Below the pieces are notes generated by a model. That model saw only the letters and a list, made by a program, of their open reading frames with translations. It was not told the origin of the DNA and made no database searches. A stretch of DNA of 64,000 bases from Escherichia coli (lineage in GTDB: Bacteria > Pseudomonadota > Gammaproteobacteria > Enterobacterales > Enterobacteriaceae), in the NCBI RefSeq assembly GCF_041248615.1, contig NZ_CP158426.1, one strand, 5' to 3'. Of this stretch, positions 1 through 64,000 are shown one piece after another. The number at the start of each line of letters is the position of its first letter. Positions within the stretch are counted from its first letter, which is position 1. Made by a program: the position numbers and the translations under genes.

Positions 1-555
1 GCGCAGGTCGTTGTTCGCCACAATCGTTGCCCGATGGTAGTGATACATCTCATTGGCCGTGCGCGGGAGCTTCGCCTCGAGGATCTTGTTGTAGGCATAA
101 AAAACCAACCCGCTACAGTCGAAGCCTTGATCGGGCCGCGTGCCGCCCCAGACGTAAGGCTTGCCAAGCTGCTGCTCCAGGCGGTGAATCGCCACTTCGG
201 TGATGTTGTGTAGATGGTCGCTGCTTAAGAAATGGTTGTTCTCCGCCAGCGCCTGCCAGCGTCTGTCACTTGCCTTGAGCGGCGCAGGAAACCATTCTGG
301 ATGCTGTTTTATCTGTTCGCGGTTGTGCTGGCGCAGCGCCTTTCTGCTTTCGGCATTGCCTTCCACAATATAGCTGGCCTGTTTTTTCAGATGGGTTTGG
401 TACTGTTTTAATAAACGCGCACGGTTTTGCATCCGCTGGCGGGCGGCGTAGCTGAAAGAGATATGTGATGTGGTGGCGCTGGCGAGTAAAGGGAGCAAAA
501 CGCATAACGAAAACACGCCTGGATGCAGAAATCTGCCGTGAAAGAACGAAGACAT
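1..555 (-). CDS. yafL: NlpC/P60 (C40) family peptidase lipoprotein, 3' end truncated by window edge
   Basis: Manual translation of minus strand from ATG at 553-555 stays open to position 1: MSSFFHGRFLHPGVFSLCVLLPLLASATTSH... with GKPYVWGG and GFDCSGLV motifs typical of NlpC/P60. Not in ORF track because the stop lies outside the window. Confidence 0.75.
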   Translation of the reverse strand, partial: MSSFFHGRFLHPGVFSLCVLLPLLASATTSHISFSYAARQRMQNRARLLKQYQTHLKKQASYIVEGNAESRKALRQHNREQIKQHPEWFPAPLKASDRRWQALAENNHFLSSDHLHNITEVAIHRLEQQLGKPYVWGGTRPDQGFDCSGLVFYAYNKILEAKLPRTANEMYHYHRATIVANNDLR

Positions 556-855
556 GAAGGACATAAACCGGCTGAATGAAGGTGAGAATTTTAAAAGACC
601 AGAGGAGTAAACGGGATTATTAATTGCTTATTTGCATATTACTATTGAGGTTTCATAATCTTAGGAAATAAATGATACATGCGCTTTTCGGACTAATGAA
701 AACTGCCCCTGTGCTAAATTTGTAAACCCTGCGCCGACAGGCTTGCGTAAAACTCTTTTGGTGATAATGTGAGCCTTCCAAATCCAGACTATTCCGATTT
801 GGGATCCATTTTGCCGTCCTGGCGTGTGTAACCGTTTTATCAAGGAATAAGCAGT

Positions 856-1596
856 ATGCGTAAAATCGCATTAATTCTTGCGATGTTGTTGATCCCGTGC
901 GTTTCGTTTGCCGGTTTGCTGGGCAGCAGTAGCTCGACCACGCCAGTGAGCAAAGAGTATAAGCAGCAGTTGATGGGATCCCCTGTCTACATCCAGATCT
1001 TCAAGGAAGAACGTACGCTCGATCTCTACGTCAAAATGGGCGAGCAATATCAACTGCTCGACAGCTATAAAATCTGTAAATATTCCGGCGGCTTGGGGCC
1101 AAAACAGCGTCAGGGCGATTTCAAAAGCCCGGAAGGGTTTTATAGCGTCCAGCGTAATCAGTTAAAACCAGACAGCCGTTACTACAAAGCGATTAATATT
1201 GGATTCCCCAATGCCTATGACCGTGCGCATGGTTATGAAGGGAAATACCTGATGATCCACGGTGATTGTGTTTCCATCGGCTGCTACGCAATGACCAATC
1301 AGGGTATTGATGAGATCTTCCAGTTCGTTACTGGTGCGCTGGTGTTTGGTCAGCCGAGCGTGCAAGTGAGTATTTACCCGTTCCGCATGACCGACGCCAA
1401 TATGAAGCGCCATAAATATTCCAACTTTAAGGACTTCTGGGAGCAGCTGAAGCCAGGTTACGACTACTTTGAGCAAACCCGTAAGCCACCGACCGTTTCT
1501 GTGGTCAATGGTCGTTACGTGGTCAGCAAGCCGTTAAGCCACGAAGTTGTGCAACCACAGCTGGCATCAAACTACACGCTCCCCGAGGCAAAATAA
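856..1596 (+). CDS. ldtF: L,D-transpeptidase (YkuD domain), periplasmic
   Basis: 246-aa ORF with signal peptide ([19 protein letters not shown]) and YkuD-like core ([12 protein letters not shown]); matches E. coli YafK/LdtF and its position next to yafJ. Confidence 0.9.
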
Positions 1597-2334
1597 GCGC
1601 CATTCGCCTGGCATAATCTTTTGCCAGGTTTCATTGCCCGTCAGCGGCTGTGTCGCAATCACCGTGACCACATCATTCGGTGTGGTCTGCGAGCTGAAGT
1701 CGATTTCCACATCCTGATCCAGCAACGTTGCCACGCCAAACGGCGCACGACGGGTGATCCAGTGTAAATTAGTCGAGCAATACGCCATCACATAGCGCCC
1801 GTCAGAAAGCAACATGTTGAAAACGCCCTTCTGCCGCAGTTCATCCGCCAGTGAGGCGATATATTTAAATACCGCCGCCATATTGCCCGGTGTGCGCGGG
1901 TAACGCTGCGTTAATTTATGCAGGAGCCAGCAGAAGGCTTTTTCGCTATCGGTTTCACCGACCGGGCGGAAGTTGCCGGTTTCCAGTGATTTGTACCCCG
2001 TCAGTTGCCCGTTATGGGCATAAGTCCAGTTGCGTCCCCATAACTCGCGGGTAAACGGGTGAGTATTTTCCAGCGCCACCTCGCCCCGATTCGCCTGGCG
2101 AATATGAGCCACCACCGAACAGGATTTTATCGGGTAGTCCTGGACAAGTTTGGCGATGGGGGAATTAAAGCTGGGTTGTGGATCTTTAAATGTGCGACAG
2201 CCTTTACCTTCGTAAAAGGTAATGCCCCAGCCATCTTTATGTGGCCCGGTTCCACCACCACGCTGCACCAGACCGGTGAAACTAAAGCAGATATCGGTAG
2301 GGACGTTGGCGCTCATCCCGAGCAATTCGCACAT
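1567..2334 (-). CDS. yafJ: class II (Ntn) glutamine amidotransferase
   Basis: ORF 1567..2361; start placed at internal ATG giving [12 protein letters not shown] (N-terminal nucleophile Cys2), 255 aa. Convergent 30-bp overlap with ldtF. Confidence 0.85.
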
Positions 2335-2394
2335 GGGTAACCTCCACAACAGCGGGAGCACATGGCCCCCGGCGAAGATTGATTTAAGAATTTT

Positions 2395-3168
<774 letters not shown>

Positions 3169-3272
3169 ATCAGCATACTTGTCCTTAGCCTTCTGCAGTG
3201 ACAGCTGGTAGTACAGCGTGCTTCTGGCCAGCCCTGCAGCCTTTAACAGGTCAGACTGGCAGTGTCCGCACC

Positions 3273-3803
3273 TCAGGCTCCGGATGACTTTCGTTTTTTC
3301 TCCAGCTCCTGGCGCTTTTTTTCCAGGAGATGCTCCTGCATGGCTTTCAGATATGCATTTTCTGCGCGAAGATAACGCAGCTCATTCTTCATCTCTTCCG
3401 GCGTCATGTTTGCCTCGTTTTCATGGGTATCATCAGAACGGGTCATGCTTTTCTCCTTCCTGCGCCTGATAAAGGCCTCATTACCAGATTTGCGGTAGCC
3501 TTTTATCCAGTTTTTAACCGTGTTGTGGCTGGGAATGTTAAACCGGGCAGCTACCCGGGGTAGAGACTCAGAATGCCCGAGAGCATAAAGAACCACGCAA
3601 AGTTTATCTTCAGGAGAATAGCTACGCTTGTGTCTGCAATCCAGTGCCCGAGGACCGTGAAGAAGAAAAAGATTAATCCAGTGTGAGAGGCTGGTGTGAG
3701 AAAGTTGAAAGAGTTTTGCCGTAGAAATGATGCCTGCATGACCAGCCAGGTAATGATTTACAGCGGCAAGTTTTACTTCAAATGAATGTTTCATAAACTG
3801 CAC
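3273..3803 (-). CDS. IS3-family transposase OrfA (HTH DNA-binding, leucine-zipper C-terminus)
   Basis: 176-aa ORF MKHSFEVKLAAVNHYL... with basic/coiled-coil tail, typical IS3 OrfA. Confidence 0.85.
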   Translation of the reverse strand: MQFMKHSFEVKLAAVNHYLAGHAGIISTAKLFQLSHTSLSHWINLFLLHGPRALDCRHKRSYSPEDKLCVVLYALGHSESLPRVAARFNIPSHNTVKNWIKGYRKSGNEAFIRRRKEKSMTRSDDTHENEANMTPEEMKNELRYLRAENAYLKAMQEHLLEKKRQELEKKRKSSGA

Positions 3804-3845
3804 CTTCAGATGTCAGATTATGTCCAACATTTGGGGTGCAGTTCA

Positions 3846-3870
3846 GTAAACGTCTTATCCGGCCTACGCC
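3846..3870. repeat. REP/PU palindromic unit, right half
   Basis: gtaaacgtcttatccggcctacgcc immediately after the IS right end. Confidence 0.65.
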
Positions 3871-3874
3871 AGAC

Positions 3875-4453
3875 TTACTTAACCATCTCTTTTTCAATCA
3901 ACTGGATCAGGATATGGATCACTTTAATGTGAATCTCCTGAATGCGGTCGGCATAACCAAAGTGCGGTACGCGAATTTCGATATCCGCCGTGCCAGCCAT
4001 TTTGCCGCCATCTTTACCGGTCAAGGTGATCACTTTCATCCCCTTCTCACGCGCCGCTGCGATCGCTTTGATCACGTTTGCAGAGTTACCGGAGGTAGAG
4101 ATCCCCAGCAGTACATCGCCTTCGCGACCTACCGCTTCAACGTAACGGGAGAAAATATCATTGAAACCAAAATCGTTACCGACGCAGGAAATATGACTAA
4201 CGTCAGAAATGGCAATCGCCGGGTAGCCCGGACGGTTTTCACGGTAGCGACCGGTCAACTCTTCGGCAAAGTGCATAGCGTCGCAATGGGAGCCGCCGTT
4301 GCCGCAGGAAAGCACTTTGCCACCAGCTTTAAAGCTGTCTGCTAACAGGACCGCCGCGCGCTGAATGGCGTGAATATTGGCGTCATCTTTTAAAAAGTTA
4401 GCCAGCGTTTCCGCCGCTTCGTTCAGTTCGTTACGAATAAGATCCTGGTACAT
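3875..4453 (-). CDS. gmhA: D-sedoheptulose 7-phosphate isomerase (phosphoheptose isomerase)
   Basis: ORF 3875..4615 trimmed to ATG giving [21 protein letters not shown]..., 192 aa, SIS domain; recognised GmhA sequence. Confidence 0.92.
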
Positions 4454-4692
4454 GAGGATATCCTTCAGCATAAATGTAATAGACAAAATGCAGTGTACCG
4501 GATACCGCCAAAAGCGAGAAGTACGGGCAGGTGCTATGACCAGGACTTTTTGACCTGAAGTGCGGATAAAAACAGCAACAATGTGAGCTTTGTTGTAATT
4601 ATATTGTAAACACATTGCTAAATGTTTTTACATCCACTACAACCATATCATCACAAGTGGTCAGACCTCCTACAAGTAAGGGGCTTTTCGTT

Positions 4693-7137
4693 ATGATGAT
4701 TTTGAGTATTCTCGCTACGGTTGTCCTGCTCGGCGCGTTGTTCTATCACCGCGTGAGCTTATTTATCAGCAGTCTGATTTTGCTCGCCTGGACAGCCGCC
4801 CTCGGCGTTGCTGGTCTGTGGTCGGCGTGGGTACTGGTGCCTCTGGCCATTATCCTCGTGCCATTTAACCTTACGCCTATGCGTAAGTCGATGATTTCCG
4901 CGCCGGTATTTCGCGGTTTCCGTAAGGTGATGCCGCCGATGTCGCGCACTGAGAAAGAAGCGATTGATGCGGGCACCACCTGGTGGGAAGGCGATTTGTT
5001 CCAGGGCAAGCCGGACTGGAAAAAGCTGCATAACTATCCGCAGCCGCGCCTGACCGCAGAAGAGCAAGCGTTTCTCGACGGCCCGGTAGAAGAAGCCTGC
5101 CGGATGGCGAATGATTTCCAGATTACTCATGAGCTGGCTGATTTGCCGCCGGAGTTGTGGGCGTACCTTAAAGAGCATCGTTTCTTCGCGATGATCATCA
5201 AAAAAGAGTACGGCGGGCTGGAGTTCTCGGCTTATGCCCAGTCTCGCGTGCTGCAAAAACTCTCCGGCGTGAGCGGGATCCTGGCGATTACCGTCGGCGT
5301 GCCAAACTCATTAGGCCCGGGTGAGCTACTGCAACATTACGGCACTGACGAGCAGAAAGATCACTATCTGCCGCGTCTGGCGCGTGGTCAGGAAATCCCT
5401 TGCTTTGCACTGACCAGCCCGGAAGCGGGTTCCGATGCGGGCGCGATTCCGGATACCGGGATTGTCTGCATGGGCGAATGGCTGGGCCAGCAGGTGCTGG
5501 GCATGCGTCTGACCTGGAACAAGCGTTACATTACGCTGGCACCGATTGCGACTGTGCTTGGCCTGGCGTTTAAACTCTCCGACCCGGAAAAACTGCTGGG
5601 TGGCGCAGAAGATTTAGGTATTACCTGTGCGCTGATCCCGACCACCACGCCGGGCGTGGAAATTGGTCGTCGCCATTTCCCGCTGAACGTACCGTTCCAG
5701 AACGGACCGACGCGCGGTAAAGATGTCTTCGTACCGATCGATTACATTATCGGCGGACCAAAAATGGCCGGGCAAGGCTGGCGGATGCTGGTGGAGTGCC
5801 TCTCGGTAGGCCGCGGTATCACCCTGCCTTCCAACTCAACCGGCGGCGTGAAATCGGTAGCGCTGGCAACGGGTGCGTATGCGCACATCCGCCGTCAGTT
5901 CAAAATCTCTATTGGTAAGATGGAAGGGATTGAAGAGCCGCTGGCGCGTATTGCCGGAAACGCTTATGTAATGGATGCTGCGGCATCGCTGATTACCTAC
6001 GGCATTATGCTCGGTGAAAAACCTGCCGTGCTGTCGGCTATCGTTAAGTATCACTGTACCCACCGCGGGCAGCAGTCGATTATTGATGCGATGGATATCA
6101 CTGGTGGTAAAGGCATTATGCTCGGGCAAAGCAACTTCCTGGCCCGTGCTTACCAGGGCGCACCGATTGCCATCACCGTTGAAGGGGCCAACATTCTGAC
6201 CCGTAGCATGATGATCTTCGGTCAGGGGGCGATTCGTTGCCATCCGTACGTGCTGGAAGAGATGGAAGCGGCGAAGAACAATGACGTAAACGCGTTCGAT
6301 AAACTGCTGTTCAAACATATCGGTCACGTCGGTAGCAACAAAGTTCGCAGCTTCTGGCTGGGCCTGACGCGCGGTTTAACCAGCAGCACGCCAACCGGCG
6401 ATGCCACTAAACGCTACTATCAGCACCTGAACCGCCTGAGCGCCAACCTCGCCCTGCTTTCTGATGTCTCGATGGCTGTGCTGGGCGGCAGCCTGAAACG
6501 TCGCGAGCGTATCTCGGCACGTCTGGGGGATATTTTAAGCCAGCTTTACCTCGCCTCTGCCGTTCTGAAGCGTTATGACGACGAAGGCCGTAATGAAGCC
6601 GACCTGCCGCTGGTGCACTGGGGCGTACAGGATGCGCTGTATCAGGCAGAACAGGCGATGGACGATTTACTGCAAAACTTCCCGAACCGCGTGGTTGCCG
6701 GGCTGCTGAATGTGGTGATCTTCCCGACCGGACGTCATTATCTGGCACCGTCTGACAAGCTGGATCATAAAGTGGCGAAGATTTTACAAGTGCCGAACGC
6801 CACTCGTTCACGTATTGGTCGCGGTCAGTACCTGACGCCAAGCGAGCATAACCCGGTTGGTTTACTGGAAGAGGCGCTGGTGGATGTGATTGCCGCCGAC
6901 CCGATTCATCAGCGGATCTGTAAAGAGCTGGGTAAAAATCTGCCATTTACCCGTCTGGATGAACTGGCGCACAACGCGCTGGCGAAGGGGCTGATTGATA
7001 AAGATGAAGCCGCTATTCTGGTGAAAGCTGAAGAAAGCCGTCTGCGCAGTATTAACGTTGATGACTTTGATCCGGAAGAGCTGGCGACGAAGCCGGTAAA
7101 GTTGCCGGAGAAAGTGCGGAAAGTTGAAGCCGCGTAA
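4693..7137 (+). CDS. fadE: acyl-CoA dehydrogenase
   Basis: ORF 4615..7137 trimmed to ATG 4693 ([14 protein letters not shown]...), 814 aa; N-terminal TM segments plus acyl-CoA dehydrogenase domains. Confidence 0.92.
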
Positions 7138-7145
7138 TTGAATAA

Positions 7146-7169
7146 CGGAGCCGAAAGGCTCCGTTTCTT
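7146..7169 (+). terminator. rho-independent terminator after fadE
   Basis: cggagccgaaaggctccg hairpin followed by tttcttt, between convergent fadE and ivy. Confidence 0.5.
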
Positions 7170-7179
7170 TATCCGCTAA

Positions 7180-7653
7180 TTATTTAAAATTAAAGCCATC
7201 CGGATGGTTTTCCAGGCTGCCGGTCAACGCCGCGAACAGCACCGTTTTACCATCAATCGAAAGCGCATCGTTCACATTCAACCAGGTGAGTTTCTCTTGC
7301 GACGTTTTCTCATCAATAGTCGAGAATAGCCCCGTCATCTGATTAGATTTCGCGGACCACATCACAGCGATACGTTGCGAGCCACAATCATGCGGTTTGC
7401 ACGCGCTCATCACCTGATACGTCTCATCTCCCAACGTTACGGTTTGTGCGGGAGTATAAGTACCGCCTTTCATCACCCATGCAGGTAGCTTATGCCCTTG
7501 CACCATCTGATTAAACGCAGCTTTGGTGGTTTCGCCCTTTGCAAGGCTGCTAATGGTTAAATCATCCTGCGCCATTGCACTGGTGGCGATGACCAGAGCG
7601 GCAACTGTCGTTATTGCCTTAAACATCATTCCTCCCGAGCTTATCCTGCCCAT
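7180..7653 (-). CDS. ivy: inhibitor of vertebrate (C-type) lysozyme, periplasmic
   Basis: 157-aa ORF with signal peptide and CKPHDCG loop motif; recognised Ivy sequence. Confidence 0.9.
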   Translation of the reverse strand: MGRISSGGMMFKAITTVAALVIATSAMAQDDLTISSLAKGETTKAAFNQMVQGHKLPAWVMKGGTYTPAQTVTLGDETYQVMSACKPHDCGSQRIAVMWSAKSNQMTGLFSTIDEKTSQEKLTWLNVNDALSIDGKTVLFAALTGSLENHPDGFNFK

Positions 7654-7806
7654 GTTATTAACCTCCTAAAGCCTGGCGATAACACGATAATTTGCAAATC
7701 AGATATTTCCAATATCAGCATTTGTTATCAATTTATTCTGCGCTAAGGCAACTGCCTGATAAGGTGTTAGAGTTATAAAACCCTTCGCATAAAGGAGTTG
7801 TACACC

Positions 7807-8577
7807 GTGTCTGGTTTGAAGATTACGCTTTTACAGCAACCACTGGTGTGGATGGATGGTCCTGCCAACCTGCGTCATTTTGATCGTCAACTGGAAGGTA
7901 TTACCGGACGCGATGTGATCGTTCTACCGGAGATGTTTACCAGCGGCTTTGCCATGGAAGCGGCAGCTTCGTCGCTAGCACAAGATGACGTAGTGAACTG
8001 GATGACAGCCAAAGCGCAGCAGTGCAATGCGCTGATTGCAGGCAGTGTTGCATTACAAACGGAGTCTGGTTCGGTTAACCGCTTTTTGCTGGTTGAGCCG
8101 GGCGGCACGGTACATTTTTATGATAAGCGTCATCTGTTCCGCATGGCAGATGAGCATCTACATTATAAAGCGGGCAATGCGCGAGTGATTGTGGAATGGC
8201 GCGGCTGGCGTATTTTGCCGCTGGTGTGCTACGACTTACGTTTTCCGGTGTGGTCGCGCAATCTCAACGATTATGACCTCGCCATCTACGTTGCCAACTG
8301 GCCTGCTCCGCGCTCTCTGCACTGGCAGGCATTGCTGACGGCCCGCGCGATTGAGAATCAGGCGTATGTGGCGGGATGCAATCGCGTCGGCAGCGATGGC
8401 AACGGCTGCCATTATCGCGGTGACAGCCGGGTGATTAATCCACAGGGCGAGATTATCGCTACTGCCGACGCGCATCAGGCAACGCGCATTGATGCGGAGC
8501 TGTCGATGGTGGCATTGCGGGAATATAGAGAAAAGTTTCCGGCATGGCGGGATGCGGATGAGTTTAGGTTGTGGTGA
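7807..8577 (+). CDS. yafV: nitrilase-superfamily omega-amidase (2-oxoglutaramate amidase)
   Basis: ORF 7798..8577; likely GTG start at 7807 (V/MSGLKITLLQQPLVW...); carbon-nitrogen hydrolase fold motifs (EMF, catalytic Cys in LVCYD). Confidence 0.85.
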   Translation: MSGLKITLLQQPLVWMDGPANLRHFDRQLEGITGRDVIVLPEMFTSGFAMEAAASSLAQDDVVNWMTAKAQQCNALIAGSVALQTESGSVNRFLLVEPGGTVHFYDKRHLFRMADEHLHYKAGNARVIVEWRGWRILPLVCYDLRFPVWSRNLNDYDLAIYVANWPAPRSLHWQALLTARAIENQAYVAGCNRVGSDGNGCHYRGDSRVINPQGEIIATADAHQATRIDAELSMVALREYREKFPAWRDADEFRLW

Positions 8578-8671
8578 GTGGGTGTTGTGTTTAGGGGCGG
8601 GGTAAGACTACGGGTCAGGGCAAGATTACGAAAGCCCGGAGCCTGTCCATCATTCTGTGTAAATGCCTTTC

Positions 8672-8990
8672 TCAGAAGTGACCGTCAAGGCGGTCACCGA
8701 ACTCGATAATAAAGCGACTCTTCCCTATCCGCCAGTCCTGAAGTGGCATCGTCCATTTTTGCGACGCTGACTGGAAAGCCAGCCACACCACTTTTTTCAC
8801 CGACTCATCTGTCGGGAACACTTTCCGTTTCTTTATCGCATGTGTGATGATGCTATTCAGCGATTCGATTGCGTTAGTGGTGTAGATAACCTTGCGGATC
8901 GCCTCCGGGTACACGAAGAATGTGGCAACATTCGGCCAGTTTGCCCGCCAGCTGCGACTTATCTGCGGGTACCGTGCATCCCATTCCTTC
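8672..8990 (-). pseudogene. IS256-family (mutator-type) transposase, 3' fragment only
   Basis: Frame translates ...ANWPNVATFFVYPEAIRKVIYTTNAIESLNSIITHAIKKRKVFPTDESVKKVVWLAF..., the C-terminal hallmark of IS256-family transposases; no N-terminal portion present. Confidence 0.6.
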
Positions 8991-9001
8991 CCAGGGAAAG
9001 A

Positions 9002-10119
9002 TTACGAAAGCCCGCTCCCCGCAAGGACTGACGCCAGATAGTTTCTGTCCATGGCTGCTTTTCGCATCTTACGTCTTAACCCTGCCTTGAATACCTTATC
9101 ATTCGTCAAAATATTAATAGCGATGTGCCGTATCCCTGAAAATAATTCTGCTGCATTTCCTCTTCTTATTTTGCAGTCGTCTTCATTCATTACCACGTCC
9201 AGACGCCAGTGCAGCTTATTCTCCACGTGCCAGTGGTTTCGGATTGCTGTGGCGAACTTCTCTGCGGTTAAATCAGCAGAACTAATATAATATCTGACCG
9301 TCATTTCTGGCTCTTTCTTTTGTTCTGCTATTATTGACCGAAAGGAGACTGCCACGCATAATTTCTTCAGACCTTTCCATTCAAACGTGAAATCAATAAG
9401 TTCATCAGGGACATCGCAAACAATGTGAAGACGGATTTCTTCTCTGCCGTGACTCTTTTCACTCATTGCGTAACTGTCATGCTCTGGATTATTTAATTCT
9501 TTCAGCGGAAATTCTCGAAGGCTTTATTTAGCCGCCCCTGGTTTCCTTTTACAGCGAATAAATAATCACCTCCCTGTTTTTGTATCTTCTCTGCAATATC
9601 TTTCTGGCAACCCATCGCATCAGTTGTGATGATTTTTCCTTTAATATCCAGCATGTTAAGAAGTTCTGGGATAGCTGTAATTTCATTGGATTTCTCATCC
9701 GTCCTGATCTGTCCGATGACCAGACTGTGCATTGTTGAGAACGCACTAATGACATGAATCGCTCCCTTGCGGCGACTCTTGTCATAAGAATGCCGGAGTG
9801 TTTTTCCATCAATTGCGATGACGTCTTTATCATCTGAAGTATGGCAATCTCGCATCCAGTTAATAAAGCACTCGTGAAATTTTGCAGGACTGATACAGGA
9901 TACAACTCTGGCGATGGTATCGTGAACAGGAATACCATTTTCAAAATCACCGTATTGTTTTAAAAAATCGAGATGTGTTTCCCCAAAATCCTCTATATCT
10001 TCCCAACCTTCCGCACCCGAAATAACAGCACAAATAGTCAACAGTAGAATATCCGATAATTTATGTTCCACTTTCCAGGCTTGTCTGTAATCGGGGATAA
10101 TAGAAATATGCCCCATCAA
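9002..10119 (-). pseudogene. H-repeat-associated (ISAs1-family) transposase, split into two ORFs by a frame disruption
   Basis: ORFs 9502..10119 (205 aa) and 9002..9466 (154 aa) together match the N- and C-terminal halves of Rhs-associated H-rpt proteins ([40 protein letters not shown] ... [26 protein letters not shown]...[21 protein letters not shown]). Confidence 0.8.
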
Positions 10120-10354
10120 TTTTTTAAGTTCTATTTTGTTCTCCTTAATTATGTAAGGAGTATTTGATCATGTATAAGCAATAAAAAACAGCTTTAGGTA
10201 ATGAGGAATATCTCAATTTTTAAGCATAAAATGCGAATTGTTTAGTACAAAAAAGCAGCGTTACGTGATCTTTCCCTGCACTTCACCCTAACTTTAATTT
10301 AACTTCAAGAAGTATTAAGGCCTCAATAGCGAACTTAATACTTCTTAAAGAATA

Positions 10355-10732
10355 TCACTCCTGACCAAAATCTTTCCACACTAATGCATGAGACTTTGAT
10401 TTATCACCCAAAAATTTACTTACATCTTTCCAAAGTAAAGAATTGCTATCGGTCGCAGTGACTATTGCCTCTATAAGCCCTGTAGCTACAACTGTGGCCA
10501 ATTCATCATCAATCGAGACCATACCATCTTCGACATGTTTAAATATTTTTTCTCTTTCAATATCACCCATTTCATAAAAATTTTTTACAATCGTTTTTCC
10601 AATCTGAGAGAACAACATAACCACCGGTGGAGTTTCTGGATGCCAGTATTCATTAGCTAATGAGACTGTCTCAGACAAAACAGTGGAAAACGATGCCATT
10701 TTTTCTATATAATTAGCAATATATTGGTTCAT
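10355..10732 (-). CDS. putative Rhs immunity protein (cognate to Rhs C-terminal toxin)
   Basis: 125-aa ORF whose ATG overlaps the rhs stop (TAATG at 10730..10734, translational coupling); AT-rich relative to the rhs core; hairpin downstream (10299..10345). No recognisable family. Confidence 0.55.
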   Translation of the reverse strand: MNQYIANYIEKMASFSTVLSETVSLANEYWHPETPPVVMLFSQIGKTIVKNFYEMGDIEREKIFKHVEDGMVSIDDELATVVATGLIEAIVTATDSNSLLWKDVSKFLGDKSKSHALVWKDFGQE

Positions 10733-13700
10733 TACTTGCCTCCCAAAGCATTCTGTAAATCCTGAAGAACGTTTTCTGCTGCTGCTCGATCCCCTGGAGA
10801 TGCTGTTGGATTCTTATCCAACCAATCCTGTAAAGCCCTTGTATAATCCTGTGCTTTCAATACATGTCCTCTACCACCAACTTTTTCACCTGTGGCCAAT
10901 TCATAACGAACAGCATCTGCTGTGCTTCCACTTCCTACTTTTGCATTTGGCCGATAAAGATCGTCTATAATATTTTTCAAATTTGAATCTGTAACGTCAG
11001 GTTTTCCCATCTTCTGTCGCAATTCATCTTTATACCGTTCATGCTGCATACGATCTCTTGCGCTATTCTCATCTTCTGGTCCCCATCCTCCCGGGCTTCC
11101 CGTACTGCCACCACCCAGGCAGTTCTTCTCTTCCTCCGTCAAATCCTTCCCGACATTTGGATTCTCTTTTGATGAATCATCATTTCCAAACACGCTGGAA
11201 AAAGCACCATAGGGATCTCGCCAGAATTCCATTTGACTTTGTGCATTTAATAATTCGGCTTCACCCTGCATCTCCATACTTTTCTCAATCGCGTCCCCAA
11301 CAGCCTCGCGATTGTTGTATATTATTATACCACCACCAATAACCACCGTACCGACTGCCGCACCGACTAACATCCCCGGAGGGCCTCCTACCGAACCGAT
11401 CTCTGTACCTACTTCAGAACCAGTTCCCATGGCAGTTAATGCTCCTGCGCCCAACGCCGCACTTAATCCCAGCGGATCCAGCCGTTGCACCGGGTTCAGT
11501 GGATACGCATACAGGTTCCATCCCCCCTTCAGCCCAATCGGATCCTGGGTGATATACCTCCCCTGTAGCGGGTCATAGTACCGGTGACGGTTGTAGTACA
11601 GCCCCGACTCCTCATCATACTGCTGCCCCGGCAGACGGAGTGACTGTTGAAGGTGCTGCGTGCTTTCCTCTCCCAGCAGGTTTCCCCACTCGTCATACTC
11701 CCCGCGCCACGCCGTTTCCCCTTCCGGGCTGATAAGCGCCTGCGGCAGCCCACGGTGGTCACAGTGGTAAAGATGAAGTTTCCTCTCCGGGATGTATTCC
11801 GCCTCCAGTTGCGCCGCCATCTGTTCCGCCGTCAACCCACACTGTGCAAGCCACTGCTGGCTTTCTTCACTCACGCTGCCCTGCCGCAGTTCCCGCTCCA
11901 GCCTCCCCAGCATCACCGCCAGCTCCGCCGGTAGCGTCACACCCGTGTCCTCCTGCAACACCTCCGCCAGGCTACGGTGCCGCGCCTTCGCCTGTTCGCC
12001 ATTCTCTGTTTCGATTCTCAGGAGCGGCGTGAAGCTCCCCGGCTGGTATACCGTCTGGATACGCGTGGTGTCGGTCTGTACCGTCGTCAGCCTGTCGCCG
12101 TCCCACCCGTACCAGGTCACCTCCGGTTTACGCGACAGCGACATCCACCCCGTCAGGTCACGCTCCCGCCGCCACACCCGTTTTCCCGTCCGGCGGCCCA
12201 GCGGGTCATAGAGGTAGCGGCTCTCCACCTGTGGCTCGCCGTGCTGTATCCGCGTGTAGAACACCAGGCGGTGCTGGCTGTCGTAATGGTAGTGGTGCGT
12301 CCGCTCGTCGTGCATCCGTATCACCCCTTCCGGGATACGGTCCGTCTTCTCCGCCAGCCTGCCGTATTCATCGTAGCGGTAGACATAGTGCGCATCTTCC
12401 GTGATGCGGTTATCCGGCCACGCCGTGAAGGTGCTGTCCGGGTGCAGTTCCGGGTCCGGCAGCCGGTTTCCTGCCGGGTCCGTCGCATACGGGATATCAA
12501 TGTCCAGGTTCGCTGCCGTGGTGTGGACGCCCGTCAGCCTTCCCGTGTCGCTGTAACGGTACTCCCGGCTCTCCTGCGGGCCGCTGATGCGAATTAGCTG
12601 TCCGTTGTCGTTCCAGTCGTAGTCACGGTCAAGCTGCGGAAGGTTCAGGTGCCTGCTCCGGAGCTGGCCGCTGGTATTCCAGGCGGTGGCAAGCTCATAT
12701 GCCTCCCCGCCGAAGCTGCGGGCCGTCTCACGGTGCAGCCGGTCCCGCGTGTACTCGACCAGTGGCGTACCACCCAGCTTCATTCCCGCAAGATAACCGC
12801 TGCCATACGTCAGCCACTCCACCGGCGGCAGACCGTCCGGCTCCTGACGGGTCGCCAGCCCCTGTTCGCTGTACGCGTGCTTCGTCTCATGCTCCCACAG
12901 CATCTCCCCCGTCTCCGGGTTCTCCACCGTCTGCCGTTCGCCCGTCAGGCGGCCTTTATCGTCGTGGCCGTAGTGGACCGCCACACGGTGGCCTTCGCTG
13001 ATATGGCTGATTTCTGTCAGCCAGCCGTGCTCATCATACTGCCACTGCTCCGCCGGGTCGCCGTTCACCGTCCGGTGCGTGATGCGGTCCGACGCATCGT
13101 AATGCCAGAGGGTGATAAGCCCCTCATCTTCACTCTGCGTGAGTTTTCCGGTCAGGTCATAGTGGTAACGTTGCGTCCGCCCGTCAAAGCCGCGCTGCTC
13201 CGTCAGCCTGTCCACCGGGTCATACCGGAACGTGGACTGGCTGCCGTTCTCGTTGGTCAGCACGGTGGTGCGACCGGCGGCGTCATACCCCATGCTGCGC
13301 GTCAGTCCGCCTTCCGTCACACTCACCGGACGCCCGCGTTTATCATATTCGATGGTGCTGCGTTTACCGTCCGGTGATATCGTCGCTGTCAGGTCGCCTG
13401 CGGTGCTGTACTCATAACGGGTTTCACGCCCCTGCGCATCCTTCTGACTGACCAGTTGGCCACGCGGGTTATAACTGCTGTAAGTGCTGATGCCTTCTTC
13501 CCGGTGAACGGCGATTTGTTGACCGTACCGGTCATACTCATACCGCGTCGTGTACCCCGAGCAGTCCGTAAACGCCTGAAGCTGACCGTACCGGTTTCGC
13601 GTTATTCTCCGCATCACCCCGGTTCCGTCTTCCACCGCGCCGGGCAGGCTACTGCGGGGGGAGTCATAAAACCAGCGCGTAATGTTACCGTTGCGCGAGA

Positions 13701-15231
13701 TCTCTTCCGCCAGCCTGCCCTGACGGTCATATTTCCGGCTGCTGCGCAGCCCGTCCGGGTACGTCACTGACGTCAGTTGCAACTGGTTGTTGTAACCATA
13801 CCGTACCGTCCTGCCGTCCGGAAGTATCACTGAAGTCAGCTTTCCAGACGCCATATGCAGCCGATACTCCGTCCGCCGTCCCGCCGCATCCGTCTGCGCC
13901 TTCAGCCTCCCCGCCTCATCATACTCGCTGCGGGTGATGCTCCCGTCCGCATGTTCCTTCTTCACCACCCGCTTCAGGCCACCTTCGCCTTCCGTGTACA
14001 GCACCTCCCGCCTGTTCAGGCTGTCCGTGATGATTACCCGGCTCTCTCCGTACTCAAAGCGGTAGTCCAGCCCCTCCGGGTTGACCTGCTCCGTCACCCG
14101 GCCGGTATCATCATACCGGTAGCGGCTCTCCGGCCTCCCCGCATAATGGTGCGCCACCATCCGCCCGGCGTGCGCCACATCATAAGTAACCCCGCGCACC
14201 TGCGTCCCGCTGCGGTCATACACCGCCCGCAGTTCTCCGCTGGCCGTGTACGTGTAGCGCGCCAGCGGCGCAGTCGGCTGTTCATCCGGGTATGCCGGGT
14301 CGTGTGTCAGCCACACCGCCTCCAGCCGGATACCGTTATCGGCACCGTATTCTGTACCGACGGGCAGCGTATCGGGGAAAACCTGAGAAGAGGAAACAGA
14401 ACGGGGACCGGCAGGGGAAGATAAGGAAGACTCGCGCTGTTTACGGGACGCTTCCGCCCGCTGTGACTGTGTGGTCAGCGCCAGGTGAAAACAGCGGCCC
14501 GCGCCGTCCGTCACCCTGGTGATTTCACCAGCCAGTTCGCCTGCGGCCTCGCGGTGGAAAGTCAGTGAACGCCCGAAGCCGTCCACCACGCCCGTCAGCA
14601 CCCGGTATGCGGGTGGCTCCGGCGGCAACACCTCGTCCACCCCCGGCACCCGCTCCGGCCAGCCGAGTACCAGCCACTGCCCGGTTGTGCTGACAGCCAT
14701 CATATAGGTGTGTGGACTCAGGCGGACCGCTTCCGGCAACGCCCGCCAGAGCCGGGCCAGCGGGTGGCCTTTCTGCTGTTTCAGCACCCCGCCCCGCGCC
14801 AGCCAGAACGACTCGCTGCGGCTGTAGCTTATCTCGCCGGGAAACAGCGGCTCAAAGTGAATGCTCCTGCCGCCGCTGTCGTTGAGTATCAGGCCTTCAT
14901 CGCGTATCTGTAAGCGGATATCGAAGGGGGCTTTCCAGCCGGGACCAAACACCCCCACCGGCGCGGGCGTCCTGGTCCGGTAGCTGCTGTAGGCGCGGAA
15001 AAGAACAAACGGCAGCGGGCCGGACAGTGCCAGGTCGGTTTCAGCAGGCAGCACCTTCGCTCCCAGCAGCGGGTTTACCGGATTACCCTTCTGCTCCTCT
15101 ATCGGGCTGTTGGGACATACCGAACAGGCCACACCGGTTGGCGCACCTATCAGCACCCCTGCTGAACCCTGCACAATATCCAGTCCCTTGCGGGTCATGT
15201 CACCCTGCCGCGCCGCCGGTTTTCCACCCAT
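10732..15231 (-). CDS. PAAR-domain Rhs-family T6SS effector with divergent C-terminal toxin domain
   Basis: 1499-aa ORF; N-terminal PAAR-like domain ([16 protein letters not shown]...), many YD/RHS repeats (RYxYD), Rhs core end with DPxGL motif ([27 protein letters not shown]), then a 243-aa C-terminal tail (about 10735..11463). Confidence 0.9.
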
Positions 15232-15306
15232 GAATCAATTCCTTCTGCTTTTAATATGGTTTATCTGGTCACTGCACCAGTTCCGTTTTAATTTTTTGCA
15301 CCTGAC

Positions 15307-17448
15307 TCAAAATTGCCGCATATCCGGCATTCCGGGGGGTAAATCTTTCGGCACAGGCGCATCCGGTACAGGTTGTGTGGCACCACAGTTCCAGTTAATC
15401 ACCGGCGCATCACCGTTCACATCCGACTCTCCTTCCAGATGAATGTGCGTACCATTGAGAAATATGCTTCCGTCCTTCGTCAGCACCAACCTTGCCTTAC
15501 CGCAGCAGAGTTCCAGATGCTCACCGGCAGAATAAACTGCTGTTTGTCCGGTGTTTTCCTTCATCGTCTTGCCCACCGAGAAGGTGACGTTATTCCCTAC
15601 ATTGACGCTGTAGCCCATTCCCACCATCAGTGATTTATGCAGCCCTACCTGTGAGGACTGCAACAACGCCACCGAGGTATTCATGATGCCGCCTACCGTC
15701 GTCTGGTAAGCCACGCCCACCGTCAGCGCACGAATGATCCCCACCTTTTCAACCTGGTTTGAACCCACTTTGACAATCTGGTTGCTGCCTACCGTTTCCA
15801 CCTGGTTGACACCAACCGTCTGTATCTGATTAACGCCAATGTTCTGGATCTGGTTATTGGTAACGGTGATCGCCTGGTTGTTACCTATTTTTTCGGCATG
15901 GTTGTTTATCACATCCGTGGTGCGGTTATTCAGCACCTCGGTGTTCATGTTCTTCTGCGCGTGGATGTAGACCTGTTCTTTCCCTGTCGCATCGTCAAAC
16001 TTCAGTTCATTAAACCCGCTGCCCTTATAGGTTTTCGAACGAATGGTCATCTGCGTCTTTGTTCCCGGCAGGCTGCCGGGGGTGCGGTTTTCCTGGTGGT
16101 AGGTACGCCCCATAATAATCGGCTGGTCCGGATCGCCGTTGAGGAAGTCCACAATGACTTCCTGACCCACACGCGGTATCGCCAGGTTGCCAAAGCCGGT
16201 GCCTGCCCACGCCTGTGCCACACGGATCCAGCATGAACTGTCCTGGTTTGACGGGTTATAGCGGTCCCAGTTAAATTTCACCCGCACGCGGCCATGTTCA
16301 TCACAGAAGATTTCTTCTCCTGCCGGTCCCGTCACGACGGCGCTCTGCGGGCCGTCCACCAGCGGTTTCAGCAACGGCTGTGGCCGCCATGTTCTGTCTG
16401 CCGGTATTACCGCAAAGTGGTTATTCAGCGTGGTACCTGAACCCCTGCGTCCCGGCACCGCCTGCGGCTGCTCGCCGTGCAGTTCACTTGCCACCACCTG
16501 CCATTCCCGGTTCAGGTTCGCCTGCGGATGCCCCGTCAGCGCAATTCGCCGTCCCGGCCATATCTCCGGCGAACGGCTTGTTCCGCGCGCCACTTCTGCG
16601 TTGTTTCGCCAGCCATCCATCTGCCAGCAGGCAAAGTTCTGCCCGTGGGCACCCTTGAAACGTCCGGGGTAGTCATACACTTCATACTGTGTGCGCTGGT
16701 AATCCTGGTGCTGGCCTTCCTGATCAAAACGCCCTGCCCAGCCGGGTCGTTTAAAGGTGTAGTCTTTGGTCACCACGGAAGATGGGCGGATTTGTGCGCT
16801 GTAGAGGAACTGGCTGATGCATAGGGTGCTCACCTCGGTACGGGTGTTCGGATTCCAGGGGATCTCAAAGGACTCCGGCAGATAACGCACGGTGTCGCAC
16901 AGGACCAGGCTCTGGTCGGTACTTTTTTGCGCGTGCTCCTCATAAAAGAAGATGCCTTCCTCCGCCGCCATCCGGCACAGGAAATCGTAATCGGTTTCGC
17001 CGTACTGGACACAAAACTCACGGGAAGGATGCGGCTCGCTGAACAGCGGACTCCACTCGGTCACCCCGTTTTCTTTCAGGATCGTCGCGAGTATGCTTTC
17101 GATGTCCTCATTCTGGAAGATACGGAAGTTCTGGCGCAGCCCTGTGCGCCACAGCGGTGGGCACACCTTCATGCTGTACAGCATCTGGTTTTTGTCGTTC
17201 TCCCCCAGTTCAAACCAGGTCACCACACCTTTCACCCGGCGCTGTACGTCATCGCCCTGCCATACCGTCAGGTAGGCCATTTTGTCCAGCACCTGCGCAA
17301 ATTCAAGGGAGAGAAACTGCTGGCTGACCAGAGAGAGATCGAGGGAAAAGAGCGAAGAGAGTGACTGGTTCAGATGAAAGGAGACCACCGCAAACGCGTC
17401 CGGTGGCAGGCCGTCCACTTCCAGCGTGAAACGTAATCCGGTTGACAT
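15307..17448 (-). CDS. vgrG: T6SS spike protein VgrG (TssI)
   Basis: 713-aa ORF MSTGLRFTLEVDGLP... with gp27/gp5-like regions and C-terminal beta-helix repeat run (VGxNQ repeats). Confidence 0.92.
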   Translation of the reverse strand: MSTGLRFTLEVDGLPPDAFAVVSFHLNQSLSSLFSLDLSLVSQQFLSLEFAQVLDKMAYLTVWQGDDVQRRVKGVVTWFELGENDKNQMLYSMKVCPPLWRTGLRQNFRIFQNEDIESILATILKENGVTEWSPLFSEPHPSREFCVQYGETDYDFLCRMAAEEGIFFYEEHAQKSTDQSLVLCDTVRYLPESFEIPWNPNTRTEVSTLCISQFLYSAQIRPSSVVTKDYTFKRPGWAGRFDQEGQHQDYQRTQYEVYDYPGRFKGAHGQNFACWQMDGWRNNAEVARGTSRSPEIWPGRRIALTGHPQANLNREWQVVASELHGEQPQAVPGRRGSGTTLNNHFAVIPADRTWRPQPLLKPLVDGPQSAVVTGPAGEEIFCDEHGRVRVKFNWDRYNPSNQDSSCWIRVAQAWAGTGFGNLAIPRVGQEVIVDFLNGDPDQPIIMGRTYHQENRTPGSLPGTKTQMTIRSKTYKGSGFNELKFDDATGKEQVYIHAQKNMNTEVLNNRTTDVINNHAEKIGNNQAITVTNNQIQNIGVNQIQTVGVNQVETVGSNQIVKVGSNQVEKVGIIRALTVGVAYQTTVGGIMNTSVALLQSSQVGLHKSLMVGMGYSVNVGNNVTFSVGKTMKENTGQTAVYSAGEHLELCCGKARLVLTKDGSIFLNGTHIHLEGESDVNGDAPVINWNCGATQPVPDAPVPKDLPPGMPDMRQF

Positions 17449-17614
17449 AGCAACCTCCGGGTTTAAGGAAAAACAGACAGTTCGCTGTTAAAGCGGCTGT
17501 AACAGTACAGTGTTACGCTTGCGTTCAGGCACGCTACCGCCGAAGTTTCCGGCATCCGCCATCTCCCGTGAACGTAACCCCTTACTGACAACCTTTCTTT
17601 TTACGGCGTAATAC

Positions 17615-17647
17615 AAAAACAGCATCCGGCCTAATAGCCGGATGCTG
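17615..17647 (-). terminator. rho-independent terminator/attenuator downstream of hcp
   Basis: Minus strand: cagcatccggc-tatta-gccggatgctg hairpin followed by TTTTTG, between hcp stop and vgrG start. Confidence 0.5.
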
Positions 17648-17657
17648 TTGGCTTAAC

Positions 17658-18176
17658 TTATGCTTCCAGCGGTGCGCGCCAGTCGTCGGCACCGGAGGTG
17701 CCAGACTTGACGTGTTCCCACTCTATTTTGCGGTAGGCCAGTGAAACTTCGAGCAACTGGGTGAACTCGCGTTTCGCCGGATCCTGGCAATGCGGCATAT
17801 GCAGTTTCATATCGACAATCGTCGAATCGGTCAGGCGGGTGGTGAAATAATGCTCCTGTTTGCCTTCCACAGAGGTACGCCACCAGTGAAGTTCAGTGGT
17901 TGGCAGCATTTCGCCGGAGGCCAGTGCGTTGTACATCAGCGGAACAGCTTTGTTCAGCGCCACGGTAAAAATGAACGGCTTGTGAGCACGCTGACCCGCA
18001 GGCTGGCCGGACTGAGGATCGGTCGGGACAGTAACGTTATGCAGGAATTCCTGCACCAGCATCTCGTCTTCGTGCCCCTGCACATAGATGTTGCCGACAG
18101 AATCAGCGGTAAATGCACCTGCAGTAATATTTCCCTGGGTCTGACCAGTGATGGAGATATAACACGGTGTTGGCAT
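17658..18176 (-). CDS. hcp: T6SS tube protein Hcp (TssD)
   Basis: 172-aa ORF MPTPCYISITGQTQGNITAG... typical Hcp N-terminus and length. Confidence 0.92.
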   Translation of the reverse strand: MPTPCYISITGQTQGNITAGAFTADSVGNIYVQGHEDEMLVQEFLHNVTVPTDPQSGQPAGQRAHKPFIFTVALNKAVPLMYNALASGEMLPTTELHWWRTSVEGKQEHYFTTRLTDSTIVDMKLHMPHCQDPAKREFTQLLEVSLAYRKIEWEHVKSGTSGADDWRAPLEA

Positions 18177-18872
18177 TTGTAAACTCCTTGTTAACGTGGT
18201 TAATTACTACTTACAATGACCTGCCGTTAATCCCAGACAGGCAGATGCAGCTCACTTCACGGAACCGCATCATTTTTCAGTATTTTTTACATACAAACCG
18301 AGCTAGAATTTACGGTTGTCGTAAAAACTATTTTTAAAATCATTAAATCTCTTATTCAGCAATAAGTTAATAATATATATCTGGATAACCATACCCAACT
18401 ATTCAAAGTCCGTATTGCCTCCATAAAATGGCCAAAGCTGAATCATGAATAAATATTGTATTTATCCTTTCTGAATTATCATTTTGATAATTTTTGAGAT
18501 ATTCCTTAAAAATACCCACTTAATCAATCACAAAACAAATATATAAACAAGCAATCATCAGATTAGCTTATGTTTAATGAAATTATTATATAATTCAATA
18601 AGTTACATAAAAACTCTATATTTAAATTATTGCCATAATACACCTGACGCGAATTTCGAAGGTTCACACAATCTATTTAACGCTTGCAGAATACCTCTCT
18701 TTACGATCGATAAAAAGTCCTTTTCTTATTTATTTTGAAGCGTAGAATGCGGGGTGATGAAGGAGTGGTGATTTTATTTTCACCGCCATTAGGGCGGCAT
18801 TGCCGATATTTTTTTGCGGTACAAATATGCCGTGTTCATGGCCTGTACGAGATAACATGACGGATCACTTTT
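18177..18872. promoter_or_regulatory. AT-rich divergent intergenic regulatory region between hcp operon and tssB operon
   Basis: About 700 bp, strongly AT-rich, no convincing ORF; separates divergently transcribed T6SS operons. Promoter positions not resolved. Confidence 0.4.
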
Positions 18873-19373
18873 ATGAGCAAAAAATTTGAAGGCAGCGTCG
18901 CGCCTCGCGAGCGTATAAATATATCCTATGTCCCGAAGACGGACGGCCAGACGGCTGAAGTGGAGCTTCCGCTTAACATGCTCGTTGTCGGCGATACCGG
19001 AAATACGCAGGAGACATCCCCACTGGATGAACGTCAGGCAGTTTCCGTTAACAAGCACAATTTCGGTGCGGTGATGGCTGAAGCAGCCATTGGCCTCAAT
19101 TTTACCGTCCCCGCCACGCTGAAGGGAAGCACAACGGACGATGAACTGAATGTGGCGCTGAATATCAAGTCACTGGATGATTTTTCACCGGACAGCGTGG
19201 CCCGGCAGGTTCCGGAAGTTAATAAATTGCTGGAATTGCGTGAAGCACTGACTGCGCTGAAGGGGCCGATGGGCAACCTTCCGGCATTCCGTACCCAGCT
19301 CCAGGCATTGCTGGAAAATGAGGAGTCCCGCGAGCAGTTGCTCAAAGAAATCGGCCAAGTGAGTGGGAAATAA
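18873..19373 (+). CDS. tssB: T6SS contractile sheath small subunit TssB (VipA)
   Basis: 166-aa ORF MSKKFEGSVAPRERINISYVPKTDGQ... typical TssB. Confidence 0.9.
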   Translation: MSKKFEGSVAPRERINISYVPKTDGQTAEVELPLNMLVVGDTGNTQETSPLDERQAVSVNKHNFGAVMAEAAIGLNFTVPATLKGSTTDDELNVALNIKSLDDFSPDSVARQVPEVNKLLELREALTALKGPMGNLPAFRTQLQALLENEESREQLLKEIGQVSGK

Positions 19374-19632
19374 CCACCACTATTTCATTAAACAGGGTTA
19401 TCCAGACATGGCGGCACACAAAAATATCTCCGGGAAAAACCCCCTCTCTGACGAAGACATTTTGCAGGCGGTTTACCGGGTATGTTTCAGCCCGTCCGGT
19501 GAAATCAACCGGGATGGCGTGGATGCGCTGATTACAACACTGGATCGCCGTATCAGTGATCTATTGGATGAGATTATCCATTTTTGTGAGTTTCAGCAGA
19601 GCGCGTCGCACTGGCAGCGCGTACTTCACTGA
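19363..19632 (+). CDS. small ORF encoding a TssC N-terminal-like segment (possible remnant or accessory protein)
   Basis: 89-aa ORF; region DALITTLDRRISDLLDEIIHFCEFQQSASHWQRVL parallels TssC residues DSMIADIDERISRQMDVIIHAPAFQQVESFWRSL encoded just downstream. Expression unverified. Confidence 0.4.
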   Translation: MGNNHHYFIKQGYPDMAAHKNISGKNPLSDEDILQAVYRVCFSPSGEINRDGVDALITTLDRRISDLLDEIIHFCEFQQSASHWQRVLH

Positions 19633-19682
19633 TGGCGAAAAGCCGGTTTCAGAAACACAGCTAAAACAGAAGGATTTTCAGT

Positions 19683-21158
19683 ATGTCTTTACAGGAAGAG
19701 GAACTCGTTTCCAGTCATGCCGGGCAGCCTGAGCAGGCATCGTCGCTGCTTGATCAAATCATGGCACAGACCCGTATTCAGCCCGGTTCGGAAGGTTATG
19801 ACGTTGCCCGCCAGGGTGTGACAGCCTTTATTGCCAGCATCCTGCAATCCACTGCATCTGCCGAACCGGTCAATAAACTGGCCGTGGACAGCATGATTGC
19901 AGATATTGATGAACGCATCAGCCGCCAGATGGATGTCATCATCCATGCGCCTGCCTTTCAGCAGGTCGAGTCGTTCTGGCGCTCACTGAAAACCATGGTG
20001 GATCGCGTTGATTTCCGTGAAAACATCAAGGTCAACGTGCTTCATGTCACCAAGCAGGAACTTCTGGAAGACTTTGAGTTTGCGCCAGAAATTATTCAGT
20101 CCGGATTTTATAAGCACGTTTATTCGTCCGGTTTCGGACAGTTTGGCGGTGAACCCATCGCTGCCGTGCTGGGCGCTTATGAGTTCAAAAATACCGCGCC
20201 TGACATGAAACTGCTGCAATACGTCAGTGCCGTGGGCGCAATGGCGCACGCACCGTTCCTGTCCTCCGTTTCCCCGGAGTTTATGGGGCTGAACTCGTGG
20301 ACCGAACTGCCTAATATCAAAGATCTTTATGCCATCTTTGAAGGTCCGGCCTACACCAAATGGCGCGCCCTGCGAGACTCGGAAGATTCGCGCTATATAG
20401 GGCTTACGGCACCCCGCTTCCTGCTTCGCCAGCCTTATTCACCAACAGATAACCCTGTTAAGAACTTTAACTATCACGAAGATGTCAGCCGGAACCACGA
20501 AGATTATCTGTGGGGTAATACGGCCTGGATGCTGGCGTGCAATGTCGCAGACAGTTTTGCCAAATACCGCTGGTGTCCAAATATCATCGGTCCGCAAAGC
20601 GGCGGCGCAGTGAAAGATCTGCCGGTGCATCTGTTCGAAACGATGGGTCAGATTCAGGCCAAAATCCCAACCGAGGTGCTGGTCACCGATCGCCGCGAAT
20701 TTGAACTGGCTGAAGAGGGTTTTATCACCCTTACCATGCGTAAAGACTCTGATAATGCAGCCTTTTTCTCTGCAAACTCGGTACAAAAACCGAAGCACTT
20801 TCCGGGCAAAGACGCAGAAACCAACTATAAGTTGGGTACGCAGCTTCCTTATCTCTTCATCATCAATCGGTTAGCGCACTACATCAAGGTGTTGCAGCGT
20901 GAACAACTGGGGTCATGGAAAGAAAGGAGCGACTTAGAGAGGGAGCTTAATACCTGGATCCGTCAGTATGTTGCCGACCAGGAAAACCCGCCTGCGGACG
21001 TGCGCAGCCGCAAGCCTCTGCGTGCTGCCAGAGTTGAGGTTATGGATGTGGAAGGCGAACCCGGCTGGTACCAGGTCGCGCTGAGCGTGCGGCCCCATTT
21101 TAAATTTATGGGGGCAAACTTTGAGCTTTCCCTGGTTGGCCGGTTAGACAGGGAGTAA
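19683..21158 (+). CDS. tssC: T6SS contractile sheath large subunit TssC (VipB)
   Basis: 491-aa ORF with conserved TssC motifs and length. Confidence 0.92.
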   Translation: MSLQEEELVSSHAGQPEQASSLLDQIMAQTRIQPGSEGYDVARQGVTAFIASILQSTASAEPVNKLAVDSMIADIDERISRQMDVIIHAPAFQQVESFWRSLKTMVDRVDFRENIKVNVLHVTKQELLEDFEFAPEIIQSGFYKHVYSSGFGQFGGEPIAAVLGAYEFKNTAPDMKLLQYVSAVGAMAHAPFLSSVSPEFMGLNSWTELPNIKDLYAIFEGPAYTKWRALRDSEDSRYIGLTAPRFLLRQPYSPTDNPVKNFNYHEDVSRNHEDYLWGNTAWMLACNVADSFAKYRWCPNIIGPQSGGAVKDLPVHLFETMGQIQAKIPTEVLVTDRREFELAEEGFITLTMRKDSDNAAFFSANSVQKPKHFPGKDAETNYKLGTQLPYLFIINRLAHYIKVLQREQLGSWKERSDLERELNTWIRQYVADQENPPADVRSRKPLRAARVEVMDVEGEPGWYQVALSVRPHFKFMGANFELSLVGRLDRE

Positions 21159-21164
21159 CACGCC

Positions 21165-21578
21165 ATGATACCGGATCGGGAAAGAACCACAGGTTCTCTT
21201 TTTGAGCGTATGGAAGCCTCACCGGCCAGAAACTGGCAAGGAAGCAGTATTCATGCGCTCAGGCAGTCCATTCGCCAGAACCTGCGAAACATTCTTAATA
21301 CCCGATCCGGTAGTTGCCGGGGTGCGCCTGAACTGGGCATTGATGAACCTGAAGGGGCTGAAAACTTCCGCGAATCAATGAGTCTGGCCATCGCGCAATG
21401 TATAGAACGCTATGAACCCCGGATCTCACACGCTGAAGTGCAGGCTGTGGTTTCATCCGCCGCCAGCCCGCTGGATATGACGTTTCGTATTACAGCCTGG
21501 GTGACATTTAACGAAACGCATGAGGTGCTTGAATTTGATATGGCACCGAATGGCAGCCAGCATTACCGGGTGGACTGA
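21165..21578 (+). CDS. tssE: T6SS baseplate protein TssE (gp25-like)
   Basis: 137-aa ORF directly after tssC; size and position typical of TssE. Confidence 0.8.
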   Translation: MIPDRERTTGSLFERMEASPARNWQGSSIHALRQSIRQNLRNILNTRSGSCRGAPELGIDEPEGAENFRESMSLAIAQCIERYEPRISHAEVQAVVSSAASPLDMTFRITAWVTFNETHEVLEFDMAPNGSQHYRVD

Positions 21579-21581
21579 CAA

Positions 21582-23432
21582 ATGGAATTTGAAGAACGCT
21601 ATTTCCGGGAAGAACTCGATTACCTGCGCCAGCTTAGCAAGCTGCTGGCAACGGAAAAACCCCATCTGGCCCGCTTCCTGGCCGAAAAAGATGCAGATCC
21701 GGATATTGAACGCCTGCTGGAAGGGGTGGCTTTTCTTACCGGCAATCTCCGCCAGAAAATTGAGGATGAATTCCCAGAACTGACGCACGGGCTTATTAAG
21801 ATGCTATGGCCTAATTACCTGCGTCCGGTTCCGGCAATGACCCTTATTGAATATACGCCGGATATGGATAAGTCTTCTGTACCGGTGTTAATCCCCCGTA
21901 ATGAGCAGTTTACAACCAACGCCGGGGAAATCAGAGTTGATGAAGTGCTGCCCTCTGATGCTAAAAAGGAGGAGCCTCCTCCCTGTACCTTCACCCTCTG
22001 CCGGGATATCTGGCTGCTGCCCGTTCGCCTGGAGCAGATTGAAAACCGCAGTACGACCCGTAATGGTGTTATCAACATCACCTTTTCGGTCGCACCGGGA
22101 ACGGACTTCCGCACGCTGGATCTGAACAAACTTCGCTTCTGGCTCGGCAATGACGACAACTATACCCGTGACCAGCTTTATTTATGGTTCTGTGAATACT
22201 TGCAGGGTGCCGACCTGACTGTGGGTGAACAGCATATTCGCCTGCCTGAGTTTATGCTGAAAGCTGTCGGTTTTGAGCCGCAGGATGCCATGCTGCCCTG
22301 GCCGAAAAACGTCCACAGCGGCTACCGGATCCTTCAGGAGTATTTCTGTTACCCCGATGCGTTTCTCTTTTTTGATCTTTGTGGTTGTCCGGCTTTGCCT
22401 GACGGATTGCAGGCGGAATTCTTTACCCTGCAACTGCGTTTTTCGCGCCCTTTGCCCGTGGACATCCGGCTGCGCCGCGATTCCCTGCGCCTGTATTGCG
22501 CACCTGCCATTAATTTATTTATCCACCATGCAGAAGCCATCACGCTGGACAACCGGCGGGCAGACTATCCGCTGGTTCCCAGCCGCCATTACCCACAACA
22601 TTACGATGTATTTTCCGTTAACAGTGTGGTGAGCCAGGTCCAGGATATGTTCAGGAAAAAAGATCTGGGGCGTCCTGTTTCGACGCAGGCCGCGCGCCAG
22701 TGGCCAGCCTTTGAAAGTTTCAGCCATCAGATGGAATACAGCCGGAAGCGGGAAGTGGTGTACTGGCATCACCGGACCAAAACATCCCTGTTCCATCGCG
22801 GCTTTGATCATACTCTTGCCTTTATACATGCTGATGGCAGTTATCCGTCAGATGAATCTCTGCTCAGTAATGAAGTGGTTTCGGTATCGCTGACCTGTAC
22901 CAACCGTGAGCTTCCGTCACAAATTCGTTCCGGCGATATCACCGGCACAACCGGTAAAAATGCGGCTGTTGCTTCATTTCGCAACATTACCCGCCCGACG
23001 CAACCACTCTGGCCGGTCATTGATGGCAGCCTGCACTGGTCCCTACTCTCCGCCATGAACCTGAATTATCTGTCATTACTGGATACGGACGCGCTGAAGC
23101 AGGTCATCGCCAACTTTGATCGCCACGCAATCCATCATCCGCAGACGGCGCGGCTGTCACAACAAAAGCTGGATGCCATTGAGCGTCTGGAGACTCGCCC
23201 TGTCGACCGCCTGTTTACGGGCATTCCCGTCCGGGGGCTGGCCTCCACGCTGTATCTGCACCCGGAGCCGTTTGTCTGTGAAGGGGAAATGTATCTGCTC
23301 GGTACGGTGCTTTCGCATTTTCTGTCGCTGTACGCCAGCGTTAACTCATTCCACATGCTGACCGTTGTGAACACAGAAAGCCAGGAGACATGGAAATGGA
23401 CGGAAAGAACCGGGCAGCATCCTCTTATCTGA
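21582..23432 (+). CDS. tssF: T6SS baseplate protein TssF
   Basis: 616-aa ORF in conserved tssE-tssF-tssG order. Confidence 0.85.
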   Translation: MEFEERYFREELDYLRQLSKLLATEKPHLARFLAEKDADPDIERLLEGVAFLTGNLRQKIEDEFPELTHGLIKMLWPNYLRPVPAMTLIEYTPDMDKSSVPVLIPRNEQFTTNAGEIRVDEVLPSDAKKEEPPPCTFTLCRDIWLLPVRLEQIENRSTTRNGVINITFSVAPGTDFRTLDLNKLRFWLGNDDNYTRDQLYLWFCEYLQGADLTVGEQHIRLPEFMLKAVGFEPQDAMLPWPKNVHSGYRILQEYFCYPDAFLFFDLCGCPALPDGLQAEFFTLQLRFSRPLPVDIRLRRDSLRLYCAPAINLFIHHAEAITLDNRRADYPLVPSRHYPQHYDVFSVNSVVSQVQDMFRKKDLGRPVSTQAARQWPAFESFSHQMEYSRKREVVYWHHRTKTSLFHRGFDHTLAFIHADGSYPSDESLLSNEVVSVSLTCTNRELPSQIRSGDITGTTGKNAAVASFRNITRPTQPLWPVIDGSLHWSLLSAMNLNYLSLLDTDALKQVIANFDRHAIHHPQTARLSQQKLDAIERLETRPVDRLFTGIPVRGLASTLYLHPEPFVCEGEMYLLGTVLSHFLSLYASVNSFHMLTVVNTESQETWKWTERTGQHPLI

Positions 23433-24478
23433 GTCCGGGAAATCCCCCGGCAGATAAAGAGCAGAATGATCCGCTGGCACAGGTTTTTCATAACGCCTGC
23501 TCTTACAATTTTTTTGCGATGGCGGAGCTGTTGCACCGCCTGGCACAGGGTGAAAAGGGGACGCCGGAATTATCCCTGCGCGACGATCCGGCACAGGAAA
23601 CCCTGCGTTTCAGCGCCGATGCCAGCCTTGCGTTTCCCCTGAGTGATATCAGTGCGCTGAAACGGGATACGTCAGGGGCATTCAGGATGACCACTACCTT
23701 TATGGGGTTACAGGGGAGCCAGTCGCCTCTCCCCGGTTATTACCTCGATCACCTGGCCTGGAAAGCGGTACATGAACAAAGTCCGGTAGGTGATTTTCTG
23801 GATATGTTCAGCCACCGCCTGACCCAGTTTGTCTGGCATATCTGGCGTAAGTACCGCTATCACATCAGTTTTCGTAACGGCGGTGTGGATGCGTTCTCGC
23901 AGCGCATGTACTCCCTTGTTGGGCTGGGCCACCGCCAGCTTCGCGATAAGCTGGCGATTAATCACAGCAAAATGCTGGCGTATTCCGGGATCCTGGCAAA
24001 TCCGGGACGATCCCCGGAAATAATCTGCGGTCTGGTGTCCCACTGTTTTGATTTGTCAGACGTGACGCTGCAAAACTGGCAACGTCGCAAGGTGGATATT
24101 GAACCGGATCAGCAAAATAGCCTGGGGAGTTATTCACTTAAAAATGGCGAAAAACTGGCAGGAAGATCGGTACTGGGCAACTTTGTTCTGGGTACACGGG
24201 TGCCCGATCTCAGCGGAAAATTCCAGCTCAGTATTACCAGCCTGACCCGAAAACAGTTCCTCTCTTTTCTGCCGTCCGGCGAAAACTTCCTGCCACTGAC
24301 GATGTTTGTGTCCTTCATCCTGCGCGATCAGCTTGCCTGGGACTTACATCTGGGGCTGGCGCCGGAGCAGGTGGGCGCAATGCGCCTGGGCGATAACAAA
24401 AGTGCGCTGCTGGGCTGGACCAGCTTCCTCGGCACACCGGAAGAACGACCTTCAGTCACCATCAGGGTACGGTCGTAA
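23390..24478 (+). CDS. tssG: T6SS baseplate protein TssG
   Basis: 362-aa ORF overlapping tssF 3' end (coupled); size and position typical of TssG. Confidence 0.8.
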   Translation: MEMDGKNRAASSYLSPGNPPADKEQNDPLAQVFHNACSYNFFAMAELLHRLAQGEKGTPELSLRDDPAQETLRFSADASLAFPLSDISALKRDTSGAFRMTTTFMGLQGSQSPLPGYYLDHLAWKAVHEQSPVGDFLDMFSHRLTQFVWHIWRKYRYHISFRNGGVDAFSQRMYSLVGLGHRQLRDKLAINHSKMLAYSGILANPGRSPEIICGLVSHCFDLSDVTLQNWQRRKVDIEPDQQNSLGSYSLKNGEKLAGRSVLGNFVLGTRVPDLSGKFQLSITSLTRKQFLSFLPSGENFLPLTMFVSFILRDQLAWDLHLGLAPEQVGAMRLGDNKSALLGWTSFLGTPEERPSVTIRVRS

Positions 24479-24502
24479 ATTATGATAATCACGGAGCAGA
24501 AT

Positions 24503-25783
24503 ATGCCGGAAGAGAAACTACAGACGCTTTCATTGCAGGTCATTAACGGCAGTGAGCTGGAAAGCGGGCGGGCGGCGCGCTGTCTGTTCACACAGCAGGG
24601 AAATGTCGGCCATGGCCCCGAATGCCACTGGTCGGTACAGGATCGTCAGCAGAGCATTCCGGCTCAGGCTTTTACCGTTATCCTGCACGATGGCACATTT
24701 TGTCTGCGCCCGCAGACGGCACAACTGTGGCTGAACCAAGCAAAAGTCACAGCAACATCAGACCTGATACAGCTGCGCCAGGGCGATGAGATCCAGATAG
24801 GGCGTCTGATGGTGAGGGTTCATCTGAACCGGGGAGATATCCCCCATTACGATGAGGAAATGGCCACTCCCGAAACCATCGTCACCAATCGCGATATGCT
24901 CACGGATACCCTGCTGTCAACGGAGGGTGCGCCACACTATCCGGGAATGACTCACCGGCATCAGCTTGCAGACACCGTGGTAAACGGTTTTTCTGCCGAT
25001 CCACTCCAGGCTCTTCAGTCCGAAAGCCTGATTACCACGGGCGATCCGCTTTCAGGCATTGCGGCTGTCCGGCCATCGGCACCGCTGTCCGATCCGGCAA
25101 GTAATGGGGGGATCAATACGCCGTTTATGGATCTGCCGCCCATTTATGCCAGCCCCGGCGATCGTAATGATGACGTCTCTGTGGCAGAAATGGCGCAACG
25201 CCACCTTGCGGTCACCCCCTTACTGCGCGGTCTCGGCGGTTCGCTTACCGTGAGCAATTCCGACGATGCGGATGATTTTCTGGAAGAGGCCGGACGAACG
25301 TTACAGGCCGCAATAAAAGGTCTGCTCGATTTGCAGCAACAGCGTAACAGCCTCTCAGACAAACATTTGCGCCCGCTGGAAGATAACCCGCTGCGCCTGA
25401 ACATGGATTACGCCACCGCGCTCGACGTGATGTTTGCCGAAGGTAAAAGTCCGGTACATCTGGCGGCTCCCGCCGCTGTCAGTGAAAGCCTGCGCAATGT
25501 CCGCCACCACGAAGAAGCTAACCGGGCAGCGATTGTGGAGTCGCTTCGTGTCCTGCTGGATGCTTTCTCACCACAAAATCTGCTGCGCCGCTTTGTGCAG
25601 TACCGCCGCAGCCATGAACTGCGCCAGCCGCTGGATGATGCCGGAGCATGGCAAATGTACAGCCATTATTACGAAGAACTGGCCTCCGATCGCCAGCAGG
25701 GGTTTGAGATGCTGTTTAACGAGGTCTACGCCCAGGTCTATGACCGGGTGCTTCGTGAAAAACAGCGGGAGCCGGAAGCATGA
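24503..25783 (+). CDS. tagH: T6SS FHA-domain protein (TagH/Fha)
   Basis: ORF 24482..25783; start placed at ATG 24503 (GGAG 6 nt upstream). N-terminal FHA-like region (QVINGSELESG...FTVILHDGTFCLRP...NQAKV). Confidence 0.75.
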   Translation: MPEEKLQTLSLQVINGSELESGRAARCLFTQQGNVGHGPECHWSVQDRQQSIPAQAFTVILHDGTFCLRPQTAQLWLNQAKVTATSDLIQLRQGDEIQIGRLMVRVHLNRGDIPHYDEEMATPETIVTNRDMLTDTLLSTEGAPHYPGMTHRHQLADTVVNGFSADPLQALQSESLITTGDPLSGIAAVRPSAPLSDPASNGGINTPFMDLPPIYASPGDRNDDVSVAEMAQRHLAVTPLLRGLGGSLTVSNSDDADDFLEEAGRTLQAAIKGLLDLQQQRNSLSDKHLRPLEDNPLRLNMDYATALDVMFAEGKSPVHLAAPAAVSESLRNVRHHEEANRAAIVESLRVLLDAFSPQNLLRRFVQYRRSHELRQPLDDAGAWQMYSHYYEELASDRQQGFEMLFNEVYAQVYDRVLREKQREPEA

Positions 25784-26304
25784 ACAGGAAGGCGTTTCTG
25801 GCCTGCGTGCTGATGTGCGTCATATTAACCGGCTGCGAAACGGCGAAAAAAATCAGCGAGGTGATCAAAAACCCGGATATCCAGGTCGGGAGCCTGAAGG
25901 AGCAACCTTCGGAAATAACCGTCACCCTGCTGACCGAACCGGACACAAATACCAATGCGGAGGGTGAATCAGCCGCCGTGGATGTGCAACTGGTGTACCT
26001 GACTGACGACTCAAAATTGCTGGCAGCCGACTATGACCAGATAGCCAGTACGCCGCTACCGGATGTGCTGGGTAAAAACTATATCGACCACCAGGATTTC
26101 AACCTGTTGCCGGACACCATCAAAACCCTGCCGCCGGTAAAGCTGGATGAGAAAACGCAGTTTATTGGTGTCGTGGCCTATTTCTCCGATGACCAGGCCA
26201 CTGAATGGAAACAAATCGAGACGGTGGAAGGAACCGGCCACCATTACCGCCTGCTGGTGCATGTACGTCAAAGCAGCATCGAAATGAAAAAAGAGGATGA
26301 ATAA
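25780..26304 (+). CDS. tssJ: T6SS outer-membrane lipoprotein TssJ
   Basis: 174-aa ORF with lipoprotein signal (LACVLMCVILTGC); size typical of TssJ. Confidence 0.75.
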   Translation: MNRKAFLACVLMCVILTGCETAKKISEVIKNPDIQVGSLKEQPSEITVTLLTEPDTNTNAEGESAAVDVQLVYLTDDSKLLAADYDQIASTPLPDVLGKNYIDHQDFNLLPDTIKTLPPVKLDEKTQFIGVVAYFSDDQATEWKQIETVEGTGHHYRLLVHVRQSSIEMKKEDE

Positions 26305-26306
26305 TT

Positions 26307-27638
26307 ATGGCAACCACCCGCAACAAGGTGATGTGGCAGGAAGGGATGCTGATGCGCCCACACCATTTCCAGCAACAGCAGCGTTACAACGACTACCTGG
26401 ATAACCAGCGTTTCCGGGCCATGAATGATTTATCCTGGGGATTTACCGAACTCACCCTCAACAATGAACTGCTGGCGCAGGGTAAGATCATGATTGACAG
26501 CGCGTCAGGCACACTGCCCGACGGCACCGTCTTTTCTATCCCCGACCAGGACGCACTGCCCGATCCGCTGCACCCGCAACATTTTCCGGACGAAAGAAGC
26601 CGCAATATTTACCTCGCTCTGCCGGTCGCCAGTGATGTGAGAAATGAAATCAGCGACGGGCGGCGAATCGGGCGTTACCGGCTGAATTATGCCGATGTCC
26701 GGGATCTGCATTCAGAAGAAGGTGACGCGCGAACACTGACGCTGGGTCAACTGACGCCGCGCATTATGAGCGGTGCAGAAGATATGAGCGCCTATATTAC
26801 GCTCCCGCTTTGCCGTATCAGCGATCGCCATGCCGACGGCTCCCTGACGCTGGATGACGATTTTATCCCCTCCTGCCAGAATATTCAGGTCAGTAAGAAA
26901 CTGCGTGTTTATCTCAAAGAGGTACAGGGGGCCATTGGCGGACGGGCAAGCGATCTGGCAAACCGCATTGGCTCTCCGGCGCAGAGCGGCATCGCGGATG
27001 TGGCGGAATTTATGATGTTGCAGTTACTTAACCGTAACCAGACCCGGTTTACCCATCGCGCTCGTCGATCCCAGCTCCACCCAGAAGATTTCTACCTTGA
27101 TCTTGCCGGGTTGCTGGGTGAACTGATGACCTTTACCGAGCCGTCGCGCCTGCCCTGCCCGCTTGATGTGTATGATCATCATGACCTGACCAAAACATTT
27201 AAAACGCTGTTACCGGAAGTCAAACGGGCGCTGCATACCGTACTGTCGCCAAGAGCCGTTAATCTGCCGCTGCATCTGCGTGACGGTATCTGGCAGGCCG
27301 ATATCCATGACACAGAACTGCTGCAATCTGCCACCTTTGTGCTGGCCGTGGCGGCAAACATGCCGGTCGATCAGATCCAGCGCCAGTTTATCCAGCAGTC
27401 GAAAATTTCCTCGCCGGAAAAAATCCGCAATATGGTCAGTGTGCAGATACCCGGCATTCCATTGCGTGCCCTGATGGTGGCTCCCCGCCAGCTTCCTTAC
27501 CATTCCGGGTTCAGCTATTTCGAACTCGACAAGAGCGGCCAGGCCTGGACAGAAATGGCTGCCGCCGGGGCCGTTGCACTGCATGTATCCGGCAGTTTCC
27601 CGGATCTGAACATGCAACTGTGGGCGATAAGAGGGTAA
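26307..27638 (+). CDS. tssK: T6SS baseplate protein TssK
   Basis: 443-aa ORF; position between tssJ and tssL. Confidence 0.85.
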   Translation: MATTRNKVMWQEGMLMRPHHFQQQQRYNDYLDNQRFRAMNDLSWGFTELTLNNELLAQGKIMIDSASGTLPDGTVFSIPDQDALPDPLHPQHFPDERSRNIYLALPVASDVRNEISDGRRIGRYRLNYADVRDLHSEEGDARTLTLGQLTPRIMSGAEDMSAYITLPLCRISDRHADGSLTLDDDFIPSCQNIQVSKKLRVYLKEVQGAIGGRASDLANRIGSPAQSGIADVAEFMMLQLLNRNQTRFTHRARRSQLHPEDFYLDLAGLLGELMTFTEPSRLPCPLDVYDHHDLTKTFKTLLPEVKRALHTVLSPRAVNLPLHLRDGIWQADIHDTELLQSATFVLAVAANMPVDQIQRQFIQQSKISSPEKIRNMVSVQIPGIPLRALMVAPRQLPYHSGFSYFELDKSGQAWTEMAAAGAVALHVSGSFPDLNMQLWAIRG

Positions 27639-27642
27639 GACG

Positions 27643-28404
27643 ATGGATGAGGGGTCACTGTCTCTGCCACCATTTACCGGACACCACGAAAAAAGCCAGC
27701 GCGACTATCATCTCGCGCTTCGTGGCAACAGCCTGAATCCGATGATCGACGCAGCCACGCCGCTCCTCGGTATGGTGATGCGCCTTTCAACCATGAACAG
27801 TCAGACGATGCCGGAGCATCTTTTTGCTCAGGTGGTGACGGATGTTCAGGCCGTGGAGCAACTGCTTCAGGAGCAGGGCTACGAACCGGGCGTGATTATC
27901 TCGTTTCGCTACATCCTCTGCACGTTTATTGATGAAGCGGCGCTCGGTAACGGCTGGTCGAACAAGAACGAGTGGATCAAGCAGTCATTGCTGGTCCATT
28001 TCCACAACGAAGCCTGGGGTGGAGAGAAAGTTTTCATCCTGCTGGAGCGCCTGATCCGTGAACCCAAACGTTACCAGGATCTGCTGGAATTTCTCTGGCT
28101 CTGTTTTTCTCTGGGATTTCGCGGGCGCTACAAAGTGGCAGCACAGGATCAGGGGGAATTTGAGCAGATCTACCGCCGCCTGTACCACGTCCTGCATAAA
28201 CTACGCGGCGATGCCCCTTTCCCGCTGTTACACCAGGACAAAAAAACCCAGGGCGGGCGTTATCAGCTCATCAGTCGCCTGACCATTAAACATATTTTTT
28301 GTGGTGGCGTTGTCGTGCTGGCGTTGTTTTACCTGTTCTATCTGTTGCGGTTGGACAGCCAGACGCAGGACATCCTGCACCAGCTAAACAAATTACTTCG
28401 ATAA
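27643..28404 (+). CDS. tssL: T6SS membrane complex protein TssL (DotU family)
   Basis: 253-aa ORF with single C-terminal TM helix (IFCGGVVVLALFYLFYLL), DotU-like. Confidence 0.8.
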   Translation: MDEGSLSLPPFTGHHEKSQRDYHLALRGNSLNPMIDAATPLLGMVMRLSTMNSQTMPEHLFAQVVTDVQAVEQLLQEQGYEPGVIISFRYILCTFIDEAALGNGWSNKNEWIKQSLLVHFHNEAWGGEKVFILLERLIREPKRYQDLLEFLWLCFSLGFRGRYKVAAQDQGEFEQIYRRLYHVLHKLRGDAPFPLLHQDKKTQGGRYQLISRLTIKHIFCGGVVVLALFYLFYLLRLDSQTQDILHQLNKLLR

Positions 28405-28412
28405 GGACGTTT

Positions 28413-31232
28413 ATGATCCAGATTGATCTTCCCACGCTGGTAAAACGGCTTAACCTGTTCTCCCGCCAGGCGCTGGAGATGGCCGCCTCTGAATGTATGA
28501 GCCAGCAGGCAGCGGAAATTACCGTCAGCCATGTGCTTATTCAGATGCTCGCCATGCCACGCAGCGACCTGCGGGTTATTACCCGCCAGGGCGATATTGG
28601 CATGGAAGAGTTGCGCCAGGCGCTGACGGTGGAGAACTACACAACTGCCCGTTCTGCGGACAGCTACCCGGCATTTTCCCCGATGCTGGTTGAGTGGCTG
28701 AAAGAGGGCTGGCTGCTGGCGTCGGCTGAGATGCAGCACAGCGAATTGCGTGGCGGCGTGTTGCTGCTGGCCCTGCTGCATTCGCCGCTGCGTTATATAC
28801 CGCCTGCTGCCGCCCGGTTGTTGACCGGCATTAACCGTGACCGTCTGCAACAGGACTTTGTACAGTGGACACAGGAGTCGGCGGAATCAGTCGTGCCGGA
28901 TGCAGACGGTAAAGTCGCAGGCACACTGACGGACGCTGCTGACACCCTGCTTGCCCGCTACGCCAAAAACATGACCGCAGACGCCCGTAACGGCAGGCTT
29001 GACCCGGTACTGTGCCGCGACCACGAAATCGACCTGATGATCGACATTCTCTGCCGCCGCCGCAAGAACAACCCGGTGGTGGTGGGCGAAGCAGGCGTGG
29101 GTAAAAGTGCCTTAATCGAAGGGCTGGCGCTGCGCATCGTGGCAGGCCAGGTGCCGGACAAACTGAAAAACACCGATATCATGACCCTTGACCTAGGCGC
29201 ATTGCAGGCCGGGGCGTCGGTGAAGGGCGAATTCGAAAAACGCTTCAAGGGGCTGATGGCGGAGGTCATTTCCTCTCCGGTGCCGGTCATTCTGTTTATT
29301 GACGAAGCACATACCCTGATTGGCGCGGGCAACCAGCAGGGCGGGCTGGATATCTCCAACCTGCTCAAACCGGCGCTGGCGCGCGGCGAACTGAAAACCA
29401 TCGCCGCCACCACCTGGAGCGAATACAAAAAATACTTCGAGAAAGATGCCGCCCTGTCGCGCCGCTTCCAGCTGGTGAAGGTCAGCGAACCCAACGCCGC
29501 CGAAGCCACCATTATTCTGCGTGGTCTGTCGGCGGTCTATGAACAGTCTCACGGCGTGCTGATTGATGATGACGCCTTGCAGGCCGCAGCAACGCTGAGC
29601 GAACGTTATCTCTCCGGGCGTCAGTTGCCGGACAAAGCCATTGATGTGCTGGATACCGCCTGCGCCCGCGTCGCCATTAACCTTTCCTCGCCGCCGAAGC
29701 AAATCTCGGCGCTGACCACTCTGAGCCACCAGCAGGAGGCGGAAATTCGCCAGCTTGAGCGCGAGCTTCGCATCGGGCTGCGTACCAACACCTCACGGAT
29801 GACCGAGGTGCTGGTGCAGTACGATGAAACGCTGACGGCGCTGGATGAACTGGAAGCGGCCTGGCATCAGCAGCAGGCGCTGGTCCGGGAGATTATCGCG
29901 CTGCGCCAGCAGTTGCTGGGCGTGGCAGAAGACGATGCGGCGTCGTTGCCGGACGCAGATGCCGCGGAGGATACGCCGCCAGAGTCAGAGTCAGAGTCAG
30001 AGTCAGAGTCAGAGTCAGAGTCAGAGTCAGAGTCAGAGTCAGAGTCAGAACAGGATAATACCGGTGCCGTACCGGCTGATGAGGCCGACAGAGAACAGCC
30101 GGAAGAGACCGCTGAAACAGTTTCCCCGGTACAGCGGCTGGCCCAGCTCACTGCCGAACTGGACGCCCTGCATAACGACCGGTTGCTGGTCTCCCCGCAC
30201 GTCGATAAAAAACAGATTGCGGCGGTGATTGCCGAATGGACCGGCGTGCCGCTCAACCGCCTGTCGCAGAATGAAATGTCGGTCATCACCGACCTGCCGA
30301 AATTGCTGGGCGACACCATCAAAGGCCAAGACCTGGCGATTGCCAGCCTGCATAAGCATCTACTGACCGCACGCGCCGACCTGCGTCTTCCGGGACGCCC
30401 GCTCGGTGCGTTCCTGCTGGCTGGCCCCAGCGGTGTGGGTAAAACCGAAACCGTCCTGCAACTGGCAGAGCTGCTCTACGGCGGTCGCCAGTACCTGACC
30501 ACCATCAATATGTCCGAATTCCAGGAGAAACACACCGTCTCGCGGCTGATTGGTTCGCCTCCGGGCTACGTTGGCTACGGTGAAGGCGGCGTACTGACCG
30601 AAGCGATTCGCCAGAAACCCTACTCGGTAGTACTGCTCGATGAAGTGGAAAAAGCGCACCCGGATGTGCTCAACCTGTTCTACCAGTCGTTCGATAAGGG
30701 CGAAATGGCAGACGGTGAAGGCCGCCTGATTGACTGCAAAAATATCGTCTTCTTCCTGACGTCCAACCTCGGCTACCAGGTAATAGTCGAGCACGCCGAT
30801 GACCCGGAAACCATGCAGGAAGAACTGTATCCGGTGCTGGCCGACTTCTTCAAACCTGCCCTGCTGGCGCGTATGGAAGTGGTGCCGTATCTGCCGCTGT
30901 CGAAAGAGACGCTCGCCACCATTATCGCCGGAAAACTGGCCCGTCTGGATAACGTGCTGCGCAGTCGCTTTGGTGCAGAAGTGGTCATTGAACCGGAAGT
31001 GACGGACGAAATCATGAGCCGCGTCACCCGCGCGGAAAACGGCGCGAGGATGCTGGAATCGGTCATCGATGGCGACATGCTACCGCCGCTCTCGCTGCTG
31101 CTGTTGCAGAAAATGGCGGCTAACACGGCGATTGCCCGGATTCGGTTGTCGGCGGTGGACGACGCATTTACGGCAGACGTGGAAGATGCTCAGAACGACG
31201 AGTCCGTCACAAAGGATGAAACGGTTTTATGA
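28413..31232 (+). CDS. clpV: T6SS AAA+ ATPase ClpV (TssH)
   Basis: ORF 28299..31232 trimmed to ATG 28413 (MIQIDLPTLVKRLN...); two Walker A motifs (GEAGVGKS, GPSGVGKT); Clp N-domain. Contains (ES)11 repeat. Confidence 0.92.
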   Translation: MIQIDLPTLVKRLNLFSRQALEMAASECMSQQAAEITVSHVLIQMLAMPRSDLRVITRQGDIGMEELRQALTVENYTTARSADSYPAFSPMLVEWLKEGWLLASAEMQHSELRGGVLLLALLHSPLRYIPPAAARLLTGINRDRLQQDFVQWTQESAESVVPDADGKVAGTLTDAADTLLARYAKNMTADARNGRLDPVLCRDHEIDLMIDILCRRRKNNPVVVGEAGVGKSALIEGLALRIVAGQVPDKLKNTDIMTLDLGALQAGASVKGEFEKRFKGLMAEVISSPVPVILFIDEAHTLIGAGNQQGGLDISNLLKPALARGELKTIAATTWSEYKKYFEKDAALSRRFQLVKVSEPNAAEATIILRGLSAVYEQSHGVLIDDDALQAAATLSERYLSGRQLPDKAIDVLDTACARVAINLSSPPKQISALTTLSHQQEAEIRQLERELRIGLRTNTSRMTEVLVQYDETLTALDELEAAWHQQQALVREIIALRQQLLGVAEDDAASLPDADAAEDTPPESESESESESESESESESESESEQDNTGAVPADEADREQPEETAETVSPVQRLAQLTAELDALHNDRLLVSPHVDKKQIAAVIAEWTGVPLNRLSQNEMSVITDLPKLLGDTIKGQDLAIASLHKHLLTARADLRLPGRPLGAFLLAGPSGVGKTETVLQLAELLYGGRQYLTTINMSEFQEKHTVSRLIGSPPGYVGYGEGGVLTEAIRQKPYSVVLLDEVEKAHPDVLNLFYQSFDKGEMADGEGRLIDCKNIVFFLTSNLGYQVIVEHADDPETMQEELYPVLADFFKPALLARMEVVPYLPLSKETLATIIAGKLARLDNVLRSRFGAEVVIEPEVTDEIMSRVTRAENGARMLESVIDGDMLPPLSLLLLQKMAANTAIARIRLSAVDDAFTADVEDAQNDESVTKDETVL
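29981..30048 (+). repeat. perfect hexanucleotide microsatellite (AGAGTC/GAGTCA)x11 within clpV, encoding (Glu-Ser)11
   Basis: Direct read of 11 perfect tandem 6-nt units, in frame. Confidence 0.95.
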
Positions 31233-31972
31233 GCAGGTTGCGCGTTTTCCGGCAGACAGGATGGTTTATCGCGGGCCTGATGACGGGCTTACCCGCCACT
31301 GCCGCGCCCGCAGAAACATCGTCAATGGCCGGTGTGGCGGTCGCCGTCGCCACCACGACCCCGCCGGATGCGACAGCCACGTCACAGGCCATGCAGTCCT
31401 GTCAGCGGGAGTCCGCGGCGCTGGAGCGGCTTGACTGCTATGACCGCCTGCTGGCACCGCTGTCCCCGTCAGGGTTTGACGGGGCGCTGGTCAAAGCCGG
31501 TTTTGTGGGCGAGGCCTGGACCCGCGCCACAGAGCAGGAAAAACGCCGCGAGGGCAACACCACAGAACTGCTGGTGACGCAGGTGCCGGGGGAGCGCCCG
31601 ACGGTGGTGATAACCACCCCGGCTATCGGCCATGTTCCGCCGCGCCCGGTGCTGATGTTCAGTTGCGTGGACAATATCACCCGGATGCAGGTGGCGCTGA
31701 TGCACCCTCTGGATGTCCATGATATCGCCGTCACTCTGAATGCCGACAGCCGGGCATTGCGTAGCCACTGGTTTGTGCGCGAGAACGGCACCCTGCTGGA
31801 GTCCAGCCGGGGGCTGTCCGGGATTGATGAAATTAAGCAACTGTTCGGCGCAAAAACGCTGACAGTGGATACCGGCGCAGATAACGCCGCAGGAAAGCTG
31901 ACCTTTAACATTGACGGGCTGGCAAGGGCGATTGCCCCCCTGCGCGTTGCCTGCCACTGGGCGGGAGAATAA
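31229..31972 (+). CDS. T6SS-associated secreted/periplasmic protein (VasI-like)
   Basis: 247-aa ORF with signal peptide, ATGA overlap with clpV stop; position matches VasI-type accessory genes. Family assignment from memory only. Confidence 0.5.
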   Translation: MSRLRVFRQTGWFIAGLMTGLPATAAPAETSSMAGVAVAVATTTPPDATATSQAMQSCQRESAALERLDCYDRLLAPLSPSGFDGALVKAGFVGEAWTRATEQEKRREGNTTELLVTQVPGERPTVVITTPAIGHVPPRPVLMFSCVDNITRMQVALMHPLDVHDIAVTLNADSRALRSHWFVRENGTLLESSRGLSGIDEIKQLFGAKTLTVDTGADNAAGKLTFNIDGLARAIAPLRVACHWAGE

Positions 31973-31976
31973 AAAT

Positions 31977-41707: not shown

Positions 41708-42439
41708 TTATGCCCGCCAGAGGCAGCTTCCGCCCTTTTTCTGCACCAGATCGAGACGGGCTTCATGTGCCGCAAGCTCTTCATCTGTCGCAAAAACAAC
41801 GCGTAACTTACTTGCCTGACGCACAATGCGCTGAATTGTTGTTTCACCTTGTTGCTGTTGTGTCTCTCCTTCCATCGCAAAAGCCATCGACGTTTGACCA
41901 CCAGTCATCGCCAGATAAACTTCCGCAAGGATCTGGGCATCGAGTAATGCCCCGTGCAACGTTCGTTTACTGTTATCTATTTCGTAGCGGGCACATAACG
42001 CATCGAGGCTGTTGCGCTTACCGGGAAACATTTTCCTCGCCACCGCAAGGCTATCGGTGACCTTACAGAAGGTATTGGTCTTCGGAATATCGCGCTTAAG
42101 CAACGAAAACTCGTAGTCCATAAAGCCGATATCGAACGCTGCGTTATGGATCACCAACTCCGCGCCGCGAATATAGTCCATGAACTCATCGGCTACTTCG
42201 GCAAACGTGGGCTTATCGAGCAAAAATTCATCGGCAATACCATGTACGCCAAAGGCTTCCGGATCCACCAGCCGATCGGGTTTGAGATAAACATGGAAGT
42301 TATTGCCCGTCAGGCGACGGTTCACCACTTCAACGGCACCAATCTCAATGATCTTGTGGCCTTCATAGTGCGCGCCAATCTGGTTCATACCGGTGGTTTC
42401 GGTATCGAGAACGATCTGGCGTGTAATTGCAGTGCTCAT
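41708..42439 (-). CDS. dnaQ: DNA polymerase III epsilon subunit (3'-5' proofreading exonuclease)
   Basis: ORF trimmed to [19 protein letters not shown]..., 243 aa; exo motifs (DTETTG, H..HGALLDA). Confidence 0.92.
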
Positions 42440-42503
42440 AGCGGTCATTTATGTCAGACTTATCGTTTTACAGTTCGATTCAATTACAGGAAGTCTACCA
42501 GAG

Positions 42504-42971
42504 ATGCTTAAACAGGTAGAAATTTTCACCGATGGTTCGTGTCTGGGTAATCCAGGACCTGGGGGTTACGGCGCTATTTTACGCTATCGCGGACGCGAGA
42601 AAACCTTTAGCGCAGGCTACACCCGCACCACCAACAACCGTATGGAGTTGATGGCCGCTATTGTCGCGCTGGAGGCGTTAAAAGAACATTGCGAAGTCAT
42701 TTTGAGTACCGACAGCCAGTATGTCCGCCAGGGTATCACCCAGTGGATCCATAACTGGAAAAAACGTGGCTGGAAAACCGCAGACAAAAAACCAGTAAAA
42801 AATGTCGATCTCTGGCAACGTCTTGATGCTGCGCTGGGGCAGCATCAAATCAAATGGGAATGGGTTAAAGGCCATGCCGGTCATCCAGAAAACGAACGTT
42901 GCGATGAACTGGCTCGTGCCGCAGCGATGAATCCCACACTGGAAGATACGGGCTATCAAGTCGAAGTTTAA
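42504..42971 (+). CDS. rnhA: ribonuclease HI
   Basis: ORF trimmed to ATG 42504 ([23 protein letters not shown]...), 155 aa; divergent from dnaQ. Confidence 0.92.
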
Positions 42972-43690
42972 GCCTGTGGTTTACGACATTGCCGGGTGGC
43001 TCCAACCGCCTGGCGAATTCGTGGCTTGTTTTTACTCTGTTTCATCGGATTTAGCGTTAAAGGAATAGTCCGTTTCCGGGCGACAATAAGTTGTAAGCAA
43101 CCAAGCGCAGGAATATGCGCATTCAATAGTTTTCCACCGTGTTTGTTCCACGGGAGAACGTGGAAACGGCTGGCGTGTAGCACTTCAAAATTCAACAAAG
43201 AGAGCCAGTCCAGCTGCCGCATCAGAGTAAACATCCGGCTATTATAGGGCGAGGTTTTGCGCAATACCGGCACAAGTTTTCGTAATCCCATTAAACTGAT
43301 GGGATTGAAGCCACTAATCACCAGCCAGCCATCATCAATCAATACCCGATCGGCTTCACGCAATAAACGATGCGGATCGGTGCACCACGGCAATGTATGT
43401 GCCAGTAGACAAACATCAACGGATTTATCGGCAAAAGGAAGATGAAGTGGGTCCGCCTGCACCTGGACGGGCATTCCTTGCGCAGAAACATTCACTTGAT
43501 GAGAAACCGCGCACGCTTCGCAATTGATTTCTGCGCTTAAATTGCCAATCTTAAGCAGATGAAAACCATACATTTTAGTGAACCACGGGTTGAGCTGGCG
43601 CTCCAGCGCCTTGCGATAAAGCTCTCCCCAGGGCAAATCGCCCCAGCAATCAGGAGCCACGACAGTTTGAGGGACTCTTGCCGGTTTCAT
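42968..43690 (-). CDS. yafS: SAM-dependent methyltransferase
   Basis: ORF 42968..43708; start placed at ATG 43690 (MKPARVPQ...); position between rnhA and gloB. Confidence 0.8.
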
Positions 43691-43720
43691 CACAACCTTC
43701 CGTTTCACACTGAGAGGTAA

Positions 43721-44479
<759 letters not shown>

Positions 44480-44550
44480 TAAAACTTTCTTGTCATCGGC
44501 TCCGTTCGCCGTTATGATCGGTCGTCTTTTAAGCAACTATTGACACACAC

Positions 44551-45909
44551 ATGAAGGCAAAAGCGATATTACTCGCCTCTGTCCTGCTCGTGGGTTGCCA
44601 GAGTACCGGCAACGTTCAACAGCACGCACAGAGCCTTTCTGCAGCTGGTCAAGGGGAAGCAGCAAAGTTTACAAGTCAGGCACGATGGATGGACGATGGG
44701 ACGTCTATCGCGCCAGATGGTGACTTGTGGGCTTTCATTGGCGACGAGCTAAAGATGGGAATTCCGGAAAATGACCGGATTCGCGAACAGAAACAGAAAT
44801 ATTTACGCAATAAGAGCTATCTCCACGATGTAACTTTACGGGCAGAGCCGTATATGTACTGGATAGCCGGGCAAGTTAAAAAACGTAACATGCCTATGGA
44901 ACTGGTACTACTACCCATAGTGGAGAGCGCTTTTGATCCTCACGCAACGTCTGGCGCCAATGCAGCAGGCATCTGGCAGATCATTCCGAGCACGGGGCGC
45001 AATTATGGTTTGAAACAGACCCGCAATTATGACGCGCGTCGCGATGTTGTTGCTTCAACAACTGCCGCGCTGAACATGATGCAGCGTCTGAACAAGATGT
45101 TTGACGGCGACTGGCTTCTGACCGTAGCGGCTTATAACAGCGGCGAAGGTCGAGTCATGAAGGCAATTAAAACGAACAAAGCGCGTGGGAAATCCACGGA
45201 CTTCTGGTCGTTACCGTTGCCGCAGGAAACGAAGCAGTACGTGCCTAAAATGCTGGCATTGAGTGATATTCTCAAAAACAGCAAGCGTTATGGCGTACGT
45301 CTGCCAACGACCGATGAAAGCCGTGCTCTGGCGCGTGTGCACCTGAGCAGCCCAGTTGAAATGGCGAAGGTTGCAGATATGGCGGGGATTTCCGTCAGCA
45401 AGCTGAAGACATTCAACGCTGGCGTGAAAGGCTCCACGCTGGGCGCAAGTGGTCCGCAGTACGTAATGGTGCCAAAGAAGCATGCAGATCAACTGCGTGA
45501 ATCTCTGGCTTCGGGCGAAATTGCTGCTGTACAGTCGACGCTGGTTGCCGACAATACGCCGCTTAACAGCCGTGTTTACACCGTACGCTCTGGCGACACG
45601 CTTTCAAGTATCGCTTCACGTCTCGGCGTTAGCACCAAAGATTTGCAGCAGTGGAACAAACTGCGCGGATCTAAGCTGAAGCCAGGCCAAAGCTTGACGA
45701 TTGGCGCAGGTAGTAGCGCACAGCGGTTGGCAAACAACAGCGATAGCATTACGTATCGTGTGCGCAAAGGCGATTCGCTTTCAAGCATTGCTAAACGCCA
45801 CGGCGTGAACATCAAAGATGTGATGCGCTGGAACAGCGATACTGCGAATCTGCAACCAGGCGATAAGCTGACGTTGTTTGTGAAAAACAACAACATGCCA
45901 GATTCCTGA
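44551..45909 (+). CDS. mltD: membrane-bound lytic murein transglycosylase D
   Basis: 452-aa ORF; lipoprotein signal (LLASVLLVGCQS), transglycosylase domain, two C-terminal LysM repeats (YTVRSGDTLSSIASRLGV, YRVRKGDSLSSIAKRHGV). Confidence 0.9.
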   Translation: MKAKAILLASVLLVGCQSTGNVQQHAQSLSAAGQGEAAKFTSQARWMDDGTSIAPDGDLWAFIGDELKMGIPENDRIREQKQKYLRNKSYLHDVTLRAEPYMYWIAGQVKKRNMPMELVLLPIVESAFDPHATSGANAAGIWQIIPSTGRNYGLKQTRNYDARRDVVASTTAALNMMQRLNKMFDGDWLLTVAAYNSGEGRVMKAIKTNKARGKSTDFWSLPLPQETKQYVPKMLALSDILKNSKRYGVRLPTTDESRALARVHLSSPVEMAKVADMAGISVSKLKTFNAGVKGSTLGASGPQYVMVPKKHADQLRESLASGEIAAVQSTLVADNTPLNSRVYTVRSGDTLSSIASRLGVSTKDLQQWNKLRGSKLKPGQSLTIGAGSSAQRLANNSDSITYRVRKGDSLSSIAKRHGVNIKDVMRWNSDTANLQPGDKLTLFVKNNNMPDS

Positions 45910-45923
45910 CAAATCAGATAATG

Positions 45924-45954
45924 AAAGGCACCGATTCCCCCGGTGCCTTTTTTA
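45924..45954 (+). terminator. rho-independent terminator after mltD
   Basis: ggcaccg-attcccc-cggtgcc hairpin followed by TTTTTTA. Confidence 0.5.
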
Positions 45955-45955
45955 T

Positions 45956-46726
45956 TTATGCTGCTTTATGTGCTTCTACAATGATGATATCACTGGTGAA
46001 AGAGCCATCATTCTGCAAGGCAAAATACGTTTTCACCTCTGTCGATGCGCTCTGTTGGTAAATGCGAATAGCGTCTACTAACGCTTCTGGCGTACGCATT
46101 CTCGCGACCCATGAAGAAAATTCCAGCGGTAACTTATCTGTAATTAAATTATCAACTATCAGATTGGCTTCATTGATTAACGTCAACCACTCACCGCTGG
46201 CGTAGTTTCGTACGTGAGAGGTATCGCGTAATGCTTCTACCGTCTGTAACCAGACGTCGCGCACTGGGTGCCCCGGAGACATTACGTCCATCACAATCAG
46301 CCTACCGCCAGGTTTCAATATCCTATTCACTTCTCGCAGTGCTGCACCAACATCATGCCAGTGATGGGCAGAATAACGGCTGATAACAATATCAAATGCG
46401 TTATCGGCAAATGGCAGACTTTCGACATAACCCTGGCGGGTGGTGATATTTTTCAGTTGCCGGGCTTCGGCAGCTTGTGCCACGACATCCAGCATGTGGG
46501 CAGATAAGTCATACGCCACCACCGCGCTCACGTTCTGCGCAGCGACAAAGCTGGCATGCCCTGCTCCGCAGCCCATATCAAGTACACTTGCATCAGGATA
46601 ATCAGCCAGACGCACCGCCAGGCGCTGTAAATCCCGTCCGGATGCATGTACGGTACTAGTCAGATATTCGCTAGCTTGAGAGCTAAACTGCTTTTCTACG
46701 TGGTCATGGTGGGATTGTGATGTCAT
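45956..46726 (-). CDS. yafE: SAM-dependent methyltransferase (UbiE/COQ5-like)
   Basis: 256-aa ORF with methyltransferase motif I (VLDMGCGAGH); position as in K-12. Start codon choice uncertain. Confidence 0.7.
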   Translation of the reverse strand: MTSQSHHDHVEKQFSSQASEYLTSTVHASGRDLQRLAVRLADYPDASVLDMGCGAGHASFVAAQNVSAVVAYDLSAHMLDVVAQAAEARQLKNITTRQGYVESLPFADNAFDIVISRYSAHHWHDVGAALREVNRILKPGGRLIVMDVMSPGHPVRDVWLQTVEALRDTSHVRNYASGEWLTLINEANLIVDNLITDKLPLEFSSWVARMRTPEALVDAIRIYQQSASTEVKTYFALQNDGSFTSDIIIVEAHKAA

Positions 46727-46803
46727 TGCGCTGTCCTTTTGTTGTTTGAGTATAAAAGGGCAGCGCCAAACGTTGGTCTGCCCTGTGGCAGACCTGACAT
46801 ACC

Positions 46804-47655
<852 letters not shown>

Positions 47656-47844
47656 CTACTGTTATAGGGATTTTAGCTCACTCTTTCAACGAGCAATTGT
47701 ATATTGTTATGTAAGCAAGTGCTTACACCGGTCAGAAATTTGCTCATTATTGAGAACATTAAATCGGATGACATATCACGCATCCTGATGGTTTAATGAC
47801 AAATAAATTCAAAATATCTCATCTATTTTGCAACAGGAGCAAAA

Positions 47845-48759
47845 ATGAAAGCCACGTCGGAAGAACTCGCCATTTTTGTTTCGGTCGTCGAAAGCGGCAG
47901 CTTTAGCCGGGCAGCGGAACAATTAGGGCAAGCAAACTCAGCGGTAAGCCGGGCGGTGAAGAAGCTGGAGATGAAACTTGGCGTTAGCCTGCTTAATCGG
48001 ACCACGCGGCAACTTAGCCTGACGGAAGAAGGCGAGCGTTATTTTCGTCGCGTACAGTCAATTTTGCAGGAGATGGCAGCGGCAGAATCAGAAATTATGG
48101 AGACGCGTAATACACCGCGTGGACTGTTGCGCATCGATGCCGCAACTCCAGTAGTGCTGCACTTTCTGATGCCGTTGATTAAGCCTTTCCGTGAACGCTA
48201 TCCGGAAGTCACTTTATCACTAGTCTCCTCCGAAACGATTATTAATTTGATCGAAAGAAAAGTGGATGTCGCGATACGCGCCGGTACGTTAACGGATTCC
48301 AGCTTACGTGCCAGGCCGTTATTTAACAGTTATCGAAAAATTATAGCCTCCCCCGATTATATTTCCCGCTATGGGAAGCCAGAAACGATCGACGATTTAA
48401 AGCAACATGTTTGCCTGGGATTCACTGAACCCGCTTCCCTCAATACCTGGCCGATAGCCTGTAGCGATGGACAATTACATGAGGTGAAGTACGGTTTGTC
48501 ATCCAATAGTGGGGAAACACTGAAACAGCTTTGCCTGAGTGGCAACGGGATTGCGTGTTTGTCCGACTACATGATCGACAGAGAAATCGCTCGCGGAGAA
48601 TTGGTGGAGCTAATGGCAGATAAAGTGTTGCCAGTGGAAATGCCATTCAGTGCAGTCTATTACAGCGACCGTGCGGTAAGTACGCGCATCCGGGCTTTTA
48701 TCGATTTCCTTAGCGAGCATGTAAAAACAGCTCCCGGAGGAGCTGTCAGAGAGGCTTAA
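47845..48759 (+). CDS. yafC: LysR-family transcriptional regulator
   Basis: 304-aa ORF with N-terminal HTH ([23 protein letters not shown]) and LysR substrate-binding domain; divergent from yafD. Confidence 0.8.
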
Positions 48760-49559
48760 TCCCATTCAGGAGCCAGACCTTCCGGGCTAACCAGGCGGTC
48801 GTTGCAATCCAGTGCGGCGATCGCTTTTTTATCTTCGGCATCAAGCTGTAAATTTTGTGCCTTAAGATTACTTTCCAGGTTTTTACGTTTAGTAGAAGAA
48901 GGAATTACTGAGTAACCTTCCCCCATAGCCCACGCCAGAATCACTTGTGCCGGAGTCGCATTGTGTTTAGCTGCGATACGAGCAATAACCTCATCTTTCA
49001 GGGCCTTACCATACGCCAGCGTCATATAGGAAGTAATATGGATGCCGTGCTGTTTAGCCCAGGCAACCACTTTACGGTTTTGCAGATAAGGAGAGAGTTC
49101 AATCTGGTTAGTAGCGATGTTTTCAGCACCAACAGCAGCAATCGCTTTTTCCATCAATGGGATCGTGAAGTTGGAAATACCGATCTCACGCGTCAGCCCT
49201 TGTTTTTTGGCTTCCAGCAGCGCCTGCATAAACTCTTCAACAGAGACTTCATCGTTTGGTGACGGCCAGTGGATTAGCGTCAGATCAACATAATCAGTAC
49301 GCAATTTTTGCAGGCTCTCTTGCAGACTCGGGATCAATTTGTCTTTGCTGAGATTTTCAATCCAGATTTTAGTGGTGATGTAGAGTTCATGACGTGGCAC
49401 GCCACTTTCTGCAATCGCCTGACCTACGGCAGCTTCGTTATCATAGATTTGTGCGGTATCAATTGCGCGATAACCAAGTTCAAGCGCCGTTTTCACAGAT
49501 GAAATAACAACGTCGTCTTTGAGACGGAAAGTACCTAAACCAAATGCAGGGATAGCCAT
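48756..49559 (-). CDS. dkgB: 2,5-diketo-D-gluconate reductase B (aldo-keto reductase)
   Basis: 267-aa ORF with AKR motifs ([23 protein letters not shown]). Confidence 0.85.
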
Positions 49560-49680
49560 AATATGCCTCTTTTAATGCTATTTTCGTTAACTGAGGTGAT
49601 TATGGGCTTCAGACTGTTGCGGAAAAAGAGCGTAAAATGCAGAGGATTTTTGCGATTCTGGCAATAATAGATATACAGAC

Positions 49681-49709
49681 GAAAAAAAACCTCGAGCGTT
49701 AACTCGAGG
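49681..49709 (-). terminator. rrn operon rho-independent terminator
   Basis: Minus strand cctcgagttaacgctcgagg hairpin followed by TTTTTTTTC, just 3' of the distal tRNA-Asp. Confidence 0.6.
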
Positions 49710-49721
49710 CTTCTTAATAAG

Positions 49722-49798
49722 TGGCGGAACGGACGGGACTCGAACCCGCGACCCCCTGCGTGACAGGCAGGTATTCTAACCGACTGAACTACCGCTCC
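49722..49798 (-). tRNA. aspU: tRNA-Asp (GUC), distal tRNA of rrn operon
   Basis: Identical 77-nt tRNA-Asp sequence on minus strand. Confidence 0.95.
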
Positions 49799-49850
49799 AC
49801 CGAATTCTTTTACAACCACCGGTTTTATGACCGGCTTACTGCTAAATTTG

Positions 49851-49970
49851 ATGCCTGGCAGTTCCCTACTCTCGCATGGGGAGACCCCACACTACCATCG
49901 GCGCTACGGCGTTTCACTTCTGAGTTCGGCATGGGGTCAGGTGGGACCACCGCGCTACGGCCGCCAGGCA
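49851..49970 (-). rRNA. rrfH: 5S ribosomal RNA
   Basis: Reverse complement matches E. coli 5S (TGCCTGGCGGCCGTAGCGCGGTGGTCCCACCTGACCCCATGCCGAACTCAG...GCCAGGCAT), 120 nt. Confidence 0.95.
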
Positions 49971-50062
49971 AATTCTGTTTCATCAGACCGCTTCTGCGTT
50001 CTGATTTAATCTGTATCAGGCTGAAAATCTTCTCTCATCCGCCAAAACACCTTCGGCGTTGT

Positions 50063-52967
<2,905 letters not shown>

Positions 52968-53141
52968 TCACAACCCGAAGATGTTTCACTTCAGAGTTGC
53001 GAAAATTTGAGAGACTCACGAACAACTTTCGTTGTTCAGTGTTTCAATTTTCAGCTTGATCCAGATTTTTAAAGAGCAAAACTTCGCAGTGAACCTTTGC
53101 AGGTACACTCTGAAGTATTTTTTATTTAATCACTACAGAGA

Positions 53142-53217
53142 TGGTGGAGCTATGCGGGATCGAACCGCAGACCTCCTGCGTGCAAAGCAGGCGCTCTCCC
53201 AGCTGAGCTATAGCCCC
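53142..53217 (-). tRNA. alaV: tRNA-Ala (UGC), rrn spacer tRNA
   Basis: Reverse complement GGGGCTATAGCTCAGCTGGGAGAGCGCCTGCTTTGCACGCAGGAGGTCTGCGGTTCGATCCCGCATAGCTCCACCA. Confidence 0.95.
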
Positions 53218-53259
53218 ATAACATGTAGTTAAAACCTCTTCAAATTTGCGGTGCAAATT

Positions 53260-53336
<77 letters not shown>

Positions 53337-53404
53337 GTAGAGGTTTTACTGCTCATTTTCATCAGACAATCTGTGTGAGCACTGCAAAGTACGCTTCTTT
53401 AAGG

Positions 53405-54946
<1,542 letters not shown>

Positions 54947-55120
54947 AAAAGTTTGATGCTCAAAGAATTAAACTTCGTAATGAATTACGTGTTCACTCTT
55001 GAGACTTGGTATTCATTTTTCGTCTTGCGACGTTAAGAATCCGTATCTTCGAGTGCCCACACAGATTGTCTGATAAATTGTTAAAGAGCAGTTGCGACGC
55101 GGCTTTCAGCTCACTGTCGC

Positions 55121-55148
55121 GAGGTGGCGTATATTACGCTTTCCTCTT
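55121..55148 (-). promoter_or_regulatory. rrn P2 promoter (-35 TTGACT, 16-nt spacer, -10 TAATAT)
   Basis: Minus strand TTGACTCTGAAAGAGGAAAGCGTAATAT about 180 nt upstream of mature 16S 5' end. Confidence 0.7.
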
Positions 55149-55240
55149 TCAGAGTCAACCCTGAATTTCAGGATTTTTCTCTTCAACCGAACCAGCTGTT
55201 TGTGTGAAGTGATTCACATCCGCCGTGTCGATGGAGGCGC

Positions 55241-55295
55241 ATTATAGGGAGTCGGCTCAGGAAGACAAGCGGAAAAATGCATTTTTATTTCAACC
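55241..55295 (-). promoter_or_regulatory. rrn P1 promoter (-35 TTGTCT, -10 TATAAT, GCGC discriminator) with upstream A/T-rich UP element
   Basis: Minus strand GGTTGAAATAAAAATGCATTTTTCCGC-TTGTCT-16 nt-TATAAT-GCGCC about 300 nt upstream of 16S. Confidence 0.7.
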
Positions 55296-55311
55296 GCTCA
55301 TCTTTTAATCA

Positions 55312-55884
55312 TTACGCCGGTTTTTGCTGCTTTTTTATCGCTTGCGGCAGGTCTGCCAGGCTATTTAACACCCAATCCGCCGCGTTTTCAGCTTCAGGCG
55401 TAACAGGTTTACCCGTACGCACCAGCACTTTTGTTCCCACGTTCGCCGCAGCCGCTGCCTGCATATCTTCTAATTTATCGCCCACCATATAAGAAGCGGC
55501 CATATCAATATGCAAATAATCGCGTGCCGATAAAAGCATCCCCGGATGTGGTTTGCGGCAGTCGCAGACCTGGCGAAACTCTTCAACACTACCCTGCGGA
55601 TGATGCGGGCAATAATAGATACCATCCAGATCGACATCGCGGTCCGCCAGCGACCAGTCCATCCACTCGGTCAGCGTTTCAAACTGTGCTTCAGTAAATT
55701 TACCGCGAGCAATGCCAGACTGGTTGGTTACTACCACCAGCGCAAAGCCCATTTTTTTTAGCTCGCGCATGGCGTCAATAACACCGTCGATAAATTCAAA
55801 GTTGTCGATCTCATGGACATAGCCGTGATCGACATTAATGGTGCCATCACGGTCAAGAAAAATTGCGGGTACGCTCTTCGCCAC
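55312..55884 (-). CDS. gmhB: D-glycero-beta-D-manno-heptose 1,7-bisphosphate 7-phosphatase
   Basis: 190-aa ORF (GTG start) with HAD motif FLDRDGTIN; divergent from metN. Confidence 0.9.
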
Positions 55885-55973
55885 CTTTTATAGCTCCTTA
55901 ATAAGGCATGTGACGCTAGTATCGCATGTTTCGACCAGCAAGAAAGTGCTCTTCGCATAAACCTGATTGATTT

Positions 55974-55997
55974 AGACGTCTGGATGCCTTAACATCC
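55974..55997 (+). promoter_or_regulatory. MetJ operator (tandem met boxes) upstream of metN
   Basis: AGACGTCT GGATGCCT TAACATCC: one perfect 8-bp met box followed by two degenerate tandem units, about 75-100 bp upstream of metN ATG. Confidence 0.6.
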
Positions 55998-56071
55998 ATT
56001 TCATTGACGGCGTTGCCCGTTCCAGGCATTCGAAATGCCACGACTAACTTAATGACGATAATAAATAATCA

Positions 56072-57103
56072 ATGATAAAACTTTCGAATATCACCAAAGT
56101 GTTCCACCAGGGCACCCGCACCATCCAGGCGTTGAACAACGTCAGCCTGCATGTGCCAGCTGGACAAATTTATGGCGTTATCGGTGCCTCAGGCGCGGGT
56201 AAGAGTACGCTTATACGTTGTGTAAACCTGCTGGAGCGCCCAACCGAGGGTAGCGTGCTGGTCGATGGCCAAGAACTGACCACGCTGTCAGAATCCGAGT
56301 TGACCAAAGCTCGCCGCCAGATTGGTATGATTTTCCAGCATTTTAACCTGCTCTCTTCGCGTACTGTTTTTGGCAACGTGGCTCTGCCGCTGGAGCTGGA
56401 CAACACACCGAAAGATGAGATCAAACGTCGCGTGACGGAATTGCTGTCATTGGTTGGTCTTGGCGATAAACATGATAGCTACCCGTCGAATCTTTCCGGT
56501 GGGCAGAAACAGCGTGTGGCGATTGCCCGTGCGTTAGCCAGCAATCCCAAAGTATTGCTGTGTGATGAGGCCACCAGCGCGCTGGATCCGGCAACGACAC
56601 GTTCTATTCTCGAACTGCTGAAAGACATCAACCGCCGTCTGGGTTTGACGATTCTGTTGATCACCCACGAAATGGACGTTGTGAAGCGTATTTGTGATTG
56701 CGTGGCGGTCATCAGCAATGGCGAACTGATCGAGCAGGACACGGTAAGTGAAGTGTTCTCGCATCCGAAAACGCCGCTGGCGCAGAAGTTTATTCAGTCG
56801 ACCTTGCATCTGGATATCCCGGAAGATTACCAGGAACGTCTGCAAGCGGAGCCATTCACTGACTGCGTGCCGATGTTACGTCTGGAGTTTACCGGTCAAT
56901 CGGTCGATGCCCCACTGCTTTCTGAAACCGCACGTCGTTTCAACGTCAACAACAACATTATTAGCGCGCAGATGGATTACGCCGGTGGCGTTAAGTTCGG
57001 CATCATGCTGACTGAAATGCACGGCACACAACAAGATACGCAAGCCGCCATTGCCTGGCTGCAGGAACACCATGTAAAAGTAGAGGTACTGGGTTATGTC
57101 TGA
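56072..57103 (+). CDS. metN: D/L-methionine ABC transporter ATP-binding protein
   Basis: 343-aa ORF with Walker [10 protein letters not shown] and ABC signature LSGGQKQR. Confidence 0.92.
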
Positions 57104-57749
57104 GCCGATGATGTGGCTGCTGGTTCGTGGCGTATGGGAAACGCTGGCAATGACCTTCGTATCCGGTTTTTTTGGATTTGTGATTGGTCTGCCGGTTGGC
57201 GTCCTGCTTTATGTCACGCGTCCGGGGCAAATTATTGCTAACGCGAAGCTGTATCGTACCGTTTCTGCGATTGTGAACATTTTCCGTTCCATCCCGTTCA
57301 TTATCTTGCTGGTATGGATGATTCCGTTTACCCGCGTTATTGTTGGTACATCGATTGGTTTGCAGGCAGCGATTGTTCCGTTAACCGTTGGTGCAGCACC
57401 GTTTATTGCCCGTATGGTCGAGAACGCTCTGCTGGAGATCCCAACCGGGCTAATTGAAGCTTCCCGCGCAATGGGTGCCACACCGATGCAGATCGTCCGT
57501 AAAGTGCTGTTGCCAGAAGCACTGCCGGGTCTGGTGAATGCTGCGACTATCACCCTGATTACCCTGGTCGGTTATTCCGCGATGGGTGGTGCAGTCGGTG
57601 CCGGTGGTTTAGGTCAGATTGGCTATCAGTATGGCTACATCGGCTACAACGCGACGGTGATGAATACGGTACTGGTATTGCTGGTCATTCTGGTTTATTT
57701 AATTCAGTTCGCAGGCGACCGCATCGTCCGGGCTGTCACTCGCAAGTAA
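57096..57749 (+). CDS. metI: D/L-methionine ABC transporter permease
   Basis: 217-aa polytopic ORF overlapping metN stop. Confidence 0.92.
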
Positions 57750-57788
57750 CGTTCAACACAACATAAATAATTGAAGAAGGAATAAGGT

Positions 57789-58604
57789 ATGGCGTTCAAA
57801 TTCAAAACCTTTGCGGCAGTGGGAGCCCTGATTGGATCACTGGCACTGGTAGGCTGCGGTCAGGATGAAAAAGATCCAAACCACATTAAAGTCGGCGTGA
57901 TTGTTGGTGCCGAACAGCAGGTTGCAGAAGTCGCGCAGAAAGTTGCGAAAGACAAATATGGCCTGGACGTTGAGCTGGTAACCTTCAACGACTATGTTCT
58001 GCCAAACGAAGCATTGAGCAAAGGCGATATCGACGCCAACGCCTTCCAGCATAAACCGTACCTTGATCAGCAACTGAAAGATCGTGGCTACAAACTGGTC
58101 GCAGTAGGCAACACTTTTGTTTATCCGATTGCAGGTTACTCCAAGAAAATCAAATCACTGGATGAACTGCAGGATGGTTCGCAGGTTGCCGTGCCAAACG
58201 ACCCAACTAACCTTGGTCGTTCACTGCTGCTGCTGCAAAAAGTGGGCTTGATCAAACTGAAAGATGGCGTTGGCCTGCTGCCGACCGTTCTTGATGTTGT
58301 TGAGAACCCCAAAAATCTGAAAATTGTTGAGCTGGAAGCACCGCAGCTGCCGCGTTCTCTGGACGACGCGCAAATCGCTCTGGCAGTTATCAATACCACC
58401 TATGCCAGCCAGATTGGCCTGACTCCGGCGAAAGACGGTATCTTTGTCGAAGATAAAGAGTCCCCGTACGTAAACCTGATCGTAACGCGTGAAGATAACA
58501 AAGACGCCGAGAACGTGAAGAAATTCGTCCAGGCTTATCAGTCTGACGAAGTTTACGAAGCAGCAAACAAAGTGTTTAACGGCGGCGCTGTTAAAGGCTG
58601 GTAA
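57789..58604 (+). CDS. metQ: D/L-methionine ABC transporter substrate-binding lipoprotein
   Basis: 271-aa ORF with lipobox (LALVGCGQ), NlpA-family binding protein. Confidence 0.92.
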   Translation: MAFKFKTFAAVGALIGSLALVGCGQDEKDPNHIKVGVIVGAEQQVAEVAQKVAKDKYGLDVELVTFNDYVLPNEALSKGDIDANAFQHKPYLDQQLKDRGYKLVAVGNTFVYPIAGYSKKIKSLDELQDGSQVAVPNDPTNLGRSLLLLQKVGLIKLKDGVGLLPTVLDVVENPKNLKIVELEAPQLPRSLDDAQIALAVINTTYASQIGLTPAKDGIFVEDKESPYVNLIVTREDNKDAENVKKFVQAYQSDEVYEAANKVFNGGAVKGW

Positions 58605-58721
58605 TTTTTAGGCTGTTTCCACAATTTGTAATATCATTCAGGACGGGCGCTTGCCCGTCTTGTCATTTCTACAAGCTCCTGATTCAATATTGACGTTTTG
58701 ATCATACATTGAGGAAATACT

Positions 58722-59126
58722 ATGCGTGCTTTACCGATCTGTTTAGTAGCACTCATGCTAAGCGGCTGTTCCATGTTAAGCAGATCCCCTGTCGAACCCG
58801 TTCAAAGCACTGCACCCCAGCCGAAAGCGGAGCCTGCAAAACCGAAAGCGCCGCGCGCCACGCCGGTCCGAATTTATACCAATGCAGAAGAATTAGTCGG
58901 CAAACCGTTCCGCGATCTCGGTGAAGTCAGTGGCGACTCTTGCCAGGCCTCTAATCAGGACTCTCCGCCGAGCATTCCAACCGCGCGTAAGCGGATGCAA
59001 ATCAACGCCTCGAAAATGAAAGCCAATGCGGTATTACTGCATAGCTGCGAAGTCACCAGCGGTACGCCAGGCTGCTATCGTCAGGCTGTATGTATCGGTT
59101 CTGCGCTTAACATTACGGCGAAATGA
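58722..59126 (+). CDS. rcsF: Rcs phosphorelay outer-membrane lipoprotein sensor
   Basis: 134-aa ORF with lipobox (LMLSGCSM) and Pro/Ala-rich linker. Confidence 0.9.
   Translation: MRALPICLVALMLSGCSMLSRSPVEPVQSTAPQPKAEPAKPKAPRATPVRIYTNAEELVGKPFRDLGEVSGDSCQASNQDSPPSIPTARKRMQINASKMKANAVLLHSCEVTSGTPGCYRQAVCIGSALNITAK

Positions 59127-64000: not shown

What the first reader, a model, noticed from the sequence alone, without database searches (positions are those of the whole stretch)
556..855. No dinJ-yafQ toxin-antitoxin module between yafL and ldtF (yafK)
In K-12, as I recall the map, dinJ-yafQ lies between yafK and yafL. Here the two genes are divergent and separated by only 300 bp with no ORF. 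This is either an ancestral empty site or a clean deletion.
Basis: partly seen in the sequence, partly recalled or inferred. Interest (0 to 1): 0.3.

Follow-up and report, generated by a model that had tools for sequence, protein, structure and literature searches.

The report
Ancestral yafL–dpaA spacer lacking dinJ-yafQ
This E. coli strain has no dinJ-yafQ toxin-antitoxin pair between yafL and dpaA (yafK/ldtF) because it keeps the original, never-occupied form of that spacer, a common variant already described in the literature.

Summary
yafL (minus strand, start codon at 555) and dpaA/ldtF/yafK (plus strand, start at 856) are divergent and 300 bp apart. Nothing in the spacer, or anywhere in the 64-kb window, encodes DinJ or YafQ. 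K-12 does have the order dpaA–yafQ–dinJ–yafL.

The difference from K-12 is a replacement, not a clean insertion or deletion. Window 484–715 (232 bp, including the first 24 codons of yafL) stands where K-12 has 838 unrelated bases: a different yafL 5' end, 209 bp of spacer, dinJ, yafQ and 17 bp.

- **Frequency:** of 5,426 complete E. coli genomes, 2,084 carry the window-type segment and 3,342 the K-12 type.
- **Outgroups:** E. albertii, two other divergent Escherichia genomes and ten Citrobacter/Phytobacter species have yafL and dpaA adjacent with no toxin-antitoxin genes. The window's 232 bp aligns collinearly with E. albertii.
- **Source of the cassette:** the nearest non-Escherichia relatives of dinJ-yafQ sit on plasmids and other mobile-looking DNA.

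The empty site is therefore the ancestral state and K-12 carries a gain. A clean deletion is refuted. The uneven distribution of dinJ-yafQ among E. coli phylogroups is already published. This is ordinary and of low interest.

The parts
1..555 (-). 5' part of yafL (C40/NlpC-P60 peptidase), first 185 codons; the gene runs off the left end of the window
   Evidence: Translation. Pfam NLPC_P60, E 2.8e-13. RefSeq annotation of the identical sequence.
484..555 (-). yafL codons 1-24 (most of the signal peptide), MSSFFHGRFLHPGVFSLCVLLPLL; K-12 has MSLPSIPSFVLSGLLLICLPFSSF. This stretch is specific to the haplotype.
   Evidence: Mismatch map and translations. The window version resembles the E. albertii and Citrobacter N-termini.
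484..715 (.). 232-bp segment present in the allele without dinJ-yafQ. K-12 has 838 unrelated bp in its place (record 245946-246783).
   Evidence: Breakpoints. No significant similarity to the K-12 segment. Found in 2,084 of 5,426 E. coli genomes.
556..855 (.). yafL-dpaA divergent spacer, 300 bp, with no dinJ or yafQ
   Evidence: No Rfam family. No CTG-N10-CAG LexA-type box inside it.
613..671 (.). Block almost invariant among the E. coli, divergent Escherichia and E. albertii spacers that lack the cassette; absent from K-12
   Evidence: Alignment of seven spacers.
631..659 (+). Promoter-like site TTTGCA-17-CATAAT inside the conserved block, pointing towards dpaA (a consensus match only)
716..855 (+). 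dpaA-proximal 140 bp shared with K-12 and conserved as far as Citrobacter and Phytobacter. It probably holds dpaA's own promoter and 5' UTR (my reading: TTGCGT 743-748, 16-nt spacer, TGaTAATGT 762-770).
   Evidence: Identical to K-12 across the whole stretch. Conserved blocks. The promoter assignment is inference from the sequence.
856..1596 (+). dpaA (=yafK/ldtF), 246 aa
   Evidence: YkuD domain; RefSeq annotation.

Best explanation
Window 556-855 is the original, unoccupied form of the divergent yafL-dpaA spacer. It holds only the control regions of the two flanking cell-wall genes and has never carried dinJ-yafQ. The K-12 arrangement is derived. In an ancestor of part of E. coli, a roughly 600-bp dinJ-yafQ cassette with its own promoter/operator, of a kind that circulates on enterobacterial plasmids, became fixed here. 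About 220 bp of further DNA of unknown source came with it. Together they replaced the yafL-proximal 232 bp, including yafL's first 24 codons, and left the conserved dpaA-proximal 140 bp intact. The two forms now coexist in E. coli at about 38% (no cassette) and 62% (cassette). Shown here: the coordinates and breakpoints, the frequencies, the outgroup states, and the extent of homology to plasmid copies. Inferred: the direction of change (a gain), the mobile-element origin, and the promoter assignments.
For: 1) K-12 gene order and exact breakpoints: the window and K-12 match up to position 483 and again from 716. Between those points, 232 bp and 838 bp are unrelated.
2) Among 5,426 complete E. 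coli genomes, 2,084 have the window-type segment and 3,342 the K-12-type segment. The two counts sum exactly to the total, so very few genomes can carry both or neither.
3) E. albertii, Escherichia sp. E1V33 and strain SCPM-O-B-8794 have yafL and dpaA 311-312 bp apart with no DinJ/YafQ hit. Nine Citrobacter genomes and Phytobacter massiliensis have them 262-381 bp apart, also with no cassette. Of 80 species loci, only Escherichia sp. MOD1-EC7003 has the cassette there.
4) The window's spacer and yafL 5' end align collinearly with those of E. albertii, including a nearly invariant 59-bp block. The window-type YafL N-terminus resembles the Citrobacter one.
5) No remnant of dinJ or yafQ is detectable in the window.
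6) The closest non-Escherichia YafQ proteins (75-82% identity) lie on small contigs beside a RepL replication gene, in regions with plasmid or mobile-element genes, and on about 40-55-kb plasmids of Citrobacter, Klebsiella, Enterobacter and Yersinia. Their DNA similarity to K-12 covers only positions about 221-804 of the 838-bp segment, that is the promoter plus dinJ plus yafQ.
7) Literature: PMC6896753 treats yafQ-dinJ as acquired, present in all of the E/B1/A lineage and in phylogroup F only within the other lineage. PMC7167474 describes E. coli toxin-antitoxin systems as accessory insertions into otherwise undisturbed loci.
Against: - The first roughly 220 bp of the K-12-specific segment (yafL signal-peptide codons plus about 150 bp upstream) match neither the window nor the plasmid copies, so no donor has been identified.
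- No target-site duplication or terminal repeats mark the junctions, so the insertion mechanism is unknown.
- The cassette-bearing allele also occurs in a separate species-level Escherichia lineage (MOD1-EC7003), with its yafL 5' end 11% diverged from K-12. Both alleles are therefore old, and recombination between lineages blurs a simple single-gain story.
- I did not place presence/absence on a genome phylogeny, and I did not determine the phylogroup of the window's strain.
Confidence: 0.82

Rival explanations
1. Secondary loss by deletion: the lineage once had the K-12 arrangement, and a deletion removed dinJ-yafQ.
For: Toxin-antitoxin loci are known to decay and be lost. One genome (H110) retains only the last 59 bp of the K-12-type segment, so deletions of this cassette do happen.
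Against: A deletion cannot create the 232 bp (484-715) that K-12 lacks, and those bases are orthologous to the E. albertii spacer. No dinJ or yafQ remnants were found. Outgroups lack the cassette.
Confidence: 0.03
2. Loss by allelic replacement: an ancestor of this strain carried dinJ-yafQ and later regained the ancestral-type spacer by homologous recombination with a strain lacking the cassette.
For: Recombination clearly moves alleles at this locus. The yafL-dpaA region of O145:H28 RM13514 is closest to a divergent Escherichia lineage (dpaA 98.9% to E1V33). The BS-01-type yafL 5' end is a mosaic of both types. The cassette is reported in phylogroup F only within the F/G/B2 lineage (PMC6896753).
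Against: The window's flanks (yafL body 94.8%, dpaA 98.4% to K-12) sit within ordinary E. coli divergence and show no sign of a foreign tract. The lineages without the cassette are numerous and diverse (identity bands from 80% to 100%), as expected if the state is old and vertically inherited.
Confidence: 0.12
3. Assembly or annotation artefact: the genes are present but were missed or collapsed.
For: None.
Against: The same sequence is found in 2,084 independently completed genomes. The window is 100% identical to the finished NRZ14408 chromosome.
Confidence: 0.01

Closest known systems
E. coli K-12 dinJ-yafQ locus (b0226-b0225) between yafL and dpaA/yafK
   Same: Same chromosomal site and same flanking genes. 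The dpaA-proximal 140 bp and the yafL body are shared.
   Different: The window has no dinJ, no yafQ and no CTG-N10-CAG box. Its yafL upstream region and YafL signal peptide are different. 232 bp stand in place of 838 bp.
Unoccupied toxin-antitoxin insertion sites in E. coli strains lacking mazEF or yafNO (relA-mazG and dinB-yafP in UTI89), as reviewed in PMC7167474
   Same: Flanking genes are intact and adjacent where K-12 carries a toxin-antitoxin pair, and the pair is read as an accessory insertion.
   Different: In the cases described there, the flanking genes form undisturbed operons. Here the cassette allele also swapped the first 24 codons and the upstream region of a flanking gene.
Published yafQ-dinJ distribution among E. 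coli lineages (PMC6896753; Fiedoruk et al. 2015, cited in PMC7167474 but not held in the library)
   Same: The same presence/absence polymorphism, described as an acquisition in the E/B1/A lineage and in phylogroup F.
   Different: As far as I could read those papers, they do not give the breakpoints, the replaced 232 bp or the alternative YafL N-terminus. Fiedoruk 2015 and Ramisetty & Santhosh 2016 could not be opened, so this cannot be claimed as new.
Plasmid-borne RelB/DinJ-YafQ modules of Enterobacterales
   Same: They are related to the K-12 cassette (about 68-77% DNA identity, 75-82% YafQ protein identity) over the promoter, dinJ and yafQ.
   Different: They are relevant only as the likely kind of source for the K-12 allele. 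Nothing like them is in the window.

Membership tests
DinJ-YafQ type II toxin-antitoxin module | Antitoxin gene with a RelB/DinJ domain (PF04221) | tested here: not met
   tblastn with K-12 DinJ gives no hit in the window at E<=1e-5 and only noise at E<=10. The only ORFs in the spacer have no Pfam match.
DinJ-YafQ type II toxin-antitoxin module | Toxin gene of the YafQ family (PF15738, RelE/ParE fold) directly downstream of the antitoxin | tested here: not met
   tblastn with K-12 YafQ gives no hit; the best E is 1.8.
DinJ-YafQ type II toxin-antitoxin module | Operator/promoter with the LexA-type CTG-N10-CAG palindrome seen upstream of K-12 dinJ | tested here: not met
   None of the 30 matches in the window falls in 556-855. 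The K-12 copy (CTGAATAAATATACAG) is visible.
Ancestral unoccupied yafL-dpaA spacer | The spacer is collinear and homologous along its whole length with the spacer of outgroup species | tested here: met
   The alignment with E. albertii, Escherichia sp. E1V33 and SCPM-O-B-8794 is continuous and has a nearly invariant 59-bp block. The dpaA-proximal part is conserved as far as Citrobacter.
Ancestral unoccupied yafL-dpaA spacer | Outgroups with the same gene adjacency lack the cassette | tested here: met
   13 non-E. coli loci have yafL next to dpaA and no DinJ/YafQ hit. Only MOD1-EC7003 has the cassette.
Ancestral unoccupied yafL-dpaA spacer | Phylogenetic reconstruction places absence at the root of E. 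coli | not tested
   No genome tree was built. I rely on outgroup parsimony and on PMC6896753.
Clean deletion scar of dinJ-yafQ | The empty allele equals the K-12 flanks joined together, with no extra DNA | tested here: not met
   The 232 bp at 484-715 have no K-12 counterpart.

The most novel reading that the evidence does not exclude
Acquiring dinJ-yafQ rewired the neighbouring cell-wall genes. The cassette allele gave YafL a different signal peptide and upstream region, and it removed an Escherichia-wide conserved 59-bp block (window 613-671, with a promoter-like site facing dpaA). In its place the dinJ promoter sits upstream of dpaA. If so, expression or export of YafL and DpaA would differ systematically between the roughly 38% of E. 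coli without the cassette and K-12-like strains, and K-12 would be a poor model for their regulation.
Probability: 0.25. Interest if true: 0.3.

Novelty: already known. Interest (0 to 1): 0.1.

Why it matters
It matters little. It confirms that a much-studied K-12 toxin-antitoxin pair is accessory, is missing from over a third of complete E. coli genomes, and was gained rather than lost here. One practical point follows. The two alleles also differ in YafL's signal peptide and upstream region and in what lies upstream of dpaA. K-12 results on these two peptidoglycan genes, and on polar effects of dinJ-yafQ deletions, may therefore not transfer to strains without the cassette.

Tried and rejected
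- The Rfam scan of 400-1000 at E<=1 found nothing.
- There is no LexA-type box in the spacer.
- The 72-aa and 60-aa minus-strand ORFs in the spacer have no Pfam match and are not annotated, so I dismissed them.
- The repeat search at the junctions, in both the window and K-12, found no target-site duplication or terminal repeats, so there is no transposon-like signature.
- I looked for a source of the first roughly 220 bp of the K-12-specific segment in plasmids and in contigs carrying YafQ relatives. Homology stops at the cassette.
- I asked whether the 5.2% divergence of the yafL body from K-12 marks a foreign tract. It does not: yafL is about 5% diverged between any two of the window, K-12 and ATCC 25922.
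- I tried to check phylogroup reference genomes directly. UMN026 is not in the collection. One call asked for one base over the 50-kb limit. The IAI39 coordinates I guessed were wrong because of a rearrangement. I abandoned this, so phylogroup statements rest on PMC6896753 and on my recalled phylogroup assignments for well-known named strains in the hit lists.
- Fiedoruk 2015 and Ramisetty & Santhosh 2016 are not held in the library.
- Whether the K-12 and window signal-peptide codons are homologous is inconclusive. Identity is 39 of 81 ungapped at equal length, but signal peptides share composition. The BS-01 mosaic allele suggests they are related.

Full report
**What is at the coordinates.** The window begins inside yafL, on the minus strand, with its start codon at 555. 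A second in-frame ATG lies at 564. dpaA (also called yafK or ldtF, 246 aa) starts at 856 on the plus strand. Pfam finds NLPC_P60 in the first product and YkuD in the second. The 300 bp between them hold only two mechanical minus-strand ORFs of 72 and 60 aa. Neither has a family match, and neither is annotated in RefSeq for the identical sequence. The window is 100% identical over its first 12 kb to the chromosome of E. coli NRZ14408, record LT599825. tblastn with K-12 DinJ and YafQ finds nothing anywhere in the 64 kb, even at E<=10. Rfam finds nothing in 400-1000, and there is no CTG-N10-CAG box in the spacer.

**Comparison with K-12.** MG1655 has dpaA (b0224), yafQ (b0225), dinJ (b0226) and yafL (b0227), with 155-bp and 209-bp spacers (the same numbers appear in PMC5120126, Table 1). 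Base-by-base comparison gives sharp breakpoints. The window and K-12 match through window 483, inside yafL at the codons for ASATTSH, and again from window 716. Position 716 lies 17 bp past the yafQ stop codon in K-12 and 140 bp upstream of dpaA. Between these points the window has 232 bp and K-12 has 838 bp, with no significant similarity between them. The alleles therefore differ by a replacement. As a result, YafL begins MSSFFHGRFLHPGVFSLCVLLPLL here and MSLPSIPSFVLSGLLLICLPFSSF in K-12. A clean deletion cannot produce this.

**How common it is.** Among 5,426 complete E. coli genomes, 2,084 carry the window-type 232 bp. 3,342 carry the K-12-type segment, 3,321 of them over at least 80% of its length. 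The counts sum exactly to the total, so the two states are essentially alternative. The allele without the cassette is itself diverse:
- 188 genomes are at 99% identity or above to the window.
- 635 are at 95-99%.
- 1,231 are at 90-95%; the sampled genomes in this band carry an 11-bp insertion and include ATCC 25922.
- 30 are at 80-90%.

The sampled cassette-bearing genomes include K-12, ATCC 8739, O157:H7, O55:H7, O104:H4 and O121. This agrees with PMC6896753, which reports yafQ-dinJ in all of the E/B1/A lineage and, within the other major lineage, only in phylogroup F, and treats it as acquired.

**Which state is ancestral.** I scanned one genome per species with DpaA and obtained 80 loci.
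- E. albertii, Escherichia sp. E1V33 and a divergent genome labelled E. coli SCPM-O-B-8794 have yafL and dpaA 311-312 bp apart with no cassette.
- Nine Citrobacter genomes and Phytobacter massiliensis have them 262-381 bp apart, also with no cassette.
- Only Escherichia sp. MOD1-EC7003 has dinJ-yafQ there.

The window's spacer and yafL 5' end align collinearly with those of E. albertii and the other Escherichia loci without the cassette. The alignment includes a 59-bp block (613-671) that is almost invariant while its surroundings are about 76-88% identical. The window-type YafL N-terminus (MSFMSSFFHGRFLHPGVFSLCV from the upstream ATG) resembles the Citrobacter one (MSFVSAPRRFLPGLLSLCV). The simplest reading is that the window keeps the ancestral spacer and K-12 carries a gain.

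**Where the cassette comes from.** The nearest YafQ proteins outside Escherichia are 75-82% identical. They occur patchily in Salmonella, Klebsiella, Yersinia, Xenorhabdus and others. Their contexts are a roughly 3.8-kb contig with a RepL replication gene, a region with SSB and Fic genes, and a contig with type IV pilus (PilS) genes. In the plasmid collection, related modules sit on roughly 40-55-kb plasmids of Citrobacter, Klebsiella, Enterobacter, E. coli and Yersinia. In every case the DNA similarity to K-12 covers only positions about 221-804 of the 838-bp segment. That span is about 60 bp of promoter/operator plus dinJ plus yafQ. The remaining roughly 220 bp, comprising the K-12 yafL 5' end and about 150 bp upstream of it, have no identified source. 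No repeats or duplications mark the junctions. The origin on mobile DNA is therefore an inference, and the insertion mechanism is unknown.

**Age and exchange.**
- yafL evolves quickly. The window, K-12 and ATCC 25922 are each about 5% apart in the yafL body and about 2% apart in dpaA, so the flanks of the window look native.
- MOD1-EC7003 shares the K-12-type allele with 11% divergence in the yafL 5' end, yet dinJ is 98.1% and yafQ 99.3% identical to K-12.
- The locus in O145:H28 is closest to Escherichia sp. E1V33.
- The BS-01-type allele mixes motifs from both yafL 5' ends.

Both alleles are therefore old, and recombination moves them between lineages. For that reason I keep loss by allelic replacement as a minor rival (about 0.12) to simple vertical retention.

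**What the spacer does.** This part is inference. The dpaA-proximal 140 bp is shared with K-12 and has conserved blocks as far as Citrobacter and Phytobacter. I read a promoter with an extended -10 element there: TTGCGT at 743-748, a 16-nt spacer, and TGaTAATGT at 762-770. If this is right, dpaA keeps its own promoter in both alleles, although PMC5120126 cites RegulonDB as listing none. The conserved block at 613-671 contains a promoter-like site, TTTGCA-17-CATAAT, facing dpaA, and K-12 lacks this block. The yafL-side control region and signal peptide are allele-specific. None of this was tested experimentally.

**Verdict.** It is an ordinary, already published accessory-gene polymorphism. The only modest additions here are the exact breakpoints, the replaced 232 bp with the alternative YafL N-terminus, and the outgroup evidence for the direction of change.

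Noticed in passing
window 2411-3846: An IS1397 (IS3-family) copy, 1,436 bp including a duplicated GTAA, is inserted in a REP-like palindrome (CGGATGCGGCGTAA|ACGTCTTATCCGGCCT) between yafJ and gmhA. It is absent from Ecol_316 and other close relatives, and IS1397-like sequence matches many places in the NRZ14408 chromosome. From memory, insertion into REP/BIME elements is the known habit of IS1397.
   Followed up: partly
L086 1-5708 (NRZ14408, just left of the window); L082, L083, L084: The DNA beyond yafL varies between strains. NRZ14408 has an intact flhA and lateral-flagella (Flag-2) genes and no rayT. Ecol_316 has rayT plus a truncated flhA. ATCC 25922 has no rayT. O145:H28 RM13514 has a hicAB toxin-antitoxin pair where rayT sits in K-12.
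   Followed up: no
window 613-671: A 59-bp block (GGGATTATTAATTGCTTATTTGCATATTAC...CATAATCTTAGGAAATAA) is almost invariant from E. coli to E. albertii, while the neighbouring spacer is about 76-88% identical. It is missing from K-12-type genomes. It is probably a regulatory element of dpaA or yafL.
   Followed up: partly
L085 about 1500-1600 (E. coli BS-01; about 30 genomes in the 80-90% band): A third yafL 5' allele (MSLLGRFLHPVRRDYCCSLCVLLPLF, 12 extra bases). It shares ATGTCCTTGC and CGGGATTACTGTTG with the K-12 type and the rest with the window type. It is either a recombinant or an intermediate form.
   Followed up: partly
L084 (O145:H28 RM13514): Its yafL-dpaA locus lacks the cassette although other phylogroup E strains (O157:H7, O55:H7) have it. 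It is closest to Escherichia sp. E1V33 (dpaA 98.9%), which suggests import from a divergent Escherichia lineage.
   Followed up: partly
L005 2594-3501 (Escherichia sp. MOD1-EC7003): dinJ is 98.1% and yafQ 99.3% identical to K-12, much higher than the flanking yafL (89%), dpaA (96.4%) and yafJ (95%). This could reflect a more recent exchange of the cassette or strong constraint on it.
   Followed up: no
window about 10700-39000: A type VI secretion region (Rhs core protein, VgrG, Hcp and a run of large ORFs) follows yafV and a degraded ISAs1 copy.
   Followed up: no
window 679-696: The sequence CATGCGCTTTTCGGACT is conserved in all six full-length Escherichia spacers without the cassette; only BS-01, which has a deletion there, differs. 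It could encode a 5-6-codon mini-ORF (MRFSD...). Its significance is unknown.
   Followed up: no

Follow-up and report, generated by a model that had tools for sequence, protein, structure and literature searches.

The closest described relatives of this locus are the H-rpt (ISEc1) elements of Escherichia coli K-12, which lie downstream of Rhs elements. H-rpt belongs to the ISAs1 family, whose members in ISfinder are about 1.2-1.5 kb long and have imperfect terminal inverted repeats beginning with CAGGG. One K-12 remnant of H-rpt, of about 280-290 nt, is yafF (b4503, between yafV and yafU), which was fused to yafU by a deletion of about 30 kb of the type VI secretion system (T6SS) island. The second relative is IS1414, an IS256-family element, of which ten intact copies are 1,315 bp long and have perfect 8-bp target duplications. 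Nested remnants of insertion sequences, including solo terminal repeats, are known at island borders from general insertion sequence biology.

We analysed a 64,000-nt stretch of E. coli DNA (the window) and compared its H-rpt region with these systems. The element at 8992-10278 has the transposase domains, length, CAGGG ends and imperfect inverted repeats of H-rpt/ISEc1, and it lies downstream of an rhs immunity gene, as the K-12 copies lie downstream of Rhs elements. Unlike them, it carries a 4-nt frameshifting deletion and an ATA start, lacks a target duplication and has two extra solo right ends upstream. The yafF remnant appears to derive from the same ancestral H-rpt at the T6SS island edge as the window junction, with its right end at an equal distance from the yafV stop codon, but the window keeps only about 15 nt of that element. 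Nearby is an IS256-family fragment that resembles IS1414 in its right terminal repeat pattern, GAGCCTGTnnAnnATTCTGTGTAAAT, and in the C-terminus of its transposase, whereas it is only about 80% identical, retains 353 of about 1,315 nt and is without the astA region. At pptA-ydcC, an intact IS1414 itself interrupts an H-rpt, 31 nt from its right end. As in other nested remnants at island borders, the window elements are truncated, interrupt each other and have lost their partner halves to deletion or recombination. Nothing fundamental sets them apart from such remnants, and a near-identical layout found twice, at yafV and at pptA-ydcC, is the sole unusual point. At this edge of the E. coli T6SS island, mobile elements that landed in one another have left an ordinary scar.

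The gene order in the window is fadE (4615-7137, plus strand), ivy (7180-7653, minus strand) and yafV (7798-8577, plus strand). Past yafV follow, all on the minus strand, the IS256-family fragment, the H-rpt transposase in two parts, an rhs immunity-like gene and a Rhs core protein. Farther into the island are VgrG, TssC, TssF, TssK, ClpV, TssM and TssA, and then tRNA-Asp (aspV) at 41499. The alignment of K-12 MG1655 to the window runs up to 8638 and resumes at 39403. The K-12 pseudogene yafF, an H-rpt remnant of 280 nt, matches window positions 9003-9282. About 30 kb of the island (9283-39402) are missing from K-12, which keeps only the yafF remnant beside yafV, and this agrees with the earlier note, in which the region was placed at the yafV-proximal edge of the island. 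An Rfam search of 8300-10800 for structured RNA gave no match at E ≤ 1. The pipeline of NCBI already annotates both transposase pieces as pseudogenes ('transposase, partial' and 'ISAs1 family transposase, frameshifted'). The present analysis turns these two vague calls into exact element boundaries, which has little significance beyond annotation. The pieces have the following identities, boundaries and orientations, with the basis of each in brackets.

8598-8612, minus strand: stub a, putatively the oldest H-rpt right end, first ~15 nt, CGGGGTAAGACTACG (synteny)
8613-8615, no strand: GGT, three bases separating stub a from stub b (read from the sequence)
8616-8638, minus strand: stub b (repeat copy 1), which is a second H-rpt's right inverted repeat, nt 1-23, truncated by the IS256-type terminus (match to the ydcC-type end)
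8639-8991, minus strand: IS1414-related right-hand piece of an IS256-family element, 353 nt (homology, Pfam PF00872, NCBIfam NF033543)
8992-10278, minus strand: H-rpt c, complete, ISEc1-type, ISAs1 family, 1,287 bp (inverted repeat pair, alignment to intact copies)
8992-9016, minus strand: right inverted repeat of H-rpt c (contains repeat copy 2, 8992-9014)
10254-10278, minus strand: left inverted repeat of H-rpt c (partner of the right arm)
10279-10354, minus strand: spacer that follows the rhs immunity gene and is contiguous with the left end of H-rpt c (inverted repeat pair, comparison with MY732)
10355-10732, minus strand: rhs immunity-like gene (type VI secretion island context)
10732-15231, minus strand: Rhs core protein (type VI secretion island context)

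The 23-bp repeat is present as CAGGGCAAGATTACGAAAGCCCG at 8616-8638 (copy 1) and as CAGGGAAAGATTACGAAAGCCCG at 8992-9014 (copy 2), and 22 of the 23 positions are identical in the repeat search. The earlier note had reported both copies and their single mismatch correctly, but had ended copy 2 one base early, at 9013. With up to three mismatches allowed, the 23-mer was found at no other place in the 64-kb window. A chance repeat was ruled out, as none of 100 dinucleotide-preserving shuffles gave any match. Copy 2 overlaps the H-rpt stop codon (9002-9004), as had been described. It also belongs to an arm of a 25-nt terminal inverted repeat, which had been missed; the other arm is at 10254-10278. 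Independent H-rpt copies all start at CAGGG, and the DNA outside is unrelated (ggtaa/CAGGG, aatgc/CAGGG and atacc/CAGGG). Because copy 2 bounds a 1,287-bp element that aligns end to end and the independent copies start at CAGGG, these comparisons identify the 23-mer as the terminal inverted repeat on the right side of an H-rpt of the ISEc1 type (ISAs1 family). The earlier note had taken the repeat as the H-rpt 3' terminus and had proposed that an intact reference with a different terminus would contradict it. The intact H-rpt references begin exactly at CAGGG, and the proposal stands. The presence of the repeat twice in the same orientation is probably owing to several mobile elements nested inside one another.

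The H-rpt bounded by copy 2 (H-rpt c) has arms of 25 nt that are 80% complementary, with CAGGG at both ends. Its length becomes 1,291 bp with the 4 missing nucleotides restored, and both length and ends are those of the ISAs1 family. It aligns end to end with the Rb-50 H-rpt copies at 96-97% identity, and the homology of thousands of H-rpt copies stops at window position 10278/10279. The transposase is split into two minus-strand ORFs (9502-10119 and 9002-9466), in line with the first description of a gene broken in two. The ORF halves carry DDE_Tnp_1_assoc (PF13808, E = 8e-34) and DDE_Tnp_1 (PF01609), the domains expected for ISAs1. Intact copies have four nucleotides (TTTC) after 9513 that the window lacks, and this 4-nt deletion splits the gene by shifting its frame from about codon 205 onward. 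The strain CFSAN061763 (L011) has the identical layout of stub, IS256 piece, H-rpt and immunity gene with only five substitutions, and its transposase frame of 378 codons is uninterrupted. The L011 orthologue scores 418 bits against the NCBIfam ISAs1-family equivalog (cut-off 70) and is named by NCBI as 'ISAs1-like element ISEc1 family transposase'. Since L011 combines this layout with an uninterrupted frame, the frameshift is a recent, lineage-specific lesion. The H-rpt transposase had been called decayed, which is true, but the decay is milder than implied, given the uninterrupted frame in this sister strain. The canonical start codon is ATA in the window (10132-10134, minus strand) and in L011 (5550-5552), and both have an in-frame ATG at codon 7. 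The L011 gene, with ATA at its canonical start, is annotated as intact by NCBI.

We found no target duplication of about 8-10 bp around H-rpt c, and its flanks ccattccttcc and cacttcaccc share no repeat. The left flank is the immunity-gene spacer and the right flank is IS256 sequence. The lack of a target duplication fits flanks derived from different events, and it does not affect the family assignment. In MY732 (L010) the homologous spacer runs about 215 nt longer before its own H-rpt. The MY732 segment 2501-5141, in the pptA-ydcC Rhs locus, was compared with window 10280-12887. Identity is about 96% for the immunity gene and its spacer, and about 88% for the C-terminal region of Rhs, which suggests that Rhs tips may be exchanged between chromosomal loci. 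The spacer in the window also contains a 17-nt inverted repeat (10303-10319 and 10334-10350) that is 94% complementary with a 14-nt loop, just 3' of the immunity gene on the minus strand. This hairpin (10303-10350) is possibly a terminator.

The whole gap between the repeat copies, 8639-8991, is occupied by IS256-type homology, which had also been missed. It consists of the terminal repeat GAGCCTGTCCATCATTCTGTGTAAAT and the C-terminus of the transposase (a pseudogene, ORF 8672-8914). The identity of the fragment is 95-96% with the IS256-family copies of L002, L003 and L006, and about 80% with IS1414. Its right terminus, GAGCCTGT..., begins at 8639 and can be aligned to the same end of IS1414 and of related copies. 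In all copies compared, the flanks diverge immediately outside GAGCCTGT, so that this end is a terminal inverted repeat. The other boundary, 8991, falls inside the element, about 353 nt from its right end, at a break where other copies go on with cgaacgcatccagcg. The left ~960 nt of about 1,315 are gone, and the piece is a fragment rather than a full-length element of about 1.3 kb. The ORF (minus strand, 80 residues) matches Pfam Transposase_mut (PF00872) at positions 324-377 of 379 with 40.8 bits (cut-off 21). It also matches NCBIfam IS256 at positions 266-336 of 338 with 70 bits, to be read against a whole-protein cut-off of 150, as only the C-terminal ~100 residues are represented. A longer IS256-family copy in E. 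coli C scores 404 bits in the same model. The matches to the last 54 positions of Transposase_mut and to the end of the NCBIfam model bear out the original reading of a C-terminal fragment of an IS256-family transposase. A remnant of astA/EAST1, located at about positions 420-540 of IS1414, was sought in the fragment and was absent. The fragment belongs to a sister element of IS1414, seen mostly as decayed copies.

Target duplications of 8 bp, where 8-9 bp are expected for the IS256 family, were seen in 11 of 11 intact IS1414 insertions examined. The IS1414 of cS100a (L005), for example, bears CTCCCCGT on both sides. For the fragment in the window the expected duplication copy is AAAGCCCG, and its partner side would have been deleted together with the left end.

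Two further H-rpt ends lie between yafV and this fragment. In K-12, Rb-50 and wlxctx60, H-rpt sequence starts about 30 nt past the yafV stop codon with the right end C[A/G]GGGTA..ACTACGAAAGCCCGCTCCCC... and runs on from there. Stub a occupies this place in the window and appears to be the same H-rpt that K-12 retains as yafF. Stub a is only 10-15 nt long, and its assignment rests on synteny because 15-mers of equal quality arise by chance: a 15-mer with three mismatches to stub a was also found elsewhere in the window. The yafV spacer (window 8590-8602) has lost 10 nt between two CGGGG repeats compared with K-12, Rb-50 and wlxctx60, which looks like a slippage deletion. Due to this loss, the first 5 nt of stub a are ambiguous. 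The GGT at 8613-8615 matches neither an H-rpt end nor the spacer of other strains, and it is unexplained in the nested-insertion account given below.

Stub b begins with the family end CAGGG, and the ydcC-type H-rpt end of L005 and L017 has exactly its sequence at nt 1-23. The IS256-type homology begins at the base directly after it (8639). Stub b and repeat copy 2 belong to different H-rpt copies. An origin of stub b as a tandem duplication of stub a was ruled out, because 4 of 18 positions differ while stub b is identical to the ydcC-type end.

The arrangement is likely the product of nested insertions whose right-hand halves were later deleted. An old H-rpt (a) would have been present about 30 nt after yafV, as it still is in K-12 and other strains. 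A second H-rpt (b) may then have been placed 15 nt inside the right end of a, and an IS256-family element resembling IS1414 would have entered b at 23 nt from its right terminus. The predicted left-side junction of this insertion is the IS256 left end followed by AAAGCCCGCTCCCC. The right terminus of another H-rpt (c) would next have joined an internal site of the IS256 element, 353 nt from its right end, and all DNA from that site to the body of c would have been lost. The loss could have occurred by homologous recombination that collapsed directly repeated 1.3-kb H-rpt copies, or by a deletion made by the H-rpt end itself. The left stubs alone would survive since 15 and 23 nt are too short to recombine. 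All junctions at an element terminus are exact to the base, with an ambiguity of only 1-3 nt (C at 8991, CAG in L017), which points to joins made by a transposase. A simple deletion after one IS256 insertion was ruled out, because the H-rpt past the fragment starts at nt 1 and not at nt 16. The reciprocal junction, in which the remainder of the IS256 element would adjoin an H-rpt left end, was absent from 5,426 complete genomes. None of the 25 best-ranked records had stub a and GGT followed by a full H-rpt b without the IS256 piece; every one was a two-piece match of the window type. The junction is a non-functional scar, and no function is indicated.

We examined how widely the layout is distributed. 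Among 5,426 complete genomes, 266 have the junction of yafV, stub and IS256 piece, 268 have that of the H-rpt left end with the immunity spacer, and 274 have the whole 2-kb layout, which is also found in two metagenome contigs. The junction is a clean lineage marker carried by about 270 of these genomes, a subset of which has the 4-bp deletion. Among the genomes listed with the layout, the segment 8578-8995 is present at one place each (two in one genome), and the copies checked for context are all beside yafV. A different junction is found at the same locus in wlxctx60 (L002) and in a metagenome contig, where a like IS256 element is located 40 nt into H-rpt a and is then fused by deletion to a truncated Rhs. 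This nt-40 junction requires either two independent insertions at one spot or an extra rearrangement. In wlxctx60 (L002 ~3005-3010), the IS256-type fragment of about 510 nt is joined directly to the interior of the Rhs core gene. Deletion at this hot spot has had another outcome there than in the window.

Comparable structures are present at pptA-ydcC. In cS100a, an intact IS1414 is inserted 31 nt into the H-rpt right end with CTCCCCGT as the flanking duplication. In VREC0864 (L017 3588-5542, NZ_LR536431.1), a 16-nt H-rpt stub is followed by 648 nt of an IS256-type right end and then by a complete H-rpt from nt 1. This layout, also seen in L016, is found in eight complete genomes and one metagenome contig. 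Because its architecture matches that of the window while the breakpoints differ, the succession of stub, IS256 piece and full H-rpt arose independently at pptA-ydcC. In 2020N21-246, about 497 nt of the IS256-type right end directly adjoin an H-rpt left end. Rb-50 (L007 3629-6133) has a tandem H-rpt pair beside yafV, in which the first copy breaks off ~77 nt before its end, directly at nt 1 of the second. The right terminus of an H-rpt is there directly against an internal site of another H-rpt. A vgrG fragment follows the second H-rpt of Rb-50, and the island is largely deleted.

These structures bear on how the junction was formed. The earlier note suggested that the IS256-type fragment came in by a rearrangement in which the 3' terminus of H-rpt was duplicated. 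On such a reading, the two 23-mers would be a by-product of one event, resembling a target duplication. The copies bracket the fragment exactly and differ at one base, as such a by-product might. However, IS1414 gives 8-bp and not 23-bp duplications in all 11 cases, and the join at 8991/8992 connects an internal IS256 position, not an IS256 end, to nt 1 of H-rpt. The repeat begins exactly at the H-rpt terminus, which indicates the chemistry of an H-rpt end rather than of IS256. The two ends come from different H-rpts, a third and older end lies upstream, and the parallel at pptA has a 16-nt repeat with another IS256 breakpoint. We therefore consider this origin highly improbable and do not retain it. 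A deletion made in a single step deserves more weight, although it too is on the unlikely side. The right end of a neighbouring intact H-rpt of the same orientation would have attacked the IS256-type element by one-sided intramolecular transposition, deleting the intervening DNA and requiring neither a prior insertion nor homologous recombination. Precise joins of the H-rpt right terminus to internal sites of neighbours, without target duplication, are found in the window, L017 and Rb-50; tandem H-rpts exist at the yafV locus; and no insertion intermediate was found in the 5,426 complete genomes. Yet the transposition chemistry of the ISAs1 family is not established, and no transposition of H-rpt had been observed, according to the E. 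coli W genome paper (PMC3032704). Most strains have a single H-rpt at pptA-ydcC, so a second donor copy must be assumed there, and the end product would be identical to that of an insertion followed by recombination.

It may also be asked if the two kinds of element target each other, so that insertions of IS1414-like elements would favour the final 16-40 nt on the right side of H-rpt, H-rpt ends would favour those IS256-type copies, and reproducible scars would result. Four IS256-family junctions lie in the H-rpt right end in one orientation, at nt 16 (L017), 23 (window), 31 (L005) and 40 (L002 and L014), and three H-rpt termini are joined to the interior of IS256-type sequence, namely those of the window and L017 and, with its orientation reversed, that of L006. 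This clustering must be read with the search in mind, since the nt-16 case came from a pattern that admitted positions 15-45 only. A genome scan of right-end flanks required TTTNCTCAG, which excludes the window-type terminus, and it gave nine loci of related elements only. None of ten recent IS1414 insertions is in an H-rpt end, all being elsewhere, and strict targeting of H-rpt ends by IS1414 is not supported. A related element in Acerihabitans has copies with unrelated flanks. Survivorship may explain the clustering as well, because deep insertions in a multicopy H-rpt could be erased by recombination and those near the tip could not. Mutual targeting is accordingly quite doubtful. If it were true, it would be a repeatable pathway in which a fresh H-rpt right end lands again in an IS256-type element and restores a complete H-rpt. 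The scars of stub, IS256 piece and H-rpt that it leaves at different Rhs loci would then be natural evidence of H-rpt end transposition activity. It is scarcely credible that 8616-10278 is itself a larger mobile unit, running from stub b to the H-rpt left end with the IS256 piece as a passenger. Stub b and 10254-10278 do make a proper pair of inverted H-rpt ends, but the transposase is frameshifted in the window and the segment keeps to its place beside yafV in the genomes described above. No second copy of this composite was seen. Nested insertions followed by loss of the right-hand halves remain our preferred account of the junction.

Of wider interest are the precise joins, seen at several loci, between the right terminus of H-rpt and sites within other elements. 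Such joins are indirect evidence and may reflect past activity of H-rpt ends.

The window has other features outside the junction. An IS3-family element is located between yafJ and gmhA (2446-3803, minus strand), with one ORF at 2446-3168 that carries HTH_21, rve and rve_2 and another at 3273-3803 that carries HTH_28 and HTH_Tnp_1. Two copies of tRNA-Asp(GTC) are present, at 41499-41575 and 49722-49798, and tRNA-Ala and tRNA-Ile are found at 53142-53336, arranged as in a ribosomal RNA operon spacer.

Follow-up and report, generated by a model that had tools for sequence, protein, structure and literature searches.

A candidate cytoplasmic toxin in the modular tail of an Escherichia coli Rhs effector and its DUF7674 immunity partner

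Background

The C-terminal regions of CdiA proteins (CdiA-CT) are bipartite: a cytoplasm-entry domain forms the N-terminal part and a cytotoxic domain the C-terminal part (Willett et al. 2015, reviewed in PMC9086364). One of these, CdiA-CT(UPEC536), is an Ntox28 tRNA anticodon nuclease described with its immunity protein CdiI(UPEC536) (PDB 5J43/5J5V); its catalytic set is D155, W176, H178 and E181 (PMC9086364). [quoted passage not shown] 2017), Serratia Rhs2 and Photorhabdus Tre23 share a vgrG-rhs-immunity gene layout, a boundary at DPxGL and a swapped cassette of low G+C with an ISAs1 (H-repeat) element behind it, and their toxins belong to assigned domains (metallopeptidase, REase-3, Toxin_55, HNH and ART). 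Another group, the prePAAR effectors (Ahmad et al. 2020; PMC7773334), combine the motif AARxxDxxxH with N-terminal TMDs and a PAAR domain. Finally, in Tse5-CT of P. aeruginosa, a pore-forming Rhs toxin, a glycine-zipper segment directly follows the Rhs cleavage site. Tse5 is reportedly neutralised by a membrane immunity protein. A description of Tse5 is given in PMC10684867.

How Rhs toxins delivered by the T6SS reach the cytoplasm is still poorly understood, according to a 2025 preprint. Here we describe an rhs locus, with its vgrG, rhs and immunity genes on the minus strand, in a 64,000-nucleotide stretch of E. coli DNA (hereafter, the window). It has the layout, boundary, cassette composition and ISAs1 neighbour of the vgrG-linked Rhs loci, and its toxin matches none of their assigned domains. 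As in Tse5, a glycine-zipper segment directly follows the cleavage site; unlike in Tse5, a soluble immunity protein is the partner of a helical C-terminal domain. As in the bipartite CdiA-CT, the tail has two modules that can be exchanged independently, although the carrier is an Rhs protein with predicted T6SS delivery. On balance we lean towards a reading in which the exchangeable C-terminus of a T6SS-1 Rhs effector is accompanied by its immunity gene and joins a cytoplasmic RNase toxin to a hydrophobic translocation module.

Results and discussion

The rhs gene and its T6SS context

The rhs gene (10732..15231, minus strand) is an intact frame of the ORF list, encoding 1499 aa. Residues 1-1256 of the product are spanned by the NCBIfam RHS_core equivalog NF041261 at 2492 bits; TIGR01643 and TIGR03696 (NCBIfam) match as well, Pfam recognises DUF6531 and RHS repeats, and WP_021516938.1, annotated as 'RHS element core protein', matches the region at 100% identity. 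In the annotated context, vgrG (15307..17448, minus strand) lies 75 bp upstream and encodes a 713-aa product that matches NCBIfam VI_Rhs_Vgr at E 5e-188 and is expected to be the spike protein that carries the Rhs effector. The gene order is hcp-vgrG-rhs within a complete E. coli T6SS cluster, and the annotation of the identical strain shows tssA-M, clpV, hcp and vgrG as intact genes throughout. The first-pass annotation had placed an Rhs effector behind vgrG, and the cluster confirms it: by its linkage to hcp and vgrG, the Rhs protein is a predicted T6SS effector.

The same annotation had named the product a PAAR-Rhs protein, and the PAAR label holds only in part. Across residues 1-1138, Pfam gave no match to the PAAR domain (PF05488) at E<=10, and the N-terminus holds a single P-A-A-R string, at residues 5-8, as a short PAAR-like start. 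It had also seen a puzzle in a prePAAR-like segment without an Eag chaperone gene, and that puzzle is not real. The string AARxxD occupies residues 6-11, but the final H of AARxxDxxxH is replaced by K15; residues 1-150 contain no TM-like segment, the highest 19-residue Kyte-Doolittle average (KD19) being 1.28; and the 75-bp gap between vgrG and rhs holds zero entries of the ORF list, so that no Eag/DUF1795 gene is adjacent. Because the motif histidine and an N-terminal TM-like segment are both missing, no Eag chaperone is expected.

The surroundings might also be read as those of a relic, an inactive cassette carried along after its delivery had been lost. An ISAs1 pseudogene lies directly downstream of the rhs/immunity locus in the annotated context, and in many other E. 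coli genomes the related rhs is split: the CAG two codons ahead of Met1408 has become TAG, and the toxin domain is thereby cut off. The window gene, however, keeps the CAG and its 1499-codon frame, the T6SS core genes of the identical strain are annotated as intact, and the cassette is 100% identical across 267 complete E. coli genomes, many of them from human clinical isolates, all of which makes a relic the least probable of the readings that we weighed.

A tripartite tail behind the Rhs core

PxxxxDPxGL is the autoproteolysis motif that releases the C-terminal tail of Rhs proteins. In the translation its final part reads DPLGL (11464..11478, minus strand; residues 1252-1256), with the last core residue, L1256, encoded at 11464-11466, and by analogy DPLGL is expected to be the putative autoproteolysis site that frees the tail. 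The tail comprises residues 1257-1499 and starts at base 11463, with the start and the length (243 aa) given for it at the outset. G+C content falls from 0.631 for the core to 0.49 for the hydrophobic module, 0.42 for the toxin domain and 0.355 for the 125-aa ORF that follows. The window averages 0.521, and the AT-richness previously noted for this ORF is borne out. Where the first reading saw a hydrophobic segment and then one domain rich in Gly, Asp and Lys, the segment is present but the single domain is not. The tail is tripartite, consisting of a glycine-zipper hydrophobic module, a Gly/Ser/acidic joint and an all-helical toxin domain of ~100 aa.

The pre-toxin N-module (11164..11463, minus strand; residues 1257-1356) begins with the glycine-zipper hydrophobic segment and continues into a short helical region. 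It contains four GxxxGxxxG motifs and the sole TM-like segment of the whole Rhs protein (residues 1286-1304, KD19 2.16). About 606 E. coli genomes carry this module (96.8% nucleotide identity) joined to a different tail; in ~128 E. coli genomes (E308-type) a different hydrophobic module precedes the same joint, toxin and immunity gene, and the immunity gene remains with the toxin domain when the N-module differs. Elsewhere, other carriers of the toxin have unrelated hydrophobic Gly/Ala segments in the same position, in favour of a translocation role, and some have no hydrophobic pre-toxin segment, which counts against it.

The joint (11065..11163, minus strand; residues 1357-1389) is a flexible stretch of 33 Gly-, Ser- and acid-rich residues, with recombination break-points flanking it on both sides. 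It matches residues ~86-120 of the CdiA-CT(UPEC536) chains 5j5v, 5j43 and 8zyc (E ~6e-6), and in Providencia the joint recurs ahead of Ntox28 toxins. A Yersinia CdiA version of the present toxin has a UPEC536-type entry domain (52% identity). That entry domain is a Cys-containing helical bundle, in contrast to the glycine-zipper TM-like segment of the N-module, which by analogy may nevertheless serve in translocation. The comparative data thus show that the tail is modular and the cassette exchangeable, in agreement with the original view of a swapped-in cassette.

The immunity gene belongs to the toxin domain

The 125-aa ORF (10355..10732, minus strand) overlaps the rhs stop codon in the sequence TAATG, with GGAGG 6 nt upstream of the ATG, so the translational coupling proposed by the first-pass annotation is upheld; a 17-nt inverted repeat (10303..10350, no strand assigned) lies immediately past its stop codon. 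The downstream ORF is homologous to the 125-aa protein in 71 of 79 toxin loci from more than 10 phyla, with a spacing of -4 to +5 nt from the toxin stop in 58 of the 79. Since homologues follow the toxin domain in so many loci of unrelated bacteria, the ORF is a real gene. Its product matches Pfam DUF7674 (PF24722) at E 5.7e-4, the same family being matched at E<=0.001 by 49 of 54 immunity homologues (best 1.5e-23), and a toxin-linker-immunity fusion was modelled with pTM 0.87 and pLDDT 90, which are confidence values only. Because of the neighbourhood, the DUF7674 matches and the fusion model, the assignment of the ORF as the immunity gene of the toxin domain, already made in the first reading, is well supported, and on these comparative grounds we regard the pair as effector and immunity protein.

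The protein is predicted to be soluble, with a pI of 4.8, and no signal peptide or TM segment was found in it. All 50 of 50 immunity proteins have a pI <5.5, and 40 of 50 toxin domains have a pI >8; the E. coli toxin domain itself, with a pI of 5.7, is slightly acidic and departs from this trend. Such a pairing of basic toxin with acidic immunity protein is usual for toxins that target nucleic acids.

These features bear on a second reading of the tail, in which the glycine-zipper module itself kills by forming pores or depolarising the inner membrane, as Tse5-CT does, with the helical domain as an accessory. Glycine zippers are typical of membrane-inserting toxins, and both the four GxxxGxxxG motifs and the KD19 value of the module would suit such a role. 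We consider it very unlikely, however: the ORF list has no membrane immunity gene at the locus, the sole immunity gene encodes a soluble acidic protein that tracks the C-terminal domain rather than the hydrophobic module in 71 loci, the E308-type genomes keep toxin and immunity gene behind a different module, and CdiA, HINT and Gram-positive carriers have the C-terminal domain without this module.

A large and unnamed toxin family

The toxin domain (10735..11064, minus strand; residues 1390-1499) has a folded core at ~1397-1499 that AF2 models as five helices (pLDDT 91). Its family amounts to 2286 representative clusters at 50% identity, distributed over Proteobacteria, Actinobacteria, Firmicutes, Chlamydiae, Planctomycetes, Cyanobacteria and Spirochaetes. 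The domain always stands at the extreme C-terminus, whether of Rhs, VENN/CdiA, PAAR, PT-HINT, CpnT-like or T7SS-type carriers, and these are found in both Gram-negative and Gram-positive bacteria. The conserved core is GxGSTAxAxRxE…HxxK…D, with G1433, G1435, S1436, T1437, A1438, A1440, R1442, E1444, H1456, K1459 and D1481 invariant, and by the AF2 model and family alignment the GxGSTA loop, invariant throughout, lies at the N-terminal end of a helix. A Proteus relative does not have the R and E residues, but it resides on a frameshifted rhs. Stand-alone 92-aa 'toxins' were rejected as a separate form: those in E. coli arise from the CAG-to-TAG mutation that splits the related rhs, and those in one metagenome are an orphan cassette beside transposases.

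The tail matched nothing in Pfam or NCBIfam, and the toxin domain nothing in Pfam, NCBIfam, PADLOC or PHROGs, in line with the first reading, which could not place the domain in a known toxin family. The folded domain gave no match in sequence and profile searches of the PDB or in a Foldseek search of the PDB, and literature searches with the accession numbers, DUF7674/PF24722 and the sequence motifs returned nothing. The toxin family is very large and named in no database, and it appears never to have been studied experimentally. Two known activities were considered and set aside. An ADP-ribosyltransferase (R…STS…E) does not fit, since the motif residues stand far too close together and the fold consists of helices alone. 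Nor does a HEPN RNase, since there is no Rx4-6H motif: R1442 and H1456 are 13 residues apart, and no arginine is conserved at 5-7 residues ahead of the His.

Comparison with Ntox28 and the likely chemistry

The nearest toxin structure to the domain is a tRNase, and an AFDB50 protein that is 40% identical to the domain carries the name 'Bacterial toxin 28 domain-containing'. Pfam Ntox28 (PF15605) nevertheless matched neither the E. coli domain nor any of 78 family members (40 members plus 38 divergent ones); the UPEC536 domain itself reaches only 20 bits with that profile. An alignment of the UPEC536 clade was built from the E. coli 536 cdiA gene and compared with the toxin family by hhalign. 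The first run gave E 0.25 with the wrong region aligned, and a broader profile regained the by-eye alignment at P 0.05 with a score of 15.4. This collinear alignment puts H1456 on the catalytic H178 of CdiA-CT(UPEC536), at a score that 29 of 400 column shuffles also reach. The toxin family does not fit the Ntox28 motifs D, K[DE], [DN]HxxE and E (Zhang et al. 2012); its consensus is xHxQK, with a variable residue ahead of the His and an invariant K at +3.

The toxin domain is not significantly similar to CdiA-CT(UPEC536) in sequence or profile, and only the His of D155/W176/H178/E181 is conserved, the set here being GxGST/R/E/H/K/D. The E. coli toxin does not have the C-terminal GYGI tail, and therefore no CysK activation is expected. 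CdiI(UPEC536) gave no match to the immunity HMM and was rejected as a DUF7674 relative, the immunity families being unrelated. In view of the absent Pfam matches and the shuffles, membership in Ntox28 was also rejected, and the likeness is kept solely as a fold-level lead.

Cyclizing RNases typically have an invariant R/E/H/K set. The most likely chemistry would be metal-independent RNA cleavage, the toxin being a tRNase or an rRNase like CdiA-CT(UPEC536), an all-helical toxin of the Ntox28 family, and from these leads we infer an RNase activity for the toxin domain. A doubtful, though serious, contender is an enzyme acting on some other cytoplasmic substrate, such as a DNase, a nucleotide- or NAD-consuming enzyme, or one that modifies proteins by way of a phosphate-binding GxGST loop. 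The GxGSTA loop resembles a phosphate or anion site that would suit a nucleotide as well as RNA, no RNase family shows a significant sequence link, and carriers in both Gram-negative and Gram-positive bacteria require only a universal cytoplasmic target. On the other hand, ~100 all-helical residues are few for the known NADases, ARTs, kinases and (p)ppApp synthetases, the nearest toxin structure is that of a tRNase, and the charge pattern of toxin and immunity protein favours a nucleic-acid target.

For the RNase reading, a path of action may be proposed. The Rhs shell would enclose the 243-aa tail, and cleavage at DPLGL, as known for other Rhs proteins, would free it. The glycine-zipper module could then insert in the target inner membrane and aid the toxin in crossing, taking the part of the CdiA-CT entry domain, while the flexible joint might also provide a homology patch for module swapping. 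Within the cytoplasm the five-helix domain would act through its conserved polar cluster of GxGST loop, R1442, E1444, H1456, K1459 and D1481. In the producer, the acidic cytosolic DUF7674 protein would shield the cell by binding the toxin domain directly.

Conclusions

A bolder version, which we hold to be unlikely, is that the helical domain (GxGST…RxE…HxxK…D) founds an undescribed enzymatic toxin superfamily, with a chemistry or target unlike that of the known polymorphic-toxin RNases, and that the glycine-zipper module is a self-inserting device for inner-membrane translocation. If true, that device would be the Rhs/T6SS equivalent of the CdiA-CT entry domain and would explain how cytoplasmic toxins that the T6SS delivers cross the inner membrane.

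The toxin family ranks among the larger polymorphic-toxin domains for which name, structure and activity are all still missing. Through its link to the toxin, DUF7674, so far a domain of unknown function, gains a role as an immunity protein, and the pairing enables annotation of both partners in thousands of genomes. The modular tail, in which one toxin and a joint in common with CdiA stand behind either of two hydrophobic modules, offers a tractable E. coli system for the entry of T6SS-delivered Rhs toxins into the cytoplasm. Additionally, being fixed in 267 complete E. coli genomes, the cassette may matter for competition between strains.

A genuine Rhs effector and immunity cassette in a T6SS island

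The rhs gene (10732-15231, minus strand; 1499 aa) and the 125-aa ORF downstream of it (10355-10732, minus strand) stand in the ORF list, and the coordinates of the first-pass annotation, including the first base of the tail (11463), proved correct. The two genes constitute a genuine, intact Rhs effector/immunity cassette. vgrG lies upstream, 75 bp from rhs. As had been seen in the sequence, the rhs stop codon and the ORF start codon overlap as TAATG and the ORF is AT-rich. A GGAGG stands 6 nt upstream, and G+C drops from 0.63 for the core to 0.49 for the hydrophobic module, 0.42 for the toxin domain and 0.355 for the ORF.

The 1.4 kb around the cassette are 100% identical in 267 complete E. 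coli genomes. In strain 7/2 the identical region is the end of a T6SS island adjoining tRNA-Asp, with tssB-tssC-tssE-tssF-tssG-tagH-tssJ-tssK-dotU-clpV-vasI-tssA-tssM-vasL-hcp on one side and hcp-vgrG-rhs-'hypothetical protein'-ISAs1 pseudogene-yafV on the other; the annotation of this strain carries no pseudogene flags on T6SS core genes. A copy of hcp thus stands at either end of the row, immediately before vgrG-rhs and, far away, beside vasL (window ~17658-18176 and ~38451-38933, positions derived from the coordinates of the annotated record), and a 74-aa hypothetical gene lies between tssB and tssC. The ISAs1 (H-repeat) transposase pseudogene (~9002-10134, minus strand) is frameshifted and, in the annotated record of identical sequence, also interrupted by a stop; a second transposase fragment (8672-8983, minus strand) and then yafV come after it. 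Rhs elements classically end in this way on their downstream side. Located 5 nt past the immunity stop codon is a 17-nt inverted repeat (10303-10350; 94% complementary, 14-nt loop), AT-rich and lacking the T-run that a call by the terminator scan would have needed; a weak terminator and an end of the adjacent IS are both conceivable readings of it.

The NCBIfam RHS_core equivalog spans residues 1-1256, ending at a ten-residue terminal sequence, so the tail comprises residues 1257-1499. In the N-terminal region Pfam matched DUF6531 (residues 49-126) and RHS repeats, and no PAAR domain. The N-terminus had been read as starting with a prePAAR-like AARxxD segment: residues 5-8 are P-A-A-R and residues 6-11 do fit AARxxD, but the final H of the full motif is K15 here. 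Effectors of the prePAAR type combine AARxxDxxxH with N-terminal TMDs and a PAAR domain, and the motif itself is like the N-terminal strand that an intact PAAR domain normally has (PMC7773334). That no Eag/DUF1795 chaperone gene accompanies this segment had seemed puzzling; the N-terminus has no TM-like segment (19-residue Kyte-Doolittle average, KD19, at most 1.28), and the missing gene is to be expected and no anomaly.

Three modules in the tail

The tail is built of three modules, rather than of the hydrophobic segment and single domain originally described; Pfam and NCBIfam searches of it gave no match. Module 1 (residues 1257-1356) is hydrophobic and of glycine-zipper type, containing the sole TM-like segment of the entire Rhs protein, at residues 1286-1304 (KD19 2.16), within a run of small-xxx-small repeats that includes four GxxxGxxxG motifs. 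Module 2 (residues 1357-1389; window 11065-11163) is a 33-residue Gly/Ser/acidic joint. Module 3 (residues about 1397-1499) is the toxin domain, for which AlphaFold-type prediction gives a fold of five helices with a small hairpin between helices 3 and 4 (pLDDT 91, pTM 0.83).

The joint is the only part of the tail matching any PDB sequence, namely CdiA-CT of uropathogenic E. coli 536 (UPEC536; 5j5v/5j43/8zyc, E about 6e-6), where the similar stretch sits directly upstream of the nuclease domain. It also precedes Ntox28 toxins in Providencia, and in a Yersinia CdiA bearing the present toxin it follows a UPEC536-type entry domain (52% identity over entry domain plus joint). At the protein level, Rhs and CdiA carriers alike conserve its pattern, NPN[IV]GKDLT-EEK-LGG-GSG-PGGW-PEDE, and it stands before at least three different toxin domains.

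Genome comparisons show that E. coli exchanges the tail modules independently of one another. DNA of the toxin plus its immunity gene is present in 402 of 5426 complete genomes, just 268 of which have module 1 of the window. In E308- and UMB200201_11-type genomes, joint, toxin and immunity gene are those of the window (98% identical) and stand behind a different module, also hydrophobic and Gly/Ala-rich, with similarity to the window starting at ...PNVGKDL. Conversely, ~606 genomes (e.g. E. coli SE11, positions 5993-6472 of the locus excerpt) contain an orphan fragment whose 5' end ISAs1 has removed. In it, module 1 and the joint are 96.8% identical in nucleotide sequence to those of the window, and a different short tail comes after ...GGW-P; a DUF3969 gene and then a second full rhs follow the fragment. 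With modules swapped on both of its sides, the joint is a second-level recombination patch besides DPxGL, in keeping with what PMC9086364 documents for CdiA-CT, where entry domain and cytotoxic domain are likewise modular. The joint may in addition be a processing site or a flexible tether.

Even where the hydrophobic module is swapped, the soluble immunity protein stays with the helical domain, which makes it unlikely that this module is a pore-forming toxin in its own right. Other carriers of the present toxin, among them those of Electrothrix, Myxococcales, Chlamydiae, Paracaedibacter and Treponema, have hydrophobic Gly/Ala-rich segments of unrelated sequence at this position; some carriers have none. 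That the module serves to insert into, or cross, the target inner membrane is a reading to which we give a little less than an even chance; a 2025 preprint describes the crossing of this membrane by Rhs toxins as poorly understood (10.1101/2025.10.28.685041).

In many E. coli assemblies (e.g. CP055055.1, 2990-3001 of the locus excerpt) a CAG-to-TAG change two codons ahead of Met1408 splits the related rhs with the E308-type module into an Rhs of 1402 aa and a 92-aa ORF of its own; the latter is annotated 'type IV secretion protein Rhs' and listed in 3242 blocks of the index. This effector appears to be disarmed, with its immunity gene retained. On metagenome contig ERZ25042269 (3001-3671 of the excerpt), a free-standing 92-aa toxin ORF and a DUF7674 gene lie beside IS91- and DDE-type transposases and have the look of a mobile orphan cassette.

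The immunity gene

One genome per species was scanned for the toxin, yielding 80 loci, and the ORF starting beside the toxin stop codon was taken at each. Among the 79 assessed, 58 start within -4 to +5 nt of that stop. Homology to the E. coli 125-aa protein was found for 43 by direct phmmer and for 71 of 79 after two profile rounds; most of the eight non-matching ORFs adjoin truncated toxin ORFs. DUF7674 of Pfam was matched by 49 of 54 of these homologues (best E 1.5e-23; E. coli protein, E 5.7e-4). The immunity proteins are acidic in 50 of 50 cases (median pI 4.6) and the toxin domains basic in 40 of 50 (median pI 9.4). AlphaFold2, given a paired alignment of 50 loci in which toxin and immunity protein from the same locus were joined by a (G4S)5 linker, returned a fusion of pTM 0.87 and mean pLDDT 90, with disorder confined to the artificial linker. 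This pTM is beyond that of two domains lacking a confident interface, so the model makes direct toxin-immunity binding likely. The 125-aa ORF is thus, as proposed at the outset, the cognate immunity gene. Its product lacks both signal peptide and TM segment, and the target of the toxin is accordingly placed in the cytoplasm.

The toxin family and its possible activity

The toxin had been called unassigned, and it matches nothing in Pfam, NCBIfam, PADLOC or PHROGs; nor did a Pfam scan of 78 members, one by one, find any family. A full-text literature search on accessions, DUF name and motifs found no paper. Profile searches nevertheless place it in a very large family that spans phyla, has no name and is paired with DUF7674. 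With E<=0.001 as the limit, a profile built from the first matches retrieved 2286 representative clusters (50% identity), 1518 of them at E<=1e-10, with the domain at the extreme C-terminus in every case. Carriers include Rhs (PF03527), PT-VENN/CdiA (PF04829), PAAR (PF05488), PT-HINT (PF07591), CpnT-like, methyl-accepting-like and T7SS-signal proteins. The 80 loci come from Gamma-, Beta-, Alpha- and Delta-proteobacteria, Campylobacter and Bdellovibrio, as well as Actinobacteria, Firmicutes, Chlamydiae, Planctomycetes, Chloroflexi, Cyanobacteria, Acidobacteria and Treponema. Twelve columns are invariant across 55 diverse sequences: L1418 and the eleven of the core signature G1433-x-G-S-T-A-x-A-x-R1442-x-E1444 … H1456-x-x-K1459 … D1481. 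A divergent member on a frameshifted rhs of Proteus mirabilis H63 (2345-3180 of the locus excerpt) has GSGST replaced by PDGGT, R by L and E by T, and keeps H..K, the residue before which is D, an Ntox28 feature. The immunity HMM still recognises the 134-aa ORF downstream of this member (E 5e-14). Either the copy is decaying, or it hints that R/E are dispensable.

The activity of the toxin can only be inferred. It was compared with the reference Ntox28 tRNase, CdiA-CT of UPEC536, which H178A inactivates (PMC5562914) and whose active site is D155/W176/H178/E181 (PMC9086364). The two toxins have the upstream joint in common, and hhalign and inspection by eye agree on a collinear alignment pairing TG…GG…H1456 with DG…GG…H178, NP with NP, and the AL-G ends. 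The query also shares 40% identity with an AFDB50 entry named 'Bacterial toxin 28 domain-containing protein'. Membership in Ntox28 was nevertheless rejected on sequence grounds: Pfam Ntox28 is unmatched in the 78 members, 29 of 400 column-shuffled controls attained the hhalign score of 15.4, and the Ntox28 motif [DN]HxxE (PMC3482391) is replaced by xHxxK. Unlike CdiA-CT of UPEC536, the present toxin also lacks the GYGI tail for CysK binding, and its immunity protein and CdiI of UPEC536 belong to unrelated families. An Ntox28-like helical RNase is the most likely working model, held tentatively and at somewhat less than an even chance. It is kept because of the invariant Arg/Glu/His/Lys cluster with its phosphate-type GxGST loop, the universal target in the cytoplasm, and the pairing of a basic toxin with an acidic immunity protein, which together would suit a metal-independent RNase better than the alternatives.

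Beyond what the sequence of one locus had revealed, the toxin represents a family that spans phyla with its DUF7674 partner, and the tail consists of swappable modules arranged around a joint that it has in common with CdiA toxins.

What the first reader, a model, noticed from the sequence alone, without database searches (positions are those of the whole stretch)
17449..17657. Strong intrinsic terminator between hcp and vgrG
Immediately downstream of hcp on the minus strand is an 11-bp GC-rich hairpin followed by a T-run (17615..17647). This fits the usual arrangement in which hcp is transcribed far more than vgrG and rhs, with partial read-through setting their ratio.
Basis: seen in the sequence. 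Interest (0 to 1): 0.25.

Follow-up and report, generated by a model that had tools for sequence, protein, structure and literature searches.

The report
Known terminator hairpin after hcp
A stable RNA hairpin followed by a run of U's sits just after the E. coli type VI secretion tube gene hcp and stops most transcription before the spike gene vgrG; it is real and evolutionarily conserved, but ordinary, and was described experimentally in EHEC in 2026.

Summary
On the minus strand, 8 nt after the hcp stop codon, a 14-bp stem (17649..17618, 4-nt loop, about -25 kcal/mol, z = -5.5) is followed by UUUGUAUU. It is single-copy per genome, not a REP repeat, and matches no Rfam family. Selection maintains it. 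A divergent E. coli allele keeps the stem through two compensatory double changes. Across 26 sequences from about ten genera, 8 of 14 pairs covary. The arms (0.76-0.82 pairwise identity) and T-tract (0.86) are far more conserved than hcp four-fold sites (0.505) or the loop (0.33). A terminator right after hcp is typical of this Hcp family: 60 of 83 loci versus 6.2 in shuffles. The element is already published as "h3R region I" in EHEC EDL933 (PMC13141884). There, its deletion raised hcp-vgrG junction RNA and cut hcp mRNA to 6%. Partial read-through is likely but not proven. Inducing the hcp promoter raised vgrG mRNA in EHEC, and compact relatives leave no room for a promoter after the hairpin. 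The EHEC authors instead propose a separate vgrG promoter, which is predicted only. In passing, I found a roughly 90-nt noncoding block (17591..17503) after the terminator that is as conserved as hcp itself and has no known mechanism.

The parts
17658..18176 (-). hcp (tssD), 172 aa, the T6SS tube protein; the upstream gene whose transcript the hairpin ends
   Evidence: PF05638 E = 5e-31; annotated as an Hcp family effector in a 100% identical genome
17618..17649 (-). Terminator hairpin T1: 14-bp stem (5' arm 17649-17636, loop 17635-17632, 3' arm 17631-17618)
   Evidence: -25 to -26 kcal/mol, z = -5.5; covariation (8 of 14 pairs with double changes; 93.6% paired against 36-58% when slid); identical arms in O157:H7; corresponds to h3R region I of PMC13141884
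17610..17619 (-). U-tract UUUUUGUAUU; the first two U's are the last two stem bases
   Evidence: most conserved segment of the spacer (pairwise identity 0.86 against 0.505 at hcp four-fold sites); nearly invariant in 26 sequences
17503..17591 (-). Conserved noncoding block: A 17591-17573, B core 17569-17526, C 17519-17503. Function unknown. Overlaps 'region II' of the published h3R.
   Evidence: Alignments; nhmmer finds it in 26 loci, always right after the hcp terminator; pairwise identity 0.77-0.82 against 0.35-0.41 for flanking spacer; not coding (my reading of the alignment); RNA structure not demonstrated
17467..17500 (-). Weak candidate second hairpin (17500-17477, -5.9 kcal/mol) plus T-run CUGUUUUUCC (17476-17467); status inconclusive
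   Evidence: 8 of 17 relatives have a hairpin of -7 kcal/mol or better plus a T-run here, against 3.2 +/- 1.6 in shuffles; absent in several relatives
17454..17458 (-). Shine-Dalgarno GGAGG of vgrG
   Evidence: position conserved in the alignment
15307..17448 (-). vgrG (tssI), 713 aa, the T6SS spike; the downstream gene whose expression is reduced
   Evidence: PF05954, PF22178 and PF04717; annotation
10732..15231 (-). rhs core protein (DUF6531 / RHS repeats), 1499 aa; effector downstream of vgrG
17488..17625 (-). 45-aa ORF annotated in some genomes (WP_001297813.1; EDL933_0238 in the paper); judged spurious
   Evidence: Annotated. Its ATG lies inside the 3' arm of the hairpin. In the divergent E. 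coli allele the frame stops after 6 codons. The internal ATG is lost or the frame is broken in Buttiauxella and by an 8-nt insertion in MS7163.

Best explanation
The hairpin with its U-tract is a Rho-independent terminator that forms the 3' end of a monocistronic hcp mRNA. Because the stable stem sits at that 3' end, it also protects hcp mRNA from 3' exonucleases. Termination is efficient but not absolute. The minority of polymerases that read through transcribe vgrG, rhs and the immunity gene. The tube protein, needed in hundreds of copies, is therefore made in large excess over the spike and effector, needed in a few copies. In this clade the read-through RNA must also pass a conserved block of about 90 nt that further lowers vgrG expression by an unknown mechanism.

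Shown: the anatomy, selection on the stem and T-tract, the family-wide occurrence and, in EHEC, the effects of deleting the hairpin. Inferred: that read-through rather than a separate promoter supplies most vgrG transcription, and any role for the hairpin starting only 8 nt after the stop codon.
For: - Anatomy and statistics.
- Single copy per genome in 2762 E. coli genomes, so not a dispersed repeat.
- Two compensatory double substitutions between E. coli alleles, with a free loop and an invariant T-run.
- Across 26 sequences, 8 of 14 pairs change on both sides, and 0-1 of 500 shuffles match.
- Arms at 0.76-0.82 and T-tract at 0.86 pairwise identity, against 0.505 at hcp four-fold sites, 0.33 in the loop and 0.38-0.41 in flanks. 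A conserved T-tract is needed for termination, not for mere 3' protection.
- Family survey: 60 of 83 loci have a hairpin of -10 kcal/mol or better plus a T-run within 80 nt of the hcp stop. Controls: 15 on the opposite strand, 6.2 +/- 1.9 in shuffles, 0 inside hcp, 7 of 60 inside vgrG. The median hairpin start is +12.
- EHEC experiments on the same element (identity shown): deleting region I raised junction RNA, cut hcp3 mRNA to 6% and Hcp3 protein to 50%. In gfp-h3R-mCherry it halved GFP and doubled mCherry.
- Read-through: inducing the swapped hcp3 promoter raised vgrG3 mRNA less than hcp3. E. asburiae, Buttiauxella, Rahnella and Lelliottia loci have only 28-42 nt, holding just the T-tract and SD, between the hairpin and the vgrG ATG.
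- No sigma-70-like promoter on this strand in the spacer and none conserved at lax thresholds.
- The h3R-mCherry reporter responded by less than 2-fold to any condition tested and was unchanged in an hns mutant.
Against: - No RT-PCR product across hcp3-vgrG3 from the native EHEC chromosome, although each gene gave its own amplicon. The authors conclude these are separate operons.
- Deleting region I alone only doubled downstream mCherry and barely raised VgrG3. Regions I+II had to be removed for clear VgrG3. T1 is therefore not the only barrier, and its termination efficiency is unmeasured.
- No 3'-end mapping or in vitro termination assay exists for this site.
- In Y. pseudotuberculosis a comparable stem-loop after hcp4 did not act as a terminator.
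- V. cholerae hcp-1/vgrG-1 is predicted to have no internal terminator, so the arrangement is common but not universal.
Confidence: 0.75

Rival explanations
1. The terminator is essentially complete, and vgrG-rhs form a separate operon driven by their own promoter inside the spacer (region II of h3R).
For: - No junction RT-PCR product from the chromosome, while hcp3 and vgrG3 amplicons are each detected.
- BPROM and Sapphire predict a promoter overlapping the 3' end of EDL933_0238, with predicted Fis, MalT, NarP and MelR sites.
- A strongly conserved noncoding block lies exactly there and could be a regulator-binding region.
Against: - The promoter is predicted only; no TSS or promoter activity was shown. 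The h3R-mCherry reporter changed by less than 2-fold in all conditions and not in an hns mutant.
- vgrG3 mRNA rose when the upstream hcp3 promoter was induced.
- No sigma-70-like site on this strand at 9/12. At lax thresholds the best recurring candidate is 7/12 and is lost in the divergent E. coli allele, where an 8-nt insertion also changes the spacing.
- Relatives with 28-42 nt between hairpin and vgrG cannot house a promoter.
Confidence: 0.25
2. The hairpin is mainly a 3' mRNA-protective stem-loop (a 'decay terminator') that stabilises hcp mRNA after endonucleolytic processing of a longer transcript. It is not a transcription terminator. This was concluded for hcp4 of Y. pseudotuberculosis T6SS4.
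For: - Deleting region I cut hcp3 mRNA to 6% and halved Hcp3 and GFP.
- In Yersinia, mutating the hcp4 stem lowered only hcp4 mRNA and left downstream genes unchanged.
Against: - The T-tract directly after the stem is the most conserved part of the spacer (0.86) and nearly invariant in 26 sequences. A protective loop does not need it.
- Deleting region I raised junction RNA and doubled downstream mCherry in EHEC.
- The two roles are not exclusive. Any intrinsic terminator leaves a protective hairpin at the 3' end.
Confidence: 0.1
3. The palindrome is a chance feature or part of a dispersed repeat (a REP-like element, given the GCCGGATGC motif) with no specific role at hcp.
For: The arm contains GCCGGATGC, which resembles part of the E. 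coli REP consensus (my recollection; a lead only).
Against: - One place per genome in 2762 E. coli genomes and one match in the window with 0 expected.
- Position and structure are conserved with covariation across genera.
- z = -5.5 against shuffles.
Confidence: 0.01
4. The spacer encodes a small protein, the 45-aa ORF annotated as WP_001297813.1 / EDL933_0238, and the conservation reflects coding constraint.
For: PGAP annotates the ORF in some genomes. The ORF is intact in the window (17625..17488).
Against: - Its start codon is buried in the 3' arm of the hairpin.
- The frame stops after 6 codons in the divergent E. coli allele.
- The internal ATG is AAG in Buttiauxella brennerae, there is an early stop in Buttiauxella A111, and an 8-nt insertion in MS7163 shifts the frame while the downstream nucleotide block stays conserved.
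- Variable positions in the core split 21/18/24 by codon position, my count, so there is no third-position bias.
Confidence: 0.02

Closest known systems
h3R region I of EHEC O157:H7 EDL933 (hcp3-vgrG3 intergenic region; Vazquez-Lopez et al., Microbiol Spectr 2026, PMC13141884)
   Same: This is the same element at the same locus. The O157:H7 spacer differs from the window at 6 positions (97.1% over the 209-nt spacer). Both hairpin arms and the T-tract are identical. The paper describes a 14-bp, 32-nt hairpin at +8 of the hcp3 3'UTR. Deleting it raises junction RNA and lowers hcp3 mRNA.
   Different: The window comes from a different strain background (100% identical to strain 7/2). The paper offers no comparative analysis. 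New here are the covariation, the family-wide survey, the deep conservation of region II, and the evidence against the small ORF and against a conserved sigma-70 promoter.
GC-rich stem-loop downstream of hcp4 in Yersinia pseudotuberculosis T6SS4 (PLoS Pathog 2025, PMC12503267)
   Same: A stable hairpin directly after hcp. The hcp transcript is far more abundant than downstream genes. Stem mutation lowers hcp mRNA.
   Different: In Yersinia the downstream gene is tssE4, and stem mutation did not change downstream transcripts. The authors therefore assign it a 3'-protective role after RNA processing, not termination. Here the stem is followed by a conserved U-tract, and its deletion increased junction RNA in EHEC.
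Leaky internal terminators or intercistronic stabilising hairpins after the major-subunit gene of multi-subunit operons, such as the pap pilin papA and the Rhodobacter puf operon
   Same: The same logic applies. A hairpin after the most abundantly needed structural subunit gives that cistron higher mRNA levels than distal genes. This rests on established knowledge. The puf and pap papers are cited in the reference list of PMC12503267.
   Different: These are unrelated genes and sequences. In those systems differential mRNA decay after processing is the documented mechanism. Here termination is the better-supported primary event.
Vibrio cholerae hcp-1-vgrG-1 auxiliary cluster
   Same: The gene order is hcp followed by vgrG and cargo.
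   Different: [quoted passage not shown] In my survey, 15 of 57 direct hcp->vgrG junctions likewise lack a hairpin.

Membership tests
Intrinsic (Rho-independent) transcription terminator | Stable G+C-rich RNA hairpin on the sense strand downstream of the stop codon | tested here: met
   14-bp stem with 8 G-C pairs, -25 to -26 kcal/mol, z = -5.5, starting 8 nt after the hcp stop
Intrinsic (Rho-independent) transcription terminator | U-rich tract immediately 3' of the stem | tested here: met
   UUUUUGUAUU overlaps the last two stem bases. It is the most conserved segment of the spacer, at 0.86 against a 0.505 neutral baseline.
Intrinsic (Rho-independent) transcription terminator | Structure rather than sequence under selection (compensatory changes) | tested here: met
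   Two compensatory doubles between E. coli alleles. 8 of 14 pairs have changes on both sides in 26 sequences. 93.6% of cells are paired against 36-58% when slid.
Intrinsic (Rho-independent) transcription terminator | Removing it increases downstream transcription | not testable with these tools
   Literature only. Deleting h3R region I in EHEC increased hcp3-vgrG3 junction RNA and doubled downstream mCherry (PMC13141884).
Intrinsic (Rho-independent) transcription terminator | RNA 3' ends map to the U-tract, and termination occurs in vitro without Rho | not testable with these tools
   No Term-seq, 3' RACE or in vitro assay is reported in the papers read.
3' mRNA-stabilising stem-loop | Removing it lowers abundance of the upstream mRNA | not testable with these tools
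   Literature only. hcp3 mRNA fell to 6% and Hcp3 to 50%, or 85% when deleted on the chromosome. The Yersinia hcp4 result is analogous.
REP / dispersed palindromic repeat | Many copies per genome in intergenic regions | tested here: not met
   Exactly one place per genome in 2762 E. coli genomes; one match in the 64-kb window
Any curated RNA family (Rfam 15) | A covariance-model match at or near the gathering score | tested here: not met
   Only noise hits of 19 bits or less with E above 5 in 15000-19500
Small protein-coding gene (WP_001297813.1 / EDL933_0238) | Reading frame and start codon conserved among relatives | tested here: not met
   The frame is truncated to 6 codons in the divergent allele. 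The ATG is lost or the frame shifted in other genera while the nucleotide block stays conserved.
Sigma-70 promoter for vgrG inside the spacer | -35 and -10 hexamers with 16-18 nt spacing, conserved in position among relatives | tested here: not met
   None on this strand at 9/12. The best recurring candidate is 7/12 and is not conserved in the divergent allele. Activator-dependent or alternative-sigma promoters are not excluded.
Structured cis-regulatory leader RNA (riboswitch- or attenuator-like), considered for the conserved block | A conserved secondary structure supported by covariation | tested here: inconclusive
   The RNAalifold consensus is weak (-11.6 kcal/mol, covariation term -0.45). 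A 24-pair candidate structure is 89% paired but no better than shuffles on covariation measures. The sequences vary too little to decide.

The most novel reading that the evidence does not exclude
The roughly 90-nt noncoding block directly after the terminator (17591..17503) may be an uncharacterised cis-regulatory element. It would most plausibly be a leader RNA in the read-through transcript that is bound by a protein or small RNA, or a regulator-binding DNA site. It would gate expression of whatever vgrG-effector cargo follows hcp. Terminator and block together would then form a two-stage checkpoint that keeps spike and toxin off even when the tube gene is on. The block is conserved from Escherichia to Buttiauxella and Phytobacter as strongly as the hcp coding sequence. 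It travels with hcp regardless of the downstream cargo.
Probability: 0.3. Interest if true: 0.45.

Novelty: already known. Interest (0 to 1): 0.2.

Why it matters
The terminator itself is textbook operon engineering. It explains how a cell makes hundreds of Hcp subunits for every VgrG trimer from one promoter region. It also helps explain why forcing the hcp promoter on in EHEC yields Hcp but no detectable VgrG or Rhs, and hence no secretion.

The practical value lies with anyone trying to switch on the silent E. coli T6SS. The hcp-vgrG spacer has to be dealt with, not just the H-NS-silenced promoter.

The comparative results here add two things to the 2026 paper. They show that the hairpin is under structural selection and is typical of this Hcp family. 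They also show that the adjacent 'region II' is a deeply conserved element rather than an obvious promoter.

Tried and rejected
1. REP or dispersed repeat: rejected, single copy per genome.
2. Known RNA family: no Rfam match.
3. The 45-aa annotated ORF and a shorter 24-aa internal ORF: rejected. The frame is not conserved and there is no codon-position bias.
4. Excess RNA structure in the rest of the spacer: none (z = +0.25 without the hairpin).
5. Consensus structure for the conserved block: weak, with covariation no better than shuffles. A G-U versus A-C strand-asymmetry count favours the sense strand. I discount it because most G-U pairs are fixed and the structure was derived from that strand.
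6. Second terminator before the vgrG SD: only 8 of 17 against 3.2 +/- 1.6, and the window's version is -5.9 kcal/mol. Left as inconclusive.
7. Sigma-70 promoter in the spacer: none conserved.
8. Sigma-54 (GG-N10-GC) promoter: checked by eye on the block core. No correctly spaced match. This was not a tool result.
9. CsrA sites: several GGA motifs occur in the block, but only CCGGA and the SD GGA are invariant, about 95 nt apart. The idea is unsupported and rests on my reading.
10. Recurrence of the block core elsewhere in the window as a shared operator: the two 1-mismatch 12-mer hits lie in coding sequence, and the one I inspected shows no extended similarity.
11. Integron attC-like site for cargo swapping: the GTTACG...CGTAAC inverted repeat is in the wrong order relative to the attC R''/R' consensus. 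This was by eye, from memory of the consensus.

Full report
**Locus**

The window is an E. coli chromosome segment carrying the T6SS island next to yafV. It is 100% identical over the queried 501 nt to strain 7/2. On the minus strand lie four genes in a row:
- hcp at 18176..17658 (172 aa, PF05638)
- vgrG at 17448..15307 (713 aa, after a 209-nt spacer)
- an rhs core protein at 15231..10732
- a small downstream gene at 10732..10355

The genes tssB, tssC, tssE, tssF and tssG run divergently on the plus strand.

**The observation**

Eight nucleotides after the hcp stop codon the minus strand reads AACAGCAUCCGGCU-AUUA-GGCCGGAUGCUGUU-UUUGUAUU.
- The stem has 14 base pairs (8 G-C, 5 A-U, 1 G-U) and spans 17649..17618.
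- The loop is 4 nt.
- The U-rich tail, with the last two stem U's, reads UUUUUGUAUU.

A 53-nt segment folds at -26.3 kcal/mol, against -11.2 +/- 2.8 for dinucleotide shuffles (z = -5.5). It is the best terminator-like site in a 12-kb scan. The palindrome pattern occurs once in 64 kb, with none expected.

Without the hairpin, the remaining 162 nt of the spacer folds no better than shuffles (z = +0.25). No Rfam family matches.

**Not a repeat, not a gene**

The spacer occurs exactly once per genome in 2762 of 5426 complete E. coli genomes. The REP-like motif GCCGGAUGC in the arm is therefore not part of a dispersed repeat.

Some PGAP annotations place a 45-aa 'hypothetical protein' here (WP_001297813.1, which corresponds to window 17625..17488). 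The EHEC paper calls it EDL933_0238. Its ATG lies inside the 3' arm of the hairpin. In the divergent E. coli allele the frame ends after six codons. In other genera the internal ATG is lost or the frame is shifted, yet the nucleotide sequence stays conserved. It is not a gene.

**Selection on the hairpin**

About 550 E. coli genomes carry a second spacer allele, roughly 75% identical, upstream of different vgrG-cargo modules.
- The stem there reads AACAACAUCCUGC...GCAGGAUGUUGUU. This is two compensatory double substitutions relative to the window (G-C to A-U and G-C to U-A).
- The loop differs freely.
- UUUUUGUA is unchanged.

A scan of one genome per species for relatives of this Hcp gave 80 loci. 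In 26 sequences from Escherichia, Citrobacter, Yokenella, Pseudocitrobacter, Buttiauxella, Atlantibacter, Superficieibacter, Lelliottia, Trabulsiella, Phytobacter and Enterobacter the same hairpin is recognisable.
- 8 of its 14 pairs show changes on both sides.
- 93.6% of cells are paired, against 36-58% when the partners are slid.
- 0-1 of 500 shuffles reach the observed values.

| Segment (14 aligned taxa) | Mean pairwise identity |
|---|---|
| hcp four-fold degenerate sites (neutral baseline) | 0.505 |
| Hairpin arms | 0.76 and 0.82 |
| T-tract | 0.86 |
| Hairpin loop | 0.33 |
| Flanking spacer | 0.38-0.41 |

Conservation of the T-tract matters. Intrinsic termination requires it, but a stem-loop that merely protects a 3' end does not.

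**Is this the usual arrangement?**

I scanned the 80 nt after each hcp stop codon for a single hairpin of -10 kcal/mol or better followed by at least 5 T in 8.

| Sequence scanned | Loci with such a site |
|---|---|
| Sense strand after hcp | 60 of 83 distinct loci |
| Opposite strand | 15 of 83 |
| Dinucleotide shuffles | 6.2 +/- 1.9 |
| Inside hcp | 0 |
| Inside vgrG | 7 of 60 |

The hairpin starts a median of 12 nt after the stop codon. 42 of 57 direct hcp->vgrG junctions have one. The arrangement is typical of this Hcp family but not universal. V. cholerae hcp-1/vgrG-1, for example, is predicted to lack an internal terminator (PMC3166118).

**Already published**

Vazquez-Lopez et al. (Microbiol Spectr 2026, PMC13141884) studied this very spacer in EHEC EDL933 and named it h3R. 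It has three parts:
- Region I is the 14-bp hairpin at +8 of the hcp3 3'UTR.
- Region II is a predicted promoter with predicted transcription-factor sites.
- Region III is the vgrG3 5'UTR.

An O157:H7 spacer differs from the window at six positions. Both arms and the T-tract are identical, so their data apply here. They reported the following:
- There was no RT-PCR product across hcp3-vgrG3 from the chromosome, and a faint one from a Trc plasmid.
- Junction RNA increased after deleting region I, and increased further after deleting I+II.
- hcp3 mRNA fell to 6% and Hcp3 protein to about 50% without region I (85% for the chromosomal deletion).
- In a gfp-h3R-mCherry construct, deleting region I halved GFP and doubled mCherry.

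The hairpin therefore both limits downstream transcription and stabilises the upstream message.

**Read-through or a separate promoter?**

The authors favour separate operons. Four observations favour leaky termination instead.
- When the hcp3 promoter was replaced by araBAD and induced, vgrG3 mRNA rose too, though less than hcp3.
- The h3R-mCherry reporter responded by less than 2-fold to every condition tried and not to hns deletion. No transcription start or promoter activity in h3R was shown.
- No sigma-70-like site lies on this strand in the spacer. A lax scan of 14 aligned spacers finds none at a conserved position. The best candidate is 7/12 and is lost in the divergent allele.
- In compact relatives the hairpin ends close to the vgrG start codon: 28 nt in E. 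asburiae (a clear homologue of this hairpin), 30 nt in Buttiauxella gaviniae, 32 nt in Rahnella and 42 nt in Lelliottia. That stretch holds only the T-tract and the Shine-Dalgarno. A promoter cannot fit, so vgrG there must be transcribed through the terminator.

I put read-through as the main route at roughly 0.6 and an independent promoter at roughly 0.25. The two are not exclusive.

**A rival for the hairpin's role**

In Y. pseudotuberculosis T6SS4, a GC-rich stem-loop after hcp4 was mutated. Only hcp4 mRNA fell, and downstream genes were unchanged. The authors call it a 3'-protective loop acting after RNA processing (PMC12503267).

The E. coli element shares the stabilising effect. It differs in having a conserved U-tract and in the increase of junction RNA when it is deleted. 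Terminator with built-in 3' protection is the better description.

**What else is in the spacer**

Between the terminator and vgrG lies a block of about 90 nt (17591..17503) that is conserved across genera at the nucleotide level.
- Block A is UUGUCAGUAAGGGGUUACG.
- Block B, the core, is ACGGGAGAUGGCGGAUGCCGGAAACUUCGGCGGUAGCGUGCCUG.
- Block C is AGCGUAACACUGUACUG.

Their pairwise identities are 0.77, 0.82 and 0.78. For comparison, all hcp sites score 0.83 and the spacer on either side scores 0.35-0.41.

An HMM of the block finds it in 26 loci, always directly after the hcp terminator and once per locus. It stays with hcp even where DUF4225 or unknown cargo genes, rather than vgrG, come next. 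It is absent from the compact relatives.

It is not coding. Blocks A and C are mutually complementary and block B can form a stem-loop. However, the RNAalifold consensus is weak, and covariation on a 24-pair candidate structure is no better than shuffles. The sequences vary too little to decide.

A possible second hairpin plus T-run just upstream of the vgrG Shine-Dalgarno is only marginally enriched (8 of 17 against 3.2 +/- 1.6), and the window's version is weak at -5.9 kcal/mol.

This block overlaps the paper's region II. Deleting region II together with region I was needed to see VgrG3. It is therefore functionally inhibitory, but its mechanism is open.

**Verdict**

The element is a genuine, selected intrinsic terminator that doubles as an hcp mRNA stabiliser. 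It is typical of its gene family and has already been described experimentally. Interest is low. The only open lead is the conserved block downstream.

Noticed in passing
window 17591..17503 (-): A noncoding block of about 90 nt directly after the hcp terminator is conserved across about ten genera (pairwise identity 0.77-0.82 against 0.505 at hcp four-fold sites). GGCGGUAGC is invariant in 20 sequences. The block stays with hcp whatever cargo follows. It overlaps the published 'region II', and its mechanism is unknown.
   Followed up: partly
window 17500..17467 (-): A weak hairpin (ACAGCCGCUUUAACAGCGAACUGU, -5.9 kcal/mol) followed by CUGUUUUUCC lies about 10 nt upstream of the vgrG SD. Analogous hairpins with T-runs but different sequences occur in 8 of 17 relatives (shuffles 3.2 +/- 1.6). 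It could be a second attenuating terminator, or nothing.
   Followed up: partly
window 17625..17488 (-): A 45-aa ORF annotated as a hypothetical protein in some RefSeq genomes (WP_001297813.1; EDL933_0238 in the paper) starts inside the terminator stem. It is not conserved as a reading frame and is probably an annotation artefact.
   Followed up: yes
window about 17460..17503 (-); loci L004-L006: The boundary between conserved core and variable cargo lies just after block C. Other vgrG paralogues in E. coli share homology with this vgrG only from about 10 nt upstream of its ATG. The divergent allele carries different vgrG genes followed by an M35 peptidase, DUF4123 or DUF2169 instead of rhs.
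   Followed up: partly
L003 (NZ_OZ501607.1), corresponding to window about 17477: In one clinical isolate the spacer is interrupted after the conserved block by IS3 fragments and a group II intron (ltrA). These replace vgrG, leaving hcp with its terminator and block as an orphan.
   Followed up: no
L007 (NZ_AP045783.1): A rearranged locus. A truncated 102-aa 'tssD' overlaps a 5'-truncated rhs pseudogene, and a fragment of the conserved block lies inside the annotated tssD. tssM and tssA are also pseudogenes. This is a decaying T6SS island.
   Followed up: no
L037, L031, L028, L021 (Enterobacter asburiae, Buttiauxella gaviniae, Rahnella ecdela, Lelliottia sp.): Compact hcp-vgrG junctions of 68-81 nt in which a terminator hairpin and T-tract end 28-42 nt before the vgrG start codon. 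These are natural cases where vgrG must be transcribed through the terminator.
   Followed up: yes
window 18177..18872: A 696-nt divergent intergenic region lies between hcp and tssB, with several weak sigma-70-like sites on both strands. The EHEC paper reports it as the H-NS-bound bidirectional promoter region. It was not analysed here.
   Followed up: no
window 10355..10732 and 3' part of rhs (10732..about 11200) (-): The EHEC paper reports a transcription and translation start inside the 3' region of the rhs/paar gene that drives the downstream immunity gene. The equivalent region of the window was not examined. The 125-aa downstream ORF has only a sub-threshold DUF7674 match.
   Followed up: no
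L001 16667..18129, downstream of rhs and its small partner gene towards yafV: A frameshifted ISAs1-family transposase pseudogene and a second transposase fragment flank the end of the island.
   Followed up: no

What the first reader, a model, noticed from the sequence alone, without database searches (positions are those of the whole stretch)
18177..18872. About 700-bp AT-rich divergent control region between the hcp-vgrG-rhs and tssB-tssM operons
This is the longest non-coding stretch in the island and strongly AT-rich relative to both flanking operons, typical of nucleoid-protein (H-NS type) silenced promoters in acquired islands. It includes a short palindrome ggtga-ttttatttt-cacc near 18764..18781 about 100 bp upstream of tssB. 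It probably holds the regulatory inputs deciding when the system fires.
Basis: inference. Interest (0 to 1): 0.35.

Follow-up and report, generated by a model that had tools for sequence, protein, structure and literature searches.

The report
Known H-NS-silenced T6SS divergent promoter region
This is the AT-rich spacer between the two divergent operons of the common E. coli type VI secretion island (T6SS-2); a 97-98% identical copy in EHEC O157:H7 has already been shown to be a two-way promoter kept off by H-NS, so the finding is real but ordinary.

Summary
Positions 18177-18872 are a 696-bp gene-free gap between hcp (minus strand) and tssB (plus strand). It is the longest intergenic gap in the whole 64-kb window. 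Its GC is 0.33 (core 0.23-0.27), against 0.52 for the window and 0.40 for the other gaps.

The window is E. coli chromosome. The island is the T6SS-2 cluster at tRNA-Asp (aspV), and the spacer is present in 2269 of 5426 complete E. coli genomes. The spacer is 97-98% identical, over almost the same length, to the EHEC Sakai ECs_0233/ECs_0234 spacer. Published work calls that spacer a bidirectional promoter (t6sP), reports H-NS bound to it, and shows derepression in hns mutants.

Comparison of 11 orthologous spacers from several genera adds three points:
- AT-richness, length (611-696 bp in the 11 aligned here; 552-590 bp in two more distant ones) and about 290 bp between two candidate core promoters are conserved, while most of the sequence is not.
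- The conserved blocks suggest a tssB promoter (-35 18721-18726, -10 18743-18748) and an hcp promoter (-10 18460-18455, minus strand), both with long leaders.
It is not statistically unusual and is not conserved outside E. coli.

Interest is low.

The parts
18177..18872 (.). Whole divergent intergenic control region between hcp and tssB (the 't6sP' bidirectional promoter region of EHEC papers)
   Evidence: Gene-free in RefSeq. It is 696 bp with GC 0.328 and 97-98% identical to the EHEC Sakai spacer.
18290..18740 (.). AT-rich core, the likely platform for H-NS filaments
   Evidence: GC is 0.27 and the TpA step frequency is 0.12, against 0.044 for the window. Most of its sequence is poorly conserved between genera, but the low GC (0.29-0.34) is kept in all 13 orthologous spacers examined.
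18721..18748 (+). Candidate tssB core promoter: -35 TTTTCT (18721-18726), 16-bp spacer, -10 TAGAAT (18743-18748); inferred start near 18755
   Evidence: The -10 (TAAAAT or TAGAAT), a 16-bp spacer and a -35-like hexamer (TTCTCA in 6 spacers, close variants in the others) are kept in 10 of 11 aligned orthologous spacers. The transcription start site is not mapped here.
18707..18718 (+). Conserved A-rich block TCGATAAAAAGT just upstream of the candidate -35. It resembles an UP element and matches the H-NS high-affinity motif TCGATAAATT at 8 of 10 positions
   Evidence: A 12-bp run identical in E. coli and E. albertii, with AAAAAGT invariant in 5 taxa. The motif match is. Four such matches occur in the region against 2.4 expected, so the motif is not significant on its own.
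18686..18694 (+). Conserved block GCAGAATAC (GAAGAATAC in most other spacers), about 60-70 bp upstream of the inferred tssB start; either a regulator site or a second -10
   Evidence: The GAATAC/GGATAC core is kept in 9 of 11 aligned spacers (TAATAC and GGATAA in the other two). The tool's sigma-70 scan also lists TTCACA-18-CAGAAT at 18663-18692.
18755..18872 (+).
   Evidence: RNA fold of 18752-18890 gives -40.2 kcal/mol, z = -2.2. The leader is about 30 nt shorter and folds differently in other genera.
18767..18784 (.).
   Evidence: Exact coordinates are. The arms are not conserved in E. albertii, Yokenella, Citrobacter or Salmonella. Identity in this stretch is 0.16-0.48.
18433..18467 (-). 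Most conserved block of the AT-rich core. It contains the candidate hcp -10 TACAAT (18460-18455, minus strand; TATAAT in 4 other spacers) and a dyad, ATGAAT-N9-ATTyAT (18445-18465)
   Evidence: 35 bp are identical in E. coli and E. albertii although 4-fold sites in the flanking genes are only 51-70% identical. No such run appeared in 5000 simulations. The motif is recognisable in 8 of 11 spacers. It is unique in the window. The tool's scan gives ATGATA-16-TACAAT on the minus strand.
18474..18492 (.). Perfect 19-bp palindrome AATTATCA-TTT-TGATAATT overlapping the candidate hcp -35; resembles a Fur box made of three NATWAT hexamers
   Evidence: It scores 14 of 15 on both strands, and only 1% of dinucleotide shuffles hold such a site. 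It scores only 12 of 15 in E. albertii and cannot be aligned in other genera. The classic 19-mer Fur consensus scan was not significant.
18177..18448 (-). Inferred long hcp 5' leader (about 270 nt) with the ribosome-binding site AAGGAG (18184-18189, minus strand)
   Evidence: The distance from the candidate -10 to the hcp ATG is 228-278 nt in all 11 spacers. The ribosome-binding block AAACTCCTT is invariant in 5 taxa.
18218..18243 (-). Conserved stem-loop (or DNA palindrome) in the hcp leader
   Evidence: RNAalifold on 10 taxa predicts a 9-pair helix; 87.6% of cells are paired against 31-55% when the partner is slid; one pair alternates C-G and U-A, four sequences each; the covariation score is reached by 19 of 500 shuffles. 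Support is modest.
17658..18176 (-). hcp, first gene of the hcp-vgrG-rhs arm
   Evidence: Pfam T6SS_HCP, E = 5e-31; RefSeq annotation.
18873..19373 (+). tssB, first gene of the tssB-to-vasL structural operon
   Evidence: Pfam T6SS_VipA, E = 1e-51; RefSeq annotation.

Best explanation
The region is the shared control region of the E. coli T6SS-2 island inserted at tRNA-Asp (aspV). It most likely holds two back-to-back promoters. One drives hcp-vgrG-rhs leftwards and the other drives tssB through vasL rightwards.

The promoters are separated by about 290 bp of very AT-rich, TpA-rich DNA. Under laboratory conditions H-NS coats this DNA and keeps both promoters nearly off. Expression needs relief of H-NS plus further inputs that are still unknown.

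Shown by others for the 97-98% identical EHEC sequence: promoter activity in both directions, H-NS binding and derepression in hns mutants.

Shown here: the identity with the EHEC region, the composition, and the conservation of the architecture across genera.

Inferred here: the position of the tssB promoter (-35 18721-18726, -10 18743-18748, start near 18755, leader about 118 nt) and of the hcp promoter (-10 18460-18455 on the minus strand, start near 18448, leader about 270 nt). That H-NS nucleates in the spacer between the promoters and over the leaders is also an inference.
For: - Identity: the window matches an E. coli chromosome at 100%, and the spacer occurs once per genome in 2269 of 5426 complete genomes at 96.5-100% identity. 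The window spacer is 97-98% identical to the EHEC Sakai spacer, which is also 696 bp, and the Sakai cluster has the same gene order.
- Experiments on the EHEC copy: hns deletion raises z0254, z0264 and z0267 transcripts, z0264 about 60-fold, and complementation reverses this (PMC5363993). H-NS is reported bound between hcp3 and tssB, and several start sites are reported (PMC13141884). A two-way gfp/mCherry reporter is nearly silent in wild type and more active in the hns mutant.
- Composition: GC is 0.328 (core 0.27) and TpA steps are 2.4-2.8 times the window average. The island is flanked by tRNA-Asp and is present in only some genomes, as expected for acquired DNA.
- Conserved architecture: all 13 orthologous spacers examined, from E. 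coli (two variants), E. albertii, Yokenella, Citrobacter (two species), Salmonella (two), Superficieibacter and unnamed assemblies, are 552-696 bp with GC 0.29-0.34. Where computed (8 of the 13), the adjacent tssB-tssC DNA has GC 0.44-0.52. In the 11 that could be aligned, the candidate -10 elements lie 253-298 bp apart.
- Selection on blocks: runs of 35 and 23 identical bases between E. coli and E. albertii stand in a spacer that is 63% identical overall, while 4-fold sites in the flanking genes are only 51-70% identical.
Against: - No transcription start site, H-NS occupancy or expression data exist for this strain. Everything experimental is transferred from EHEC.
- The paper that mapped the start sites (Kim et al. 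2022, PMID 35984617) is not held, so the promoter positions given here could not be checked against it.
- The simple sigma-70 scan finds 5 promoter-like sites against 3.0 +/- 2.0 expected, which is no enrichment.
- The candidate -35 of the tssB promoter is weak in this window (3 of 6).
- The candidate hcp -10 lacks the key A at its second position in two genera (TTTAAT, TGTAAT).
- The H-NS high-affinity motif is not enriched (4 found, 2.4 expected), and A-tracts are not phased with the helix.
- In EHEC, hns deletion gives mRNA but little protein, so H-NS silencing is only part of the control.
Confidence: 0.85

Rival explanations
1. A specific regulator, not H-NS, is the main switch. The leading candidate is Fur, binding the 19-bp palindrome AATTATCA-TTT-TGATAATT (18474-18492) over the candidate hcp -35, as Fur does at the EAEC sci-1 (T6SS-1) promoter. 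H-NS would only add background repression.
For: The palindrome scores 14 of 15 as three NATWAT hexamers on both strands, and only 1% of dinucleotide shuffles hold such a site. It overlaps the -35 of the only minus-strand promoter the scan found. Its right half lies in a 23-bp run identical to E. albertii. Fur controls E. coli T6SS-1 (PMC3145626; PMC10482370).
Against: The classic 19-mer Fur consensus gives nothing beyond chance. About 18 motifs were tried, so a 1% event is weak evidence. The site scores 12 of 15 in E. albertii and is not recognisable in other genera. No GATC overlaps it, unlike sci-1; the GATC sites are at 18705-18708 and 18863-18866. The EHEC authors' binding-site prediction listed ArgP, CysB, CytR, Fis, LeuO and NarL/NarP, not Fur, and none of the media they tested consistently activated the promoters.
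Confidence: 0.12
2. The palindrome at 18767-18784, with the adjacent hairpin at 18783-18797, is the key element. It would act as an operator for a dimeric repressor (a CRP-like or Fis-like match) or as an RNA hairpin or attenuator in the tssB leader that blocks translation.
For: It matches TGTGA-N8-TCACA at 8 of 10 positions and a loose Fis consensus. It lies inside the inferred tssB leader. The E. coli leader folds more stably than shuffles (z = -2.2) with the start codon and part of the ribosome-binding site paired. In EHEC, tssB mRNA rises in the hns mutant while TssB protein stays low.
Against: The arms are absent in E. albertii and in the other genera, and the whole segment is about 30 nt shorter in the more distant genera. 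This is the least conserved part of the spacer. The second hairpin loses a pair in EHEC Sakai. The inverted-repeat count is not beyond chance. Predicted accessibility of the ribosome-binding site is similar in leaders that lack the palindrome.
Confidence: 0.08
3. The gap hides an unannotated small protein gene or a small RNA gene.
For: ORFs of 31-56 codons exist on both strands, and highly conserved blocks lie inside the AT-rich core.
Against: Every ORF is broken by indels that are not multiples of three in close relatives. There is a 1-nt indel in EHEC at about 18608 and another in the T-run at 18809-18815. E. albertii has a 4-nt insertion and 15-50-nt deletions. Rfam gives no match with E below 2.6. 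No intrinsic terminator is found inside the gap.
Confidence: 0.04

Closest known systems
EHEC O157:H7 T6SS bidirectional promoter 't6sP' (between tssB/ECs_0233 and hcp3/ECs_0234; Z0264-Z0265 in EDL933)
   Same: It is the same locus, gene order and spacer length, with 97-98% nucleotide identity. Published evidence covers H-NS binding, hns-dependent silencing and two-way promoter activity.
   Different: About 18 substitutions and two 1-nt indels separate the two copies, clustered at 18655-18670 and 18790-18815. The -10 reads TAGAAT here and TAAAAT in EHEC. No experiment has been done on this allele.
H-NS silencing of the Salmonella SPI-6 T6SS, and of T6SS clusters in Vibrio and Edwardsiella
   Same: The principle is the same: an acquired T6SS cluster kept off by H-NS at AT-rich promoter DNA. 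These cases are cited in PMC5363993; the rest is from established knowledge.
   Different: The gene clusters and promoter sequences are different, and no sequence homology was tested here.
EAEC sci-1 (E. coli T6SS-1) promoter with overlapping Fur boxes and Dam GATC sites (PMC3145626)
   Same: It is also an E. coli T6SS promoter region. A Fur-box-like hexamer array is present here at 18474-18492.
   Different: It belongs to a different T6SS family with a different gene order. No GATC overlaps the Fur-like site here, and that site is not conserved in relatives.
Vibrio cholerae large T6SS cluster (VasH and sigma-54 dependent)
   Same: The order of the structural genes (tssB, tssC, tssE, F, G, tagH, J, K, L, clpV, vasI, tssA, tssM, vasL) is nearly the same (comparison from knowledge).
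   Different: No vasH gene lies between clpV and vasI, and no sigma-54 -24/-12 motif is found in the spacer.
APEC DE719 'T6SS2' hcp2B promoter bound by phosphorylated CpxR (PMC6534853)
   Same: The hcp/vipA(tssB) arrangement is also divergent.
   Different: That cluster is diverged from this one. Where the published primers can be placed in this window at all they differ by 4-5 nt, and three find no place within 5 mismatches. The exact CpxR consensus GTAAA-N4-8-GTAAA is absent from the spacer.

Membership tests
H-NS (xenogeneic) silenced promoter region | DNA markedly more AT-rich than the host genome, over hundreds of base pairs | tested here: met
   GC is 0.328 over 696 bp and 0.27 over 18290-18740, against 0.521 for the window and 0.400 for the other intergenic DNA.
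H-NS (xenogeneic) silenced promoter region | Location in horizontally acquired DNA | tested here: met
   The island lies between yafV and tRNA-Asp with IS remnants. It is present in 2269 of 5426 complete E. coli genomes.
H-NS (xenogeneic) silenced promoter region | H-NS occupancy of the DNA (ChIP, EMSA or footprint) | not testable with these tools
   Reported for the 97-98% identical EHEC region (PMC13141884, citing Wan 2017 and Kim 2022). There are no data for this allele.
H-NS (xenogeneic) silenced promoter region | Derepression in an hns mutant | not testable with these tools
   Shown in EHEC: about 60-fold for z0264, reversed by complementation, with the reporter more active in the hns mutant.
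H-NS (xenogeneic) silenced promoter region | High-affinity nucleation motif (TCGATAAATT-like) and/or intrinsic curvature | tested here: inconclusive
   Four sites match at 8 of 10 against 2.4 expected; one of them (18707-18716) lies in a conserved block. AA/TT periodicity at 10-11 bp is not significant. TpA steps are enriched 2.4-2.8 fold.
Divergent (bidirectional) promoter region | Two divergently oriented operons flanking one gene-free spacer | tested here: met
   hcp is on the minus strand and tssB on the plus strand. The arrangement is kept in all 13 orthologous loci examined.
Divergent (bidirectional) promoter region | Promoter elements on both strands | tested here: inconclusive
   The conserved -10 and -35 for tssB are kept in 10 of 11 spacers, and a conserved -10-like TAyAAT/TATAAT for hcp is seen in 6 of 11 with weaker variants in the others. 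The plain consensus scan is not enriched over shuffles.
Divergent (bidirectional) promoter region | Mapped transcription start sites and reporter activity in both directions | not testable with these tools
   Reported for EHEC. The paper with the start-site coordinates is not held.
Fur/Dam-switched T6SS promoter (EAEC sci-1 type) | Fur box overlapping the core promoter | tested here: inconclusive
   A three-hexamer NATWAT array scores 14 of 15 at 18474-18492, a level reached by 1% of shuffles. The 19-mer consensus is not significant, and the site is not conserved.
Fur/Dam-switched T6SS promoter (EAEC sci-1 type) | GATC methylation site inside the Fur box | tested here: not met
   The only GATC sites are at 18705-18708 and 18863-18866.
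Sigma-54/VasH-dependent T6SS promoter (V. cholerae type) | A -24/-12 element (TGGCAC-N5-TTGCW) and an enhancer-binding protein gene in the cluster | tested here: not met
   No site reaches 9 of 11, and no vasH is annotated in the cluster.
CpxR-activated hcp2B promoter (APEC T6SS2) | CpxR box GTAAA-N4-8-GTAAA upstream of hcp | tested here: not met
   There is no exact match in the spacer. Matches at 8-9 of 10 occur at the chance rate. The APEC primers show that cluster is a different variant.
Known structured RNA (riboswitch, leader, sRNA) in Rfam | Match to a covariance model | tested here: not met
   The best E-values are 2.6-4.3, and all three hits are to unrelated (mostly eukaryotic) families.

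The most novel reading that the evidence does not exclude
Beyond H-NS, the spacer may carry a conserved and so far undescribed control layer. Its three parts would be:
- the dyad ATGAAT-N9-ATTCAT over the hcp -10 (18445-18465), acting as operator for an unidentified regulator or anti-silencer;
- a fixed spacing of about 290 bp between the two promoters;
- long leaders, including a conserved stem-loop in the hcp leader (18218-18243), that limit translation.

Together these could explain why hns deletion in EHEC raises mRNA but gives little protein, and why no activating signal has been found.
Probability: 0.2. Interest if true: 0.45.

Novelty: already known. Interest (0 to 1): 0.15.

Why it matters
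T6SS-2 is the most common T6SS of E. coli, including EHEC and other Shiga-toxin producers, and it is silent in the laboratory, which blocks study of its function. This spacer is where that silence is imposed.

The finding itself adds nothing new, because H-NS silencing and two-way promoter activity of the near-identical EHEC sequence are published. The cross-genus comparison does give concrete, testable positions: two candidate core promoters, a conserved dyad and a conserved leader hairpin.

Tried and rejected
- Rfam scan at a permissive threshold over 17600-19800: only chance-level hits.
- Consensus scans for Fur (19-mer), H-NS motif, IHF, Fis, CRP (6- and 8-bp spacers), FNR, CpxR (4-7 bp spacers), sigma-54, PhoP, Lrp, ArcA, OmpR, RcsB and a LeuO-like dyad, each against 300 dinucleotide shuffles: none clearly enriched. 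PhoP-like half sites gave 3 against 0.27 expected, but they fall in segments deleted or changed in E. albertii.
- Exact CpxR box: absent.
- Helical phasing of AA/TT as a proxy for curvature: no significant peak at 10-11 bp.
- Small ORFs: all broken by frame-shifting indels in close relatives.
- Intrinsic terminators: none inside the gap.
- Repeats: only short AT-rich chance pairs, and no second copy of the spacer anywhere in E. coli genomes.
- Conservation of the tssB leader fold across genera: not conserved.
- Transfer of the APEC CpxR result: rejected, because the published primers do not match this cluster.
- Kim et al. 2022 (PMID 35984617), for mapped start sites: not held. Supplement of the EHEC dRNA-seq paper: not held.
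- Searching with the E. albertii spacer for a divergent E. coli class gave only partial matches. The 29 low-identity genomes carry a third variant (L014) with the same architecture.
- One conserved-block search was mis-spaced by one base and is void.

Full report
**What is there.** Positions 18177-18872 lie between hcp (17658-18176, minus strand; Pfam T6SS_HCP) and tssB (18873-19373, plus strand; Pfam T6SS_VipA). To the left, hcp is followed by vgrG and an Rhs protein. To the right, tssB is followed by a 74-codon ORF, then tssC, E, F, G, tagH, J, K, L, clpV, vasI, tssA, tssM, a VasL-domain gene and a second hcp.

The window is 100% identical here to E. coli chromosome NZ_LT599825.1. The island sits between yafV and tRNA-Asp (aspV). 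The spacer occurs once per genome in 2269 of 5426 complete E. coli genomes, nearly always at 96.5-100% identity. RefSeq annotates nothing inside it.

**Check of the observation.** The gap is 696 bp, the longest intergenic gap in the island and in the whole 64-kb window; the next is 365 bp. Its GC is 0.328, falling to 0.19-0.31 in 80-bp windows between 18260 and 18660. The window is 0.521, the island 0.538 and the other intergenic DNA 0.400. Only one other 696-bp stretch of the window is lower: 39577-40272, at the island end.

The palindrome GGTGA-N8-TCACC exists, but at 18767-18784, 3 bp from the stated position, and it ends 89 bp before the tssB ATG. Short inverted repeats of that kind with G+C in the arms are not more frequent than in shuffles (2 found, 0.64 expected, 14% of shuffles reach two).

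**What it is.** The spacer is 97-98% identical to the spacer between ECs_0233 (tssB) and ECs_0234 (hcp) of EHEC O157:H7 Sakai, which is also 696 bp, and the Sakai cluster has the same gene order. That EHEC region has been studied:
- Deleting hns raises T6SS transcripts, about 60-fold for z0264, and complementation reverses it (PMC5363993).
- A 2026 paper calls the spacer the bidirectional promoter t6sP. It states that H-NS is bound between hcp3 and tssB and that several start sites were mapped there by Kim et al. 2022 (PMC13141884).
- The same paper shows that a gfp/mCherry two-way reporter is nearly silent in wild type and more active in the hns mutant, especially towards hcp.
- It also shows that hns deletion gives mRNA but little protein, and that no tested medium consistently switches the promoters on.

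**Comparison across taxa.** I collected orthologous hcp/tssB spacers from:
- E. albertii, Yokenella regensburgei and Citrobacter youngae;
- Salmonella enterica (two), Superficieibacter, C. farmeri and five unnamed assemblies;
- a third E. coli variant.

All have the divergent arrangement, a spacer of 552-696 bp and GC 0.29-0.34. Where computed (8 of the 13 spacers), the adjacent tssB-tssC DNA has GC 0.44-0.52. Most of the sequence is not conserved: E. coli and E. albertii are 63% identical in the spacer, and 4-fold sites in the flanking genes are 51-70% identical. A few blocks stand out.

(a) Near tssB the pattern is GAAGAATAC ... AAAAAGTnCTTyTC ... GCGTAaAATG. It reads as a -35 (TTCTCA in six of the other spacers, TTTTCT here, 18721-18726), a 16-bp spacer and a -10 (TAAAAT; TAGAAT here, 18743-18748). 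It is kept in 10 of 11 aligned spacers. This predicts a start near 18755 and a leader of about 118 nt.

(b) In the AT-rich core, 35 bp (18433-18467) are identical in E. coli and E. albertii; no simulation of 5000 gave such a run. The motif ATGAATAAATATTrTATTCAT is recognisable in 8 of 11 spacers. On the minus strand it holds TACAAT (TATAAT in four other spacers), which is the -10 of the only minus-strand promoter the consensus scan found. That would give hcp a leader of about 270 nt; the distance is 228-278 nt in all 11 spacers.

(c) The two candidate -10 elements are 280-298 bp apart in 10 of 11 spacers.

(d) A stem-loop in the hcp leader (18218-18243) is kept with some compensating changes. 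Support for it is modest.

Its arms are absent in E. albertii, and the segment is missing in the other genera.

**How it most likely works.** Two back-to-back promoters face outwards, separated by about 290 bp of AT- and TpA-rich DNA and followed by long leaders. H-NS binds this DNA and silences both. The binding and silencing are shown in EHEC. Where H-NS nucleates is an inference; one conserved block, TCGATAAAAAGT at 18707-18718, resembles the high-affinity H-NS motif at 8 of 10 positions, but that motif is not enriched overall. Conservation of length and composition without conservation of sequence fits a role for the spacer as a protein-coated scaffold rather than as a set of many specific sites. 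Additional inputs must exist.

**Other inputs considered.**
- A perfect 19-bp palindrome, AATTATCA-TTT-TGATAATT (18474-18492), over the candidate hcp -35 scores 14 of 15 as a three-hexamer Fur array, a level reached by 1% of shuffles. It is degraded in E. albertii and absent elsewhere, and the classic Fur consensus is not significant.
- No sigma-54 element is present and no vasH gene is in the cluster, although the gene order resembles that of V. cholerae.
- The CpxR result for APEC 'T6SS2' concerns a diverged cluster. Where its primers can be placed in this window at all they differ by 4-5 nt, and the exact CpxR box is absent here.
- The E. coli tssB leader folds somewhat better than shuffles (z = -2.2), with the start codon partly paired. 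The fold is not conserved in other genera.
- No Rfam family matches. No ORF in the gap survives the indels seen in close relatives. No terminator is found in the gap. A-tracts are not phased with the helix.

**Verdict.** The feature is real and correctly read, but it is already known: it is the H-NS-silenced bidirectional promoter region of E. coli T6SS-2. The new material here is limited to inferred promoter positions, a conserved dyad, a conserved leader hairpin and the conserved spacing, all of which need experiments. Interest is low (0.15).

Noticed in passing
window 19408-19632 (+): A 74-codon ORF lies between tssB and tssC and is annotated as hypothetical. It is also present in EHEC (ECs_0232) and in a Salmonella orthologue, but absent where tssB and tssC are adjacent (L012, L013, L014, L017). 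It is 43% identical over 40 residues to TssC residues 63-102 and gives a weak Pfam VipB N-terminal hit, so it looks like a partial paralogue of the TssC N-terminus.
   Followed up: partly
window 17449-17657: The 209-bp hcp-vgrG gap (GC 0.50) corresponds to the 'h3R' element of PMC13141884. In EHEC that element is reported to hold a terminator, a promoter and the vgrG 5' UTR, and to limit vgrG expression.
   Followed up: no
window about 18184-18268; loci L008, L009: In 41 of 2269 genomes most of the region is not covered. The four such genomes listed have rearrangement junctions at or near the hcp-proximal edge of the spacer. In strain E-93 a transposase fragment replaces the whole hcp-vgrG-rhs arm. 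Other strains show transposase or Rhs junctions at query positions 8-15 and 92. Strain W24 has a 58-bp duplication of the hcp start.
   Followed up: partly
window about 38319-38801 (second hcp, after the VasL-domain gene): The second hcp of the cluster is annotated as a pseudogene with an internal stop in the identical RefSeq record.
   Followed up: no
window 39577-40272 and 41171-41498: The end of the island next to tRNA-Asp is even more AT-rich than the finding: GC 0.303 over 696 bp, and 0.25 in the 328-bp gap before the tRNA.
   Followed up: no
locus L014 (E. coli 21AR0303) and 28 other E. coli genomes: A third, diverged hcp/tssB cluster variant exists in E. coli. Only 25% of the spacer aligns, at 71% identity. 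The architecture is the same, with a 682-bp spacer of GC 0.34, the same candidate promoter blocks, and no small ORF between tssB and tssC.
   Followed up: partly
window 18743-18757: In E. coli the candidate tssB -10 is followed by a G+C-rich stretch (GCGGGGTG), whereas the other genera have GATTACCA at that position. A G+C-rich discriminator is typical of promoters sensitive to ppGpp/DksA (from knowledge). This was not tested.
   Followed up: no

What the first reader, a model, noticed from the sequence alone, without database searches (positions are those of the whole stretch)
19363..19632. Small ORF between tssB and tssC encoding a duplicate of the TssC N-terminal motif
The 89-aa ORF, overlapping the tssB stop, contains DALITTLDRRISDLLDEIIHFCEFQQSASHWQRVL, which mirrors TssC residues DSMIADIDERISRQMDVIIHAPAFQQVESFWRSL encoded about 250 bp downstream (roughly half the positions identical in register). 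It could be a tandem-duplication remnant or a small sheath-interacting modulator; such a gene is not part of the canonical T6SS core set.
Basis: seen in the sequence. Interest (0 to 1): 0.6.

Follow-up and report, generated by a model that had tools for sequence, protein, structure and literature searches.

The report
Leftover tssC fragment between sheath genes
The small gene between the two sheath genes of this E. coli type VI secretion island is a real but decaying leftover of an old partial copy of the large sheath gene; it is ordinary genome debris, although its downstream end now seems to belong to the control region of the real gene.

Summary
The window is an E. coli chromosome carrying the V. 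cholerae-like T6SS-2 island. Between tssB (18873-19373) and tssC (19683-21158) lies a 309-bp spacer with an ORF, best read as 74 aa from ATG 19408. RefSeq calls it a hypothetical protein (Z0263 in EDL933).

ORF residues 29-72 are homologous to TssC residues 59-102:
- BLASTP: 17/40 identical, E 2e-9.
- Shuffles: z 13.
- hhalign: 97.7%, E 2e-12.

The fragment sits at the same place in related islands of Escherichia, Salmonella, Citrobacter, Atlantibacter and Yokenella. The next relatives (Rahnella, Buttiauxella, Yersinia and others) have spacers of about 20-45 bp and lack it. A single old partial duplication of the tssC 5' end is the simplest origin.

Within each present-day clade it evolves like non-coding DNA. 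dN/dS is about 1, against 0.05-0.1 for tssB and tssC, and substitutions show no codon periodicity. It has been broken independently at least four times while tssC stayed intact.

Two things complicate "pure junk". Comparisons between deep lineages show weak protein-level constraint in the past. The last ~100 nt before tssC are conserved at the nucleotide level.

Verdict: duplication relic. A modulator role is not supported. Interest is low.

The parts
18873..19373 (+). tssB (sheath small subunit, 166 aa)
   Evidence: ORF list. RefSeq annotation of an identical locus.
19363..19407 (+). Upstream extension of the ORF from GTG 19363, overlapping the tssB stop. Probably not translated as part of the ORF.
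   Evidence: RefSeq starts at the ATG. The aligned start in other lineages is the ATG column, and the extension is closed or absent there.
19374..19682 (+). 309-bp tssB-tssC spacer. The close relatives without the fragment have only about 20-45 bp here.
   Evidence: Spacer lengths. Short-spacer relatives. Found in 2240 of 5426 complete E. coli genomes, and exactly 309 bp in all 59 sampled.
19408..19632 (+). 74-aa ORF (Z0263-type hypothetical protein), a relic of the tssC 5' end. A weak AGGG Shine-Dalgarno-like site lies about 10 nt upstream.
   Evidence: AF2 model: helix 15-26 plus helix 35-73, pLDDT 79.
19492..19623 (+). Demonstrably homologous core: ORF residues 29-72, matching TssC 59-102.
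   Evidence: hhalign. BLASTP. Shuffles. Pfam, NCBIfam and PDB matches.
19638..19682 (+). Conserved leader immediately upstream of tssC (CAGAAAYAC...AAGGATTTTCAGT), with the AAGGA Shine-Dalgarno site. Its last ~20 nt match the ancestral short spacer.
   Evidence: 68-81% identity between deep lineages against ~55% for the rest of the spacer. Diversity pi 0.033 against a neutral proxy of ~0.18. Comparison with short-spacer relatives.
19683..21158 (+). tssC (sheath large subunit, 491 aa), the intact parent gene.
19857..19988 (+). Parent segment in tssC (residues 59-102) that the relic copies. It corresponds to the first ordered residues of VipB in the sheath structure 3J9G.

Best explanation
The ORF is what remains of an old partial duplication of the 5' end of tssC. 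The duplicated piece ran to at least codon ~102 and probably included the ribosome-binding leader and start codon. It arose once, in the ancestor of a sub-lineage of V. cholerae-like (i1, 'T6SS-2') islands now found in Escherichia, Salmonella, Citrobacter, Atlantibacter and Yokenella.

The upstream copy lost about 29 codons and acquired a stop. It survives as a 66-74 codon frame that is co-transcribed with the tssB operon.

Today the peptide sequence is not under detectable purifying selection and the frame is dispensable. The 5' half drifts at the neutral rate. The 3' third, together with the ~45-nt leader, is conserved at the nucleotide level, most likely because it now belongs to the cis-acting region upstream of tssC.

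Shown: the homology, the distribution, the rates and the knock-outs. Inferred: the tandem mechanism, the exact boundaries of the duplicated piece, co-transcription, and what the conserved 3' part does.

Position and distribution:
- The fragment is at the same place in E. coli, E. albertii, C. youngae, A. subterranea and Y. regensburgei.
- It is also there in Salmonella, C. portucalensis and several SRA contigs.
- It is absent from the next-closest islands, which have 20-45 nt spacers: Rahnella, Buttiauxella, Yersinia, Trabulsiella, Lonsdalea and others.

Origin:
- No full-length TssC is closer to the fragment than its own family among 1.84 billion representatives.
- Fragments match their own lineage's tssC no better than another lineage's, so there was one old event and no gene conversion.

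Neutral evolution now:
- dN/dS within E. coli is 1.0-1.5. It is 0.72 for L004-L072 and 0.39 for L070-L071. tssB and tssC give 0.03-0.23.
- Shallow substitutions are spread evenly over codon positions.
- Spacer identity is about equal to third-position identity of the flanking genes.
- In 11 loci of the 70-aa clade, pi for codons 2-20 is 0.164 with no periodicity, against 0.13-0.21 for flank third positions.

Independent knock-outs while tssC stays an intact 490-aa frame:
- C. youngae: TGA at codon 21.
- Yokenella: frameshift plus TAG.
- A Salmonella contig: TAG at codon 59.
- E. albertii type strain: start lost, indels, deletion.
- There are also truncated, read-through and in-frame-deleted forms.

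Nucleotide-level conservation near tssC:
- pi falls to 0.050 for codons 56-70, with third positions at 0.078.
- It falls to 0.033 in the leader.

Transcription:
- A promoter swapped in upstream of tssB drives ClpV 'ten ORFs' downstream, so transcription reads through the spacer (PMC13141884).
Against: - Deep comparisons are not fully neutral. E. coli differs from the other lineages at 50-68% of third positions but only 31-46% of first and second positions (Fisher p 0.001-0.03).
- Amino-acid identity between deep lineages (39-43%) sits at the 99.9th percentile of what 44% randomly placed nucleotide differences would give.
- The frame is open in all 59 sampled E. coli genomes and in 8 of 11 loci of the 70-aa clade.
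- Homology of the N-terminal 28 residues, of the sequence upstream of the ATG, and of the sequence after the stop to tssC and its leader is only suggestive (z 0-2). The tandem mechanism and its boundaries therefore rest on parsimony.
- No promoter, terminator, Rfam family or conserved RNA fold explains the conserved 3' part.
Confidence: 0.72

Rival explanations
1. Functional mini-TssC. The 74-aa helical peptide keeps the first helix of the TssC core, and perhaps a vestige of the ClpV-binding helix. It would bind TssB, a growing sheath end or ClpV, and so modulate sheath assembly or recycling.
For: - The frame is open in most lineages.
- Deep-lineage codon periodicity and excess amino-acid identity.
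- Residues retained across lineages (LD.RI..L.D.IIH..FQQ..W) are the ones conserved in TssC.
- AF2 gives a moderately confident two-helix model.
- A Shine-Dalgarno-like purine run lies 9-11 nt before the ATG in three lineages.
Against: - dN/dS is about 1, with no codon periodicity, within every shallow clade.
- At least four independent knock-outs occurred in islands whose tssB and tssC remain under strong purifying selection.
- Conservation of the C-terminal part includes third positions and continues into non-coding leader, so it looks like a DNA/RNA constraint rather than a protein one.
- The N-terminal similarity to the ClpV-binding helix is not significant.
- No paper in the searched library reports a function.
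Confidence: 0.1
2. The act of translation or the RNA matters, not the peptide. The relic is kept as a translated spacer or 5' leader that sets tssC expression. It might prevent Rho-dependent polarity across 309 nt, carry an internal tssC promoter, or carry CsrA sites, uncoupling tssC from tssB.
For: - A gradient of nucleotide conservation rises toward tssC (pi 0.164 falling to 0.033).
- The frame is open but the sequence is free to vary within E. coli.
- Literature cited in PMC13141884 reports tssB and tssC as separate transcription units (Kim et al. 2022) and CsrA repression of tssC (Wang et al. 2017), with AGGA motifs upstream of tssC.
- Two GGA motifs flank the tssC start.
Against: - No sigma-70-like promoter or terminator was found in the spacer.
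- RNA folding is no better than shuffles (z -0.7).
- The alignment fold is weak, and its one solid helix is invariant and so uninformative.
- The GGA-containing leader is ancestral and also present in short-spacer relatives, so it does not explain why the relic is kept.
- Early stops and frameshifts are tolerated in several species.
- PMC13141884 found the tssB operon to be polycistronic.
Confidence: 0.13
3. The fragment is foreign: a piece of a tssC from a different T6SS left by recombination between islands, not a local duplication.
For: - The fragment is only ~55% identical in DNA to any tssC of this group.
- Its identity to distant TssC proteins (Halomonas-type 46%, Helicobacter 41-43%) is similar to its identity to its own TssC.
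Against: - An exhaustive search of 1.84 billion representatives found no closer full-length TssC.
- The fragment shares 'IIH' and 'FQQ' with the TssC of its own group.
- The Atlantibacter copy starts MSL...ART like its own TssC, though this is weak (z 2.0).
- Same orientation, immediately upstream of the parent gene.
Confidence: 0.04
4. Chance similarity in a random ORF.
For: None beyond the short length of the match.
Against: z 13 against shuffles, hhalign E 2e-12, and independent matches to Pfam, NCBIfam and PDB TssC/VipB entries.
Confidence: 0.01

Closest known systems
TssC / VipB, T6SS contractile sheath large subunit (Pfam PF05943 + PF18945; NCBIfam TIGR03355)
   Same: ORF residues 29-72 are homologous to TssC 59-102. 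That is the start of the VipB domain and the first ordered residues of VipB in the contracted sheath (3J9G chain B starts at the aligned N).
   Different: - Only 74 aa against 491.
- It covers VipB model positions 1-33 of 301 and has no C-terminal domain.
- It scores 19.7 bits against a cut-off of 271.5.
- It cannot form a sheath subunit.
Truncated pseudogene or ORF relic left by partial tandem duplication of a neighbouring gene
   Same: - Adjacent to its parent, in the same orientation, and truncated.
- Evolves at about the neutral rate.
- Repeatedly disrupted in relatives.
- Restricted to one sub-lineage.
   Different: - The frame has stayed open unusually long, with synonymous sites saturated between lineages.
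- Weak protein-level constraint in deep comparisons.
- The 3' part is conserved at the nucleotide level.
Z0263 / WP_000718848 / WP_000123970 / UniProt B8ZYV1, A0A037Y8N1: annotated hypothetical protein of the E. coli T6SS-2 (ACE) island
   Same: It is this gene. The exact sequences are on at least 1000 contigs each, and it is listed with T6SS genes in virulence-gene screens (PMC10657854).
   Different: None of those annotations or papers says what it is. The link to tssC is not stated in anything I could search.
CsrA-regulated 5' leaders with GGA motifs at the Shine-Dalgarno site
   Same: The conserved leader before tssC has AAGGA 8 nt before the ATG and CAGGAAG in codons 4-5. CsrA repression of EHEC tssC is reported (cited in PMC13141884).
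   Different: The motifs are ancestral and lie outside the relic ORF. CsrA binding was not tested here.

Membership tests
TssC/VipB sheath large subunit | Significant sequence homology to the family | tested here: met
   BLASTP E 2e-9. hhalign 97.7%, E 2e-12. Pfam PF05943 i-E 0.0025. TIGR03355 E 3e-4.
TssC/VipB sheath large subunit | Full-length architecture (~490 aa; VipB plus VipB_2 domains) reaching the curated family score | tested here: not met
   74 aa. Covers model positions 1-33 of 301. 19.7 bits against the curated 271.5.
Duplication relic / pseudogene-like ORF | Truncated copy of an adjacent intact parent gene | tested here: met
   Core corresponds to TssC 59-102, directly upstream of tssC on the same strand.
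Duplication relic / pseudogene-like ORF | Relaxed selection (dN/dS near 1, no codon periodicity, rate near neutral) | tested here: met
   Shallow clades: omega 1.0-1.5, 0.72 and 0.39, against 0.03-0.23 for the flanks. Substitutions even across codon positions. pi 0.164 in codons 2-20 against a neutral proxy of 0.13-0.21. Caveat: deep pairs show weak constraint.
Duplication relic / pseudogene-like ORF | Independent disruptions in relatives whose parent gene stays intact | tested here: met
   L003, L005, L085 and L017 are broken by different lesions. tssC is a 490-aa open frame in L003, L005 and L085.
Duplication relic / pseudogene-like ORF | Tandem origin: duplicated leader and start codon, recognisable junction | tested here: inconclusive
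   Leader, N-terminus and post-stop similarities have z 0-2.7. Suggestive MSL...ART and Q(K/E)EE matches only.
T6SS accessory (Tag-type) small protein | Conserved with the system and under purifying selection | tested here: not met
   Present only in one sub-lineage. Omega about 1 recently. Dispensable in four lineages.
T6SS accessory (Tag-type) small protein | Expressed peptide with an interaction partner or a phenotype | not testable with these tools
   No proteomic or ribosome-profiling data available here. No functional report found.
Structured regulatory RNA / known RNA family | Rfam match or conserved, covarying secondary structure | tested here: not met
   No Rfam hit at E <= 1. Fold z -0.73. 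Consensus fold -16 kcal/mol over 351 columns with little covariation.
Internal promoter or terminator between tssB and tssC | Sigma-70-type hexamers or an intrinsic terminator inside 19374-19682 | tested here: not met
   Consensus scan finds none in the spacer. Other promoter types are not covered by the scan.

The most novel reading that the evidence does not exclude
The relic is a domesticated mini-TssC. It would be a ~70-aa two-helix peptide, made from the same operon, that mimics the N-terminal helix of the sheath large subunit. It would cap or poison TssB/TssC assembly, or act as a ClpV decoy, giving T6SS-2-type islands a built-in brake. It would be under only intermittent selection, which would explain old constraint, recent drift and repeated loss.
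Probability: 0.08. Interest if true: 0.6.

Novelty: new member of a known kind. Interest (0 to 1): 0.25.

Why it matters
Mostly housekeeping, with three practical consequences.

- **Annotation.** It gives an identity (tssC 5' duplication relic) to a 'hypothetical protein' annotated in thousands of E. coli, Shigella, Salmonella and Citrobacter genomes. Virulence-gene screens count that protein as a T6SS gene (Z0263).
- **EHEC T6SS-2 regulation.** It moves tssC about 300 nt from tssB in this island family. The ~100 nt before tssC are more conserved than synonymous sites. That bears on the unresolved question of whether tssC has its own promoter or post-transcriptional control in EHEC.
- **Lineage marker.** The presence of the relic marks one sub-lineage of i1 T6SS islands.

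If the minority reading were true, it would be a new kind of built-in sheath regulator.

Tried and rejected
- **Closer donor TssC.** An exhaustive phmmer search of 1.84 billion representatives found none. The extra hits were WD40-repeat proteins matching 'VYRVCFSPDGK', which is spurious.
- **N-terminal 28-33 residues, including a possible ClpV-binding-helix vestige 'LSDEDILQAV' against 'SLLDQIMAQT'.** Not significant (z -0.2 to 2.0).
- **Sequence upstream of the ORF ATG against the tssC leader.** Not significant. One E. coli match (GTTATCCAGACATGGCGG against tssC codons 9-13, z 2.6) is absent in other lineages and was set aside.
- **Sequence after the ORF stop against tssC codons 96-125.** Not significant.
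- **Gene conversion from tssC as a neutral cause of the deep codon periodicity.** No own-lineage matching was found.
- **RNA element.** No Rfam hit, fold z -0.7, weak alignment fold.
- **Promoter and terminator scan.** Nothing inside the spacer.
- **AF2 model plus Foldseek against the PDB.** Only generic helical hairpins, E > 1.
- **Literature.** No paper for 'truncated tssC'. 'Z0263' appears once, in a gene list. Kim et al. 2022 (J Microbiol 60:928) is not held in the library.
- **Frameshifted E. coli protein variants.** These are singletons at homopolymer runs. I treated them as probable assembly errors and did not count them as knock-outs.

Full report
**Where we are.** The window is E. coli chromosome. 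The 2.6 kb around the finding is 100% identical to several complete genomes and is present in 2278 of 5426. RefSeq annotation of an identical locus shows a type VI secretion island inserted after yafV. On one side it reads Rhs, VgrG, Hcp. On the other it reads tssB, 'hypothetical protein', tssC, tssE, tssF, tssG, tagH, tssJ, tssK, tssL, tssH, vasI, tssA, tssM, VasL. This is the V. cholerae-like gene order that E. coli workers call T6SS-2 (PMC13141884, PMC7216683).

**The observation.**
- tssB is 18873-19373 and tssC is 19683-21158. The 309 bp between them carry one ORF.
- The longest form starts at GTG 19363, inside the tssB stop region, and gives 89 aa.
- RefSeq uses ATG 19408 and gives 74 aa. 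That ATG is the start that aligns with the ORF in other genera, so I treat 19408-19632 as the ORF.
- Its similarity to TssC is not chance. BLASTP gives 17/40 identities without gaps, E 2e-9. The local score is 84 against 28 +/- 4 for 5000 shuffles.
- A profile of seven ORF homologues aligns to a profile of 14 TssC N-termini with 97.7% probability, E 2e-12, ORF 29-72 against TssC 59-102.
- Pfam VipB (model positions 1-33), NCBIfam TIGR03355 and solved VipB/TssC chains also match the same stretch.
- The resolved VipB chain in 3J9G begins exactly at the aligned asparagine. The copy therefore corresponds to the first ordered residues of the sheath subunit.

**Distribution.**
- Within E. coli, the spacer is present in 2240 genomes. 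It is exactly 309 bp and carries an annotated hypothetical protein in all 59 records sampled across the ranking.
- The spacer is more diverged than its surroundings. 1288 records fall in the 90-95% band for the spacer, against 4 for the whole 2.6 kb.
- A scan of one genome per species with TssC returned 68 loci. The fragment lies between tssB and tssC in E. coli-like, E. albertii, Citrobacter youngae, Atlantibacter subterranea and Yokenella regensburgei loci (TssC 87-96% identical).
- It is absent from the next tier (Rahnella, Buttiauxella, Lonsdalea, Yersinia nurmii, Trabulsiella, Enterobacillus; TssC 74-81%). There the spacer is about 20-45 nt and looks like the last 20 nt of the E. coli spacer.
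- Protein searches added Salmonella enterica, Citrobacter portucalensis, E. marmotae, Shigella sonnei and several unassigned SRA contigs, always in the same position.
- There are three deep forms: a 74-aa Escherichia form, a 70-aa Salmonella/Citrobacter/Atlantibacter form, and a 66- or 105-aa form on SRA contigs.

**Origin.**
- No full-length TssC in 1.84 billion cluster representatives is closer to the fragment than its own small family.
- The fragment is ~50-57% identical in DNA to the tssC core of every lineage.
- At sites where the tssC genes of two lineages differ, a fragment matches its own lineage no more often than the other (15 against 17, 12 against 14, 10 against 11).
- This argues for a single event before the lineages split. 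It argues against later gene conversion or independent duplications.
- Being truncated, co-oriented and immediately upstream of the parent, a partial tandem duplication is the simplest origin.
- I could not prove the boundaries. The N-terminal 28-33 residues, the 30 nt before the ATG and the 36 nt after the stop resemble the tssC start, leader and codons ~110-115 only weakly (z 0 to 2.7). There are two suggestive details. The Atlantibacter ORF starts MSLRKD..TARTDD against its TssC MSLQEEELISARTEQ. One SRA form starts MCTQKEEAGVS against MSLHEEELVS.

**Is it a gene now?**
- Within E. coli the ORF has 11-15 non-synonymous and 3 synonymous differences between the main alleles (dN/dS 1.0-1.5). 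tssB and tssC give 0.05-0.23.
- The other two shallow pairs give 0.72 and 0.39, against 0.07-0.09.
- Counted by codon position, shallow differences are flat or reversed. E. coli shows 6/10/2. The 70-aa clade is roughly even. L070-L071 shows 15/13/17.
- Overall spacer identity tracks third-position identity of the flanking genes at every depth.
- With 11 loci of the 70-aa clade, diversity in codons 2-20 is 0.164 (0.185/0.165/0.142 by position). Third positions of tssB and tssC give 0.13-0.21, so this part is neutral.
- The frame is broken by different lesions in four places:
  - C. youngae: TGA at codon 21.
  - Yokenella: +1 frameshift and a TAG.
  - A Salmonella contig: TAG at codon 59.
  - The E. 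albertii type strain: ATG lost, indels, 24-bp deletion.
- Where the contig covers the whole gene (C. youngae, Yokenella, the Salmonella contig), tssC remains an intact 490-aa frame.
- Other copies are truncated (66 aa), read through into tssC (105 aa), or carry in-frame deletions (68 and 58 aa).
- The peptide is therefore dispensable and is not being conserved as a protein in present-day clades.

**What does not fit pure junk.**
- First, between the deep lineages synonymous sites of tssB and tssC are saturated (dS 1.4 or more), yet the ORFs still align. Differences fall on 50-68% of third positions but 31-46% of first and second positions. This uses a nucleotide alignment. Fisher p is 0.001-0.03 for E. 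coli against the others, and weaker but in the same direction for the other pair.
- Placing 44% nucleotide differences at random gives 28% amino-acid identity, with a 99.9th percentile of 39%. The observed value is 39-43%.
- So the copy was probably translated and weakly constrained for part of its history.
- Second, conservation rises toward tssC. pi falls from 0.164 to 0.125, 0.095 and 0.050 along the ORF, and to 0.033 in the 48-nt leader. Third positions also drop, to 0.078.
- That is a nucleotide-level constraint. It probably explains why the TssC-like motif, which lies in the 3' half, looks so well kept within clades.
- I found no sigma-70-like promoter, terminator, Rfam family or convincing conserved fold there.
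- The literature is suggestive but indirect. Kim et al. 2022 are cited as finding tssB and tssC in different transcription units. Wang et al. 2017 are cited as finding CsrA repression of tssC. PMC13141884 found the tssB operon to be polycistronic through to ClpV, 'ten ORFs' away, a count that includes this ORF.

**Structure.** AF2 on the seven-sequence alignment gives pLDDT 79, with a short helix at 15-26 and a long helix at 35-73. Foldseek against the PDB finds only generic helical hairpins, E > 1. This neither supports nor excludes an interaction role.

**Comparison with what is known.**
- The ORF works like nothing in particular. It is homologous to TssC but fails membership of that family on length, domain content and family score.
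- It fits the ordinary category of a truncated duplicate of a neighbouring gene.
- It is already in the databases as a hypothetical protein: WP_000718848, WP_000123970, UniProt B8ZYV1 and A0A037Y8N1, and Z0263 in EDL933. JGI calls it 'predicted component of type VI protein secretion system'.
- In the searchable library nobody has said what it is.

**Verdict.**
- The 'duplication remnant' reading is supported, at about 0.7.
- 'The spacer or leader matters for tssC expression rather than the peptide' is about 0.13.
- 'Functional mini-TssC' is about 0.1.
- 'Foreign origin' is about 0.04.
- Interest is low. A specialist would find it a tidy annotation fix and a small lead on tssC regulation, not a surprise.

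Noticed in passing
L074 3699-3701 (E. coli O157:H7 strain 2149, NZ_CP017436.1); not in the window: tssC of this O157:H7 genome carries an in-frame TAG at codon 464 (GWY*VALS). RefSeq annotates a 463-aa TssC lacking the last 28 residues. The window's own tssC is intact. If this is general in O157:H7, it bears on whether that T6SS-2 can build a sheath.
   Followed up: partly
window 38319-38801 (+): A second hcp copy downstream of the VasL gene has an internal stop at codon 99. RefSeq marks the equivalent gene as a pseudogene with an internal stop.
   Followed up: partly
window 19638-19700 (+): The leader and first codons of tssC (CAGAAAYAC..AAGGATTTTCAGTATGTCTTTACAGGAAGAG) are almost invariant across lineages whose synonymous sites are saturated. 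They carry two GGA motifs, one in the Shine-Dalgarno site and one in codons 4-5, the arrangement typical of CsrA targets. The same motifs occur in short-spacer relatives.
   Followed up: partly
window 19560-19637 (+): The 3' third of the relic ORF is conserved at third codon positions too (pi 0.05, against about 0.18 for neutral sites, in the 70-aa clade). No promoter, terminator or RNA fold was found to account for it.
   Followed up: partly
window 49853-54946 (-) and 41502-41575 (-): A complete rRNA operon lies here: 5S, 23S, two spacer tRNAs, 16S, plus a StyR-44 match in the spacer. A tRNA at 41502-41575 scores the same as one at 49725-49798 next to the operon. That tRNA lies just beyond the T6SS island and may be its insertion site.
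   Followed up: no
window about 8670-10130 (-); from L001 10073-11535: Two transposase pseudogenes (a partial transposase and a frameshifted ISAs1-family gene) lie between yafV and the Rhs end of the island in the identical RefSeq locus.
   Followed up: no
ORF residues 21-31 (window 19468-19500): 'AVYRVCFSPSG' draws spurious multi-stretch hits to WD40-repeat proteins ('VYRVCFSPDGK') in the exhaustive protein search. This is a coincidence to ignore in automated annotation.
   Followed up: yes

What the first reader, a model, noticed from the sequence alone, without database searches (positions are those of the whole stretch)
29981..30048. In-frame hexanucleotide microsatellite in clpV encoding an (ES)11 acidic tract
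Eleven perfect AGAGTC repeats lie in the region between the two AAA+ modules of ClpV, giving PESESESESESESESESESESESEQ. A perfect 6-nt repeat of this length is prone to slippage, and every slip preserves the frame, so it is a likely length-variable site that could tune ClpV linker length or charge.
Basis: seen in the sequence. Interest (0 to 1): 0.5.

Follow-up and report, generated by a model that had tools for sequence, protein, structure and literature searches.

The report
Known variable repeat inside E. coli clpV
The eleven-copy six-base repeat in the E. coli type VI secretion ATPase gene is real and varies from about 1 to 40 copies between strains, but it is already a published strain-typing marker (CVN016) and sits in a floppy surface loop where length changes probably matter little.

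Summary
Window 29982-30047 is a perfect (GAGTCA)11 array, in frame in tssH/clpV (28413-31232, 939 aa), and it encodes (Glu-Ser)11 at residues 524-545.

The predicted length variability is also confirmed. About half of 5,426 complete E. coli genomes carry the locus. Sequenced or size-inferred alleles run from 0-1 to 40 copies, with at least 31 distinct sizes. Flanks that are 99.9-100% identical carry 11, 12, 13, 14, 18, 31 and 40 copies.

This is not new. Published generic E. coli MLVA primers match the window exactly at 29689-29707 and 30211-30232. The amplicon is 478+6n bp, which is the published size formula of locus CVN016 (Lobersli et al. 2012).

An AlphaFold2 model and an alignment to ClpB place the tract in a disordered, strongly acidic loop at the distal end of the middle-domain coiled coil. 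In 121 diverse ClpV homologues the equivalent segment is 8-79 aa long.

All repeat units use the same codons, many lineages and E. albertii have a single unit, and a 3-copy allele complements a clpV deletion in the literature. The best reading is a slippage-driven, largely neutral microsatellite in a permissive loop. A tuning function is untested and unlikely. Interest is low.

The parts
29982..30047 (+). Perfect (GAGTCA)11 hexanucleotide array, in frame, encoding (Glu-Ser)11 at residues 524-545 of TssH. The TRF bounds are 29980-30049.
28413..31232 (+). tssH/clpV coding sequence (939 aa plus stop), the type VI secretion AAA+ ATPase.
   Evidence: TIGR03345 scores 1119 bits against a cutoff of 885. 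Pfam finds AAA, AAA_lid_9, AAA_2 and ClpB_D2-small. The N-domain matches V. cholerae ClpV-N 3zri at E 2.5e-33. RefSeq CDS lengths in orthologues agree.
29689..29707 (+). Exact match to the published MLVA primer CGCCGCCGAAGCAAATCTC. This is the upstream primer site of locus CVN016.
30211..30232 (-). Exact match to the published MLVA primer GCAATCACCGCCGCAATCTGTT. This is the downstream primer site. The amplicon 29689-30232 is 544 bp, which equals 478 + 11x6.
29967..30125 (+). Region encoding the predicted disordered acidic loop (residues 519-571) that contains the ES tract. pLDDT is below 50 for residues 520-563.
   Evidence: AF2 model. Net charge is -25 over residues 502-576. There is no counterpart in ClpB 1qvr.
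29697..30173 (+). Region encoding the middle (M) domain coiled coil: helices 429-453, 457-502 and 572-587, with the loop between the last two.
   Evidence: AF2 secondary structure and the alignment to T. thermophilus ClpB.

Best explanation
The feature is a hypermutable, in-frame hexanucleotide microsatellite, (GAGTCA)n. It lies in the chromosomal tssH/clpV gene of the E. coli type VI secretion cluster that sits next to a tRNA-Asp gene; the literature calls the O157 orthologue cluster T6SS-2. It is the published generic E. coli MLVA locus CVN016.

Copy number changes in steps by replication slippage, which is inferred. By established knowledge, six-base loops are poorly seen by MutS-dependent mismatch repair. 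The unit contains the palindromic core GANTC, which gives slipped strands a weak hairpin. Because the unit is two codons long, every change adds or removes Glu-Ser and never breaks the frame.

The encoded tract lies in a disordered, strongly acidic loop at the distal end of the ClpV middle-domain coiled coil. This position differs freely in length and sequence across the ClpV family. The variation is therefore most likely tolerated, neutral or nearly so, rather than selected. The array is a mutational passenger in a permissive loop, useful as a strain marker.

Shown here: the array, its frame, its polymorphism, its identity with the MLVA locus, and the predicted disordered loop. Inferred: slippage as the mechanism, and near-neutrality.
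For: Polymorphism:
- In-silico PCR on the window and 20 loci gives 478+6n bp in all 18 sequences with the same flank type, with n = 1, 2, 3, 3, 4, 5, 6, 9, 11, 11, 12, 13, 14, 17, 18, 20, 31, 40. A further locus has 0 ES (PEAEQ), and two have n = 1 plus a 7-aa deletion.
- Loci L001-L006 differ from the window at 0-2 of 1735 flank bases, yet carry 12-40 copies.
- Two evenly spaced samples of about 2,736 positive genomes give roughly a third with n<=1, about 40% with n = 2-8 and about a quarter with n>=9. Nei diversity is about 0.81.
- Among the 60 best matches, n = 11 (22 records), 18 (7), 19, 23, 24, and 30-40 in 28 records. Longer arrays are more variable, as expected for slippage.

Identity with the MLVA locus:
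- Both primers match exactly.
- The published formula is CVN016 = (PS-478)/6, and the published CVN016 null product is 475 bp.
- Published CVN016 alleles run from 0 to 47, with many null isolates.

Mutation-driven rather than selected:
- Every unit is GAGTCA. The only variant is one synonymous GAATCA, found in the two longest arrays.

Permissive site:
- The AF2 model has mean pLDDT 90.1, but pLDDT is below 50 at 520-563 and there is no secondary structure at 519-571.
- ClpB 1qvr aligns to residues 179-501 and 577-899 only.
- In 121 diverse ClpV homologues the equivalent segment is 8-79 aa, median 27, and low-complexity.
- E. albertii orthologues at about 95% identity have one ES and a uniform 919 aa.
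- The EDL933 allele (n=3) complements a clpV deletion (PMC12981562).

Other:
- The array strand folds weakly: -8.7 kcal/mol, z = -4.9.
Against: No functional data exist for different copy numbers, so neutrality is an inference.

In ClpB the M-domain is a regulatory element, so a loop there could in principle affect activity. Forty units add about 40 negative charges and 80 residues, which is not trivially small.

The 22 records with identical flanks and exactly 11 copies show that mid-length alleles can be stable within a clone. They could also reflect the ranking of the hit table.

Copy numbers taken from hit spans assume that all length change lies in the array. This was verified only on the 20 fetched loci.
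Confidence: 0.78

Rival explanations
1. Tuning knob. Heritable, reversible changes in (Glu-Ser)n length or charge modulate ClpV activity, such as M-domain regulation, hexamer dynamics or sheath recycling. Populations would then hedge or adapt T6SS output, as shown for the tolA intragenic repeat.
For: The tract is in frame, hypervariable, and inside the M-domain region. Each unit adds one negative charge to a loop that already has net charge -25. There is an E. coli precedent: tolA repeat number changes stress tolerance (PMC3477136). Lineages keep characteristic ranges: about 3-6 in O157, 11, 18, and 30-40.
Against: The loop is predicted to be disordered and is not conserved in length or sequence across ClpVs. 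Identical codons in every unit point to recent mutation rather than selection on the protein. One-copy alleles are common in intact genes and universal in E. albertii. The 3-copy allele is functional. Lineage-specific ranges are equally expected from shared descent.
Confidence: 0.14
2. The variation arises mainly by recombination or horizontal exchange of whole tssH alleles rather than by local slippage.
For: Flank sequence types differ by up to about 8% between lineages, and the island sits next to a tRNA gene.
Against: Copy number differs among loci whose 1735 nt of flank are identical or differ by 1-2 bases. Within one flank type, sizes form a near-continuous stepwise series of 30-40. All arrays are made of the same unit.
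Confidence: 0.05
3. The copy-number differences are assembly or sequencing artefacts.
For: Repeats can be miscalled, and a few near-identical genomes from one study differ by two units (PEC1020 and PEC1021).
Against: The arrays are at most 240 nt, far shorter than the reads used for complete genomes. The differences are always multiples of 6, with the reading frame kept. Independent PCR sizing in several laboratories finds the same locus polymorphic.
Confidence: 0.02
4. It is a phase-variation (contingency) switch that turns clpV on and off.
For: It is a long perfect simple-sequence repeat inside a virulence-associated gene.
Against: The unit is 6 nt and in frame, so slippage cannot shift the frame. 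All 18 alleles with the standard flank keep the frame across the array. The pseudogenes seen have other causes: a frameshift elsewhere, an internal stop, or IS1203.
Confidence: 0.01

Closest known systems
CVN016, a locus of the 10-locus generic E. coli MLVA scheme (GECM-10; Lobersli, Haugum and Lindstedt 2012)
   Same: Both primers match the window exactly and bracket the array. The unit is 6 bp. The amplicon is 478+6n, as in the published formula, and the 475-bp null product also fits. The locus is absent from about half of isolates and is highly polymorphic.
   Different: Nothing differs structurally; it is the same locus. Two papers from one group list these primers under the name CVN017. 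Their 'CVN016' pair amplifies a 279-bp clpA-serW CRISPR remnant in K-12, so the three names in that table are shifted by one place. None of the MLVA papers I could read states that the locus lies in clpV or what it encodes. The original paper is not held.
The tolA intragenic tandem repeat of E. coli (Zhou, Michiels and Aertsen 2012, PMC3477136)
   Same: It is an in-frame intragenic repeat in an E. coli envelope or secretion-related protein, with copy number that varies among isolates and lies in a linker-like region.
   Different: The tolA unit is longer, its natural range is narrower (8-16), and it lies in a structured helical domain. Repeat number was shown experimentally to alter phenotypes. 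No such test exists for clpV.
O157:H7 MLVA hexanucleotide VNTRs (TR1-TR7, also called O157-3, -9, -17, -19, -25, -37)
   Same: They are perfect 6-bp units with stepwise variation among closely related strains. This locus also varies within O157 (3-6 copies).
   Different: The motifs differ: AAATAG, TGGCTC, TATCTT and TGCAAA for the four I could read. This locus is not among those; TR5-TR7 were cut off in the output.
The ClpB/Hsp104 middle domain
   Same: The tract lies in the coiled-coil insertion between D1 and D2. ClpB 1qvr aligns on both sides of it, and the AF2 model shows the long helices.
   Different: About 75 residues (502-576) replace about 27 ClpB residues (470-496), and AF2 predicts them to be disordered. 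From general knowledge, not tested here: ClpV does not use the DnaK partnership that ClpB motif 2 mediates.

Membership tests
TssH/ClpV (T6SS AAA+ ATPase) | Scores above the curated cutoff of the equivalog model TIGR03345 | tested here: met
   The score is 1119 bits against a cutoff of 885. It stays at about 1120 bits with n = 1, 14 or 40.
TssH/ClpV (T6SS AAA+ ATPase) | Two AAA+ modules with Walker motifs, plus a ClpV-type N-domain | tested here: met
   Pfam finds AAA/AAA_lid_9 and AAA_2/ClpB_D2-small. G228, G230, K231 and G674, G676, K677 are invariant in alignment A1. The N-domain matches 3zri at E 2.5e-33.
TssH/ClpV (T6SS AAA+ ATPase) | Encoded within a T6SS gene cluster | tested here: met
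   The neighbours are TssK, TssL, VasI, TssA, TssM, TssF, TssC and VgrG.
TssH/ClpV (T6SS AAA+ ATPase) | Disassembles the contracted TssB/TssC sheath | not testable with these tools
   This is a biochemical or cell-biological assay. Published phenotypes and complementation of an O157 clpV deletion are indirect support.
VNTR / MLVA locus CVN016 | Head-to-tail tandem copies of a short unit | tested here: met
   TRF reports 11.7 copies at 100% identity.
VNTR / MLVA locus CVN016 | Copy number differs among strains of the species | tested here: met
   Fetched loci carry 0-40 units. At least 31 sizes appear in the hit tables.
VNTR / MLVA locus CVN016 | The published primers anneal and the amplicon obeys the published size formula (PS-478)/6 | tested here: met
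   Both primers match exactly. All 18 sequences with the standard flank give 478+6n. The formula is and the 475-bp null product.
VNTR / MLVA locus CVN016 | Name and primers as given in the original description (Lobersli et al. 2012) | not testable with these tools
   The paper is not held. The name is inferred from the size formula, from the prevalence data, and from the demonstration that the pair labelled CVN016 in secondary tables is the CRISPR locus.
Phase-variable contingency locus | Repeat slippage shifts the reading frame or the promoter spacing, giving ON/OFF switching | tested here: not met
   The unit is 6 nt inside the CDS, and the frame is kept in every allele examined.
Functional intragenic repeat (tolA-type tuning) | The phenotype depends on repeat number in isogenic constructs | not tested
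   No experiment was possible, and I found none in the literature.

The most novel reading that the evidence does not exclude
Copy number of the (Glu-Ser)n loop quantitatively sets ClpV behaviour. For example, an acidic tether on the outside of the hexamer could alter M-domain docking, sheath recycling rate or partner binding. Slippage would then give E. coli lineages a fast, reversible dial on T6SS-2 output, with lineage-typical settings of about 1, 3-6, 11, 18 and 30-40.
Probability: 0.1. Interest if true: 0.55.

Novelty: already known. Interest (0 to 1): 0.15.

Why it matters
As a sequence feature it is already exploited as one of the more discriminating loci of the generic E. coli MLVA scheme.

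This analysis adds three modest points:
- The marker lies inside clpV and encodes a Glu-Ser tract in a disordered middle-domain loop. None of the MLVA or T6SS papers I could read says this explicitly.
- Two published primer tables carry shifted locus names.
- Long alleles cause RefSeq to name the protein 'AAA family ATPase' instead of TssH.

If repeat number did affect ClpV function, it would be a simple natural handle on T6SS activity. The present evidence points to tolerated, near-neutral variation.

Tried and rejected
- I compared the motif with the O157 MLVA loci TR1-TR4. The motifs do not match.
- The 2026 PLoS Pathogens paper on T6SS degeneration concerns a 28-bp repeat in tssM. It mentions clpV repeat indels only in passing, and no supplement is held.
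- The primer pair labelled CVN016 has no match in the window. It maps to the clpA-serW CRISPR remnant in K-12. The serX copy of the tRNA lacks the forward primer.
- The original Lobersli 2012 paper is not held.
- The search for homologous proteins returned only Escherichia sequences. They were useless for a deep alignment but showed the single-unit state in E. albertii. The representative search supplied the diversity instead.
- The opposite-strand ORF across the repeat (29867-30322, minus strand, SDSDSD...) and the +2-frame ORF (29845-30228, QSQSQS...) are by-products of the repeat inside a well-supported gene, so I rejected them.
- A stable DNA hairpin as the driver is only weakly supported: the centroid structure is unfolded.
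- I did not run a collection-wide scan for the array in other species or a fold search. Neither would change the verdict.
Full report
**Observation.** The window holds one conspicuous tandem array. TRF reports 29980-30049: period 6, 11.7 copies, 100% identity, score 140. No other array in the 64 kb exceeds 2.6 copies. Read in the frame of the surrounding gene, the units are GAG TCA x11 at 29982-30047, followed by GAA CAG. This gives ...DTPP(ES)11EQDN....

**The gene.** The enclosing ORF is TssH/ClpV. It scores 1119 bits on the equivalog model TIGR03345 (cutoff 885). Pfam finds AAA, AAA_lid_9, AAA_2 and ClpB_D2-small. The N-domain matches the V. cholerae ClpV N-domain structure 3zri. Its neighbours are TssK, TssL, VasI, TssA, TssM, TssF, TssC and VgrG. 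The true start is the ATG at 28413 (939 aa), which agrees with RefSeq CDS lengths. The ES tract is therefore residues 524-545. A tRNA-Asp gene at 41499-41575 and a low-GC stretch bound the cluster on the right. The O157:H7 orthologous cluster is called T6SS-2 in PMC12981562.

**Population variation.** The 1.2-kb segment around the repeat is chromosomal E. coli DNA, present in 2,737 of 5,426 complete genomes. I fetched 20 loci across the identity range and ran an in-silico PCR.
- All 18 sequences with the standard flank, including the window, give 478+6n bp. Copy numbers are n = 1, 2, 3, 3, 4, 5, 6, 9, 11, 11, 12, 13, 14, 17, 18, 20, 31, 40.
- One B2-type locus has PEAEQ (no ES). Two loci have one ES plus a 7-aa deletion just upstream.
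- Loci L001-L006 differ from the window at only 0-2 of 1735 flank positions, yet they carry 18, 40, 31, 12, 13 and 14 units.

I then converted hit spans to copy numbers; this assumption was checked on the fetched loci.
- Two evenly spaced samples of the positive genomes give about one third with n<=1, about 40% with n = 2-8 and about one quarter with n>=9. Nei diversity is about 0.81.
- The 60 best matches to the window allele give n = 11 (22 records), 18 (7), 19, 23 and 24. A further block of 28 records has 30, 31, 32, 33, 34, 35, 37, 39 or 40 copies.
- At least 31 allele sizes were seen in all.
- O157:H7 strains carry 3 (EDL933), 4, 5 or 6 copies.

The prediction of length variability is therefore confirmed.

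**Already known.** Two papers list generic E. coli MLVA primers. The pair GCAATCACCGCCGCAATCTGTT / CGCCGCCGAAGCAAATCTC matches the window exactly at 30211-30232 (minus strand) and 29689-29707 (plus strand). It brackets the array with a 544-bp amplicon.

Those tables call the pair CVN017. However, the same paper gives the size formulas CVN016 = (PS-478)/6 and CVN017 = (PS-202)/6, and 544-478 = 66 = 11x6. An independent laboratory reports a 475-bp null product for CVN016. The same group also reports that CVN017 was never detected in its ESBL collection, whereas CVN016 was present in about 41% of isolates. That prevalence fits a locus found in half of all genomes.

I then mapped the pair labelled CVN016. 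In K-12 it amplifies 279 bp of the clpA-serW spacer, which contains two CRISPR-type repeats. That pair is therefore the CRISPR locus CCR001. The three names in those tables are shifted by one place, and the tssH repeat is CVN016 of Lobersli et al. 2012. The original paper is not held, so the name rests on this reconstruction. Published CVN016 alleles range from 0 to 47, with many null isolates and a diversity of 0.70, consistent with the genome data. PMC12981562 also notes in passing that clpV differs between O55:H7 and O157:H7 by an indel of repeated nucleotides.

**Where the tract sits.** HMMER aligns T. thermophilus ClpB (1qvr) to residues 179-501 and 577-899 of the query as submitted (940 aa; subtract 1 for the 939-aa numbering used elsewhere). 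About 75 residues stand in place of ClpB residues 470-496, inside the coiled-coil middle domain.

An AlphaFold2 model was built on 119 diverse sequences. It has mean pLDDT 90.1 and pTM 0.77. It shows helices 429-453, 457-502 and 572-587. There is no secondary structure at 519-571, and pLDDT is below 50 at 520-563. The loop is extremely acidic, with net charge -25 over residues 502-576.

In 121 full-length ClpV representatives at 38-64% identity, the equivalent segment is 8-79 aa (median 27). It is mostly low-complexity and rich in Asp, Glu, Ala and Pro. Many homologues align in two pieces that break exactly here. The site is thus a hypervariable, presumably solvent-exposed loop across the whole family. 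'Between the two AAA+ modules' is correct, but 'distal loop of the M-domain' is more precise.

**Mechanism.**
- Shown: the array is pure at the DNA level. Every unit is GAGTCA, and the only variant is one synonymous GAATCA shared by the two longest arrays. Changes are in whole units. Longer alleles show more size diversity.
- Inferred: this is replication slippage. From general knowledge, six-base loops escape MutS-dependent repair, and VNTR mutation rates in E. coli rise with copy number.
- The unit contains the palindromic core GANTC, and the array strand forms a weak register-shifted hairpin (-8.7 kcal/mol, z = -4.9, centroid unfolded). This may help slipped intermediates slightly.
- The one-unit state CCA GAG TCA GAA CAG already contains CAGAGT/CAGAAC, a plausible seed for the first duplication. 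This is an inference.

**Function.** Nothing here supports a tuning role, and several observations argue for tolerance.
- The loop is disordered and unconserved.
- Identical codons imply recent, mutation-driven expansion.
- One-unit alleles are the commonest class in E. coli, and E. albertii orthologues are uniformly 919 aa with a single ES.
- Intact annotated genes span 1 to 40 units.
- The 3-unit EDL933 gene complements a clpV deletion.
- A frame-shifting phase switch is impossible with a 6-nt unit.

A quantitative effect of adding up to 80 residues and 40 negative charges next to a regulatory domain cannot be excluded. The tolA repeat shows that such effects exist in E. coli. I put this at about 10-15%.

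**Verdict.** The locus is an already published typing marker, and the most likely biology is a near-neutral microsatellite in a permissive loop. Interest is low.

Noticed in passing
window 29826-29858 (tssH codons ~472-482); locus L021 1501-1533: A type I-E CRISPR spacer in E. coli MS 21-1 (the array between ygcE and queE) is identical to this stretch of tssH. That genome gave no other match to the gene, so the spacer targets a T6SS island the strain lacks. The bases next to the protospacer are not the canonical AAG PAM.
   Followed up: partly
RefSeq orthologues of window 28413-31232 (loci L001-L020): RefSeq names the protein 'type VI secretion system ATPase TssH' for alleles with up to 13 units (and one with 17). 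It names it 'AAA family ATPase' for 14, 18, 20, 31 and 40 units. Synthetic proteins with n = 1, 14 and 40 all score about 1120 bits on TIGR03345, but from n = 14 the match splits into two stretches. This probably breaks the naming rule.
   Followed up: yes
primer tables of PMC8143711 and PMC8261245; locus L024 1194-1472: The names CVN016, CVN017 and CCR001 appear to be shifted by one place in these two tables. The pair labelled CVN016 amplifies a 279-bp clpA-serW segment with two CRISPR-type repeats in K-12. The pair labelled CVN017 gives the 478+6n product that the same paper assigns to CVN016.
   Followed up: yes
locus L022 (O157 strain NZRM4169), L007, L019: tssH is inactivated in some genomes by causes unrelated to the repeat. 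These are an IS1203 insertion just upstream of the array, a frameshift elsewhere, and an internal stop. This fits reports that this T6SS is decaying in some lineages.
   Followed up: partly
window ~29940-29965 (residues ~510-517, 'DAASLPDA'): The loop has other indels besides the repeat. Two lineages (L019, L020) lack 7 residues just upstream of the ES tract, some B2 strains give 481-bp amplicons, and flanking loop residues differ between lineages.
   Followed up: partly
window 36889-38295 (+): An ORF right after tssM, overlapping its end, shows only weak, sub-threshold similarity to TssA models (82 bits against a cutoff of 230). It may be a TssA-like or TagA-like accessory protein.
   Followed up: no
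window 10732-17448 (-) and 38000-42000: A VgrG gene (15307-17448) is followed by a 1499-aa ORF (10732-15231) on the minus strand, at high GC (0.59-0.62). I did not test this ORF; by position it may be an Rhs-type effector. A low-GC (0.39) stretch ends at tRNA-Asp 41499-41575 and looks like the island boundary. rRNA-operon tRNAs lie at 49.7-53.3 kb.
   Followed up: no
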